A stretch of 64,000 nt of DNA from contig NIVC01000286.1 of the NCBI GenBank assembly GCA_002269645.1, positions 248,001 through 312,000 of the forward strand, read 5' to 3'. The notes below the pieces were generated by a model, which saw only the letters and a program-made list of their open reading frames with translations, was not told the origin of the DNA and ran no database searches. Source of the DNA: Macrostomum lignano (Eukaryota). The position numbers and the translations under genes are program-made. Shown one piece after another: positions 1 to 64,000 of this stretch (position 1 is its first letter; each line of letters opens with the position of its first letter).

Positions 1-1295
1 AGTGCTCTACGATATACCCATTAAAGCTTGAGACTATGCATAGATAATTAGTATCAGCAGTGTTGCTTTTCTGTTTGATTAGTATTGTAACTTAATTATC
101 AATTGTACTGCCGGTTTCATCAACTGGGTTGACGAAGTGACCAAGGATTTGGGGTTGCCTTAGTGGTAGTTGATGAAGTGAACAACTTTTTTATTTATCC
201 CACGATTGGCCGGCTGACAGTGACCCGAGACGAGTGTCCGTCTCAATTTGTGGACAAGTTGACGAAATGATTAGGATTCCTTTTAGTTAGCCCACCCCAC
301 CGCCAGTTTCTCTCTCCGCGTCGGCCCCAGCCCCACCCATGTTTTTCTACCCCCTCCCTGGAGTGAGCATGGAAGGAGCTATAGGCTAGGCGGGGGTGGG
401 GGGGGGCAGGACTCGATTGGTCCGTTGCCCGACCACCCCACCACCCCACCACCGCCTTGCATTTTTCTACCCCCCCCCCTCACGCTAAAATGATGGCTCC
501 TGATGGCTGCCTCGTGATTGGCTAATTCTTTTCTGCCATCTACTGCTAACACAGCTAAATCACACAGCTAACATACCAAAGCAATTGTGGATTGCTTAGA
601 GTCTAGCTCAAGTTAAATAATTATTGATAGAAATACGAAATAAGAGCAATTTTCTGGCCATTTTAAAGAAATTTTATCCAGACTCAAAAGATTCTTTTGT
701 GGCCGTTTCCACACTTATTTTAACTCTAATGTAAAGATACATGCTAAGTAGGGGTGTATCGATGATAAAACGTGGGTGAGCAGTGTTACGTTCGACGAAA
801 AAGAATTGACGCAAAAATCCATACAAAGCCGTCCCATCGTTAAAAAATTAGCTTCATTTGATAGCAGCGTCAAAAGCTTTTAACTATACGAGTCACGTTT
901 GTTCACGAGATCAAAAAGTTGAATTCGTTCATCAAGTTGATTTGGTGAAGCCCCTGGTGCGCACTTGACCGTGCTTTTTCATGGATTTTTCATGACATGT
1001 TTTCAACAGCAGTTTTTTCTTAATCGACCGCTTCCATTCCAGTTGCTGTCAATAGCAGTCCATGTGGAGCGGCACAAGTTGTAAAGAATACTTGACTAAG
1101 AATTCTTTCTAGGGAAAAACATCAATTTTTCGGCAGCCAATCCGCGCTGCCTGAAATGCCTAGTTGAGATGTGGGAAAAGGAAGACGGGTATCAGAGGAG
1201 GTGGGGGTTACTCTCGGCCTGATAAAGTTGTTGTCAACAACCCAGTCTTCTCGACCCAGTTTTAATTCCGTCTGTCGCCCAACTTAACCGAAGCA

Positions 1296-3047
1296 ATGTC
1301 GCTAGCCGACTACGAAAAAGTACTCTACCGCGACTTCGCGGAATACCGAGCCTACAAATGGCTCTGCTGGGTCGGCAGCCCGACTCTGTTCCTGCTTGGC
1401 TCCGTTGGAAACTGCCTGCTCGTCTGGCTGCTAATGCGAGGTCCCAGAAGGTGCCGAGCAGCTCAGCAGTATCTCATCCCGCTGGGAGTTGTTGACCAAC
1501 TAGTCCTGTGCTCCGGCCTGTTCAACAAATGGTTGCAACAAATGTTTGGCGTCAACATTGAGACTCTATCGCTAGCTACTTGCCTTGGTAACAAGTTCTT
1601 AGCGTATTTCTCCAGCTACCTGTCAGCTTTCCTGCTCAGCCTCATCTCTATTGAACGCGCCCTGGTAATGAGTTTCCCATTGAAGACGGCCAGCCTGCAG
1701 TCGCCGAAACGAGCCCGTCGTCTCATTGCCGGAGTGACGTGCCTGAGTTTCATCGTCAACTGCTACTGGTTCGCGGTGCTGGACCTGTCGGACTATCAGG
1801 TTCTGCCAGACAGCAGCAACAGCAGCAGCGGCAAGCCCGATGAGCCAACTATGCTGCCGATCTGCGACATCAAACAGTCCGCCTCTCACCTGAGCGGCCT
1901 GATCAGCGTGTTCGATGCCGTGCTGTATTCGATCCTGCCGGCTGCCGTCATTTTCAGCTGCAATTTGATTACAATTAGTAAATTGTACGGCGCTCGGAAG
2001 AGGCGATTAAGGAATTTGCAGCAGGGCGAGGAGTCCAAGCTGAGGCTGAGGCTGACCGCGTCTGGAGGTGAGTGGCCTGTTTTTCTGAGGTGGGTGTCGG
2101 ATGTTTGAATCTCGAAGGGCGGATCCTCTTGTCATGATGAGGCGGATCATTGAGTCATAATGAGAAGGATGTTTGAGTCATGATGAGGCGGATCATTGAG
2201 TCATAATGAGGCGGATGTTTGAGTCATTATGAGGCGGATCATTGAGTCATAATGAGGCGGTTGTTTGAGTCATTATGAGGCGGATCATTGAGTCATAATG
2301 AGGCGGATGTTTGAGTCATGATGAGGCGGATCATTGAGTCATAATAAGGCGGATGTTTGAATCATGATGAGGCGGATCATTGATTTTAAAGTGTAAAACT
2401 CCTGTTTATGAAGTCCGTGTATCTTTGGAAAAAGTCCGTGAGCACAATCACTTTTTCGACGAACCGCTCATTTCCGCATTCGACCAGACCCTATGAGGCC
2501 GAGTCTGGACCGGTCGCCGTCTTGCTATCGCAACAGATCGCTCTCACGCTCCAGTCAAGAGAATTTCGGTCACGTGACAGCCCTCCTGCTGTCAATAACT
2601 ACCTTCTATCTGTTGGCGTCGATGCCTGTTACGGTGCTGAAGGTTCTAACGTCGCTGTCGGGCTACGTCGATCTGGAAGAGCTGACTAAGGACTTCTCCA
2701 GCTACTCAAAGTACCGCCTAGTCGAGGTCGTGACCCACCTGTGCATGTTCAGCAACCACGCGGGAAATTTCTTTCTGTACTGCGCCTCCGGCAAACGAGT
2801 TCGAAGCCAACTGCTAATTCGAGCTCGGAGAATATTCTGCTGCCAGCCTGACTCAGTTGTAGTCAACAAGAACATCAACGCCGCGATCAGGTACAACGTC
2901 AATAATAATGCACTGCATCATCAGTTGCTACCGGACATTGCCTGCAACAACGCTATCGAACAAATATCGCCTGCTGCTGTGCTGAGCTACTCAAGATCGC
3001 CTCAAGTTGTTAGGGCTGTTTTCCGACAGCCCGCTGAGATTAACTGA
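1296..3047 (+). CDS. Class A (rhodopsin-like) GPCR, FMRFamide/peptide-receptor-like; 2 exons (1296-2067, 2488-3047), ~443 aa
   Basis: Seven hydrophobic segments, including TM1 GxxGN (GSVGNCL), TM2 VVDQL, TM3 ISIERAL (DRY variant) and TM7 FSNHAGNFFLY. Donor GAG|GTGAGT at 2068 and acceptor CCAG|AC at 2487 are both phase 1; the joined 1332 nt are in frame and end at TAA 3045-3047. Confidence 0.9.
2137..2383. repeat. Intronic minisatellite, 23-bp units alternating as a 46-bp dimer
   Basis: ATGAGGCGGATCATTGAGTCATA alternates with ATGAGGCGGATGTTTGAGTCATG, ~11 units. Confidence 0.95.
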
Positions 3048-3162
3048 CTGATTGATTTATTAATTGTATTTTGCCTAAACGTTGTCAGCTGTTTTGCGAA
3101 TGAACGGTCAGTCTTAAAATGGCACATATGCTTGCAAGTACACAGGGTGACATGAAATTCAT

Positions 3163-3489
3163 TTCTACAGAGTGACATCCTTGTCTACAGAGTGACATCT
3201 TTGTCTACAGAGTGACATCTTTGTCTACAGAGTGACATCTTTGTCTACAGAGTGACATCCTTGTCTACAGAGTGACATCCTTGTCTACAGAGTGACATCC
3301 TTGTCTACAGAGTGACATCCTTGTCTACAGAGTGATATCCTTGTCTACAGAGTGACACCCTTGTCTACAGAGACATATCCTTGTCTACAGAGTGACACCC
3401 TTGTCTACAGAGACATATCCTTGTCTACAGAGTGACACCCTTGTCTACAGAGTGACATTCTTATCTACAGAGTGACATCCTTGTCTACA
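3163..3489. repeat. 20-bp minisatellite
   Basis: TTGTCTACAGAGTGACATCC, ~16 copies. Confidence 0.95.
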
Positions 3490-4052
3490 TAATCTAGCTA
3501 TGTATCTAAACTTCACAATGTAACCATCATGTATATTTCACATCTTAGAACGAACCATCCAACCGTTTTACTTTAGACATGCACTGCTTAATGGCAAATT
3601 TTCCAGCATAATGCAGTATATTTTGCTGACAAATCAGACATCTAAAGGTGTGTTTAATTTGTCAAAAACAGATTTTTGGTCACGCAATTTCCGTGCTTAG
3701 GCAAGAAAATCGCTATGTTGTAAGAACAAAGCGATTGTGATTTGGAGCAATAAAGAAATCACATCTAGTACGAGGGTCCGATAAGTTGTAACGTCTAGCC
3801 AGGGTGCCAAGGACGTACTTTAGTACATGTACGAGCGTACCTGCTATTTAATTCCATAATTCCGGCTAAGGTTCGAATTAGTTTTGGAATAAAAGCTACT
3901 CGTAGCCGCTATTGCTACGCATTTCGTTGTTAAAATAATACGATTTTATTATTCGCAAAGGAACTAAAAAAGTGGCACTCTTAAATTAACGATTTTGTTT
4001 ATATTTAGCAGCAACCAGAAATTGATGAGAACAGAACAGCATTGATTGAATA

Positions 4053-4126
4053 TTACTAATAATAATAATAATAATAATATTACTATGAATAATTATAATA
4101 ATAATAATATTAATAATATTAACAAT

Positions 4127-4174
<48 letters not shown>

Positions 4175-4177
4175 AAC

Positions 4178-4231
<54 letters not shown>

Positions 4232-4234
4232 AAC

Positions 4235-4291
<57 letters not shown>

Positions 4292-4294
4292 AAC

Positions 4295-4345
<51 letters not shown>

Positions 4346-4363
4346 TATAACCATCATCATCAC

Positions 4364-4416
<53 letters not shown>

Positions 4417-4423
4417 CCATCAC

Positions 4424-4468
<45 letters not shown>

Positions 4469-4471
4469 AAC

Positions 4472-4522
<51 letters not shown>

Positions 4523-4529
4523 AACCATT

Positions 4530-4576
<47 letters not shown>

Positions 4577-4579
4577 AAC

Positions 4580-4618
<39 letters not shown>

Positions 4619-4648
4619 AACCATCATCATCATCATCATCATCATAAC

Positions 4649-4714
<66 letters not shown>

Positions 4715-4819
4715 CACCATCACCATCATCATCATCATCATCATCATCACCATCATCATCACCATCATCATCACCATCATCATCATCATCATCACCATCA
4801 TCATCACCATCATCATCAC

Positions 4820-4869
<50 letters not shown>

Positions 4870-4884
4870 ACAACATCATCATCA
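4053..4884. repeat. Compound microsatellite (AAT)n then (CAT)n with AAC/CAC interruptions
   Basis: Read directly; it explains the poly-His, poly-Met and poly-Asp ORFs. Confidence 0.98.
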
Positions 4885-5404
4885 GCGTGACAGTCAGATT
4901 TGCCGTCTTTTATCGGGAAACTGCAACAACTAAAAGCAGCAATTTCACATGCGATGAAAAGCACTCAGTTTCACTCGGGATTATTTTTCTAGTCATAAAA
5001 GAAGCCAAAGTCAAAGGAAACAAGCGAGGTTTTAGGAGTGGGTGGGGCCACTGTTTACTTGCTCACGGCCAAGTGCCCCAACTAATCCGATTGCTTTCGA
5101 GTCGTCAACAGGCGATGCACAAACTGCTATTCACAATTTTCTCCGGTTTCTTTTGCAGCATGAATTTCAAACTTTCACATTGTGACAATATTTCACACCT
5201 GCTCGTACCAGTAGTTCGGTAGAAAGGAAGATATTTTTAACTTTTGCTCGACCTTTTTGGGAATTTTATTAAGCTTCTGATATTTTCCCGACATTGTAGT
5301 GTTTCAAGAGCCTCAGAAAGATGTTTTTAATGAAAGAGGCAGGCAGTTAGGCTCAGGCAGATGGCAGATTGTCAGTGTTAGTGACAATGCCAGGTTGTTC
5401 AATA

Positions 5405-7686
5405 AACTGAAGCAGATTTCTCTATCAACAGGGGCAGATTGTCTGATCGACAGGGGCAGATTGTCCCATCAACAGTGGCAGATTGTCCCATCAACAGTGA
5501 CAGATTGTCTGATCGACAGGGGCAGATTGTCCCATCAACAGTGGCAGATTGTCCCATCAACAGTGGCAGATTGTCCCATCAACAGTGGCAGATTGTCCCA
5601 TCAACAGTGGCAGATTGTCCCATCAACAGTGGCAGATTGTCCCATCAACAGTGGCAGATTGTCCCATCAACAGTGGCAGATTGTCCCATCAACAGTGGCA
5701 GATTGTCCCATCAACAGTGGCAGATTGTCCCATCAACAGTGGCAGATTGTCCCATCAACAGTGGCAGATTGTCCCATCAACAGTGACAGATTGTCTGATC
5801 GACAGGGGCAGATTGTCCCATCAACAGTGGCAGATTGTCCCATCAACAGTGACAGATTGTCCCATCAACAGTGGCAGATTGTCCCATCAACAGTGGCAGA
5901 TTGTCCCATCAACAGTGGCAGATTGTCCCATCAACAGTGACAGATTGTCCTATCGACAGTGGCAGATTGTCCTATCGACAGGGGCAGATTGTCCCATCAA
6001 CAGTGGCAGATTGTCCCATCAACAGTGGCAGATTGTCCCATCAACAGTGGCAGATTGTCCCATCAACAGTGGCAGATTGTCCCATCAACAGTGGCAGATT
6101 GTCCCATCAACAGTGGCAGATTGTCCCATCAACAGTGGCAGATTGTCCCATCAACAGTGGCAGATTGTCCCATCAACAGTGACAGATTGTCTGATCGACA
6201 GGGGCAGATTGTCCCATCAACAGTGGCAGATTGTCCCATCAACAGTGACAGATTGTCTGATCGACAGGGGCAGATTGTCCCATCAACAGTGACAGATTGT
6301 CTGATCGACAGGGGCAGATTGTCTGATCGACAGGGGCAGATTGTCCCATCAACAGTGGCAGATTGTCCCATCAACAGTGGCAGATTGTCCCATCAACAGT
6401 GACAGATTGTCTGATCGACAGGGGCAGATTGTCCCATCAACAGTGGCAGATTGTCCCATCAACAGTGACAGATTGTCCCATCAACAGTGGCAGATTGTCT
6501 GATCGACAGGGGCAGATTGTCCCATCAACAGTGGCAGATTGTCCCATCAACAGTGACAGATTGTCCCATCAACAGTGGCAGATTGTCCCATCAACAGTGG
6601 CAGATTGTCCCATCAACAGTGGCAGATTGTCCCATCAACAGTGGCAGATTGTCCCATCAACAGTGACAGATTGTCCTATCGACAGTGGCAGATTGTCCTA
6701 TCGACAGGGGCAGATTGTCCCATCAACAGTGGCAGATTGTCCCATCAACAGTGGCAGATTGTCCCATCAACAGTGGCAGATTGTCCCATCAACAGTGGCA
6801 GATTGTCCCATCAACAGTGGCAGATTGTCCCATCAACAGTGGCAGATTGTCCCATCAACAGTGGCAGATTGTCCCATCAACAGTGACAGATTGTCCCATC
6901 AATAGTGGCAGATTGTCTGATCGACAGGGGCAGATTGTCCCATCAACAGTGGCAGATTGTCCCATCAACAGTGACAGATTGTCCTATCGACAGGGGCAGA
7001 TTGTCCTATCGACAGGGGCAGATTGTCCCATCAACAGTGGCAGATTGTCCCATCAACAGTGACAGATTGTCCCATCAATAGTGGCAGATTGTCTGATCGA
7101 CAGGGGCAGATTGTCCCATCAACAGTGGCAGATTGTCCCATCAACAGTGACAGATTGTCCTATCGACAGGGGCAGATTGTCCTATCGACAGGGGCAGATT
7201 GTCCCATCAACAGTGGCAGATTGTCCCATCAACAGTGGCAGATTGTCCCATCAACAGTGGCAGATTGTCCCATCAACAGTGGCAGATTGTCCCATCAACA
7301 GTGGCAGATTGTCCCATCAACAGTGGCAGATTGTCCCATCAACAGTGACAGATTGTCCCATCAACAGTGACAGATTGTCCCATCAACAGTGACAGATTGT
7401 CTGATCGACAGGGGCAGATTGTCCCATCAACAGTGACAGATTGTCCCATCAACAGTGACAGATTGTCCTATCGACAGGGGCAGATTGTCCTATCGACAGG
7501 GGCAGATTGTCCCATCAACAGTGGCAGATTGTCCCATCAACAGTGACAGATTGTCTCATCAACAGTGGCAGATTGTCCCATCAACAGTGGCAGATTGTCC
7601 CATCAACAGTGGCAGATTGTCCCATCAACAGTGGCAGATTGTCCCATCAACAGTGACAGATTGTCCCATCAGCAGTGGCAGATTGT
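5405..7686. repeat. 22-bp minisatellite, ~2.3 kb
   Basis: GGCAGATTGTCCCATCAACAGT with variant GACAGATTGTCTGATCGACAGG, ~100 copies. Confidence 0.98.
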
Positions 7687-7879
7687 TCTATTGAAAAATC
7701 AGATTTCAGTCAAGTTAATATTCAATAAAAAATATTGAGTTGTCATCTCATTACTGGATATATTAGTCAAAAAACGTAGTAAAAAGCAAAACGCTGAATT
7801 TACCTACTCGTTAGTAGACAGTTTAGCGACTCATAACCAAAAAGGGCCTTTTGGGTCATATCCAACAACCCAGGGCAGA

Positions 7880-8680
7880 GGAAAATGTAGAGAAAGGATA
7901 GGTAGAGAGGGAAAGGTACATGTGGAAGCGCAAAAGAGGTAGAGAGGGGAGAGGGGGAGATGTAAAGAGGGAGAGGTAGAGAGGGGAGGGGTAGAGAGGG
8001 GAGGGGTAGAGAGGGGAGATGTAAAGAGGGAGAGGTAGAGAGGGGAGAGGTAGAGAGGGGAGAGATAGAGAGGGGAAAGGTAGAGAGGGGAGAGGTAAAG
8101 AGGGGAAAGGTAGAGAGGGGAGAGGTAGAGAGGGGAGAGGTAGAGAGGGGAGAGGTAGAGAGGGGAGAGGTAGAGAGGGGAAAGGTAGAGAGGGGAGAGG
8201 TAAAGAGGGGAAAGGTAGAGAGAGGAGAGGTAAAGAGGGGAGAGGTAGAGAGGGAGAGGTAAAGAGGGGAAACAGATAAAGAGGGATAGGTAGAGAGGGA
8301 GAGGTAGAGAGGGGAGAGGTAGAGAGGGGAGAGGTAAAGAGGGGAGAGGTAAAGAGGGGAGAGGTAGAGAGGGGAGAGGTAAAGAGGGGAAACAGATAAA
8401 GAGGGGAGAGGTAGAGAGGGGGGTTGGTAGAGAGAGGGGGGAGGTATAGAGGTGAGAGGTAGAGAGGCGAGAAGTAGAGAGGGGAAGGTAGAGAGGGGGG
8501 AGATGTAGAGAGGAGTATAGGTAGAGAGGGGGGAGAGGTAAAGAGGGGGAGTGGTAGAGAGGGGAGAGGTAGAGAGGGGGAGAGGTAAAGAGGGGGAGAA
8601 GTAGAGAGGTGGACAGGTAGAGAGGTGGATAGGTAGATAGGGGAGAGGTAGAGAGTGAGAGGTAGGCAGCAAAGGTAGAG
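7880..8680. repeat. Purine-rich ~15-bp repeat
   Basis: GTAGAGAGGGGAGAG and variants. Confidence 0.93.
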
Positions 8681-9199
8681 AGGCAAGAATGTGAGAGGTG
8701 AGAATTCGACAGTACAGAAGACACAGAAAAGTGCAGAGAAGGCGGGGCAGATGGCAGAAGTGCCTGCATGCTTGGCATGACCCGCTCTAACGAACGCACT
8801 GACGAATCAATCGCTCGCATCGGGGAGGTTCGGGTAAATCTAATAAATTCCAGACCGAAGGCAAGTGCTGACTGCCTGGCAGCCAATCAATCTTAATAGA
8901 ATAGTGCGCTTCTTTTGAATATTGGACTCTTTTGTTAAGCGAAAGAAAAAGTTCAATTAGATTTTGCTGTATAACCTGCTGGTCATAAATTACTTTAGTC
9001 AGTCAGTCTTATATAAAACTCTTTTTCTCTTTTTTAGGGCAGGCCGCTCAACTATTGACCGTATTGAAGGCCTATGGAACTGGTTGGCTGAGTGGCCTCT
9101 GGCAAGAGAGTCTGGGCTTAGCTGTGTGGATTCGTTTATATCGAATTTTGTTGAATGTGTTTCAGTGCTAAGGCGCCAGTTTGAACAAAATTAAACATT

Positions 9200-9570
9200 T
9201 TCAAGCCAGATTAAACATTTAGGCGCCAAACTATATGTTAAGGCGCAAAATTAAACATTTAGGCGCCAAAATATGTGTTGAGGCGCCAAATTAAACATTT
9301 AGGCGCCAAATTAAACATTTTGGCGCCAAATTAAACATTTAGGCGCCAAATTAAACATTTAGGCGCCAGATTAAATATTCAGGCGCCAAACTATGTGTTG
9401 AGGCGCCAAATTAAACATTTCGGCTCCATATTGGACATTTTGGCGCCAAACTATGTGCTGAGGCGCCATATTAAATATTTAGGCGCCATATTAAATATTT
9501 TGGCGCCAAATTAAACATTTAGGCGCCAAACTCTGTGTTGAGGCGCCAGATAAAAATATTTCGGCGTCAA
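9200..9570. repeat. 20-bp minisatellite with GGCGCC core
   Basis: AGGCGCCAAATTAAACATTT interspersed with AGGCGCCAAACTATGTGTTG. Confidence 0.93.
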
Positions 9571-10189
9571 AACGCAAAATATGTCTATTTGAGCCTTTTT
9601 AATTTAGGTTTCCATTCCAGATCCTCTGTCTATAATAGTAGTCCATGCCCATGCCCAGGGGATCCAAATAAGGAGAAAACAAGGGAGGAGGAAATGGAGG
9701 GCAGACTAAAATAGTTGTCGCCAAACTCTCCCATCGACTGAAAAAACACAGACTGGGAAGAAATCAATGGGAGCAATGGGAGGCTGGACAGATCCCCAGG
9801 CTAAGGACAAAGGACTGAAGCGAGTGGGCGAGGGCAGAAACTTGAAATGGGGTTTATGTTGAAGGGCTCAGGCAAGAGAGAGTGCAGGAGACGATCAGAA
9901 GAACCAAGGAAGCGTGTTAACTATTCTACCTGCCGATATGCGTAGAGCGGCTATAACTAAACGCGAGTGAACACCTGTTTGCGAGACTTCAGAATGAGAC
10001 TTGGGAAAAAACGGATGGAAGAGGTGATAAAAAACGAGAGGGGGAGAAGAGAGGGAATGGGGGACGCTGGACCGCGAGAATGAGCTGCATCGTGAGTGGC
10101 TTCGCCATTTAACAGCCGGCCGAGTCATGGACGCTTTTAACTATAGAGATCTGGTTTGGAAACCTCGATGAATAACAGAGGAGCCCACC

Positions 10190-12370
10190 AAGAGACAGTG
10201 GCGCCCACCGAGAGACAGGGGCGCCCACCGAGAGACAGTGGCGCCCACCGAGAGACAGGGGCGCCCACCGAGAGACAGTGGCGCCCACCAAGAGACAGTG
10301 GCGCCCACCGAGAGACAGTGGCGCCCACCGAGAGACAGTGGCGCCCACCGAGAGACAGTGGCGCCCACCGAGAGACAGGGGCGCCCACCGAGAGACAGGG
10401 GCGCCCACCGAGAGACAGTGGCGCCCACCGAGAGACAGGGGCGCCCACCGAGAGACAGTGGCGCCCACCAAGAGACAGTGGCGCCCACCGAGAGACAGTG
10501 GCGCCCACCGAGAGACAGTGGCGCCCACCGAGAGACAGTGGCGCCCACCGAGAGACAGGGGCGCCCACCGAGAGACAGGGGCGCCCACCGAGAGACAGTG
10601 GCGCCCACCGAGAGACAGGGGCGCCCACCGAGAGACAGTGGCGCCCACCGAGAGACAGGGGCGCCCACCGAGAGACAGTGGCGCCCATCGAGAGACAGTG
10701 GCGCCCACCAAGAGACAGTGGCGCCCACCGAGAGACAGGGGCGCCCACCGAGAGACAGTGGCGCCCACCGAGAGACAGGGGCGCCCACCAAGAGACAGTG
10801 GCGCCCACCGAGAGACAGGGGCACCCACCGAGAGACAGTGGCGCCCACCGAGAGACAGGGGCGCCCACCAAGAGACAGTGGCGCCCACCGAGAGACAGGG
10901 GCGCCCACCGAGAGACAGTGGCGCCCACCGAGAGACAGGGGCGCCCACCAAGAGACAGTGGCGCCCACCGAGAGACAGGGGCACCCACCGAGAGACAGTG
11001 GCGCCCACCGAGAGACAGGGGAGCCCACCAAGAGACAGTGGCGCCCACCGAGAGACAGGGGCGCCCACCGAGAGACAGTGGCGCCCACCGAGAGACAGGG
11101 GCGCCCACCAAGAGACAGTGGCGCCCACCGAGAGACAGGGGCGCCCACCGAGAGACAGGGGAGCCCACCGAGAGACAGGGGCGCTAACCAAGAGACGGGG
11201 GCGCCCATCAAGAGACAGGGGCGCCCACCAAGAGACAGGGGCGCTAACCAAGAGACGGGGGCGCCCATCAAGAGACAGGGGCGCCCACCAAGAGACAGGG
11301 GGGCCCACCAAGAGACGGGGGCGCCCATCAAGAGACAGGGGCGCCCACCAAGAGACAGGGGGGCCCACCAAGAGACAGGGGCGTCCATCAAAAGACAGGG
11401 GCGCCCACCAAGAGACAGGGGCGTCCATCAAAAAGATAGGGGCGCCCACCCAGAGACGGGGGCGCCCATCAAGAGACAGGGGCGTCCACCGAGAGACAGG
11501 GGCGCCCACCAAGAGACAGGGGCGCCCACCGAGAGACAGGGGTGCTCACCAAGAGACAGGGGCGCTAACCAAGAGACAGGGGCGCCCACCAAGAGACAGG
11601 GGTGCATACCAAGAGACAGGGGTGCCCACCAAGAGACAGGGGCGCTAACCAAGAGACAGGGGCGCCCATCAAGAGACAGGGGCGCCCACCAAGAGACAGG
11701 TTCTACCCACCAAGAGACAGGGGCGCCCACCGAGAGACAGGGGCGCCCACCGAGAGACAGGGGCGCTAACCAAGAGACAGGGGCGCCCACCGAGAGACAG
11801 GGGCGCCGACCGAGAGACAGGGGCGCTAACCAAGAGACAGGGACGCCCACCGAGAGACAGGGGCACCCACCAAGAGACAGGGACGCCCAACGAGAGACAG
11901 GGGCGCCCACCGAGAGACAAGCCCACCAAGAGACAAGCCCACCAAGAGACAAGCCCCACCAAGAGACAAGCCCACCAAGAGACAAGCCCCACCAAGAGAC
12001 AAGCCCCACCAAGAGACAAGCCCCACCAAGAGACAAGCCCACCAAGAGACAAGCCCACCAAGAGACAAGCCCCACCAAGAGACAAGCCCCACCAAGAGAC
12101 AAGCCCCACCAAGAGACAAGCCCACCAAGAGACAAGCCCCACCAAGAGACAAGCCCCACCAAGAGACAAGCCCACCAAGAGACAAGCCTCACCAAGAGAC
12201 AAGCCCCACCAAGAGACAAGCCCCACCAAGAGACAAGCCCCACCAAGAGACAAGCCCAACAAGAGACAAGCCCCACCAAGAGACAAGCCTACCAAGAGAC
12301 AAGCCCCACCAAGAGACAAGCCCCACCAAGAGACAAGCCCACCAAGAGACAAGCCCCACCAAGAGACTGG
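10190..12370. repeat. 20-bp minisatellite grading into a 17-18-bp unit
   Basis: GGCGCCCACCGAGAGACAG(T/G) from 10190 to about 11915, then CCC(C)ACCAAGAGACAAGC to 12370. Confidence 0.97.
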
Positions 12371-12685
12371 GGCACCCATCTAACAGCCGGTGGCGCCCAC
12401 TCAGACCTCCAAAACAAGCTCCCATTGGTACAAGCTGACTGAAGTCGACATCCCCCTTTTTGCATCATGACCTGCAGTTTCTGTTCAAGTTCTAACTCCA
12501 GCACTCCATGACTTCGGCCTCACCCCATTTTGATTGGTTGGCGCCTGCACTCAATACAACAGTTTTTATCTCTGCATAAGTACAGGAAACCCGTGGGCTG
12601 ATTCTAGAAACTTCACTAAAAATCTTCTCCTAGAAGAAGAGCACAGGCAATCCAGCAGAAAGTTCATCGGTCCCTAGAAGCCGCA

Positions 12686-15600
12686 ATGGACAGAGGCACC
12701 GGGCTGCCCAGCGGCCTGTCGCAGGAGTTCAACCTCACCTGCGCGTCGCCCATTTCTCAACTGATGCGACACCTTCGCAATGAGAGCTCCTGCCGTTTGA
12801 GTCCCGCCGAAAGCAATCTGGAGTTCGTTCTCACATTCTACCTGCCCGCGATTCTCTGCCTCACAGGCCTGTGTCTTAACTCCGTAAACTTCAGCGTGTT
12901 TCGCCGGCAGCATTTTGATGGCCCGGCCTATGCCTACATGGCCGCGATCTCCATGGTTGATGCGCTGTTTCTCGGGATATACTTTGTCTATATCTTGTCG
13001 GCGCTTAGGTGAGCTTCGAAACTGACCTGTTAGATTGTAGCTTGACCTGTTAGATTGTAGCTTAACCTGTTAGATAGTAGCTTGACCTGTTAGATTGTAG
13101 CTTGACCTATTAGATTGTAGCTTGACCTGTTAGGTAGTAGCTTGACCTGTTAGATTGTAGCTTGACCTGTTAGATAGTAGCCTGACCTGTTAGATAGTAG
13201 CTTGACCTGTTAGATTGTAGCTTGACCTGTTAGATTGTAGCTTGACCTGTTAGATAGTAGCTTAACCTGTTAGATTGTAGCTTGACCTGATAGATTGTAG
13301 CTTGACCTGTTAGACACAAGCTTGACCTGTTAGACACAAGCTTGACCTGTTAGACACATTTGTCTCGATCCAGTTGATAAAGTCTGTATAGGAGAGAAAT
13401 TTTCACAAACGAATCATACAGAACTTCAAGAAGCAAAGCCGAGCGCTGATGCGCCAGGCATGCAGAGCAGCAATGAAAAATTCTCATTGCTACCGCTGAG
13501 TCAGGGACCAGATGGATTAAAGATTAAGGGGCGTCAAAGTAATCCGGTACGGATAAAAGGACAAGCATGCCATTAGATAATCTCGTGCATGCCAGTGTTG
13601 CTAAGGAAACAGTAATAAAAAGCGCCATTATGAATTTCATTTTCCTGGCAATTCTATAGAGAGACAATTGTGAATTGATCCGATTTCATTCCGGGATCTC
13701 TCTCTTCCCTGGATGCCAGCGTTTGACAAAGGATTGGAGCGAGTGGCCCTGTCCTACTCAAAACAGACAGAGACCTACTCAAAACTGGCTTAGTTAAGCC
13801 GCAGTGAAAAAAATGAAATGAACCAGAGAAATTAATAGTAATACGTTGAAGAATAGGGAGATATAGTTGAGAATCGATGAGAATCTCAAGAGAGATCGAT
13901 GAGAATCTCAATAGAGATAGATGAGAATCTTAATAGAGATCGATGAGAATCTCAATAGAGATCGATGAGAATCTCAATAGAGATCGATGAGAATCTCAAT
14001 AGAGATCGATGAGAATCTCAATAGAGATCGATGAGAATCTTAATAGAGATCGATGAGAATCTCAATAGAGATCGATGAGAATCTCAATAGAGATCGATGA
14101 GAATCTCAATAGAGATCGATGAGAATCTCAAGAGACATCGATGAGAATCTCAATATAGATCAATCAGAATCTCAATAGAGATCGATGAGAATCTCAATAG
14201 AGATCGATGAGAATCTCAATAGAGATCGATGAGAATCTCAATAGAGATCAATCAGAATCTCAATAAAGATCGATGAGAATCTCAATAGAGATCGATGAGA
14301 ATCTCAATAGAGATCGATGAGAATCTCAATAGAGATCGATGAGAATCTCAATAGAGATCAATCAGAATCTCAATAAAGATCGATGAGAATATCAATAGAG
14401 ATCGATGAGAATCTCAAGAGACATCGATGAGAATCTCAATATAGATCAATCAGAGTTTCAATAGAGATCGATGAGAATCTCAATAGAGATCAATCAGAAT
14501 CTCAATAGTAATCGATGAGAATCTCAATAGTAATCGATGAGAGTCTCAATAGTAATCGATGAGAATCTCAATAGAGATCGATGAGAATCTCAATAGAGAT
14601 CGATGAGAATCTCAATAGAGATCGATGAGAATCTCAATAGAGATCGATGAGAATCTCAAGAGACATCGATGAGAATCTCAATATAGATCAATCAGAATCT
14701 CAATAGAGATCGATGAGAATCTCAAGAGACATCGATGAGAATCTCAATATAGATCAATCAGAGTTTCAATAGAGATCGATGAGAATCTCAATAGAGATCA
14801 ATCAGAATCTCAATAGAGATCGATGAGAATCTCAATAGAGATCAATCAGAATCTCAATAGAGATCGATGAGAATCTCAATAGAGATCAATCAGAATTTCA
14901 ATAGAGATCGATGTGAATCTCAATAGAGATCAATCAGAATTTCAATAGAGATCGATGAGAATCTCAATGGAGATCAATCAGAATCTCAATAGAGATCGAT
15001 GAGAATCTCAAGAGACATCGATGAGAATCTCAATAGAGATCAATCAGAATTTCAATAGAGATCGATGAGAATCTCAATAGAGATCAATCAGAATCTCAAT
15101 AGAGATCGATGAGAATCTCAAGAGACATCGATGAGAATCTCAATAGAGATCAATCAGAATTTCAATAGAGATCGATGAGAATCTCAATAGAGATCGATCA
15201 GAATTTCAATGGAGATCGATGTGAATCTCAATAGAGATCAATCAGAATTTCAATAGAGATCGATGAGAATCTCAATAGAGATCAATCAGAATCTCAATAG
15301 TAATCAATGAGAATCTCAATAGTAATCGATGAGAATCTCAATAGTAATCGATGAGAATCTCAATAGAGATCGATGAGAGTCTAAGAGAGGCTGGTTGGTA
15401 TCTGGGGGGAGATGGAAAATAAGAGATAACTTAAGGGATAAATGGCACAGCGTGATTGATGCACTTTCTCGATTGAAGCTCCACTCGTTCACCTCTGCTG
15501 CTGTTTCTATTTTTGACTCCCATCACTGTCCCAGATTGTCCATAGCTCAGGAAATCACTAATTTCCTATACTACATGGGAGCTGTTTGATACATCAATAG

Positions 15601-17832
15601 CTGGTTGAGCGCCAGCAATATTGAGGGCTACGTCGTATTGCCTAGACGCTGTGGAAAGCAGAGTTTTCCACAATATTATGGCCACATTGATTAGAGAGAG
15701 TTACCTGACAGTGATTTACGATCCATGTGCGCTCACGCAGATGCATAGTACTTTGCCCTATCGATGATAAAATAACCGATAGAAGCTTGATGAGTTAATT
15801 GTTACAGTCGATACGAGCTCAATGCGATTAATAAATCAAATGATTGGATATGTCTTTATTTCTATTTTTACCTTGAAACAATGGCAAATATTTTGGCAAG
15901 TACAAAATCAAATACACGCATGCAGGACTGTGGGAGGTAGCGGCACATCAAAAGGCTATGGGAGGTAGCGGTATATCAAAGGAATGCGTGGGGGTTGCGG
16001 TACATCAAAGGACTGCATAGGAGATAGCGGCGCATCAAAGGACTGCATAGAAGGTAGCGGTAGATCAAAGGACTGCATAGAAGGTAGCGGTAGATCAAAG
16101 GACTGCATAGAAGGTAGCGGTAGATCAAAGGACTGCATATTATGTTGCGGCACATCAAAGGACTCCATAGGAGATAGCGGCACATCAAAGGACTGCATAG
16201 AAGGTAGCGGCACATCAAAGGACTGCATAGGAAATAGCGGTACATCAAAGGACTGCATAGGAGATAGCGGAGCATCAAAGGACTGCATAGGAAATAGTGG
16301 TAAATCAAAGGACTGCATTTTATGTAGCGGCACATCAAAGGACTCCATAGGAGATAACGGCGCATCAAAGGACTGCATAGGAAATAGCGGTACATCAAAG
16401 GACTGACAGTGAGAGCATTGAACCATTTTCAGATCAAAGCAAAAAACTCCTAAACACCTGCAACCCCAACCCGTCTCACAGGTGCTGGGACCACCCAGGT
16501 CGCTGGCCCTGCGGCACGGAGACTTTTGCCTACATCCAAGGCGGCCTGGTGTACCTGGGCGTCTACTTCACCAACACGCTGAACTTCACGCTGCAGACGA
16601 TCTGCTCCTGGCTGACTGTCATTCTTGGACTCGAACGCTACCTGGCTATGAAATATTTCCATTTCAGGCGAACCCGCTGTCACCGCACGGACACCAAGTT
16701 GACTATTGTGATTGTGTGCGTCATCAGTCTGTTATTGAACCTGCCCAACTCGTTCCATTCGCGAATTGTTCTTCGAACTCGTCAGAATCCAATTACCAAT
16801 GCCACCAGAAAGGTGCTCAGCATTGAGCAGACTCAGTTTGGCAGTTCCACAGACTACAGTGTTTACTCGATTTTGAAGCTCGGCTTGTCAGCCATTGTGC
16901 CGTTCATTGTGCTGGCCGTGAACAACACCTTGCTGCTGTACCTGGTGCTCAATCACCAACGAAAAAACTACGCTAACCGTCAGAAGTACCTGTCTGTTAA
17001 GCGCGCCTCCAAGGTGCTTCAAGCTTCGTTGAACAGAATTCAGGCGCAGAAGAACCTGACAATCCTGCTGATTGTCGTCATCTTCGTGTTCCTCCTCGGC
17101 CAGGTGCCCAGGTCGCTGCTGATGAAGGACATCTTCTCCTACATCTACTCGGCCTGTCCGTGCGGCAACACTCTGCTGTGGATCTGCTGCCCGATGTATC
17201 GCCGCCTGCATCCGGTCTGTGAGATCGTCTACCTGCTCTGTCTCAACCTGAACTTCTTCATCTACGTCTCGCTGAACAAGCACTTCCGGTCGCACATCCG
17301 AATGGGCCTGGCGCCCTGTCTGGCGGCCTGCTTCGGCGGCGCTAGCGGTGCAGCGGCCAACGCCAACGTTGCTACTGCTGCTGCCGCTGCCGGCGCCGCC
17401 GCCGCCCCGGGCCGCGTCAACCAAGACATCCAGCTGGACCTATTCTCAGCCGTTGGCGGCACCACCTGCGACTGCAGCCAGCAGGATGTGGACGAAATGA
17501 TGGACGCTTTGAAAGAGACAACCGCGGCGACGCCGATGGCGCACCTGCCGCTGGCGCAGGCGCGCTGCCTGACGCCGCCGAATATCATCTACGAGATCCC
17601 GGCCAATGGCAGCCCGACGGCGCAGCGCCGGCACTCCTGCGTGGCGCTGAGTCAGAAGCTGGCGAACTCGGTGCTGCACAGCATGCTGCACGACTGCCCA
17701 GCCAGCGGCGCGAGCTCCGCCTTGCTCGCCGCCAGCTGCCACCAGGGCAACCGGCCAGACGACGGATTCGGCCCCAGGGAGGAGCTGGACGACCTGTTGG
17801 GCCGCAGGACCGTGATGGTCAGCCAGCTGTGA
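12686..17832 (+). CDS. Class A GPCR, FMRFamide/sex-peptide-receptor-like; 2 exons (12686-13008, 16482-17832), ~557 aa
   Basis: N-glycosylated N-terminus (NLT, NES), TM1 GLCLNSVNF, TM2 ISMVDAL, TM3 LGLERYLAM, TM6 FLLGQVP, TM7 LNFFIYVSLNKHFR. Donor AG|GTGAG at 13009 and acceptor ACAG|G at 16481 are both phase 2; the joined 1674 nt are in frame. Confidence 0.9.
13023..13337. repeat. Intronic 20-bp minisatellite
   Basis: GACCTGTTAGATTGTAGCTT, ~15 copies. Confidence 0.95.
13876..15378. repeat. Intronic 22-bp minisatellite, ~1.5 kb
   Basis: AGATCGATGAGAATCTCAATAG with variant AGATCAATCAGAAT(C/T)TCAATAG. Confidence 0.97.
15930..16404. repeat. Intronic 30-bp minisatellite
   Basis: CATCAAAGGACTGCATAGGAGATAGCGGCG and variants, ~15 copies. 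Confidence 0.95.
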
Positions 17833-18049
17833 CTGTGACTGTGACAACTCAACGCCGCGTGAGCAGTGCGACTCGAAGCTAATAATTGTTTATGAATTTT
17901 TTCTCGGATAGACACACCATATGCAGACATCTGATTTGCCTCGCTCATTGTTTCCTCTGATGGACACAAAAACTGGTTGCAGACTCATTTTACTGGAGTT
18001 CTCATTGTAGACACCTGTGTATCGCATTATCTTGTCTCAGCATATCTGT

Positions 18050-18425
18050 ACTATTTTAGTGGGGTAGCGGCAACATCAAAGTGGGTAGAATTAAAGCAAC
18101 AGTCTACTGATTTTCGTGGAGTAGAGGCAACATCAAAGGCGGTAGAATTAAAGTAACTATCATTGATTTTCGTGGGGGTGGCGGCAACATCAAAGGCGGT
18201 AGAATTAAAGTAACTATTATTGATTTTCGTGGGGTGGCGGCAACACCAAAGGCGGTAGAATTAAAGCAACAGTCTACTGATTTTCGTGGAGTAGCGGCAA
18301 TATCAAAGGCGTAAAATTAAAGTAACTATCATTGATTTTCGTGGGGGTGGCGGCAACATCAAAGACGGTAGAATTAAAGTAATTATCATTGATTTTCGTG
18401 GGGTGGCAGCAATATCAAAGGTGGT
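18050..18425. repeat. ~57-bp minisatellite
   Basis: GT(A/G)GCGGCAACATCAAAGGCGGTAGAATTAAAGTAACTATCATTGATTTTCGTGGG; unit starts near 18064, 18121, 18178, 18234, 18291, 18348 and 18404. Confidence 0.93.
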
Positions 18426-18989
18426 AAAAATTTTAACCAGCTGATGAACCATGAATGTGTAATACATGTAATACTTAGTAAATAATCATTTTGCTTCGCT
18501 TTTATTGTGTATTTTTTTAAAAACACTTAAGCCAGCTGCTTAATAACGCAACGAACAGATGTACTTTTTTAGCCTCGTCACTCGTGACTTTTTTGCCCTT
18601 GCGTGCACAGTGCCGGCATTATTTAAAGCCGTGTTTTCTGGTATTTACAATATGCCAGAATAAACTCAATGTTTTTCACGGAGTTCTAAAAATACACATC
18701 TCTTAGCAGCTGCGCGAGATTTCGGAGAGAAACTGGGCTCCGGGCATCGGTTGGAGCAACATCTATTATAGATTTAGTCAAGTCTCTCCAGTTTCCATAG
18801 TTTTTTCTGCCCGACCGACATTATGATTCTAAGTCAGCGAGGGCCGCCATGTATAACTGAATATGCAAATTTTTTGGAGAGATTTCTGCGAGAAAGAAAT
18901 TAATGATTTTATCTCGCACCAGTAAGTGAATGATGACTGCATTGCATGAATGCTTAACAGTAAAAAAAAACAGATTTCATGCGCGCTCA

Positions 18990-19495
18990 CTCATGAGTGG
19001 GTTTATGCGTGAGTTCATGAGTGAGTTCATGAGTGAGTTCATGAGTGAGTTCATGAGTGAGTTCATGACTGAGTTCATGAGTGAGTTCATGAGTGAGTTC
19101 ATGAGTGAGTTCATGAGTGAGTTCATAAGTGAGTTCATAAGTGAGTTCATGAGTGAGTTCATGAGTGAGTTCATGAGTGAGTTCATGAGTGAGTTCATGA
19201 GTGAGTTCATGCGTGAGTTCATGAGTGAGTTCATGAGTGAGTTCATAAGTGAGTTCATAAGTGAGTTCATGAGTGAGTTCATGAGTGAGTTCATGAGTGA
19301 GTTCATGAGTGAGTTCATGAGTGAGTTCATGAGTGAGTTCATGAGTGAGTTCATGAGTGAGTTCATGAGTGAGTTTATGAGCGAGTTCATGAGTGAGTTT
19401 ATGAGTGAGTTCATGAGTGAGTTCATGAGTGAGTTCATGAGTGAGTTCATGAGTGAGTTTATGAGTGAGTTCATGAGTGAGTTCATGAGTGAGTC
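18990..19495. repeat. 12-bp repeat
   Basis: (GAGTGAGTTCAT)n. Confidence 0.97.
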
Positions 19496-19974
19496 AGTAT
19501 GTAGAGATTGGCAATTGGGCTTGGCAAAAGCAACTGATGGAGCAATATGGAAATTATTGGATAATCGAATGCGATGAAGCGGAAACAGATGCAGGAACGG
19601 CAGGATAAGCGATAAAGGTGAGGACACTGACTGAGATTATCAGGGAAATAAGTGGAAAATAAAGTGGGGATTTCCCCAAGCAGCAGCTTGTCGTTTTCCA
19701 GCCGTTTTGCGCTGACATTGGCGGTGGGAGCACTTCTTGCCAATGCATCCCTAATCTTCAGGCCCAAGATAAGCCACGGTCAATCATTTAATCTGCTCAA
19801 ACAGGAAATTATGAGATTTATTAGCCAAAATCTGCAAGAGAGGATTTATGCTAAAACTTAAATTCGAGTACTGTAAATTAATGTATTCATAATTTTTATT
19901 CTTCGGGTGTCGGAACGCTACGTTTTAAGCGATTAAGGATGTCTAATCTCTTGAAATGTGAATTCAGTCTCTTG

Positions 19975-20850
19975 ATGTCTGAATCTACTCTCTTAATCTG
20001 TTAATCTAGTGTCTTGATCTGTTAATCTAGTCTCTTGATCTGTGAATCTAGTGTCTTGATCTGTTAATCTAGTCTCTTGATCTGTGAATCTAGTCTCTTA
20101 AACTGTTAATCTAGTCTCTTGATCTGTGAATCTAGTCTCTTAATCTGTGAATCTAGTGTCTTGATCTGTTAATCTAGTGTCTTGATCTGTTAATCTAGTG
20201 TCTTGATCTGTTAATCTAGTGTCTTGATCTGTGAATCTAGTCTCTTGATCTGTTAATCTAGTCTCTTGATCTGTGAATCTAGTCTCTTGATCTGTTAATC
20301 TAGTGTCTTGATCTGTTAATCTAGTGTCTTGATCTGTTAATCTAGTCTCTTAATCTGTTAATCTAGTGTCTTGATCTGTTAATCTAGTGTCTTGATCTGT
20401 GAATCTAGTCTCTTGATCTGTTAATCTAGTCTCTTGATCTGTGAATCTAGTCTCTTGATCTGTTAATCTAGTGTCTTGATCTGTTAATCTAGTGTCTTGA
20501 TCTGTTAATCTAGTCTCTTAATCTGTTAATCTAGTGTCTTGATCTGTTAATCTAGTCTCTTAATCTGTTAATCTAGTGTCTTGATCTGTTAATCTAGTGT
20601 CTTGATCTGTTAATCTAGTCTCTTAATCTGTTAATCTAGTGTCTTGATCTGTTAATCTAGTGTCTTGATCTGTTAATCTAGTGTCTTGATCTGTTAATCT
20701 AGTGTCTTGATCTGTTAATCTAGTGTCTTGATCTGTTAATCTAGTGTCTTGATCTGTTAATCTAGTGTCTTGATCTGTTAATCTAGTGTCTTGATCTGTT
20801 AATCTAGTCTCTTGATCTGTGAATCTAGTCTCTTGATGTCTGAATCTAAT
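19975..20850. repeat. 21-bp minisatellite
   Basis: TTAATCTAGTGTCTTGATCTG and variants, ~40 copies. Confidence 0.97.
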
Positions 20851-21509
20851 CTCTGAATATGGCCATCTACTTTTGGAAGATTGCTTTAATCTAGTCGATG
20901 TCTACACCTATAATGCAGTTCCTTGTGTGCAGTTCCTTTGTCAACCTTAACTGTCAGAACCAACTGATCAACAATACATACCTGTATGTATAAAGGACAA
21001 TATGTACCTGCAGTGCTAAAACTAATGCTCATGGATCCATGGCGTCACTAAGATGCCCTCGGGCATGACACATCGCTATCGACCGAACGCGTGACAGTTG
21101 ACTCTTTTTCTGCCTGTCTCAAAGTTTCTTGTCTACAATGTAGCATTTCTAAAGCATTTCAATTATTATTATATAGTGCAATTTGAGCTTTATCATGCTG
21201 AATTGCAGCAACCCTTGCGCCTGACTGCACCACGTCTTAGCTGTTCTAAAACACCTGTCTGTCCATTTTGTCCAGGTGCAATTCTGCTTCAACTTCTCAA
21301 TCAATACGTTTGACAGGGTTATAATTTATTAAATTTCCATCGTTTAGGAGTTCCATAATATCATCTTTCTTCATTTTCATTGCTCCCTCTAGGCCTCTAT
21401 TCCTCTAGACTGTTGAGAAACCGAATCCCATTTCCTGTTTCCTTAATTATATTCTTTTCATTCTCTAAGTCTGTGTATCGAGAAAATTTTACCTACGGGT
21501 GTATGTTTC

Positions 21510-22130
21510 TCTACCTCTCTCCTGCCTCTCTACCTGCCTCTATCTGCCTCTCTATCTGCCTCTCTACTTATCTCTCTACCTGCCTCTCTATCTTCCTCTC
21601 TATCTGCCTCTCTATCTACCTTTCTATCTGCCTTTCTATCTGCCTCTCTATCTGCCTCTCTATCTGCCTCTCTATCTGCCTCTCTATCTGCCTCTCTATC
21701 TACCTTTCTACCTGCCTCTCTATCTGCCTCTCTATCTGCCTCTCTATCTACCTCTTTATCTTTCCTCTCTATCTGCCTCTCTATCTGCCTCTCTATCTAC
21801 CTTTCTATCTGCCTCTCTATCTGCCTCTCTATCTGCCTCTCTATCTACCTCTTTATCTTTCCTCTCTATCTGCCTCTCTATCTACCTCTTTATCTGCCTC
21901 TCTATCTGAATCTCTATCTGCCTCTCTATCTGCCTCTCTATCTGCCTCTCTATCTGCCTCTCTATCTGCCTCTCTATCTGCCTCTCTATCTGCCTCTCTA
22001 TCTGCCTCTCTATCTGCCTCTCTATCTGCCTCTCTATCTGCCTCTCTATCTGCCTCTCTATCTGCCTCTCTATCTCCCTCTCTATCTGCCTCTCTACCTG
22101 CCTCTCTATCTGCCTCTCTATCTGCCTCTC
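21510..22130. repeat. 12-bp repeat
   Basis: (TCTATCTGCCTC)n. Confidence 0.97.
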
Positions 22131-22935
22131 TAGCTGCATCCTTAGCTCCGAGTTCACTCGCACTCGCTAGTCTCTAATCTTCACTGTCTGTCTTCGCTCT
22201 AGAAAATCTCAAATTTCAATCCCTCGAGAAAGATTCTCGAACCCATAGCTAAACCATACTCATCCAGCCAGCAAAATTGCTATTATTGATCTGATGATCT
22301 CAATTGTCATGCAATTTTCAAAGTACTTTTAACGTCTGAACCAGAGTCTACAAAAAAATAGTATAAGTCGAGCTGCATGCCATCTTTCTATAGCCCAAGT
22401 ACCCAAGTTCAACTGTCGGTATACGCTATATATGCCACGGGTTTTAGTCATTGAACGCATATGTATACCAGTTTTCTTTTGAAACTTTACAACAACAATC
22501 CGGCCCGCTTAAGGTTTGTGTCTCTTCTCAGCTCTCTTCTCTCTTCTCTCTCTCTCACCCAAATCTATTCTCTTCTCTCCCCCTCCTCTGGTCCGCAGTC
22601 ATGCGCTAAGCTCTCTATCCGGCCCTTGAGGTAAAAAAGATGAAGGAGGCTGGGGCCGCAATAGTCGAGCCTCGAGTGGAAAGGAGAGGAGAGGAGAGGA
22701 GAGAGAAGGCCTCAACAACTGAGCTCAACAGGCTTCTACTGACAAATTAAGCCTATTTTTCTTCCCAATTCTCAAAGCTAGCTTTAGTGTATGCTCAACT
22801 AATCCTTTAACTGCTCAGTGAGGTCAGTTGTTCAGTGTCCATGCACGGCACTGGTTTGCTTTAAATAGTTATATATGCATGAAAATGTTGTTTTGACTGT
22901 AATATTTGACCCACTTTACTGCTAAACTGCTAAAG

Positions 22936-23353
22936 TGGCGCCTCAGATGGCGTCTCAGATGGCGCCTCAAATGGCACCTGAGATGGCGCCTTAGATGGCA
23001 AAATGGATGGCGCCTCAGATGGCACCTGAGATGGCGCCTCAGATGGTGCCCCAGTCACACTGAATAGTAGAGCCCCTAAATTCCATTAGCATCAAATGGC
23101 GCCTCAGATGGTGCCCCAGTCACACTGAATAGTAGAGCCCCTAAATTCCATTAGCATCAAATGGCGCCTCAGATGGTGCCCCAGTCACACTGAATAGTAG
23201 AGCCCCTAAATTCCATTAGCATCAAATGGCGCCTCAGATGGTGCCCCAGTCACACTGAATAGTAGAGCCCCTAAATTCCATTAGCATCAAATGGCGCCTC
23301 AGATGGTGCCCCAGTCACACTGAATAGTAGAGCCCCTAAATTCCATTAGCATC
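22936..23353. repeat. ~12-bp ATGGCGCCTCAG array followed by five 65-bp units
   Basis: The AGATGGTGCC register recurs at 23041, 23106, 23171, 23236 and 23301. Confidence 0.95.
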
Positions 23354-23671
23354 ATTTCAAAATGGCCTCCACAGTTGGCTGTCAGCTGTTCTTCTCATCG
23401 TGGGAAAAGAGGATTTCATGCCCGGCGGTTCCGACTGATGGTTGGGACAGTGAGGAAGAAAGGGGATGCGGCAGGGAAATCAATTAGGTGGAGCAGGAAA
23501 CTGGCAGACGACAGACGAAAAAAATGCTGGGCATCCTGCTTGGGCAGATGAGAATTGACGGGTTCTCACGGACGCTGCTGGCATGGGGATCATTGATCGA
23601 TACGGGACCGGAACGGAAGCACGCGCTTCGATAACCACTTGATGGGAAATGGGAATGATGGGAGATGAGAA

Positions 23672-24535
<864 letters not shown>

Positions 24536-24989
24536 GTGCAGCTCGCAGGCTCTCCCTGCAGTCCTGGAGTAGTCGCTCAGCGCATTTTGTTTCGCAATTG
24601 AGCATGGAAAAACGAAAAAATCTCTAATTGGATTGAGTTGAGTTTAGCGCTCACTGAGCCGCTTGCCAGCACTCCAAAAATGGCTATAGCAGCTTTTTTC
24701 AACCCTCAGACCTGTGCCGCTTGCACACCCTCACCGCCGCTCACGTGCTCAGCCAGAATCTTCCTTGAAACGCCCTGTTTAACAGCGGTTAGCATCGATC
24801 CCCCCGCCTATACCCCTTCCAGCTCTGGGCCGCTGGCGAAGCTGCAAGCCTTGCTGCCGATGAGGGAATTGAGCTACTCAGAAAAGCTCTTGATGCCCGG
24901 GCCCCCCGTCTCCAGCCAGCATTGACTATTCAGAGCGCAATCGCTTCTGGCACTGCCAAGCCTAACAGCCATTTCACTCCTCAATTTCA

Positions 24990-26760
24990 CCACTCTACCC
25001 CCTTCTCCTTCTCTCACTCTACCCCCCTACTCCATCTCTCACTCTACCCCCCTACTCCATCTCTCACTCTACCCCCCTACTCCGTCTCTCACTCTACCCC
25101 CCTACTCCATCTCTCACTCTACCCCCCTACTCCATCTCTCACTCTACCCCCCTACTCCATCTCTCACTCTACCCCCCTACTCCTTCTCTCACTCTACCCC
25201 TACTCCTTCTCTCACTCTACCCCCTACTCCATCTCTCACTCTACCCCCTACTCCATCTCTCACTCTACCCCCCTACTCCATCTCTCACTCTACCCCCCTA
25301 CTCCATCTCTCACTCTACCCCCTACTCCTTCTCTCACTCTACCCCCTACTCCTTCTCTCACTCTACCCTCTCTACTCCATCTCTCACTCTACCCCCCTAC
25401 TCCGTCTCTCACTCTACCCCCCCTACTCCATCTCTCACTCTACCCCCCTACTCCATCTCTCACTCTACCCCCTACTCCATCTCTCACTCTACCCCCTACT
25501 CCTTCTCTCACTCTACCCCCCTACTCCTTCTCTCACTCTACCCCCTACTCCTTCTCTCACTCTACCCCCCTACTCCATCTCTCACTCTACCCCCTACTCC
25601 ATCTCTCACTCTACCCCCCTACTCCATCTCTCACTCTACCCCCCTACTCCATCTCTCACTCTACCCCCTACTCCATCTCTCACTCTACCCCCTACTCCAT
25701 CTCTCACTCTACCCCCTACTCCATCTCTCACTCTACCCCCCTACTCCATCTCTCACTCTACCCCCCTACTCCTTCTCTCACTCTACCCCCTACTCCATCT
25801 CTCACTCTACCCCCTACTCCGTCTCTCACTCTACCCCCTACTCCATCTCTCACTCTACCCCCTACTCCGTCTCTCACTCTACCCCTACTCCTTCTCTCAC
25901 TCTACCCCCTACTCCATCTCTCACTCTACCCCCTACTCCATCTCTCACTCTACCCCCCTACTCCATCTCTCACTCTACCCCCCTACTCCATCTCTCACTC
26001 TACCCCCCTACTCCATCTCTCACTCTACCCCTACTCCTTCTCTCACTCTACCCCCTACTCCTTCTCTCACTCTACCCCCTACTCCGTCTCTCACTCTACC
26101 CCCCTACTCCATCTCTCACTCTACCCCCTACTCCATCTCTCACTCTACCCCCTACTCCTTCTCTCACTCTACCCCCTACTCCTTCTCTCACTCTACCCTC
26201 TCTACTCCATCTCTCACTCTACCCCCTACTCCGTCTCTCACTCTACCCCCCTACTCCATCTCTCACTCTACCCCCCTACTCCATCTCTCACTCTACCCCC
26301 TACTCCATCTCTCACTCTACCCCCTACTCCTTCTCTCACTCTACCCCCTACTCCTTCTCTCACTCTACCCCCCTACTCCATCTCTCACTCTACCCCCTAC
26401 TCCATCTCTCACTCTACCCCCTACTCCATCTCTCACTCTACCCCCTACTCCATCTCTCACTCTACCCCCTACTCCATCTCTCACTCTACCCCCTACTCCA
26501 TCTCTCACTCTACCCCCCTACTCCATCTCTCACTCTACCCCCTACTCCGTCTCTCACTCTACCCCCCTACTCCTTCTCTCACTCTACCCCCTACTCCTTC
26601 TCTCACTCTACCCCCTACTCCTTCTCTCACTCTACCCCCTACTCCTTCTCTCACTCTACCCTCTCTACTCCATCTCTCACTCTACCCTCGCTACTTCATC
26701 TCTCACTCTACCCTCGCTACTTCATCTCTCACTCTACCCTCTATTCTCCATCTCTTACTC
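24990..26760. repeat. Pyrimidine-rich 22-24-bp minisatellite
   Basis: CTACTCCATCTCTCACTCTACCCC(C); unit length varies in the C-run. Confidence 0.97.
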
Positions 26761-27271
26761 AATACTCTCACACTCCACCTCTCACCCTACCCTCTATATC
26801 GCTCCATCTCACACTCCACACTCTCTATCACTCCATCTCCGCTCGATCTCCATTTCTCACGTGTCCGCTTCTCTGAAACCATTTTTTTACTGACAGACTC
26901 TTCTGACGCGAGTCACTCGCTCTAAGAGACCTGTACTTATCGCATTCATCCACTGCATGCATTTATCCTTTCCTTAATCACCCTCTGTACTCGCATTTCT
27001 ACAGAAGATCCTCTCTAGCCAAATCCGCCACGAGGGTTACGCAGCGCTTATTTAGAAGTGTCAAACAAGACAGTCAGCTGAGATCTTGAGTGCGCTTTGC
27101 CCCCCCCGTCGTAGGCAGAATAAGAGGGAAGGAATTTGGTGAACTCTTGCAGCTGTCGCTCATCGGGTAAACTGTCTGTGAGCCAAATCGATTGAATACA
27201 GGCCTTGCTTGACACTTTTTCCCCTTGCTTTGGGGAGGATTCAGGTCTGGGTTCTGTCTGTAGTGCCTTCG

Positions 27272-27488
<217 letters not shown>

Positions 27489-28310
27489 GCTACTTACCGG
27501 TAGGCCAAGCATCAGTTGGAGAAGTTAGGGGTTGGGTTAAGCCATGGCTTAAGGGGAGTTGCTGAGATGCCAATGCTCAAATGAGATGCTGCATATCTTA
27601 AAGCTGGCTGTTTTACTTGTTTACTTAAACCATCACAATCTTGGAACTAACAATAGCGACTATATACAAGGTCTGCTGTTTTTGTTGTTTTCCCATTTTG
27701 GAGGCAAAAACTGCCAGTCTATTTAGCTACAAACTATCGCAAAAATTGCACACAAAACCCACTCTCGTTTTGGTCTGCTGCGCAATGTCCAAAGCGCTCT
27801 ACTGCAAGTAGCTGGGGTCAAATAATTAAGCAATTTTTTAAAAAAACGTTGATTGCTATCTCAGCTAAAAATATTAAAATATGATTGTTGAATTTCTCTC
27901 CTTATTCAAGCGCGACAATTCAATTTGATTAAAAAATGTCATCCTTGACGCATTTTCCCCTTTTTTTCGGAGATCTCCTCATATCCGAAATTTTTTGAAA
28001 GGCCGATCGAAACATGAAGTCCAGTTGGTTTGTGAAAGTTGCTGACGACCATTTTGCGTATTTTGGCATTGGCAAAAAAGAAAAAGAGAGATCTTATTGA
28101 TTTTTATACTCCAATGACTTTGAATGAGTCATTGGTGACAATGGAATTTAGTTATCTGATACAATTTGACGTGCTTTATGCTACTAAAAATAATAGAGCG
28201 AAGAACGCTTGCGATTACAATGTACATGTACTCTCGTAAGTAGCATCGTGTAAATTTTTTAGACAAGAATTATGATGTCAGCTGTTCAAGTTGCTTCATT
28301 TGGGGCTATA

Positions 28311-28736
28311 GCACCGGGGGCTTTAGCACCGGGGGCTTTAGCACCGGGGGCTTTAGCACCGGGGGCTTTAGCACCGGGGGCTTTAGCACCGGGGGCTTTA
28401 GCACCGGGGGCTTTAGCACCGGGGGCTTTAGCACCGGGGGCTTTAGCACCGGGGGCTTTAGCACCGGGGGCTTTAGCACCGGGGGCGCCAGAACCGGGGG
28501 GTGCCAGCACCGGGGGCTTTAGCACCGGGGGCGCCAGAACCGGGGGGTGCCAGCACCGGGGGCTTTAGCACCGGGGGCTTTAGCACCGGGGGCTTTAGCA
28601 CCGGGGGCTTTAGCACCGGGGGCTTTAGCACCGGGGGCTTTAGCGCCGGGGGCGCCAGCACCAGGGGCTTTAGCACCGGGGGCTTTAGCACCATGGGCGC
28701 CAGCACCGGGGGGGGGGGCCAGCACCGGGGCTTTAG
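28311..28736. repeat. 15-bp GC-rich repeat
   Basis: (GCACCGGGGGCTTTA)n with GGCGCCAG variants; followed at 28752-28764 by GGACACGCCCCTG (reverse complement CAGGGGCGTGTCC, like a hAT terminus). Confidence 0.95.
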
Positions 28737-29389
28737 CTGCTGACTCACCCTGGACACGCCCCTGAGTATCATAAAGTTCTCTCACATTTTCCCAGCACAA
28801 TTCGATATTTCAAGCTAGAAACCGGAACCGCGGCTTTCCCATGAGAAGCACGATTTTCTTGAATAAACCTGTGATGCATTGTGCCGTCACAATACTGCAG
28901 GGCGATGCATCGTTTCTTTCCGATAACGTGTTAAGCTTTAACTTTAGAGAATTGGCAATGAAGAAGGTGAGGAAAGATGAATTCAGAGTTAGGCAACACT
29001 GAGTGCTAGCAATCGACCCCGAGAGGATTGAGCTCTGAGCTGTGCTCATGTTGCCATCCACCGACGACAATATGAGTCAGTTTAGAGAGCCACCCCAGGA
29101 AGGCCATTCAAAATCGCGCCTTCGACCACCGCTATCAAAATTGCTCCAAGTGTTATGTAATAACTCCACCCAATTGGTCAGCCTTCCGCTGTGAGCTGCA
29201 GGTCTTGCTAAAATAACCTCAGTCATTCATTCATTCGGCCTCATAGTGCCTATGTGTGAGGCCTGGGTTGGATTTTAGACCACTCAATACATCTCTGTGG
29301 CGCACACGTAGGCAAGGGAGCTGCGCCCCCCCCCCCCAAACACAAGAACAATGGGCACCTTCATGGCGGCTGTGGTGCCTTCTGTGCTG

Positions 29390-29462
29390 GCGCCTCCGGT
29401 GCTGGCGCCCCGGTGCTAAAGCCCCCGGTGCTAAAGCCCCCGGTGCTAAAGCCTCTGGTGCT
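29390..29462. repeat. Short inverted copy of the same 15-bp repeat
   Basis: GGTGCTAAAGCCCCC repeats, the reverse complement of the 28311-28736 unit. Confidence 0.9.
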
Positions 29463-29918
29463 AGTGCCTCTGACAAACCTTAAATATAAAGAAACTTAAG
29501 ATAGGAAATCCTTTAGTTTTGTAATAGTAGTACGGAAGTATTTCCGAAAATTTAGTCCAGAAACTTGCTAACTAAGGAAGAGAAACTTGTTAATTTAATG
29601 CTAAGAGACTCATACAACACGGTTATTCGCGTAATTGTAAATTTAAAAGATGCACCTAAATTCTGTAACTTTTATGTCACTCGACCCTTGGCTCACGTCG
29701 GTGAAGAGATAGAAAACTGCAACATGGCTTAGACTGCTTAGAAATTAAAAAGTAAAAAATTAAGCCTAGTTCGATTCTAGCCAGTTTGTTGTTACATGCA
29801 AACCTAAGTACGTAAGCACTGACGCTATTGGGATAGCTCTATCAATAGAGATCACAGCAAAAATCAATTCTAGCTCAACATATCCTATCTATAAGACAAT
29901 GCTGGTCAAACTACCAAG

Positions 29919-32255
29919 CTACCAGAAGACGCACTTCCGCTTGGGATTCATTCGCGAACCGACTGGACAGCCGAAAGCGCCAGCAAAGTTCGGCGAATGC
30001 CTCATCATGCCCAACACTCGACGTCGATTCGAACTGTGCGTGGCGAACGAATGACCGAAAAGCATCTTGATGGCCCGGCTGTCGGCCTTGGCGCACCAGG
30101 ACTGCGCGAGCTGCACGAAGAACAGCTGCTCGTTGCTAAGGCTGGCAACGATTCCTGGCAGAGAAGGCACCGATTCAAAATCTCCTCCGGTGGCCAGAAG
30201 CAATCCGCGGTAGGCTGCGGACACGCCGATAATGTCCGATATGTCATTGCTGAGGCTACCCAGGCCGCCGGAATACGAGTCTGGCAGTGTCAGATAGTCG
30301 TCAAAGGCGCATTTCATCCGTTTAAGATAGCCGGTTTCGGTGGCCGAGTCCCAGGTGTGGCCGGAGGCGCCGTCCTTGCTCAGCGTGTGTCCGTAAGCGT
30401 CAAATGCGTGACCGATCTCGTGGCCGGCGATGAAGCCGAGCCCCGCCAAGTTGGCGTACACCGGGTAGCCTGGATGGTACATCGGCGGCTGCAGCAGGGC
30501 CAGCGGGAAGATGACTCGATTCTCGCGGAAGTAGTTATAAGCGTTCACCACTAGGGTGTTGAGTGTGGCGAAGACCGGGGCAGTGAAGTTCCGCGTCAAG
30601 GCTTGCAGAGCCCGAGACTGATAGGAGCAGAGGGCGGCGAAGTAGAGTTTCGCGAAGTCGTTAGAGTCAGCTGGTGAAGCTGCGTGCTTAGCGATGCAGG
30701 GATAGTGCATGCGTTTCACTTCTTCAGGTGAAAGCTCGTCGAAGCCAATTGCTTGTCGCACGGCCAGAATTTTCTCGGCCACCTTAAGACGACTCTGCAG
30801 CGAAATCCAACCACCCGAGGTCTGAGCGGCGCCAGCGGAGGCTGACTTCACCCAGCCAACCAGTCTGTGTACGTGAGAAAAATCGACAGGCAGGTAAGCC
30901 AGCCGGTACATTCGCTCCACTACGGGCTGCAGAAGTCGCCGGCTCAACCGGAGGCACTCGCGAGCTATCGCTGCCCCAACTGGAATTCGTGAAATCAATC
31001 GGTCGTCCTCGGCTATGCCCGCGACAACCGCGCCGCCGCCTTCTTCCTCCTCATCGGGTTTTGCTAACATTGCTGACAACTCGAACGGCAAGAAAACTCG
31101 AAATTTAACGAGCCAATCAAGCACTAGAAGTGCCTGAATGAATGGACGGCGTTCTCTGTTGATTCGAGCGTCTTCCAAAGCTTCGAGGAGCGTACGCGTC
31201 TGTTGAACATTATCCACTACTATGATTGCGTCGTAGTCTAAGCTTGCACCGCTGAGCGACATCAGCTCATCAAAAAAGACTTCCCAATCGAAACTTCCAA
31301 TCGAAGTGTCATCCTTGAGCTCACCGATCCGTCTAGTAATGGACTTGTCCGAGTCGCTTCTGTTTACCAAACCAGGTCCGAACAATGCAGACGCGATTGA
31401 AGACAGTTGTCCAACCGTTTGGTTAGGTTGGAGTGCATCGCTAATGTGCGGGCTCAGTCGCTGGATTAGGTGAGCGAGATGGTCCAGAGCGCTAGAGTGA
31501 ACTCGGCTCCAAATGAGTGTTTCGCTAAGATTGACAATCAGGTGAGCTCGGGTCAAGTCTCTCAGAGGCGAGTTAGGCTGGTGTTCTTTCAACATACTTT
31601 CAACCAATCGATCGGAGATGCTCACGCGAAAGGTACCTCCGACGCCTGTGCTGGCGATTCGAGCAAGCAACCGTTCGGGCCAAAATTTCGTGTCACTGCT
31701 GACACCCGACAAAAGTCTCTCCAGTAAGGAGCTTACGAATGATACGGACAATGACTTTGAGCCCTTTGTCCCTAGATCCACTTTCTGCCACCAGGACTGA
31801 CATTCCTGGTAATAAGACTGGGCAAAACTATGCACCACCTTCAACTTTGAATCGCCTGTAGTTCCATTAAGCTTCGGTATGGTCAATACTTCGTGCAAGC
31901 GGTCCAATACTTCGTAGCGCATAGCCGTCATTGTCTCGACATAGTTGACACCCTGCAGGTTGACTCCGTCCTCCTGAAACTTGTAGTGCACGTGCTGACC
32001 AAAATTACCGCAGGCGTATTCATAGAAATCGTCACATGGATCGACTGACAGATTGATGCTCTTCGACATTGAAGCGCCGAGAGCTACGCATTCAGGCGTC
32101 TGGCAGGTCTGTCTGACTTTTGACAACCCGTTGCAGCGCTGAACAATAACGCCGAGGTACACAGCGGCAGATAAGCAGATTAATAGGAGAATAAAAATTG
32201 CTAGAAGAGCAGCTCTGTATGTCTTCGCCGAGAACGCCATGCAATCAATTGGCAC
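29919..32255 (-). CDS. M13 family zinc metallopeptidase (neprilysin/ECE-like), type II membrane protein, one uninterrupted ORF of ~775 aa
   Basis: N-terminal TM (AALLAIFILLLICLSAAVYLG), CQTPEC, VDPCDDFYEYACG, VNAYNY, FPLALLQPPMY, GHEIGH (HExxH), THSS..RV and C-terminal CPVGSRMNPKRKCVFW. First ATG at 32240; the track start at 32255 is GTG. Confidence 0.93.
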   Translation of the reverse strand: MPIDCMAFSAKTYRAALLAIFILLLICLSAAVYLGVIVQRCNGLSKVRQTCQTPECVALGASMSKSINLSVDPCDDFYEYACGNFGQHVHYKFQEDGVNLQGVNYVETMTAMRYEVLDRLHEVLTIPKLNGTTGDSKLKVVHSFAQSYYQECQSWWQKVDLGTKGSKSLSVSFVSSLLERLLSGVSSDTKFWPERLLARIASTGVGGTFRVSISDRLVESMLKEHQPNSPLRDLTRAHLIVNLSETLIWSRVHSSALDHLAHLIQRLSPHISDALQPNQTVGQLSSIASALFGPGLVNRSDSDKSITRRIGELKDDTSIGSFDWEVFFDELMSLSGASLDYDAIIVVDNVQQTRTLLEALEDARINRERRPFIQALLVLDWLVKFRVFLPFELSAMLAKPDEEEEGGGAVVAGIAEDDRLISRIPVGAAIARECLRLSRRLLQPVVERMYRLAYLPVDFSHVHRLVGWVKSASAGAAQTSGGWISLQSRLKVAEKILAVRQAIGFDELSPEEVKRMHYPCIAKHAASPADSNDFAKLYFAALCSYQSRALQALTRNFTAPVFATLNTLVVNAYNYFRENRVIFPLALLQPPMYHPGYPVYANLAGLGFIAGHEIGHAFDAYGHTLSKDGASGHTWDSATETGYLKRMKCAFDDYLTLPDSYSGGLGSLSNDISDIIGVSAAYRGLLLATGGDFESVPSLPGIVASLSNEQLFFVQLAQSWCAKADSRAIKMLFGHSFATHSSNRRRVLGMMRHSPNFAGAFGCPVGSRMNPKRKCVFW

Positions 32256-35200
32256 TTTTACTATTCAGGTATAGACAGCTGCTTGGGCTTGTTTTACCAC
32301 CAGTCAAAGTAGCTAATGAGAAAAGCTGATGGTCAGTTGCACCGAAACCCAACGCTTTAGGGCCTGGACGGAATCGCAGGCCATGGCGGCATCGAGTTAG
32401 GTAAAGTCTTACCGTTGCCCCCGCGTACGATGCCGTGCAGTTCTATGCAGGCAACAGCAAGCTTTCGGGGTGGCCACAACAGCAGCCGTTCTTTGAACGC
32501 CAAAACCAACCCACCCTGCACCACCCGCCGAGTAGAATCCGAGGATGTAACTTCTTCCCAACTGGCTGCTGGCTCTCCAATAGCCATCGCCATCGACTAA
32601 CTATACAAGCTTGTGACGTGGCTAAGTCAGAAGTTATCGAAGCGTTTTGATAGCCAGCGAGTGCCAGCACATGCACATGTACAAATTCTGTATGATAAAG
32701 GTGAATGAGGTCTGAAAGCCGAAAATAATGCATTCCTGTTATCATTCATTGTTATAGTACAAAAGTCCCCTAAAAGTGGCGTTTAAACAATCAGCCCCAA
32801 TGATCCCGACTAGAATCAAAATGCAATGTTCTAGAACAAATCATCAGTTCGAAAAAATAGCTGAAATTTTGGATCGATCGATTAGCAAAAAAGTTCTAGA
32901 AGCAAAGAACCACACCACGCGTAGAAAATTTATTTTCCCATCAAATTTTCTCTTACTAAAAGGGACCTTCACAGGGCTGCACCTTCTTGACAAGACTTAA
33001 AGAGGGGCATTTAGGCATGGCTTTCAATTTGATAATGGAATGCTTTTAGTTAGTAGCTTTTGAGGCACAGGACGGACCAATTCTTTGTCTTGGAGAGCAG
33101 GTCGTGCTGCTGATCCAAAGCCCCTAGCGGAATGACTGATGTCTCCTGGGAAATTCTCGGCTGGGGATGACGTCTCAGCTGAGGGAAGCGACCATCTCCG
33201 GAGAAGGAATGCAGGATTATATTCAAAATCCGACGCCCGGTTGTGTACACAAAGGCGGCACGCTTACGCTGTAAGCAGCTGCATAGATGAGGTAACCCGA
33301 TACAAAAAGGCTGAAAGAGGCCGGCCCCCGTGAACGAGAAAAAAATTATGCTATATAGCTATCGAATATGACGAACAAAGACCGCAAATTGTACCCCAAA
33401 TCAATCGAAGGGAGTTTTTCATCCCATGCGGGGGAGCGACTGTTTGCAGATGTCTTCCCTGAAAGCTGCCTGTCTGTCTGTCTCCTATGCCCCTAATGCC
33501 TCGAGACATGTAGTCGTCGCTTAGTGGGGTTTTTTTCTTGCTTCAGACTGAAGGATTGTTGAGAACGAATGGAGTAGACTATAAAGGGGAGCTGGTAAAA
33601 AAGCTGTGTAATTTGCATTTTTATCCTTCGTGACAACTGCAAACAAGTATGGGCTGTTGCAGCTCAATGCTTAGCTGAGCAGTTCCGACAAAGACAGAGC
33701 CATGCAGATCAGCTCAAACTCAAGCCAGTACCCACATAATCTCAGACGGCAGGTCTCATTGCAAGGGTTTTATGTGGGCTGTATAATTAACATATAAGCT
33801 TATGCAGCACTGATCAGAGTGAGTGCACTTACAGTGTAAAATAAAAACCAATTTGAGTAAAAATTCCGCTCAGGGAAGACAAAGACTTGGGGACAGGAGC
33901 CGGGCAAATGCTTATTTTTACGCTCTCTTGCACATTGCAAATCCCCTTTTTAACCCCGCGAATCCCAATCCTAGTGCAAGTCAAGTGGCGCATACGCAGC
34001 AGTTCTTTATTCGTTTAAACCCATAGTCACTGTGTTAACAGCTGCAGTAGATCATGCCTGGATGATGTCTCTTCTGACTGCAGGCTGCATCAGCAGCAGG
34101 TGGTATCCCCTCTTTATCGCACCTTTCTTTTTCCTTTGCATAAATCGTAGTCCACGCGGTTCAATTCTAAACTTATAAATTCTTTCACAAATAAAACAAA
34201 ATCCTGCGCGATTTGAAGCCCCTATATTCTCCATGACTCAGTAAGCTTAGATTGACACTACTCTGTAATAATGTATGATACACCTGCGCAATGTTTGCAT
34301 GCAGCAATTGAGGGAAGAAATTTGTATAGGAATCTAATATAATAATCCTTCTGCTATGCCTGTGTATAGTAAAAGCCAAAGTGGAAACGAATTGCTTTTT
34401 ATGTTGCGTAACAAGGCAAATAGAAATGGAATGGAAGGTTTTAACTATCTAAATATACTAAATACAGGATATTACAGCTGCTTCGTAACAAATGCCAATG
34501 ATATGGAAAGAAAGACCGAGGGATATTGATTACAGGCTTCGTGGTGGGTTGGTTTGAAGGTGCGCGAGCAAGGTGGTAGAGGTGCAGATTACCATGCAGG
34601 GCATGATAAATTAAAGGCATAATTTTATAATTCCATGCGCGAGAAACGGTGGCTCTATAACTCGTATAGCTTTTCTTTTGCTTTGGGAAAACTTTTAAGG
34701 CAGCTTAATACTCACCAAATTTTGTAATGAGTTGCATTGATTACGTAATCAGTAGCGGTCATTTCGGGCTGCACTGTGATGTGTGATGACACGAATACGA
34801 GTATATAAAGGTGATGAATAGCTTGCACGGAGGGATGAGAAGCTAGAAATATAGTCATAGCTTGCCACTCTCAATATTGAGTGAAGAGAGCAGAGAGATG
34901 AGAGATAACAAATTAGAGGGGAGAGAGATAAGAGATTAGAGATGAGAGATGAGAGGGGGGAGAAGAGAACTGGAGGATACTAAAATAAAGCAATATTACA
35001 GATGGCTAATGCAGAAATGCTGACATCTAAATGCAAGACAACAAACAGTAACAGAACAAAGTCCGCTAGTCTTGAATGAGTGAGAGCTGTAGACTAAAAA
35101 TACTCGTACTAATAGCTAGTTATGAAAAAAGCGTCCCATTTCGAGACCCACAAATATCCACATGAACGAACTCAAGCTTCAGTTTTAAAAAAATGTATGA

Positions 35201-36604
35201 AAATAAGAAAAAATACAACCAAATTCCAGGTCAAAGCAGAACAAAGACCTACAAAAACTGGGAAACCGTGACACTATATTCGCTTATTAAAAACAAAATA
35301 GCAGAAAGGAAGGAAATGCACTGCACAAGCTTGTAAAGCTAAGGCTAAACATAAATAAAAGGCTCAAACCCTGACTATTTTCGGATGAATGCCTAGTGCA
35401 ATTGCACATGGTTATGGCTTCATTTTAGCCCCTCTCTCTACTGCCTTGTCTTTGTTGATCTCATTTATTCGAGGTCGCACCCCCTGTCTATAGAGGGAAG
35501 GGGTGGGGGCCAAAGCTCTCCGCCTCACATCCATCTTCTTCTACTAGGGGGCTTGATTGATTCAGATGTTGAGCAGGAATGAAGAAACATCGTGAACGAA
35601 CGAACAGGCAAGAAAGACCCCCCCCAAAATCCCATAATTAATATAACTAAGGAGGGGGCCCGCCCGGCTCGGTGATGGAAATGAATGAGCGGTCTAGCAA
35701 AGCGTCAAGCATGCCTCCTGTCGCCTGTCTGCTTTTTAGTTTTTCAGCTTTTCAGCTTTTTGCAGGATTACAAAGACTTCGCTTTTTTCGTTCTCGGCTT
35801 CTCGCTCATAAAATATTCAGAATCCTTCCACTCCCTCGGGGCGGCCCGGGGCAATATCTTATCGTTTCTGTATCATTTAGGCTATAAAAATCCGCCGGCA
35901 GTCCCCTCCCCCATTCCCGTGGAAATTTTCTCCGGGCGGGGGGAGAGATAAACGTCTGTGATCTGAAAGAGGAACAAGGACTGACTGACGCCCCAATACT
36001 TTTGCCTCGGGCGGCATGAAATCTCCGATAGATTGCAGCTACGACCTAGAGATGATAGGCTTTAAAAACTATTCTCCCAGCCGATTAGAAGAATCGCGTC
36101 AAACTCAAACCCCACACCGGCTTTCTCCCTTTAACCATGGGGGGCGGGGGACATTTGCGAACAGAACAGCACAATATACACGGAGCAGCTGTATAAGACA
36201 GCAGATTGGTTGCTTATTTGGCCTGTTTGTTGGGGTTATAATAGTAGGCCGTAGGGTTTAAATTACGGGTGACGCGAACTGGTCTGGGGTGGTGGGGGTG
36301 GCTTGAGCGATAAGGGGGACCCTAGTATCGCTTTCCTATTGGCTGTCGCGTTTCAGACTGAACTGAGGAGGTTCCAGTCCATCCAGTCCTCTGAATGTAC
36401 ATTGGATGTTCACAAGACCCAACCCCCTTGACAAAGTCCCCCCGCCCCGATTCCCTAATAAGATAAAACGAAAGGAAGGGACAGTTGAAATCGGGACACA
36501 CTATATATATCGATAACCAGACGAGAAAGGCGACCGGGCTGGCTTATTGATTATTATTTGAGTGACGAAGACCTCTGAGAATTTCTGCCCTGTTAGCTAG
36601 AGAA

Positions 36605-39600
36605 ATGCTAACTCGTCGAGAATATCTGCTCTATCCGACCTCGATGCAGAGCCTTGTCTCCTCCTCTGGTGGTGGCGGAGGCGGCGCCTCAAATCCGGGC
36701 CTTCGTATCGCGGAATCGCCGCGTCACGGACGCGAACAAGATGCCGAAGAATTTGAGAATGACTCGGTATATTGCATTTGACCAGGCCGACTAACCCTGC
36801 TGCTAGTGCTAACGCTACTACTAATACTAGTAATTGGAATCAGCAGCAGCCTGCTTCTAGTAGAAGACAGGGCCCATCCACACCAGTGTCAGCAACAAAG
36901 AGCATTAGCTGCCTTCGTTTAGGCCTGTTCGCTGCATTTGTACTAATTCTCCTAGGCGTTATTGTCACGTCTACTTACGCTATTAATACGCGCCTGTCGC
37001 AAGTACCGCAACTGTTGTACGCCGGTCTGGGACTGTGCTGTAAGTTGACTGTATCTTTCTAGTAATGTTGATGATGCTTGTTTTGGGAAAAAGGCCAGAA
37101 AGCCAAGAACTTAGGTTAGGCCTTTTTTCAATGCAATCTCCCACAACTGTCTGTCTCTGACTCATTTCCCATCGCTTTTTATCTAACTCGAATGAATTAC
37201 TGTGCAGGACTCTTTTTAATTTTGTTTATCTGATCTACAAAGTTAATGGGATTGCCGATTACGGGGGGAAAAGCTGCGAGGTCAACCAGTGCACAATATA
37301 ATGGAATCCGAATTGAATCTCCAGGGCGATTCTACAGCAAATCCAATCTGAATATTTAACTTATTTATTAGTGCCCAATATCCAGGGTTTGTGCGCATAG
37401 TAACCCACTGCCACTAACAACTAAAGACGCTAAGTTGCCAAAGGGAAACTGTGTGGGCAAACACCGTTATTTACATTGAAAGCCTGATTTGCGCTGCCCC
37501 CTCTCTGTCTATCTACAAGAGTAATCAATTTTCCCGTGCTGCTCCCTTCCCAAAGCTTTTCGCGTCGGTGTTTTAACGATGATTACGCAATCGGTTCGGT
37601 CGGTTCCGCTTTTTGCGGATTCGGATATTTCTACTGTAATCAATTCTTCTTTTATCTAAACTCTTGCCGGCAGTGAATCACTGAACTGCAGATTTCTGTG
37701 ATAGTAAAGTTAGTAAGGTCGTGTCTTATCTATTCGATTGTAACTGCTAGTTTAGAATGCCATCTGTTGCTGCTGTGTATAATATAGCTACTGATATCTA
37801 GATTAGCAATTCGTCTGCCTATTACGTACGTAGGTAGGCTTAAAAAGGATTTGTTTACTTCTTGTGCGCGGTTTTAACCTGAATGAACTGAAGAGACCCC
37901 TGAGATATGGAGTTCATCTTGATGCCCGTTCCGCTATGGTCTGTACATTTTTGGCTTAATACATCATAACAGAGAATGAGAAACAGAGAACAGAGAAACC
38001 CCTCCTAGCAGGTATCAGCCCCTTTCCCCTCCTAACACCCCTGTCCCCTCCTAGCACCCCCTGTCCCCTCCTAGCACCCCCTGTCCCCTCCTAGCACCCC
38101 TGTCCCCTCCTAGCACCCCTGTCCCCTCCTAGCACCCCCTGTCCCCTCCTAGCACCCCCTGTCCCCTCCTAGCACCCCCTGTCCCCTCCTAGCACCCCCT
38201 GTCCCCTCCTAGCACCCCCTGTCCCCTCCTAGCACCCCCTGTCCCCTCCTAGCACCCCCTGTCCCCTCCTAGCACCCCCTGTCCCCTCCTAGCACCCCTG
38301 TCCCCTCCTAGCACCCCCTGTCCCCTCCTAGCACCCCCTGTCCCCTCCTAGCACCCCCTGTCCCCTCCTAGCACCCCCTGTCCCCTCCTAGCACCCCTGT
38401 CCCCTCCTAGCACCCCCTGTCCCCTCCTAGCACCCCCTGTCCCCTCCTAGCACCCCCTGTCCCCTCCTAGCACCCCCTGTCCCCTCCTAGCACCCCCTGT
38501 CCCCTCCTAGCACCCCCTGTCCCCTCCTAGCACCCCCTGTCCCCTCCTAGCACCCCCTGTCCTCTCCTAGCACCCCCTGTCCCAGCACCGCCATCACCTG
38601 ACACTCCATTAGCAATCCATTGCTAGTCTATACCAAGCGCAACACATTGAAATTCTGGTTGTAGCCCCTAGGGAAATCAAGCTAGTATTCTGTCTGTCTG
38701 CAGTCATGACTGTATCTATATCTGCTTAACAAAGACACGAACTAACTATACTGTAGATTGCAGTGAGATATATCTTATCCAGTGAGTGAATCTGTGGTGT
38801 CCCGAATTCATTCCTTCATTGGTGACCCGAATTTCAGTCAAGGCTCACCGCTGACAAAAACACCCCTACCCTAAACCTACCCTTACTTTACCCAGCGCCT
38901 CCGCTTAATCATATCATGAATGCTGTTGACTCATATTTTGATTATGCACTACTGACAAAGAGGGCCAGCAGTCAAGATTTACCAACTGAGTTCGGAGAAT
39001 CACCGAGCTAATTTCTGGGGTAACTTGCTTTTTTATTACCAAACCAACCTTCCATATTTGGTCATTTCATCACTAAGTCCAGAAACGGCCTGTTATATTT
39101 AACTAATAATATAAAGCGACAAATTTTTATACAAAGCAAAGTATTATTATATTCATTGTTAACTCGAGTGGAATTGAGTGGGGAGGGGGGGGCGGTTAGA
39201 GATCCGAGAAACAGGCCAAGGCTTGTTGTGTACTCCAAGCTCAGCTCAACGAGGCACGCTTGTTTTACTGTGCCAGTACCTGCATGTATTAATTATTCTT
39301 TGTGGAAGTTGTCTCAAAATCCGTCTATATAGCCTCGTGTGCACATTAACCCCTCGAATTACTCATAAACCGGTTCAATGAGTTATGAGTTGTTCTTCTT
39401 GCGGAATTACTATTGAAAGCTAGTTTAGTTCCGATAACACTCAAATAAGTTTCATATTTAAAAAAAATGCTTAGAGTAAAGGTTCATGCGTTTTCACGTT
39501 TTGACCTAATATTCAAAAGTTAGGATTTGGGATTCAAAAGGTTGCGATTTTGGATTCAAAAAGGTTTGGAATTTGAGATTTAAGGTATTTGATTCTGGAC

Positions 39601-41737
39601 TTAAAGGTTTGAGTTTGAGACTCAAAGCTTTGGGATTTGAGACTCAAAGGTTTGGGATTCGGGATGCAAAGGTTTGGAATTCGAGATTCAAAAGTTGGGA
39701 TTTAGGATTCGAAGGGTTGGGATTCAAAGGGTTGGGATTTGGGATTTAAGGTGTGTAATTTTAGACTCATATTTGAGACTCGAAGGTTTCGGATTTGAGA
39801 CTCGAAGGTTTGGGATTTGAGACTCGAAGGTTTCGGATTTGAGACTCGAAGGTTTCGAATTTGAGACTCGAAGGTTTGGGATTTGAGACTCGAAGGGTTG
39901 GGATTTGAGACTCGAAGGTTTCGGATTTGAGACTCGAAGGTTTGGGATTTGAGACTCGAAGGTTTCGAATTTGAGACTCGAAGGTTTGGGATTTGAGACT
40001 CGAAGGTTTCGGATTTGAGACTCGAAGGTTTCGAATTTGAGACTCGAAGGTTTGGGATTTGAGACTCGAAGGTTTGGGATTTGAGACTCGAAGGTTTGGG
40101 ATTTGAGACTCGAAGGTTTGGGATTTGAGACTCGAAGGTTTGGGATTTGAGACTCGAAGGTTTCGGATTTGAGACTCGAAGGTTTCGGATTTGAGACTCG
40201 AAGGTTTCGGATTTGAGACTCGAAGGTTTCGGATTTGAGACTCGAAGGTTTCGGATTTGAGACTCGAAGGTTTCGGATTTGAGACTCGAAGGTTTCGGAT
40301 TTGAGACTCGAAGGTTTCGGATTTGAGACTCGAAGGTTTCGGATTTGAGACTCGAAGGTTTCGGATTTGAGACTCGAAGGTTTCGGATTTGAGACTCGAA
40401 GGTTTGGGATTTGAGACTCGAAGGTTTCGGATTTGAGACTCGAAGGTTTGGGATTTGAGACTCGAAGGTTTCGGATTTGAGACTCGAAGGTTTGGGATTT
40501 GAGACTCGAAGGTTTGGTATTTGGGATTCAAAGTGTTGGGATTTAAGATTTTCAAATATCGGGATCTCGGTTCTATTGCGAAACATTTTCGAATGATTCA
40601 TTAACTAAGTAAGCAACTCGCTTCACCGTCCTCACAACTTTCACAGCGATCGGCCTGTGCTTAATCTTAGTGTGCGTCAGCCTCCTTGTTGCTAGGCAGT
40701 TGGGCAAGCAGCAGCGTCAGCGACAACGGCAGCGTCAGCGACAGCGCCGACAAAATGCGTCGTCGCGACATGAGCAGCGAGGCGATTCTGCCGCAGGCGG
40801 GCAGATAAGCCGGGTGCCGATTTGGTACATCGGCTGTCATCGAGGTGAGCATAAGGCGGAAGTTACTTGCCGCATGTCCTACTGTGGCGCATGCAGGCTT
40901 ACAATTTTAGATCTTAAAAAATAACTTAATCGGGCATTTAGTCATAGGGCTTAAGCCTCTGTGTGCTTATGCCTCTGTGCGCTTATGCCTCTATGTGCTT
41001 ATGCCTCTGTGCGCTTAAGCTTCTGTGTGCTTATGTCTGTATGCTTACATCTCTCTTCGCGCTTATACCTCTGCGCGCTTGCGTCTTTCTTCGCGCTTAT
41101 ACCTCTCTTTGCGCTTATGTCAATCGTTATGCGCACCTGCCTGTTTGTGGAAGCCCACCCCACCTCAAAAAGCTTTAAATATCCAGCTCAGTGTTTTCTA
41201 ACCAATTTCCTTGACTATCCCGCAGACACGGCCACCGCCTATTGCCCGCCAGTGCCGCCCAGCTACTGGGAGTCGGAGACATCTGCTTCAACACCGACCA
41301 CAGCTGGTGCTGCTGCTGCTGGTGCTGGTGTCGCTTCTTCTCCTAAGGTGCCCCAGCAGCGACCGCAACAGCAACGTCAGCTGCCTCTGCCTCCGCCTCC
41401 GCAGCAACCGCAGCATCCGTCAGCTCCACCGTCGTATCAGGAGGCCCTCCGCTGTCTTGAACAGCGGCCTCAGCAGCAGTCGCGCCTTCATCATCACAGT
41501 CAGCGGCCTTCTCGTCAACAAGCAGCCATCTCCGCAGGTCGTCAGTCGTCAGTATTGACGCAGTCCTCCGACCAGATGTCCGTGCTCAAATGGACGGTGC
41601 AGTCGCAGTATCAGCACCAGCTGCATCATCACAGGTTGCAACAGCAGCAGCAACAGCCCAACAGCAGCTATCGAAACTATCAGAGCCAGAACTCAATGGA
41701 GTCTTCATCATTTATAGGCGAGCCGATTTTGGTGTGA
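36605..41737 (+). CDS. Uncharacterised two-pass membrane protein with Pro/Gln-rich tail and two PPSY motifs; exons 36605-36766, 36844-37039, 40647-40844, 41226-41737 (~355 aa)
   Basis: GT..AG introns with matching phases: TCG|GTATAT..ATCAG (phase 0), T|GTAAGT..CACAG (phase 1), G|GTGAGC..CGCAG (phase 1). The joined 1068 nt are divisible by 3. TM1 is LGLFAAFVLILLGVIVTSTYAI. TM2 LLYAGLGLCSIGLCLILVCVSLLV spans the splice and is followed by basic RQLGKQQRQR. Exon 1 and intron 1 are the least certain part. Confidence 0.7.
38020..38585. repeat. Intronic 20-bp minisatellite
   Basis: CCCCTCCTAGCACCCCCTGT, ~27 copies. Confidence 0.97.
39740..40520. repeat. Intronic 22-bp minisatellite, degenerate from ~39520
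   Basis: GAGACTCGAAGGTTT(C/G)GGATTT. Confidence 0.97.
40955..41120. repeat. Degenerate ~14-bp intronic repeat
   Basis: GCTTATGCCTCTGT-like units. Confidence 0.75.
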
Positions 41738-42851
41738 GTTGTGAGAGACAATTGAAAAATTAACTGCATTATCAGCTATAAGCCACTGACTGCCGCCTTT
41801 GTTTTGCTCAATTTATTATGCTTTGATTGCAACCACAGATACCAGAATAACTAGATTGGCCACTCAGCACATTTGCGTGTAAGCTACTTTCAGTTCAGTA
41901 GTAAGGTAAACAAAAGCATTTTAATGTATTTTTAAAGCCAAGGCTCATTTATTGGCTCTTACCCCCAGCTTAAAGCATCTAACCGCGCCTTTCCACACTA
42001 CTCCCCTCCGCCCCGCCCCAATTTTATTGCCTTTATCGGATTCCAGCCTAAAGCTGCCATGTACATTTCAGGGGACTGACTAATGTACATTACTGCTGAA
42101 CCAATTAGCAAGTTGTTTACGCCTGCAAGCTTTGGGCTTCTAAACTAGCTTAGATAATCTAAAATAGCTTATGTATTCTTCCTTGCTACTGAACTGAAAG
42201 TAGAATGCCTGAGTGGCCCATCTAGTTATTTTAGTATATGTGATATCAGCTGGATACTTATCGTTGATTCTCGGAACAATGTTTAAAGGTATACACTAAA
42301 CTCAACTGACTCCGGTAATGCGATTTATACATCTTTGCACAAACTCAAGCCTTTTAAAGTTTTGGTTTCTTAGAAAACCAAGTTTTCCTATCTGTTTTCT
42401 ATGTCAGTGTACAAACTGTGTACATAGGAATTTGTATATATAATCAACGACAATAATTTTGTTTAACACGTTTTCGGGGTGTTCTTTTTAAGCTTCACTG
42501 CTACTTAGTAAGTAATGCATAAAAATATACAACATAAATTTGTTTTTGATTCTAAAAGGTGCTTAATACGTTTCTACACTTACGTCAGTTTGTAATTTTA
42601 TAAGCAACAGCTGATTTCTTTTTAATTATAATAAATACTATCGTGTACAAATGCCAGCAACATTAGGTAATTCTTTTGTTGCATAATTTAATAAATAGGC
42701 GATATAATAAAAATGTTTTTTATTGAAACGGACACAAACCCGTGGATTAAAAATCTGCTGAAATCCAATCCCCGGAACTATTTTGCATGCACTCATTCCT
42801 GGCACAAAAATGCAGCCCTCTTGTCCCAATTGCAGCTTTTTAACTAGTGGT

Positions 42852-43656
42852 CAGGGGCGTCGCCACCGGGGGGAACAAGGGGGGGGCATGTCCTCCTAGT
42901 AAAGGCTATGGGGGGGACATGCCAATGCTTCCCACCCCCCCCACCCAATCTTGTGACCTGTTATGGAAAACAATAATTTTGCCTCAGGGCGACAAATAGT
43001 GCGGCGCTAAAATGATTGCCTGCGGCGCTAAAATGAGTGGCTGCGGCGCTAAAATGATTGCCTGCGGCGCTAAAATGAGTGGCTGCGGCGCTAAAATGAT
43101 TGCCTGCGGCGCTAAAATGAGTGCCTGCGGCGCTAAAATGAGTGCCTGTGGTGCTAAAATGAGTGCCTGCGGCGCTAAAATGAGTGCCTGCGGCGCTAAA
43201 ATGATTGCCTGCGGCGCTAAAATGAGTGCCTGCGGCGCTAAAATGATTGCCTGTGGTGCTAAAATGAGTGCCTGCGGCGCTAAAATGAGTGCCTGTGGTG
43301 CTAAAATGAGTGCCTGCGGCGCTAAAATGATTGCCTGTGGTGCTAAAATGAGTGCCTGCGGCGCTAAAATGAGTGCCTGTGGTGCTAAAATGAGTGCCTG
43401 CGGCGCTAAAATGATTGCCTGCGGCGCTACAATGAGTGCCTGCGGCGCTAAAATGAGTGCCTGTGGTGCTAAAATGAGTGCCTGTGGTGCTAAAATGAGT
43501 GCCTGTGGCGCTAAAATGAGTGCCTGTGGTGCTAAAATGAGTGCCTGTGGCGCTAAAATGAGCGCTGACAACACCAGGTTTGAAAAGAATGCATGCATGT
43601 ATTTGTAGAATTCTTGTTGGCTTCCCCCTCACTATAAAATCCATGGCAACGCCCTG
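42852..43656. mobile_element. Non-autonomous hAT-type DNA transposon (MITE) carrying an internal minisatellite
   Basis: Imperfect TIRs CAGGGGCGTCGCCA (42852) and TGGCAACGCCCTG (ending 43656). Flanking 8-bp direct repeat CTAGTGGT (42844-42851) / CTAGTGGC (43657-43664). 8-bp TSDs and CAGGG ends are hAT hallmarks. Confidence 0.8.
43002..43565. repeat. 21-bp minisatellite inside the MITE
   Basis: TGCCTGCGGCGCTAAAATGAG and variants, ~27 copies. Confidence 0.97.
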
Positions 43657-44031
43657 CTAGTGGCCACAGATAGAAATATTTGAGGCAAAGCATTGATCTC
43701 TTTGGTTGGGATGCCGCATGGAATGCAGACAGGCAACGTCTATCTAAAGCATGCGTTGGAAAACTCTGGCCTGGCCTCGAGCTGCCTCTGCCTCTCTCTT
43801 GGCCATCTCTATGCATTCTCTCTCTCCCTCTCTCTTGTATTTTCTGTTTTCTCTTCTCTACGCTCTCCCTTCTTCTCTCCTCTCTTAACTTCTCTCTCTC
43901 TCTCAATTTCATTTTTCATTTCCTCTTTTCTCTCTTCTCTTTCCTCTTTAATCTGGCCCACAGCCATGAGCTGGATTCAATTTCTTGATGCTTTTAATTT
44001 AAACTTAAAGCGTTGATTTCCATTGCGTCAA

Positions 44032-44126
44032 GGGGTCGTAGCCTAGTGGTCAGAGCGTCGGACTCACGACTTGAAGGTCGGGGGTTCGATTCCCGATCCC
44101 ACTGGAACAATTTGTTTCCTTGAGCA
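44032..44126 (+). mobile_element. tRNA-derived SINE head (truncated) or tRNA pseudogene
   Basis: A box TAGCCTAGTGG and B box GGTTCGATTCC. The anticodon-like loop CTCACGA sits on a poorly paired stem. Followed by TGTTTCCTTGAGCA, resembling the TGTCCTTG(G/A)GCA core downstream of many SINE tRNA heads. Confidence 0.7.
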
Positions 44127-47100
44127 GTTGTAGATGTGTGGCTAAATAAGCCAGTACGGGCTCGTATTATTAATTGCCGTCTTGATCCTGCATGAGTCTT
44201 GCCTCTTTCTTATCCACTGCTAATCTGTTCAACTGTAAAGTTTAGGCCTTATGCAGATTGCAGGACAACGGTTCGAATTTCTCACTAAACTGCCATAGCT
44301 ATCCGTAGAGAAGGCATTGAATAAAAGTAATTACAAAACACTACTATACATTGCTATAATGTACACTGCTATACATACATGTACACTCGTACAGAGTTAA
44401 GACTTGGCACTTTTGAAGCAGTTTGTTTGTTGCACGCACATTTAAGTAAGAAGCCATGAATTATAGCTCGTAAGGAAAGTTCAAGGTAGCATAAAATTTG
44501 CTGTCATTTGATTGAGCAGTTGGGAGTCTATATATAGCGCGCGGTTAAATTTGTACAAACAGAGACACAGAATATTAATTTTTATAGGTATAGATAGATG
44601 TAGATTCGCTGGAAAATGAGGACAAAAAAGCGACAGCAGGTAAATGCAAACACTAGATATTTACAGTGTATTAAGCCACGAACAAGAATAAATGACTAAC
44701 CAACGTGAAATGCTCAATGACAATTCTAGGAAATAAAAATAAGCGCAACTCCTACTGCAAGTAGTAGCATGCAACTAAAGCACCGATATCTGATAAATGG
44801 GTAAAGTACAGTTCAGTAAAACAAAAGATTTTAAACGGCATTTGACCGGGACGTGCATGGTAAAGCATAAATAAAAAACAAAACCGAGTTTTGAGCACGC
44901 GAGACGACACAGCTTTGAATGGATTTACTAGTATGTTATTTCTATATACATTTGCACACAAATATACAACCCACTTATTAATTAGACAGACCCACCGCAT
45001 TGCTTTGTCTGAGGCTTGTCGGTTGAACACATTAATATTACCTTTGATAAGGACGCACTTTTTTTCCAAATCTCACGCTCGCACATGGGTTCCAAACTTG
45101 TTAGCCTACTGACAGCAGGCTTTGGGCATTTTTCTTCTTTTCTGTAATTTTCCTAGAATTTACAATAGTTGTTGGATTTTGTAGTCTATGATTTTGCCAT
45201 ACTTGTAGTCATTATAGCATAGGGGTGGTTTTAGCTAATTTTGGGGTCATAAATCATAGCCCCAAGCGTATCTGACAGCCACCTGCGCCTCACCCAGTGT
45301 TGAAGCTGGCGCCAGATGGTCTGAGAGGATGTGGGCGGTTGGCTTTTTTTCTCATCATTTTTGACAGGCAATCAGATTTACATGTATGAGAGGTCAGGGC
45401 ATATTGCTCTTGTTCTTTCAAGCGTTTGACAGCTTTGACAGCTATGCGTTTTACCCCTAAAGTACTTTGGGATTACCGATTATCGATTTCTCTTCACCAT
45501 CTTCACTTTCTACTTAATGAGACCTTTCTAGTGCATATTTGTTATTGATTTTTGTAATACCTACGCGAAAAGCCATAGATCATACTGTAGCGATTTTGAG
45601 TGATTTATGGTGACACCTGGCGCAATTTTATGACCCCGAGGGAACTGATAGGATCTCTTGGTCGTGAGTTTGGGTAGCAAAAAGCTCAGCCAATTAGAAA
45701 ATTCGACGTCAGTTATAACAAATCGGCTCAGCCAATCAGCGTCGAGCTGTTTCATTATAACAAACTGCGGTCCAGTTGGCGACTACAAGCGCGTATTTAA
45801 GCCGATGTTTTTTCCCGCTCCGAAGTGACCTTCCTCTACTTCTTACCTGTTGGAAGGCTCCCTCGGAGCTCGACTTTGATCCTCTCCTCTTTTGCGACCG
45901 TTTTGCGACATCTCCCCTCATCATCAAGGACGTCTTCCCCGGTCGACTGTGGCACTGCTTACGCTAAAACGGCCCTTGTCGGGCCCACCTCAACTGACAA
46001 TGTCACAACGGCATCAATCATCGAGACCGAGTCCATCACCTGCTAGCAATCAGCAAAGACTGTGACATCATCATCACGGGCCTACAGCTGCGTAGCACTA
46101 AGCCGATTCGGTCACTGTGGATTACCATGGTCTCCGGTTGTTAAGTTTCTGATTGGTTGAGTGAGAGGCTACCTAGACTTGCTTGATTGGGTGATTCCTT
46201 ATCTGTCCCCTGTCTGAGTAGCTGGATTAGGTGTACACTTTTGCTCATTTTGTTCAATAGTGCTGTTACTGAGGCAGAAATCATTCAATAATACTGTTAG
46301 TAGTCTAATTACCCCAATTCAATCTGAAGTGTGAATTGAAGTGATTCAGCGAGAAGGTTAAATTTGACAGTTATTTTTATCGGTTTCACTTCTTTTTCGC
46401 TGATGGCTCAGATGACGAGCTAAGCTAGTAGGCGCCGGTTACAGTGGAACAATGGCAAGGCAGTTCTCAGTCGATCAAACCATCAAATCAGTTAGCGAAA
46501 TTGCCAATAGTGAAAAAATGGCACTAGAGATGTACTTCTGTACACTCTAGATTTGCCGAGCGGCTCGGGTAGTGACTCATGGTCATGTGATCTCTAAAGT
46601 TCGAGTTAGTCTATCATCAGCGCTACGAAAGGCTGGTTAGCAGGTGAAGGCCAAAAGTTCAATATTTCTTATTTAGCAATGTAATAGTACATGTAGCTAC
46701 CATAGTCTCGCCATCGCAAGAATCCCCTGCACAAGTCCCCTCTGTACCTGCATGGCCAACGCGATCTAGTCCCAGCAGTGTCCCTTATCATCGGCGATGA
46801 CTTCGAGAATAACAGCAAAAAGACACTAGTTGCCAGGTAAGTGCTAAGCCCCTTCTAGTCGGAAGCCCGATTTCGAAAGTTCCGGTTTGGTGAGCCGGTG
46901 CGCACGGGCTGGGGCTGGATTAGCTGATCTCTACCTTCAAAATTCTTCTCCTTGCTTGTCTCTCGCTGTCCCCCTCTTAGCTATAGGACCTAGACTGCTC
47001 GCCACATATTAAGCTACCTTGGGGTTGACCATCTGACAGGAGTGGGGGGCCAGGACTCTAATTGATTCATTTCTGAGGCCCGAGGCCCTGAGGCTTTTAA

Positions 47101-47199
47101 CGAAGTCCGAAACCCATCACCTTAAAGGTCCATCCTCCCCTGTCTAAGAGTCTTATCATACGAACACGTAACCTTAGGGAGAGGGGGACCCCATCAGGT

Positions 47200-48920
47200 C
47201 CTCAATCGTCGTGATGCCGTTGATGACGCAAAAGCGGTCTACGTGCGGACATTCGAGCAGGAACTCGGTGGGCCGTGGTCTCGACGGTCCCCAGTCTGGT
47301 GTCGGGTGATGCCGAACACTTGTCGACTGATAGCTCCGTGTTCCAGGCGTCGCACCATTCGCTAAGGGCGTTGATGGCAGGCGGGAGTGAACAAGCGCAA
47401 TCGTTCAGCTTGGCCTCGGTGGTGAGTGTCGCGCTGTCGTCGGTGTATATGGTCGTCTGGGCGTTCGGGGCGGCCAAAATTTTTCGGCGGACAAAGCGCG
47501 CATCAGAGTATTCAAGTGGGTTGCGTGAATTGTTTATTCAATAGATTGGCCGCCTGCGTGTTGGACTTTGCTATTTTGCCAGCGAAGCAGAGCAGAGCGT
47601 TTGGGGCGGCGGTAGGAGCGCGGCCTGAGAGTCGTTTCGGGTTAGGTTGCTGGCGTTTGAACCTGGCCTCAGGGATGACTGTTTTCATAACTTTGAGGAG
47701 GAGCTGACACCATGAACGCATTGGTCAGTGGAGAAATTGTCCAGGGAGTCTTTTAGGGCCGAACTGAAGAGTTCTCAGTCAGCGCGATGGAAATTGATGA
47801 AGTACCCGCGGGCCGCGACCAGTTCTGGCTTCCCGGCGCTGAAGGTAGACTGAATTAGGAGATGGTCACAGGAAAGCGTCTGCAAGATGCAGTAGTCTGC
47901 GCTGAGCAAAAGAGATTGGTGGATTGCTGTCACATCCGGTGTTGATGGTGCGCCGGAGGAGGGATCCGGGACTGCGCAGGGACGGAGAGGAAATCATAAG
48001 GAGCCGCTCCAATATTACTGGCCAGCAAGTCGCCTCGGTTGGTCGGTTCTATCTCGGACTCCCAGGCTGCGTGATGAGCTTCCAATCACTGCAGATGATG
48101 ATGTTGGCGTGTCGGCAGTGAGTTTGGTGATGTCCGGCAGATAACCGGCGCTACAGCTGCTGACCGGAAGGATGTAACTGTTGTAGACTATGATCTTGCT
48201 GCCTTCAGACCAGCGGATTTCAGTTCAGAAGTTCGAGCGGATCTTCTGCAAGGTTAGATTGTGTCAATTAGAACACAACATGCAGTCAAGAGAAATTAAG
48301 CGAACGGACTCGTGAATGAAGGCGAGAAGGCCGCCGCCTTTAAACCGGGTACGGTCGGTGCCGATACAAGCGAATTTGTTGATTTGGCAGTGAGTTTAGA
48401 TTCCTGAATTGCGATGACGCCAGGGTGTGAAATATTTTTAATTTGTTGGTGTTCTATCTTGGGTGTTTTTGGTCGCAGACGGGCCGCCGGACGCCGGACG
48501 GAGACGGGCCGCCGAGAAGACTGACGAGAACTGATGACGCACGAGAAATGAGGTCCATTTGCACCCGTTGATTGTGGGTGTCGCCTCCACTTGCCTGGTG
48601 TCCAGGGCCAAAGCGAACCCCGTTGGAGGTTCCATAGTGCGCTCGGAAGCAGACTTTGGAGTCGGATTGTGTGTCGTTGCCGCGGCTTGGCAGCATCCAC
48701 CGTTGAACGGGGGCGATATTTTTTGGTACTGTTGAGTCCAGAGCAGTTGAGGTGAGTCCTTTCGGTTACTGTGCACTGGACATTGTAGCCGCCTTGTTTG
48801 AGGATCTTGTTGCAGGCGGAGCAGTGCCAGCGTCCGCCTTTTTGCTTGGCTCGTTGTTGTTGTCGCGGTTGGTCGCGGGTGTCGTTGCGGCTGTTTGATA
48901 TCGTCCATTTGGAAGTCACG
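47200..48920 (-). mobile_element. Decayed non-LTR retrotransposon: PHD-like finger, APE endonuclease, linker and RT C-terminal remnant
   Basis: WHCSACNKILKQGGYNVQC..THLNCSGL (PHD-like), VIAIQESKL (APE QE motif), IIVYNSYILP, linker CFAGKIAKSNTQAANLLNKQF and RT remnant IYTDDS..LSEWCDAWNTELSVDKC; many frameshifts. Confidence 0.75.
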
Positions 48921-49089
48921 ATTACATGTGGTGTGCCCGCTGCGGTAACCGGGGCCCCAGCGTTGGCAGTCCTCTGGCCAGCGAAGGCGGAATCGGGGTT
49001 TTTTGGTGCGTGGCGCTCTGTCGCTGCCGGGATCCGGAGGTGTGGTTAGGGGGGCCTCGGCCTTGTTCCACAGCGGCAACTCGGATGGT

Positions 49090-49699
49090 CTGGATTCTGC
49101 TGTTATTTTCTGCAAAGGCGCTGACGGGCAGGTGAGGAAGCCTCTCCACTGGCAGCAGTTCGTCTACCTCGGCGGTCTGGTGCCTGACGTTCGCAAGGAC
49201 CTGCGACGTCGCCGCGGACTTGCCTGGGCTGCCTTACGTTCCATCAGGGCTGTCCTGCAGTCCGAGGCCCTGTCTGAGCACCAGAGGACGGCGCTGTTCT
49301 AAGCGGTGATTGAGACCGTCCTGTTGTACAACGCGGAGACCTGGACGCGACGGAATCGCTCGAACAGCAGGTCGATGCGGCGCACGCTGCCTGCTGCGTG
49401 CCGCCTTTAAAATCGGCTTCGAGCGAGTCACCAATGCGGCACTCTATCGGCCTGTCCCGTCCCAGCGAACTGTTGCGCCGTCGGCGACTCCACCTGGCAG
49501 GCCATATCATCCAAGCTGACTCGTACTGTCCGCAACCGGTGCAGGTGTTGCTGCTGACGCTGCAAGCACCCTACCAGCGAGGACAGGCACGCACTCGGCG
49601 TTTCGTTGACTGCCTGCTGGCTGACACTGCCAGCGGTGCGACCTACGTTCGCACCCAGGCCCTGAAACGCGCCCAGTGACGTTTTGCCTATTATTACTC
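49090..49699 (+). mobile_element. 3' fragment (5'-truncated) of an RTE/L2-like LINE
   Basis: FVYLGG..DLRRRRGLAWAAL..VIETVLLYNAETWT..VTNAALY..RRRRLHLAGHI; stop at 49679 and a short TATTATTA tail. Confidence 0.8.
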
Positions 49700-49739
49700 A
49701 CTTGACTGGCTGACAACGTATTTTTTGGTTTTCTGTGGT

Positions 49740-50240
49740 GCGCTGTCATCGGGCAGTGGTACCTTGCTAATTCCATCTTTACGGGCTGCGACACAGTAGC
49801 CAGCTGGTGGAATTAAATTGGACTCCTGGAGTAGCTTTGTCTCTTGATGGACCGCGCAGGGGCGCAGTTGGTAAAGGCGTTTGGCCAGTTCCCTGCAGCG
49901 TAGTTGTAAACCATTACGAGTACAGTTTAGCTGGAAGACGTGGAACTCTCTGGCTTGTGGCCCGCTGTGTCTCCGCTGTTTGCGTCTGCGTGGTCGCTGG
50001 CTGTTCTCATCAGGTGGGGGATCAGCGTACTCCCCTCCCAACTCACAAGGTGGCGGATGGTGTAGAGTTCTGATTCCGGTTGGACATGTGATGGATTTTG
50101 GGCGTTGGTTACGTACGATCGAATGGTGATTCTTAGGGACGCGGCCGCGATTACGCCAGCATGGTGGCGGAGGCCAACGCTCGCTTTGCAGGCCAACCCC
50201 GGGTCCTGCACAAAATGGCGTGGTGAACTATCTGTGCAGT
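49740..50240 (-). mobile_element. Second decayed LINE fragment (APE endonuclease N-terminus)
   Basis: FQLNCTRNGLQ..CAVHQETKL..PAGYCVAARKD matches the QLNCNGL..QETKL start of APE domains; upstream decayed Cys-containing segment. Confidence 0.6.
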
Positions 50241-50633
50241 ATGAGTCTGGTATGGCCTCTATCCCAGCCAGCGATGCTCTCACCTGCCTCCTCTGGCGGG
50301 CTGATAGCTCAAGAGACTCTGTCTCCTGATTTTCACCTGGCAAGTCTCGTCCCGTGGGTGTTAAGGCAGGCCTTGGGCCTTGCCGAGGTGATTCGTTGGC
50401 GCCGGGTCCTGGTGTGACCATATAAACGCACCCTCTAATGTTCCAGTGTAACTCCGTGCTGATGGACGCTTGGCCAGGGAGTAGTCTGGTCGCTAACGGT
50501 TCCCCTTGCGTTTCTGGGTCCCCCCGCAGGGTGGTATTTTGCTTCTTGGGAGCCTGCCGCTTGGTTTGGGGTTGCGGCCTTGTGGCTCTTTGCGTGTGTT
50601 CTGCAGGAAGTCCCACCTTTTTACTTCCAGCCA

Positions 50634-52132
50634 ATGGCTTCTAGCCGAAGTAAACAACCGGCTGTGGATGACACAGTGCCTCCGGCCTCGGCTGGGGCCG
50701 TGGACTCCGCGGCCATACCATCTGCTACCATCGGGGACGCCCCGGCGAGACCCGTGGAGCCAACTCTGAGCGGTGCCTCCGAGAAGACACCTGCTACTCC
50801 AGCTGCCAAGCAGCTGAGCACCACCTCTGGAGCTGCCCGCCGTCGACTTAACAATGCGAAGCGGGCCAAGGAGGGCGGAAGCCTAACCGGCGCCAGGGGC
50901 CAATGGCCCGCGGCAGCGGAAGCTTCCCAATCTGGGGCGGCGGCGGAAGAGGGCCTCGAGCCCACTGAAGCCCCTGCCCAGGATAGGGAGGCCGATGCAG
51001 CCGGGAGGGTGGACAGCCCACCTGAAGAAGGCTCCACTGACCCCCGGGCCTCCTACGCTGATGCGGCAAAGAGGCAGCCGGCGGTTGTCATTCTGGGGAA
51101 GGACGCGCGCCTGTCCCCCGCCCAGCTGAAACAGGTGAGAGGTGCTGTTGATGGCCTCCTGTGGAAGCTTACTCTGAAGGGCACGCCTCTGAACATTCAC
51201 TCGAATGCGACGAGGGACTCGTGCCTTCTTATTTGGCCCAGTGATGCTGACTCGGGTCGGCAGCTTCTTGAGCTGCTGCCCGAGCAGAGCTTTACCTCAA
51301 TTTAGCCTTCTGCAGAGAGGACGAGCGCACCCGAACCAAGAGGCATCGAATCTGGCTTTCGGCCAGGAGCGTCGTTACCTCTGCTGACGAGCTCCGGAAA
51401 GGACTGCTAGCAGTCAACCGAGAGCTTCCCACCGCGGGCCTAGTGGTGCATGACACCCATAATAAGCGCACCGACGGCACTGGCTTCACAGCCATTCTGG
51501 GGCTGTCGGACGCCTGGATGAGGCGCTATCCACACGGCAGCTTCATCAAAGTCGGCCTCTGGAAGCTGCGCATCCGCTCCTACGAGGCCGACCCTCCCCG
51601 TGGCGGTAAGCAGGGCGGGCGGGATGCGGCGGCTGGGGCCGAAGCGGGAGCTTCTGTCAAGGCTGCCAAAGCAAACCGCCCCGCCCGGCAGCACGGCCGC
51701 ACGGGCAAAGCTGAGCGCGCTGCTGAGGGCGGAGGCGACCGACGCCCGGCGCGCAGCACCAGGCGGCGCGGCCTGTACCAGCGAGCAGCTGAGGCCGTCC
51801 GCACCGGCAAAATCACCCAGCTGAGGCGAGAGGTCGCCGGGACGCCCAGGCGCACCAGTTCGTCCAGGGAGGGTGGGGACGTCCCAGCTGCGCCCAACTC
51901 CTTGGGGCAGGGCCGACTGGAGACGGACCCGCCTGCCAAGGCGGCTGGCTGCTCCAGGGCATTTGGCCAGTCTGAAGCGGAGGACCCAATGGCCGGTGGG
52001 CGAAGGGCGGCGAACGCTGCCTATTGCCTTCCGACCAATCGGGGGCCTTTTGCTGAAGAGGAGCCCATGGACACCGGCGACCCCGACCCGAAGCTGGTGA
52101 GCGCCGAGGAGGAGGAGGAACTCCTGGCCTGA
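50634..52132 (+). pseudogene. LINE ORF1 (resembles LOA-clade ORF1; no CCHC knuckles seen)
   Basis: MASSRSKQP.. low-complexity N-terminus, then RIWLSAR..LLAVNRELPTAGLVV..TAILGLS..IKVGLWKLRIR; frameshift near 51300. Confidence 0.65.
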
Positions 52133-52686
52133 TGCCAGCGGCTATCTGGCGTCTGCAGATCAACACCCAGCACTGCGTGGCGGCGTCAGTCAACCTGATG
52201 CGCACGACAGAGCAACAGCTTCCGGGCCTGTTTTTCGTGCAGGAGCCCTGGATGACTAAAGGTAAGCCAAATAATGTGCCATCTGACTACCACTGTTTTT
52301 GCATGGCGGACTCTCAGCCTCACCCAAGATCTCTGATCTTTGCTGCTAAAGCTTTTGAGGCATGAATGAGACCTGATCTCTCGACCTCTGTGATTTATTT
52401 GGACATCTGTGTTGTTCAAAAAAAAAATCAATAACCTCCTTCCCAATAAACCTGTACTGGCAGCATCTTCCTATTTCCAAGGCGATGCCCCAGTAGTTTG
52501 CGACGCGCTAGTTAACCTTATTGACTACGCCGCGTCCCGTCCGTTCGAACTGCTCATTTCAGGGGATGTGAACGCGCACCACCTCCATTGGGGCAGCAAG
52601 AACACCAACAACAGAGGCGAGGAGCTGCTGGCCTATGTCAGCAGCACTAACCTCAACTTCTGTAACGTGGGCAATGCACCAACGTT
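52132..52686 (+). pseudogene. LINE ORF2 APE endonuclease, N-terminal part
   Basis: QINTQH, VQEPW and GDVNAHH motifs; disrupted at ~52365-52410; interrupted at 52686 and resumes at ~61790. Confidence 0.85.
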
Positions 52687-52748
52687 AGTAGTAGGTGCGA
52701 GCCATTGATTTGCTATAGAGCGCCCACCCCATTTTTCCGGCCCCGCCG

Positions 52749-55600
52749 ATGTCGAGCAGGACGTGCCGATTGCCCGCACCCCGCAGCTGCTTAGAAGAGA
52801 TTCGGAATTTTGAAGATTGGTGGAAGTCGCAATTAGCAGCCTGCGAAAGGACTTGTGAGTCCATGAACACGAACGGCAGTGGTTGGACCATAGGTGGAAT
52901 CAACTTCTTTGATGTCTGCATTTCCCGTGGCGATCGCGTGCGCTACTATGTTGGTAGAAGCAGCAGCTTTGTACTTCCCGAAGGTCTTAAGCAGAAGCAG
53001 GCCGTAATCAACCCACCGAGTGAAGGTGAAAATTGGTTTCTGTATGCCTGTCTAGCAGTGCTGCATCATGGAGAGGAAAGTTTGCGAAAATCTCCGCACG
53101 CGCTTGCAACCTACCGGCCTTGGCTTCACGAAATTTGCTTGAATGGCATAACCATGCCAGTGAGTATCTATGCTTTAGACGAGATTGAGAACTTGAACCC
53201 TGACTTCTGCTTCACAGTGCTTTCCTGGCGTGCTGGTAAAGTGGAAGTTTTGCGTCAACCAGAAGCAGCCATCACAGTAGGGCGCCGCCTTCTGCCATTG
53301 CTTCACCTCATTGACGACGACTCTGGCAGCTCTCACTGGTGTGCGATTGTAAACATGAATAGTCTACTCAACAGCAAAGATGGACTTCACCAGCGCAAGT
53401 GGTGCGAGCGCTGTCTATCCGCTTTCAGGTCAGAGGAGAGACTGCAAGAGCACCGGCAGAGCTGCTACGAGTCAGACGAGCTTTCCGTCAAAGAAGTATT
53501 ACCAACGGAGGAAAACAACTGCTTGACTTCCAAAACTGGCAGAAAACTATTTCACCGCCGTTTACAGTCTACGCTGATATGGAGTCATTCAATGCTGATG
53601 TTGATGATGAAGTCCGCGGAGCCGCTGCCGGAACCAAAAAGCTTTCCCAGCATCTTCCAGCTGCAGTCGGCTACCTGCTAGTACAAAGCGAAAATACTGC
53701 AGGCCCTGATCTCAAAGGCAGGAATGAAAGCCTCCAATTGTTCAGAGAAGACGATCCAGAACTGTGTGTCGAACAATTCCTTAGATCCCTTGAGACGCTT
53801 TCAAAGGAAATCTTTCAATGGAACCGAGAACACAGCTACCAAAAGAAGATTGTCAATGAAGAAGCTAACCGAAAGTTCGAAACAGCTCAGAGTTGCTACT
53901 ACTGTGACGAATCTTTTTCGTGTCCGTCCGAAAAACTGTGGGATCACAATCATCTGACTGGGCTTTTCCGCGGTGCTGCGTGTGCTGCATGCAACCTCAA
54001 GGCTCAGTTGAAGCGACGCTTTTTGCCAGTGTACTTCCACAACCTCAAATCCTACGACCTACATCTGATTTTTTCGACGGCTTTGTTCAAGATGACACAC
54101 TGGAAGTTGAGCGTGATTCCCCAGACCAGTGAACGGTACCTTTGCTTGAAGGCGGAATTTCCAGTTGGTGAGTACACCTTACCGTTCGGCAAGAAGCGTC
54201 CGCTCAATTTTACCGTCCAATTTTTAGACTCACTCAATTTTCTGGGTTGTAGTCTTGAAACTTTGATGCGCACTTTAACGGCTGAAAGTTGCCCTCTTAC
54301 GCTGGAGATGAAGGTGCACCATCCGAAACTTTCTAATGCTATTCTGCTAAGTAAGGGGATTTTTCCCTACGACGCTGTGAAGAAACCTGCCGATTTGCTT
54401 GTTACGAGTCTGCCGTCGCAAGAGAACTTTTTCAACGTGCTCACGCAATCGCCTTGTCCTGATGCAGACTATCAGCATGCACTGCGAGCGTGGCATGAAT
54501 TGCAGGTCAGTAACCTTGGACAGTACATGATGGCCTACCTAGAATTAGACATCCGCCAATTGGCAGATGCATTCGAATCATTCAGGAGATTGAGTCTTGC
54601 TGACGACGGCTTGGATCCGGTGCACTTTATCACGGCACCAGAATTGTCATTCGAATCGGCACTTAAGTGTGCGAAACATCGCTTGGAGCTTCTAGTCGAT
54701 GGTGACATGTACCGCATGGTGGAGGCTGGCATCCGAGGAGGAATTACTTTCACCAATGTACACCAGGTCTCCGCGAGCGGTGGAGATGAAGAGGAAGAGG
54801 AACACAGATACTTACTTCCGCTAGATGTCAACAACCTATATGGTCAGGCTCTCTCTATGCCGCTACCCGTGAGTGAATTTCGATGGGTCGATCAAGACGA
54901 GCTGCGAAGTTGGGATGAAAGCACTGTTCTCAATATGCAAGATGATGGTGCCCATGCCTATCTCATGGAAGTCGATCTGCAATATACAGAATGCATTCAC
55001 CAGAAGACCGAGGAGCTGCCACTGGCCCCAGAGAAGGGAACTATTGAGTTTGAAGACTTTCCAGCCTATATGCAGCAGCTATGGCATCAGCTAAATCCAG
55101 GTAAAAAGTACCACGGAACGCGAAAACTGCTTCTCACTTGTCAAGACAAAGAAGCCTATGTTGTTCATAGCAGAGTGCTCAAGTTCTACCTTCAACAAGG
55201 CATGCGCGTAAGCAAGTTCCGGCGAGCCATCAGCTTTCGATAAGAGCGAGTGTTCAAGAGCTACATCGATAGCAACAGCGAAAAGCGTTCAAAAGCATCT
55301 ACAGAAATCGAAAAGAACTACTACAAGACCAAGAACAATAGTCTTTTTGGAAAGACTATGGAGAACGTTCGGAAGAGGAGAGATGTGAGAATCTGTAACA
55401 GTGATCATCAAGCTCAAGTTCTGGCTTCAAAGCCTAACGTCAAGACATTCAGCATCATCAAAGAAAACTTGAGCATCTTTGAGCTAAGCAAGACATCCGT
55501 TCGCCTCGACCGGCGAACATCGGCCAATGTGTTCTGGACGATTCAAAGCTTGTTATGTACACACTTTTCAACACTAAACTGAAGTCCTGGTTCGCGTCAA
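52749..55600 (+). pseudogene. polB: Protein-primed family B DNA polymerase (pPolB), Polinton-type, C-terminally truncated
   Basis: GSGW, KQAVINP, ExoI VYADMES, DHNHLTGLFRGAACAACN, ExoII FHNLKSYDLH, FLDS, KGIFPYD, ExoIII YLELDIRQLAD, motif A DVNNLYG and motif B KTKNNSLFGKTMEN. Frameshifts at ~53520 and ~55510 and an in-frame TAA at 55241; ends before YxDTDS. Confidence 0.92.
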
Positions 55601-55619
55601 CTCGCCGTGCTGCCAAGAT

Positions 55620-56027
55620 TCAACTATTCAACTCTTTTCCCTTGAAAAATATATTCTGAGTCAGCATCACCAAAAAGCACGGCAAGTGATGTGCGATTCC
55701 TGTGAAAAAATTTCGCATTGAAGCAGAATTTGAAGTTTCCTCTATTAAGTCATCGAAAACAACCAGGTCATTGGGCCTAAGTGCTGCCTCGATGTTGGTT
55801 GGAAATCCCTGGCGCAGCTGCACACCTAGGCTGCTCAGTTCTGCATGGCCTGCCTGTGAGATCCCATAGTACCACAGAACTCTGCCAGGCTTCACATTAA
55901 ACATGGCGTCTCTGTACTGGATCAGGTGTTTGACAAAGTTTGTTTTTCCTGCATTGGTGGGCCCGCAGACAATCATGCAGCTTCCCTGCCTGAGGCGGAT
56001 ATCGTAGCAAACTCGCTTTTCGGCCAT
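55620..56027 (-). pseudogene. A32-like (FtsK-HerA) genome-packaging ATPase, C-terminally truncated
   Basis: Walker A CGPTNAGKT, VLWYYG, Walker B LVVFDDL and FTGIAHHL..LTQNIFFKG, matching Polinton ATPases. Confidence 0.9.
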
Positions 56028-56056
56028 GTCTAATGCATAAATATAGTTCTAGAAAA

Positions 56057-56565
56057 TCACGGACATCTTTTTCTTAAGTTGGCTTCAAACCTCTGTAAGA
56101 TTCTATCATTCAAATATTTTTTTTCAACATCGTGAAAACTCTTCAAAATCCCCTCAAATGACCGATTAAACAGAAACTTTTGATAAGCAAAATAGATGCA
56201 AAACACTCCGCATTTATTTGAGTTGGCACATTGAATTCTGTTTATATTGCTTCGGAGCGAAAAGCCAGTTGTTTTAATCTCTCGAAACAAATTATTAACC
56301 ACAAATAAAATTTCAGGTTCCCAGCCGAGGGAGTTGAGCTTCTCAATGCAATTTCCTTGCCTAACATAGCACACCACCCAGTGACTAAATGAGCCATTGT
56401 GCTGTATTAGAACAAAAACAAACTTGCTTTCAAGGGAAATTGATGATCGAAATTTTCTTTTTACATTCAAGGGCAGATAATTTTTATAGCGCAAATGAAA
56501 GTAATTATGAGAAATTTTTGGCCAGGCAAATTTTTTTGGCGAGATTGAATAGTTGAATTGCGTCC
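56057..56565 (-). pseudogene. Adenain-like (C5) maturation cysteine protease
   Basis: GSFSHWV (catalytic His), NSLG, and IQCANSNKCGVFCIYF (oxyanion Gln, catalytic Cys); N-terminus frameshifted. Confidence 0.85.
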
Positions 56566-56572
56566 GTGCCAG

Positions 56573-57852
56573 TTAAGAGGAATAGTCCAGCAAAAGCTCC
56601 CGGTGCTTGGTGACTTCAAGCAGTGAGTCATACAGGCACATAGCAATCAGGGACACCGCTTCATTCAGTGCCTGTTGGAAGCGAATCTCCAGCCGCAAGT
56701 TGCCCTCCTTCTGTCCGTACCACAGAGCCGCTCCCTCTGGTGTGAGATCGAATGCAAACACCGTGGTGTTGTTGGAGAAGAGCTAGTAGGGGATCCACGG
56801 GACCAAATTTGTGAGGCTTGCAGATTGACAGCTTTTCAGATAGTGCAAGTATTCTCTTACAAAGGAATTGTTTTCAGGTGTAAAGGCGCCGTGGCACACG
56901 GTTTATCCACCTTTCTTTAGAGCCAACCGGCTGAGGTTGAAGCTCTGGAACTGGAACGGACTCGCGTGATGATGACCGTTGAATGCTCAGTGGCTCACGA
57001 AGGCCAGCATGATGAACTTCGGCAATTTTCCATGAGTGAATCCTTCAATGTTTTTTGACTGGATACCCTGGGGTAAGATGAAGTTCTGCATTTCAGTTCG
57101 CTCGATGGGATATAGTGCATTTTGGTTTGTCAATCCCTGCTCATGGCCAGGCTGATGTGAGGCACCACTTTGACTTGGCGAAGTTGCAAAATGCAGTGAG
57201 AGATTCCATTCGGTATGCCGCGTTGTTTGCATTCGGGGTTCTGATGGCAAAGGCCCCATCGCTGGGGACCAGTTTGATGTGCAAGTGCAGATTGCTTAGC
57301 AGAAACACTGGGCACTGGAAAACATCACTGAAGAGCGGCCCCGCATACTCCATCCATCGGGATTCCCTGTGGCTCTCCGTGTGCTCTTCAGCTGCCGAGT
57401 CCGGCTCCAGGAAGCCAGCAGGGTAAAGTTTTAGTTGCTGGGCATCGGATGAGCTGATTAGAGCTTTGAAGTACGCATGGTAGGGATAGAGCTGGTCTCC
57501 ACCAGACACCACTCGCTGGTTAATGCTCACAATTACATCTGAGAAGGCTGTAGACAGAACAAAATTTTCTGGGTGCACATCAGTTTCTGCGCTCGGTGAT
57601 GATGCCATCTCCGTCTCGAACATCCTGCCTCAGCAAACCCCCATCCAGTCTCACAAGGCGGCAGCGAATATAAAGAAAAGAATTAAGCAGATCAGTGTAT
57701 TCATCGGCGGATTGGTGGCAGTCAAATTCAATGGGAGAATTTGCAGCAATGGAATTAACTGGGTGAATATCAACATAAGTAGCTTTTTCAATGCAGGTTT
57801 GTAGAACGGGCGTCTTAAGTACATCAAGTCGGGGATTGAATCCGTAAGCCAT
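56573..57852 (-). pseudogene. Double-jelly-roll major capsid protein, Polinton-type
   Basis: LDVLKTPVLQTCIE..PIEFD..DEYTDL, PENFVLSTAFSDV..YPYHAYF, LRQVKV, ALYPIER..GKLPKFIM..AFNG..SPFQF and FAFDLTP..GNLRLEIRF..LEVTKHRELLLDY. At least 3 frameshifts and 3 in-frame stops. Confidence 0.9.
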
Positions 57853-57854
57853 GT

Positions 57855-58232
57855 CTATGACAGAGAGTCGAGCACGCGTTTCACAGTTTTCTTGCTGACT
57901 TTTCGCTTTCGCTTTCCTCCGCCTGCTGCATTCTTCTTTGTTTTTGTCTTCCTATTCTTAAGCTTTTTCCCACTAGCCTTGCTCGACCTCTTATTGCGAT
58001 TTCCACCAGTTGCCTTTCGGGTGCGCTTCTTCTTCTTCAATCGTTTCGGACTTGCTTCAGTGTTTCTTTTGCGCCTGACGCTGCTAAGCGTCGAGGGTGA
58101 TGATGATGATGTAGCCGCTGGCGGAGGCTGGTATGTCATGATCCCTGGGAAGCTCCCACAGCCATAGAGTGCAGGCTTTTCGTGTCCTGTCCAAACCCCC
58201 GAATATTGCTGGATCAGCTGCTGGTAGTTCAT
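57855..58232 (-). CDS. Small Lys/Arg-rich protein, candidate virion core/DNA-condensing protein (~125 aa)
   Basis: Open ORF MNYQQLIQQYSG..LYGCG..KKKKRTRK..GGGKRKRK between penton and MCP. Its ATG overlaps the penton stop (ATGA) and its stop lies 2 nt before the MCP ATG. Confidence 0.6.
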   Translation of the reverse strand: MNYQQLIQQYSGVWTGHEKPALYGCGSFPGIMTYQPPPAATSSSSPSTLSSVRRKRNTEASPKRLKKKKRTRKATGGNRNKRSSKASGKKLKNRKTKTKKNAAGGGKRKRKVSKKTVKRVLDSLS

Positions 58233-58495
58233 TGAATGCGTTTCTCCCGAATCTGAACTGTGAGCAGAACAGGGCTGTGAGTCTGTGCAATCAGTGGGCA
58301 ACCATAGATGTCACGGAGCTGAACTCGAATGCTGTGAAGAAGACTGATTCGTTGAATCGGGAAGAATATTGTTTTCTTAAATATTTTTGACAGGTAGTTG
58401 CCCCATTCAATGCCGGCTTTCATTCCAACTGTTCTCAACAAGGAGCTCCAGTTGCAATTAGTTGACTCACAGCCTGGTTTCCAAATCCCAGCCAA
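58229..58495 (-). pseudogene. Minor capsid (penton) protein, C-terminal fragment
   Basis: LLRTV..FFPI..SIRVQLRDIYG..VLLTVQIR resembles the Polinton penton C-terminus; upstream part cut by the Gypsy insertion. Confidence 0.65.
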
Positions 58496-58571
58496 TGCAG
58501 AATTTTACTAGATGGAAGAAACAGCTCTGCTCTCGCAAGGACTCAAACCGGAGTCAAGGTAAGCAGTACCT

Positions 58572-58783
58572 TGTCGCGGCCAGACTGGTGCACGGTTGAG
58601 AGCGGGCCCGCCTGTGTACAGGCCCCTGCACGCCTGGCTGCTGGGGAGTTTTGCCCAGCCAGCCAGTTCGCTCTGACTCACACCTCCCTATTCTCTCAAG
58701 TATAAAGACTATGCTTAAACAAATATACACAATAGCTTTTGCTCGCTTGCTGCTTTTCAAGCTTCCACTCGCAAGCCGCTTCA
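58572..58783 (+). repeat. Probable 5' LTR (~212 bp)
   Basis: Begins TGTCGCGG and ends TTCA; contains TATAAA; immediately followed by a TGG primer-binding site. No second copy to confirm the boundaries. Confidence 0.65.
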
Positions 58784-58784
58784 T

Positions 58785-58798
58785 TGGTGAGCCCTACG
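58785..58798 (+). promoter_or_regulatory. tRNA primer-binding site of the Gypsy element
   Basis: TGGTGAGCCCTACG, 1 nt after the LTR-terminal CA and just upstream of gag. Confidence 0.6.
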
Positions 58799-61199
58799 CA
58801 GCCATTTCGTGCAATGGCCCAACAAACCGGACTCTGCTGTGTCCCTGAAGCTGCCCACGTTTTGGGCGGCCCAGCCTCGAGCCTGGTTAATCCAGGCCGA
58901 AGCTCAGTTTACCCTGAGAGGCATCACTCAGGACGAGACCAAGTACGCCCATCTGGTCGCAGCTCTTGACCAGCAGACAGCAGAGCGCCTGCTCGATGTG
59001 CTCGAGGCTCCTCCGGAGGCGAACAAGTACGCTCAGCTAAAGGAGCGCCTCAACAGCACTTTCGATTTGACTCCTCAGCAGCGGGCCAGTCGCCTGCTCA
59101 GCATGTCCGGCCTCGGCGACCGGCGGCCTTCCGAGCTGATGGACGAGATGCTCGCCCTGCTGGGGAACCACCGCCCCTGCCTGCTGTTCGAGGAGCTGTT
59201 CCGCCAGCAGCTGCCACCGGAAGTACGCATGGCCATGACAACCGTCAGTTTCGCGGACCCCTGGGCAGCAGCGCAGGAGGCAGACAAGCTCTGGGCCAGC
59301 TGGCCGCAGCTGGTGGCGGCCTCCGTCCAGCAGCCGGCGGTAGAGCCGGCCCAGCAAGCCCAGCCGGCAGTCTTTGCGGCTAGCAAGGGCGCCAGACAGA
59401 GACGGCCCAGCAGCACCGCCCGGACGACGGCCTGTGTTTCTTTCACCGTCGTTTCGGTGCGAAGGCCCGCCGCTGTGAACTCCCGTGCAGCTTCCAGGGA
59501 AACGGGCAGGCCGGCCGTCAGTGAACAGCTCGACGGCCGGCAACAGCAGCAGCCTGCTCCTCATCCCAGATGTGCAGACGGGCCGGCGTTTCCTGGTCGA
59601 CACCGGCGCCGAGGTCAGCATTTTCCCCGTCGCCGGTTCCGACGCCCGCCTGCACTCGCCAGGCCCGCCGCTTTTTGCAGCCAACGGCAGCCTCATCCGA
59701 ACCTTCGGCACCCGCCAGCTCACGTTGGACCTCGGCATCCGGCGCTGCTCCTGGCCGTTCCTTCTGGCCGAGGTCTCCCGCCCGCTGATCGGCGCCGACT
59801 TTCTGCGGCACCACGGCCTGCTGGCCTGCTGGTGGACCTGCCGCACCGGCGCCTCCTGGACGCCCGCTCGCTCGCCAGCGTGCACCTGCTGGACGGCGCG
59901 GGGCCCGGACTGCAACTCGCCGCAGCCGCCGCTGCGGACCCGTACAGCCAGCTGTTGGCCGAGTTCCCCGCTCTCACCGAGCCCAGTTTCCAGCGGGCTG
60001 AGCCACGACACGGGGTGGAGCACCACATCCCGACGCAGGGTCCGCCGGTCCATGCCCGCCCTCGCCGCCTGCCGCCGGACAAGCTGGCGTTGGCCAAGGA
60101 GGAGTTCCGGCTTCTGGAGCAGCTCGGCATCGTTCGCCGCCGGTCCAACAGCCCTTGGTCCTCGCCGTTGCATATGGTCCCAAAAGCCTCCGGTGGCTGG
60201 CGGCCCTGCGGCGATTTCAGGCGGCTAAACGACGCCACAGTGCCCGACCGCTACCCGGTGCCGCACATCCAGGACTTCTCAGTGCGCCTAGCCGGCTGCT
60301 CGGTTTTCTCCAAGATCGACCTGGTTCGTGGCTACCACCAGGTGCCCGTGGCCGCAGCCGACGTGCCCAAGACCGCCGTCACCACCCCGTTTGGCCTCTT
60401 CCGAGTTCCTGCGAATGCCATTCGGTCTCAAGAACGCCGCCCAGGCCTTCCAGCGGTTGGTGGACTCCGTCTGCCAAGACCTGGACTTTGTCTTCGCCTA
60501 CATCGACGACTTCCTGGTCGCTAGCAACAGCCCGCAAGAGCACCTGGAGCACCTGCGGACGCTTTTCCAGCGCCTGACGGACAACGGCCTTATCGTCAAC
60601 CCGGCCAAGTGCGAGTTCGGCCGCAGCAAGATCGACTTCCTCGGCCACCGGATCAGCGCCCAGGGAGCCGTGCCGCTGCCCGCCAAAGTCGACGCCATCG
60701 CCAGATTCGCACCGCCAGCCACCGTCAAGGGCCTGCAGGAGTTCGCCGGCATGGTGAATTTCTACCACCGCTTCGTGCCGCGCGCCGCCCAGCTGCTGCG
60801 CCCCATCCATGCGGCCATGGCCGGCAAGGAGAAGTTCGTCCGGTGGACGCCCGAGCTGACCGCCGCTTTCGACGGAGCGAAGCGGGCGCTTGCCTCCGCC
60901 GCCATGCTGGCACATCCGCGGCCAGACGCGCCCATTGCCCTCACCGTCGACGCCTCCGATACCGCGGTCGGGGCAGCGCTCGAGCAGCGGGTTGGCAGCG
61001 CCTGGCAGCCGCTCGCCTTCTTCAGCCGGCAGCTGTGCCCGTCCGAGCAGAAGTACAGCGCGTTCGACCGCGAGCTGCTCGCCCTGTACCTGGCGGTCCG
61101 GCACTTCCGCTATTTCCTGGAGGGCCGCGCGTTCACCGCTTTCACGGACCACAAGCCGATGGTCGCCGCCATGTCCAAGATGTAAAGGCCAAATGATGC

Positions 61200-61448
61200 C
61201 GCCCTTCACTTCCATAAACTTATCAAAGCCGAGTTTCACGACCTTGGGCTCGTTGTTGCGTGCGGCAATCACGAGTGAGCGTTTCACCTACTTCAATTTC
61301 TCCCATTGGTAAACATTCAGGTTGAATCCTGGGACGCCTGGCTTCAGACTTGCCGTGCTGCCGTGTCGGTAAAACTTGTGAATAGCGATAAATTTTTGTC
61401 CTTCAAACTCCTGGACTTGAGCCTTATAGCTCCTTCACAGATGTCCAT
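61200..61448 (-). pseudogene. PC4 (p15/Sub1)-like ssDNA-binding protein, probably a Polinton gene
   Basis: YKAQVQEFEGQKFIAIHKFY..LKPGVPGFNLNVYQWEKLK fits the PC4 pattern V.EF.G...I.IR.YY..KPG.KGISL...QW..L. The ATG at 61448 is out of frame by 1 nt; TAG at 61290-61288. Confidence 0.7.
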
Positions 61449-61630
61449 TTTCCTTTCGAAATTTAAAACTCACGAAAATTAAAAGTTAAGGAAAATACTT
61501 TTTCTTGCCAATTTTGGGGCTTATATACCCTCGACCGAACCTCCCCAAACCACCCACCCCACTCCGGGCTCTGTGATTGGCTCTTTCCCAAACATATTTC
61601 AAATACAGAGATTAACATTCATTCAGCTAA

Positions 61631-61794
61631 GCCGCCCATCTTATCTCTGCAGTGTTGAACATCCCAGTGCAGAGAGATAGGCTGCCTCTCCTCTTATCTC
61701 TGCAGTGTTAACCACCCCAGTGCAGAGAGATAGGCCGCCTCTCCTCCTATCTCTGCAGTGTTAACCACCCAAATGTAAAGAGATAGGCCGCCTC
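61631..61794. repeat. Three 50-53-bp tandem units, each with internal inverted arms
   Basis: Units start at 61631, 61681 and 61734; each has TATCTCTGCA..loop..(TGCAG)AGAGATAG. Confidence 0.85.
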
Positions 61795-63989
61795 ACCCAG
61801 ACTTCTGTCCACAGTTACGGGCTGGCGAGTGCGGGACGAGGACTCGCTCTCGGACTACCGTTTTATCCGCTTTTGCATTGGGCCGACCAAGCAAAAGCCT
61901 AAGGTCACTTGGAGTCGGAACGTCGGGAATACCGATTGGGCCGCCTTTGGCTCGAAGCTGAGCCACGGCCTTCGAGATCTTGACTTCCCCAGTGACCTCT
62001 GACTGCCGGGTTGTGGATGATCTCGCCTCCTCCCTGGGCGGGGCGATCACCACTGCCTATGAGGCAGCCTGCCCTCTAAAGGCCTACAAAGGCAAGAAAT
62101 CTGCTCCTTGGTGGAACCCACAGCTCGGGGTCCTTCGGCGCCGAGCCAGGACCCTCCAAAGGCGAGCGCCCAAAACCAAAGACCCATCTGATAGAGAGAC
62201 CTATACCCGTGCGATCCACGAGTTTAAGGGCCAAGTCAAAAGGGCCAAGACGGCCAAATAGCGCCAATATTGCGAAGGGCTTGAGGGTTCTCGCCCGGTA
62301 GCCCATGTGGTTAAGGCACTCACGAACGACCGTTTTTCTAAACTCTCTGTTGTGAAGAGACCTGATAGCTTGGTCACAGAGAGCTCTGAAGAGACTCTAG
62401 AGCTCATGCTCAAAAGTTTCTTCCCCAAATCTCCGACTCAGCAGTTCCGCTGCCTGGGCCTCACTCTAACTGGACTCCGCACATTCAAACTAAAGCTAAA
62501 AAAGCCCTGGCTCAGATCAGGCCCGCCTTGGGCACCACCTGGGGACTCACCCCCAGGAAGCTGTGGTGGATTTACACAATTACACTGCCATTATCCGCCC
62601 CTCGATCAGACGTTACGCCAGCCTCGTGTGGGCCAGCGGTCTGAGCGTCAAGAGCTAGCAACCTCGACGCTCCTACAAAATCCAGGGCAGGGCCTGCCGC
62701 ATGACTATGGGCGCCCCACCCTCTACTCCCTTTGCCTTCCTCTGGATATTTATGTCAAAGGAGAGGCGGCGAAGAGCACCCGGCGTCTTTTGGATGCTGG
62801 GGTGGCCTTCAAGAAAGTGCGGGCCTTTAAGAAGCGGTCGCTTATCCCGCACTCTGACCTCTGCCTCAAGGCTCTCGAGGAGTTTGGCGGGCTCAACATT
62901 CTCACGGACTCGATCCCAGCCACCCTTCTTCAAAAGTATAAGGTCACTATTCAGCCTCGACACGAGGCGAGTAACAGCTGGAGCGATTCTGAAGTCCACT
63001 GTTACACTGACGGCTCTATGAGGCATGGTCTCTCAGGCTTCGGAGCTGCGCCTTCTTCAAGGGAGAAGCGGTGTGGAGCTACTCCCAGCACACTGGGCTC
63101 AACTCCAGTGTATTTCAGAGCGAGGTGCTTGCTATCAGCTCCTGCGCGGCAGAGCTGCGCCGAAGGCAGCTCAGCGGTCGGAAATTTATTTTTCACTCTG
63201 AAAGCCAAGCAGCCCTTCGGGCCCTCCGCCGCAGCACCACCAGCTCCAAATCTGTCCTGGACTGCAACACCCAGCTCAACGGGCTGGCGCTAGGCAACCA
63301 GGTGGAGCTCAGATGGATCCTGGGCCACGCTGGTTTCCTCGGCCACGAGCGCGCTGACCTGCTGGCTCCGCCGGCGCGCTGCTGGGGCCGGGCCCGGGGG
63401 CCCCCATCCGCCTCAGTGATCAACTCCCGCGTTAAGCGCTGGACTGATTCCGAGCATCTCCGCAGGTGGCGCGACACCTGGAATTGCAGGCAATCCCGTG
63501 CGGCCGTCCCCTTCCCCTCTCCTCTCCTGCGTAGAGCCCTCCTCAGGCTCAACCGCAGATCCCTCAGAGCAGTCAGCATGGCCCTCTCCGGGCATGGCTG
63601 CTTCTCTCGCCACAGCTTCATTCAGGGCCAAGTACCCGAGGAGCGGTGCCCCTTCTGCCGCTCAGGCAGTGAAAACGCCGAGCACTTTATCTGCCACTGC
63701 CCCTGCCCGGTTTTCACCAGGGCCAGGCTCACTTACCTCGGGCCAAACCCGGTTCTTTCCGAGAGCATCCCGCCGCTCGCCCGGTACCTCAGGGACACGG
63801 GACGAGCTGATCTCTTCCCCACCGCCGGTGAGGAGGACCGCGCTGCAGGCGAGACCGACGGGTCCCCCTGAGCGACATCGCTTCGTCGGAAGCCATTGGT
63901 CGCCAGGGGCTAGCGAAATGGGCGGTCTCCTCCGCCTCCTCGCTGCATCCGCCGGACGCCGCCTGCAGCTAAGTCAAGTAAGTCAAACA
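61790..63989 (+). mobile_element. LOA/R1-type LINE, 3' half (endonuclease end, linker, RT thumb remnant, RNase H, C-terminal CCHC, tail)
   Basis: ASPRLLSTVTGWRVRDEDSLSDYRFIRF (endonuclease end), APWWN linker, TWGLTP..WIYT..IIRPS..YASLVW, RNase H YTDGS..VFQSEVLAI..SQAAL..WILGH..ERADLLA, CPFC..EHFICHC, and a TAAGTCAAG-type tail. RT catalytic core missing. Confidence 0.88.
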
Positions 63990-64000
63990 AGCTGTTGCAA

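Follow-up and report, generated by a model that had tools for sequence, protein, structure and literature searches.

The question raised by this locus is whether a Polinton-like virion module in the window (the whole stretch of 64,000 nucleotides of Macrostomum lignano DNA that was analysed, contig NIVC01000286.1) belongs to a novel viral system, as a sequence-only reading had proposed. The element at 52687..61793 is a Polinton/Maverick copy, and this identity was supported. The copy itself is a dead relic without special value, and on sequence grounds we lean towards reading it as a deleted member of a module-shuffling Polinton family with its own TBP, which would likely read the motif YTTAAGAA for the capsid and packaging genes. 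Animal Polintons have no RNA polymerase of their own, which raises the questions of how the timing of their capsid genes is set and whether a helper virus is needed. An element-borne TBP paired with its own box would, if true, settle these questions for this lineage and offer a concrete sequence for testing. Stable transgenesis has been described for M. lignano (PMC8717057).

Structure of the window copy

The element lies within a LINE (non-LTR retrotransposon), the endonuclease region of which forms the left host part (52201..52686, plus strand; Exo_endo_phos_2, E 1e-10); this part is 89-90% identical to all nine of nine uninterrupted LINE copies, and the match stops at 52686. Exactly at the LINE breakpoint are 9 nt (52687..52695, plus strand) identical to those that open the terminal inverted repeats (TIRs) of types A, B, C and G, and the left boundary given by the sequence-only reading was therefore correct. 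That AGTAGTAGG at 52687 merely mimics a terminus was ruled out, as these bases are not part of the LTR, which begins at 52696. There follow scraps of a first Gypsy element (52696..52785, plus strand), in which an LTR start is joined to a 3' piece of pol with a 9-nt overlap, and which are 93-98% identical to a 243-bp LTR and to the pol of a 4.75-kb LTR element.

The plus-strand pPolB was confirmed by Pfam (DNA_pol_B_2, E 1.6e-10; Endonuclease_7, E 8.6e-7). It is a protein-primed PolB of type A (52783..55627), 97.9% identical in nucleotides to copy C754, with both ends deleted and its sequence spread over three frames with one in-frame stop. It carries vOTU, exonuclease, HNH/EndoVII-like and polymerase motifs; PF03175 and the Exo and Pol motifs are present in both the window PolB and its sisters. 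At the junction 55627/55631, judged by size against C754, 3.35 kb comprising TBP, the DEDD-like gene, ORF230 and ORF112 is gone.

The predicted minus-strand order of penton, basic protein, major capsid protein (MCP), protease and ATPase was borne out, as was its tight packing: the penton stop overlaps the core start, and 2 nt separate the core stop from the MCP start. The genes are a putative packaging ATPase lacking its C-terminus (55631..56027; Walker A/B), a candidate adenain-like maturation protease that has lost its start codon in this copy (56057..56567), a double-jelly-roll MCP broken over three frames (56573..57852; 95% amino acid identity to sister MCPs), an open frame for a basic core-like protein (57855..58232) and the C-terminal part of a putative penton, from the inside of which another 82 bp are missing (58229..58537). 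YTTAAGAA, the candidate late-promoter motif, occurs on the same strand ahead of the ATPase (56071..56078), 110 nt ahead of the MCP (57955..57962) and 149 nt ahead of the core gene (58374..58381).

A short unassigned stretch (58538-58571) separates the penton remnant from a second Gypsy element (58572..61185, plus strand), which comprises a 5' LTR (58572-58783), gag, protease, RT and RNase H (Pfam RVT_1 and RT_RNaseH) and ends before its own integrase; at other sites this LTR occurs in pairs 4.1 kb apart. Frames at 58511-58793 were rejected as a penton N-terminus, the DNA there being mostly LTR. The N-terminal part of a PC4-like gene, absent from the sequence-only reading, lies at 61188..61446 (minus strand; PC4, E 5.5e-8 on a sister copy). 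This stub, also given as 61188-61428, is of the type C/C84 kind (93% amino acid identity to C1860 versus 79% to C754) and differs from the PC4 that accompanies PolB-A at C754. On the right, 53-bp repeats from inside the terminal repeat (61625..61797; TRF), also found inside the 669-bp TIR of C754, are what is left of the end, since the terminal CTACTACT and the right target duplication are deleted. The LINE then resumes (61789..62400, plus strand) with a 9-nt overlap and the loss of 39 bp of LINE.

Of its ends, the copy retains only 9 nt on the left and inner repeats on the right, most of both terminal repeats being deleted along with the integrase and four middle genes. Within the 9.1-kb span, the two Gypsy fragments account for ~2.7 kb. 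What survives is PolB, ATPase, protease, double-jelly-roll capsid, basic core, half of the penton and a PC4 stub. The description of the virion module as "near-complete" was not confirmed: about 100 of 272 penton codons remain, all C-terminal, the ATPase has no C-terminus, and the 3.35-kb block and the integrase are missing. Almost certainly, the element integrated into the LINE, received two Gypsy insertions and lost segments by short-overlap deletions, and it is no longer self-mobile. The unusual features of the family (its own TBP, the late motif, module shuffling) reside mostly in genes that the window copy has lost.

Virion proteins and fuller relatives

The fold of the capsid protein was checked on a sister MCP 95% identical to that of the window. 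A Pfam search of it returned no match; its AlphaFold2 model (pLDDT 85.6) is a double jelly roll, and Foldseek aligned it with the capsid proteins of PBCV-1 (E 9e-15), mavirus (6e-14) and Sputnik (7e-14). The remaining labels are weaker. For the adenain protease, the Gln/Cys motif is present in nine of nine copies and the His was read off the translation, but Peptidase_C5 was matched at E 0.0023 with 18.1 bits, below the 21.3 cut-off; Asn replaces the usual acidic residue in the five copies displayed, and there was no match to PDB sequences. Walker A and B motifs in nine of nine copies support the packaging ATPase, but the Pox_A32 match on a sister copy is weak (E 0.025). The penton remains putative, its label resting on position and size, given that sister copies gave no profile match and the fold, predicted from four close sequences, had a pLDDT of 34. 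The basic core-like protein of a sister copy has 35 K+R in 125 aa. An NCBIfam search found nothing specific; in the Atlas, the DEDD-like ORF matched unnamed clusters (0.95-0.96) and Maelstrom (0.88, a lead only), and there was no usable match for ORF112.

Fuller relatives exist, as had been anticipated: 37 of 41 matches span most of the capsid block at 94-100% identity, and the MCP frame is uninterrupted in 12 of 30 fetched loci. As to the proposed undescribed lineage, its novelty is modest but real, the MCPs closest to it from outside having 79%, 57% and 40% identity. Polintons have already been reported in rhabditophoran flatworms (10.1101/2025.04.19.649669), and a Polinton with a virion module is thus not a novel system in itself. 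We found no paper on the Polintons of M. lignano, although Repbase, subscription papers and supplements may cover the family.

Sister copies measure ~16-17.5 kb, with ends AGTAGTAG and 6-bp target duplications, and encode an integrase, deleted from the window copy, with an rve domain (E 3.2e-13) and D-D-E motifs. In the 11 copies with both ends, the TIRs start with AG and are 134-669 bp long. Their target duplications are exact in six of the 11, have one mismatch in one and are unmatched in four, which indicates that ectopic chromosomal recombination or mis-assembly also occurs. One element (C3189/C2301) consists of two right arms placed head to head with a 5-nt overlap, derived from templates 29 substitutions apart, and has the identical 6 bp outside both ends.

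Exchange of PolB and other modules

Eight PolB types were distinguished, with 43-72% amino acid identity and pS of at least 0.78 between types (synonymous sites saturated). Six of these are found on capsid block I, in which the MCPs are 94-98% identical in amino acids with pS of 0.04-0.16, and two on block II. Selection alone was ruled out as the cause of capsid conservation, as synonymous sites are also near-identical. Types A and B, each present at more than one locus and with matching 6-bp target duplications, differ in PolB only (56% identity, versus 96-98% in the flanks). A second family (Z) repeats the swap, with a module 98.6-99% identical and a PolB N-terminal region at pS 0.80. A terminal-protein-only ORF of family Z was considered as a selected satellite gene and set aside, the constraint not being clear (pN/pS ~0.5-0.9, few changes).

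It is likely, from these patterns, that modules reassort between co-replicating genomes. Protein priming would drive the replication of excised linear genomes, and modules would, in our judgement probably, be exchanged between them by template switching or crossing over before re-integration. Homing, in which a heterologous element would be cleaved by the HNH/EndoVII-like domain of PolB and would then acquire the PolB gene through gene conversion, would account for the A/B exchange borders falling just outside PolB and for the HNH-like motif C-x2-C...DHxH...C-x2-C-N being retained in all eight of eight PolB types. It is weakened, however, by family Z, which swaps too although its full-length PolB has no HNH/EndoVII-like motif, and by the extension of exchange to integrase, PC4, ORF1 and DEDD blocks, and we consider it improbable. 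The mosaics are still less likely to reflect mis-assembly or ectopic recombination among integrated repeats. Many copies do lie at contig ends, some target duplications are unmatched, as noted above, and short-read contigs conflict with the assembly at some single-base indels; but no combination is confined to one site, each being found at several loci and flanked by a matched duplication of its own, breakpoints fall repeatedly at module borders, and the junction from PolB-C into TBP is bridged by independent short-read contigs of two runs (X13 and X7).

Module exchange has precedents, and PolB swapping is already published. Like the Alpha-PolB adintoviruses (Starrett et al. 2021, PMC8502044), the elements have an OTU-PF03175 PolB, an rve integrase with chromodomain, a candidate adenain-like protease, a putative packaging ATPase, a double-jelly-roll capsid, terminal repeats and 6-bp duplications; the same study inferred transfer of virion modules between PolB lineages, and in its accessible text TBP is named once, in a figure legend, with no promoter motif seen. 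The Alpha adintovirus/pPolB2 combination of OTU-PF03175 with HNH was found here by domains (PF03175 plus PF02945). In nematode Polintons (Jeong et al., 10.1101/2023.08.22.554363), a single species likewise shows a PolB swap between elements that are similar elsewhere, and pPolB2 has an HNH domain as types A-H do. The nematode polymerases, however, are two ancient classes with 16% identity, whereas the types here form one clade in a FastTree tree that combines seven of our types with 30 of the 120 relatives listed (the broken frames of type F and of the window copy kept both out), and, unlike pPolB1 and pPolB2, are shuffled together with integrase, PC4, ORF1 and ends. In mosaic Polisuviricotina, reassociation of replication and morphogenic modules was described as common, with tandem integration and deletion as a proposed route (Barth, Ha and Aylward, 10.64898/2026.10.13.758929). 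That work spans virus groups, whereas here a single genome captures the exchange, dated by synonymous sites and accompanied by matched duplications; six polymerases on one capsid thus represent datable within-genome module exchange of a kind that others infer from deep trees. The terms TATA, TBP and PC4 have no matches in the main text of either preprint.

The element-encoded TBP

The protein encoded between PolB and the capsid block of sister copies has a TBP fold (Pfam E 7.9e-25, two repeats). The comparison of TBPs and motifs was confined to the M. lignano genome, in which the element protein is 26-28% identical to host TBP; both the main family and family Z carry a divergent TBP, and the nearest named relative (99%) is itself annotated in M. 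lignano. It is 187-198 aa long, keeps YEPE in seven of seven aligned sequences, and has a pN/pS of ~0.15-0.25 in its N-half, where overlap with the DEDD-like frame could add to the constraint. Both C-repeat phenylalanines are kept, but the proline following the first, which favours T at TATA position 1 (PMC12529657), is lost. The N-repeat phenylalanines are replaced (by Pro/Trp and by Tyr), and DNA binding may therefore be altered or lost.

The motif YTTAAGAA, first spotted by eye in the main family, precedes 7 of 10 late-block starts in type A, 7 of 10 in C, 6 of 10 in D and 7 of 10 in H, whereas among random windows the share is 13-14% (P 8e-5 to 7e-4), types A-F not being independent for these counts because the capsid block is common to them. 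It was also found in five of six unalignable non-coding stretches before the integrase, where chance predicts 1-2% each. Its 5' side is variable, and most sites lie within A-rich coding sequence. TAAGA, a core chosen beforehand, was found ahead of six of eight starts in the distant family Z, at matching genes (P 4.6e-4); one Z copy with full PolB (C291) has no TAAGA ahead of TBP. The core common to both families is (A/G/T)TAAG, and the two genes without the motif, the protease and ORF230 in the main family, are the same ones in both. In family Y, whose genes are not firmly annotated, TAAGA is scattered only and the partly fetched DNA contained no TBP. Canonical TATA boxes precede PC4 in eight of eight copies and ORF1 in five of eight, against a 2.5% background. 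A splice acceptor was excluded by the purine-rich upstream DNA, and a poly(A) signal by the location of the motif before the upstream stop.

The elements thus combine a TBP-fold protein with a non-canonical box before putative late genes, as a co-occurrence. By analogy with beta/gamma-herpesviruses, there is about an even chance that host TBP serves the early genes and element TBP the late ones. Transcription of ORF1, PC4 and the DEDD-like gene would begin with host TBP at TATA boxes of the ordinary kind. Since the TBP gene is itself behind the motif, a bootstrap is needed, and the first element TBP would probably be made by read-through from the DEDD promoter. Element TBP would then occupy the variant box and, by way of the acidic stirrup that it has kept, bring in host TFIIB and Pol II for transcription of integrase, penton, core, MCP, ATPase, ORF112 and TBP itself, a step to which we give roughly equal odds either way.

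Two other explanations were weighed. The first, which we regard as unlikely though the more serious of the two, is an ordinary Polinton with a passenger TBP, in which the motif would be a weak variant of TATA or another site for host factors, and the TBP a decoy for host TFIIB or TBP regulators. TAAG is indeed common to the motif and to TATA boxes (TATATAAG upstream of DEDD and of several PC4 genes), the protein has altered N-repeat intercalating residues with a retained TFIIB stirrup, and a hand count gave ~110 element TBP loci versus six host TBP/TRF loci. Conversely, the 5' side, on which the motif differs from TATA, is the one for which the element TBP no longer has the T1-selecting proline. 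The motif is also limited to late-block genes, and its placement is kept in the two families that have a TBP but not in Y. The second explanation is helper-dependent late transcription, in which a large DNA virus that co-infects the host would supply the RNA polymerase and TAAG would be the initiator for it, much as virophages use the promoters of their helpers. Baculovirus-like late promoters use TAAG, and the shared core would fit; but the conserved TBP in both families and the extra conserved bases (YT...AA) would be left unexplained, we know of no helper virus for M. lignano, and we consider this explanation improbable. Among public runs, 20 of the 24 listed rows contain the stretch, none recorded as RNA. 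On locus L047, near-even cover with no splice joint was seen for three runs marked "RNA?" and for one marked "DNA?", and X1 alone among them stops in the PolB-TBP gap.

Comparison with herpesvirus late transcription

Transcription of late genes by the element's own TBP would resemble that of the beta/gamma-herpesviruses, in which viral TBPs (BcRF1, ORF24, UL87) act at TATT late promoters (PMC4893493, PMC12529657). Shared features are the lack of an own RNA polymerase, a TBP-fold protein, a non-canonical late box and TATA at early genes; some of the sites here read TATTTAAG. We tentatively suggest, as a possibility somewhat short of even, that the lineage reached this herpesvirus-like solution independently, with its own TBP and a private YTTAAGAA box, and lives as a co-replicating linear swarm that trades polymerase, capsid, integrase and end modules and yields integrating polymerase-less and head-to-head derivatives. 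We found no paper on a TBP with a late box in animal Polintons; subscription papers, Repbase and bioRxiv supplements may hold Polinton TBPs. The herpesvirus system is at most a functional analogue, with no shared membership implied: its TBPs are large proteins that have lost the acidic residues, traits that the element TBP does not have, and no counterpart of the six-protein viral initiation complex is evident here. The element TBP is instead free-standing, ~190 aa long, with two repeats and the acidic TFIIB stirrup that ORF24 lacks.

Structure and decay of the window copy

The window copy of the Polinton is nested in a LINE, which halts at 52686 and restarts at 61789 with 39 bp missing. Its first 9 nt (from 52687) are the true Polinton end, followed by scraps of one Gypsy element (52696-52785) and then, as judged by reading frames and Pfam matches, by a type B polymerase (PolB) with an EndoVII/HNH-like domain on the + strand (52783-55627) and by the ATPase, protease, capsid, basic protein and partial penton on the - strand (55631-58537). 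A second Gypsy element (LTR 58572-58783, gag-pol reaching 61185) precedes a PC4 stub and 53-bp repeats that end at 61797. The overlapping and 2-nt gene spacings that the sequence-only reading had described on the - strand were observed again.

Relative to fuller copies, the window copy has no left arm, integrase or right end; PolB lacks its ends, half the penton is gone, and 3.35 kb of genes have been lost from the middle. PolB and the major capsid protein (MCP) are split over several frames, four junctions carry 3-9-nt overlaps, and three sites of the candidate late-promoter motif YTTAAGAA remain. The copy is a hybrid of a type A PolB and a type C PC4, a pairing that could reflect either recombination or nesting with deletion. 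A 99.9% duplicate of the locus (contig C4289:42486-51609, stretches L058-L059) has lost a further 1.25 kb (window 61457-62701), which indicates continued deletion. Host genes in the window comprise two rhodopsin-family 7TM receptor frames (1266-2105 and 16381-17829, +) and an M13 peptidase (29922-32264, -), with numerous minisatellites around them.

Copies, ends and gene order of the family

The element is a Polinton of known kind, and flatworm Polintons have already been reported (10.1101/2025.04.19.649669, in the portion available). A literature search found no description of this family; the closest outside MCPs are at most 79% identical to the query, and outside PolBs at most 49%. The capsid block had at least 41 matches in the genome, 37 almost full length, among the best 40 of 161 candidates scored, and the 5' part of the window PolB matched just four places among the best 40 of 100 scored. 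Since host TBP and a TRF-like gene (L101-L112) each have three equal-scoring intronless loci, a single locus may be present as many as three times in the assembly, and counts of elements should be divided to match.

Full-length copies span 15.9-17.5 kb, begin AGTAGTAG and finish CTACTACT. Both ends are present in 11 copies, including three shorter ones; six of the 11 have exact 6-bp target duplications and four unmatched ones. ORF1 and PolB lie on the + strand, followed on the - strand by TBP, DEDD-like, ORF230, ORF112, ATPase, protease, MCP, core, penton, integrase and PC4, where DEDD-like, core and penton are putative labels based on motifs and position. The MCP has a predicted double jelly-roll fold. 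ORF1 types share 18-55% identity; type A (L031:806-1780 and homologues) has long low-complexity repeats and a Cys-rich N-terminus with a weak, below-cut-off match to FAM76 (E 5e-5).

An element-encoded TBP and a candidate late box

The element TBP (190 aa, two TBP repeats) shares 26-28% identity with the host protein and is under purifying selection. The acidic stirrup and C-repeat phenylalanines are kept, the following proline is lost, and the N-repeat is altered yet almost invariant. Its best database relative (99%) is labelled Macrostomum lignano, and only 5 of 1046 library matches reached E 1e-30. A profile scan of the genome, with the best 150 of 330 candidates scored, gave at least six host loci and, by hand count, at least about 110 others; Polinton genes adjoined TBP in all ten newly inspected non-host loci.

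When the 130 nt ahead of every start were read, TATA boxes were found for PC4 (8/8), ORF1 (5/8) and DEDD (5/9). YTTAAGAA lies 34-149 nt ahead of integrase, penton, core, MCP, ATPase, ORF112 and TBP. It precedes 6-7 of 10 starts versus 13-14% of windows, and all seven sites are on the coding strand. It also occurs in five of six unalignable non-coding integrase leaders (chance 1-2% each). In a second family, Z, with proteins 25-57% identical to those of the main family, the core TAAGA stands at six of eight starts at similar distances, and the same two genes are without it. No comparable TAAGA pattern was seen in the fetched part of a third family, Y, where TBP was not detected.

We propose that early genes would be opened by host TBP, after which the element TBP would take over at the variant box and recruit host Pol II. 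This is the most likely working and would resemble that of beta/gamma-herpesvirus TBP mimics at TATT boxes (PMC4893493 and PMC12529657, as far as their available text goes). Against it, the TBP gene lies behind its own box, and the box is absent ahead of two late genes, protease and ORF230; TAAG may instead be read by a helper virus or a host factor. TBP in a small dsDNA element has a single mention, in a figure legend, in the accessible part of Starrett et al. (PMC8502044), and our literature search found no animal-Polinton TBP with a matching late box. A regulatory variant combining element TBP and candidate late box appears to be undescribed.

Exchange of modules

Across 15 copies, the eight PolB types are pairwise saturated at synonymous sites (pS 0.78-0.95, 43-72% aa identity; one broken copy lower). 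Six carry a common ATPase-to-penton block (MCP pS 0.04-0.16) and two a second block (MCP pS 0.07 within, about 0.6 between blocks). Integrase, PC4 and ORF1 follow distributions of their own, as does the DEDD-ORF230 pair. Types A and B differ solely in PolB, with 96-98% identity on either side. Identity rises inside the TBP 3' half and falls some 50-100 nt inside the 3' end of the integrase. Seven PolB types and two unnamed relatives form one clade (SH 100), which indicates diversification within one lineage, and the swap is repeated in family Z, whose PolB is without HNH. Assembly artefact is opposed by the recurrence of hybrids at several loci with matched duplications and by one hybrid junction bridged by short-read contigs; the four unmatched duplications favour some artefact or ectopic exchange.

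PolB exchange has been published, as available portions of Jeong et al. (10.1101/2023.08.22.554363), Starrett et al. (PMC8502044) and Barth et al. (10.64898/2026.10.13.758929) state. Protein-primed replication of a linear genome, integrase-driven integration and a double jelly-roll virion are established for the group (in part, PMC11161782). Several genome types replicating within one nucleus would swap modules. Hybrids would integrate as units, as would head-to-head joins and derivatives that have no polymerase.

Families Z and Y and head-to-head elements

Family Z, the second TBP-bearing family, has its own TIR and the late gene order of the main family. In six copies (C460, C494, C738, C1131, C1769, C2126; L127-L128, L138-L147), with mostly matched target duplications, PolB is reduced to a 187-194-aa ORF resembling its N-terminal region; C494, the copy checked for this, has an additional out-of-frame PolB scrap. 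Copies C254, C291 and C110 (L158-L162, L165-L166) have a long PolB without the HNH motif.

Head-to-head elements at C3189:41270-55822 and C2301:56054-70947 (L087-L090) are made of a pair of right arms whose templates differed slightly. An identical 6 bp lies beyond each end, a match that could be chance because the flanks are satellite. C592 (L163-L164) has a comparable inverted structure in family Z.

Family Y (C860, C274, C326, C1190, C1499, C897; L123, L148-L157) accounted for all 117 scored integrase matches. In the fetched part, which contained no TBP, integrase, PolB and protease lie on a single strand, and module versions differ to the right of the protease.
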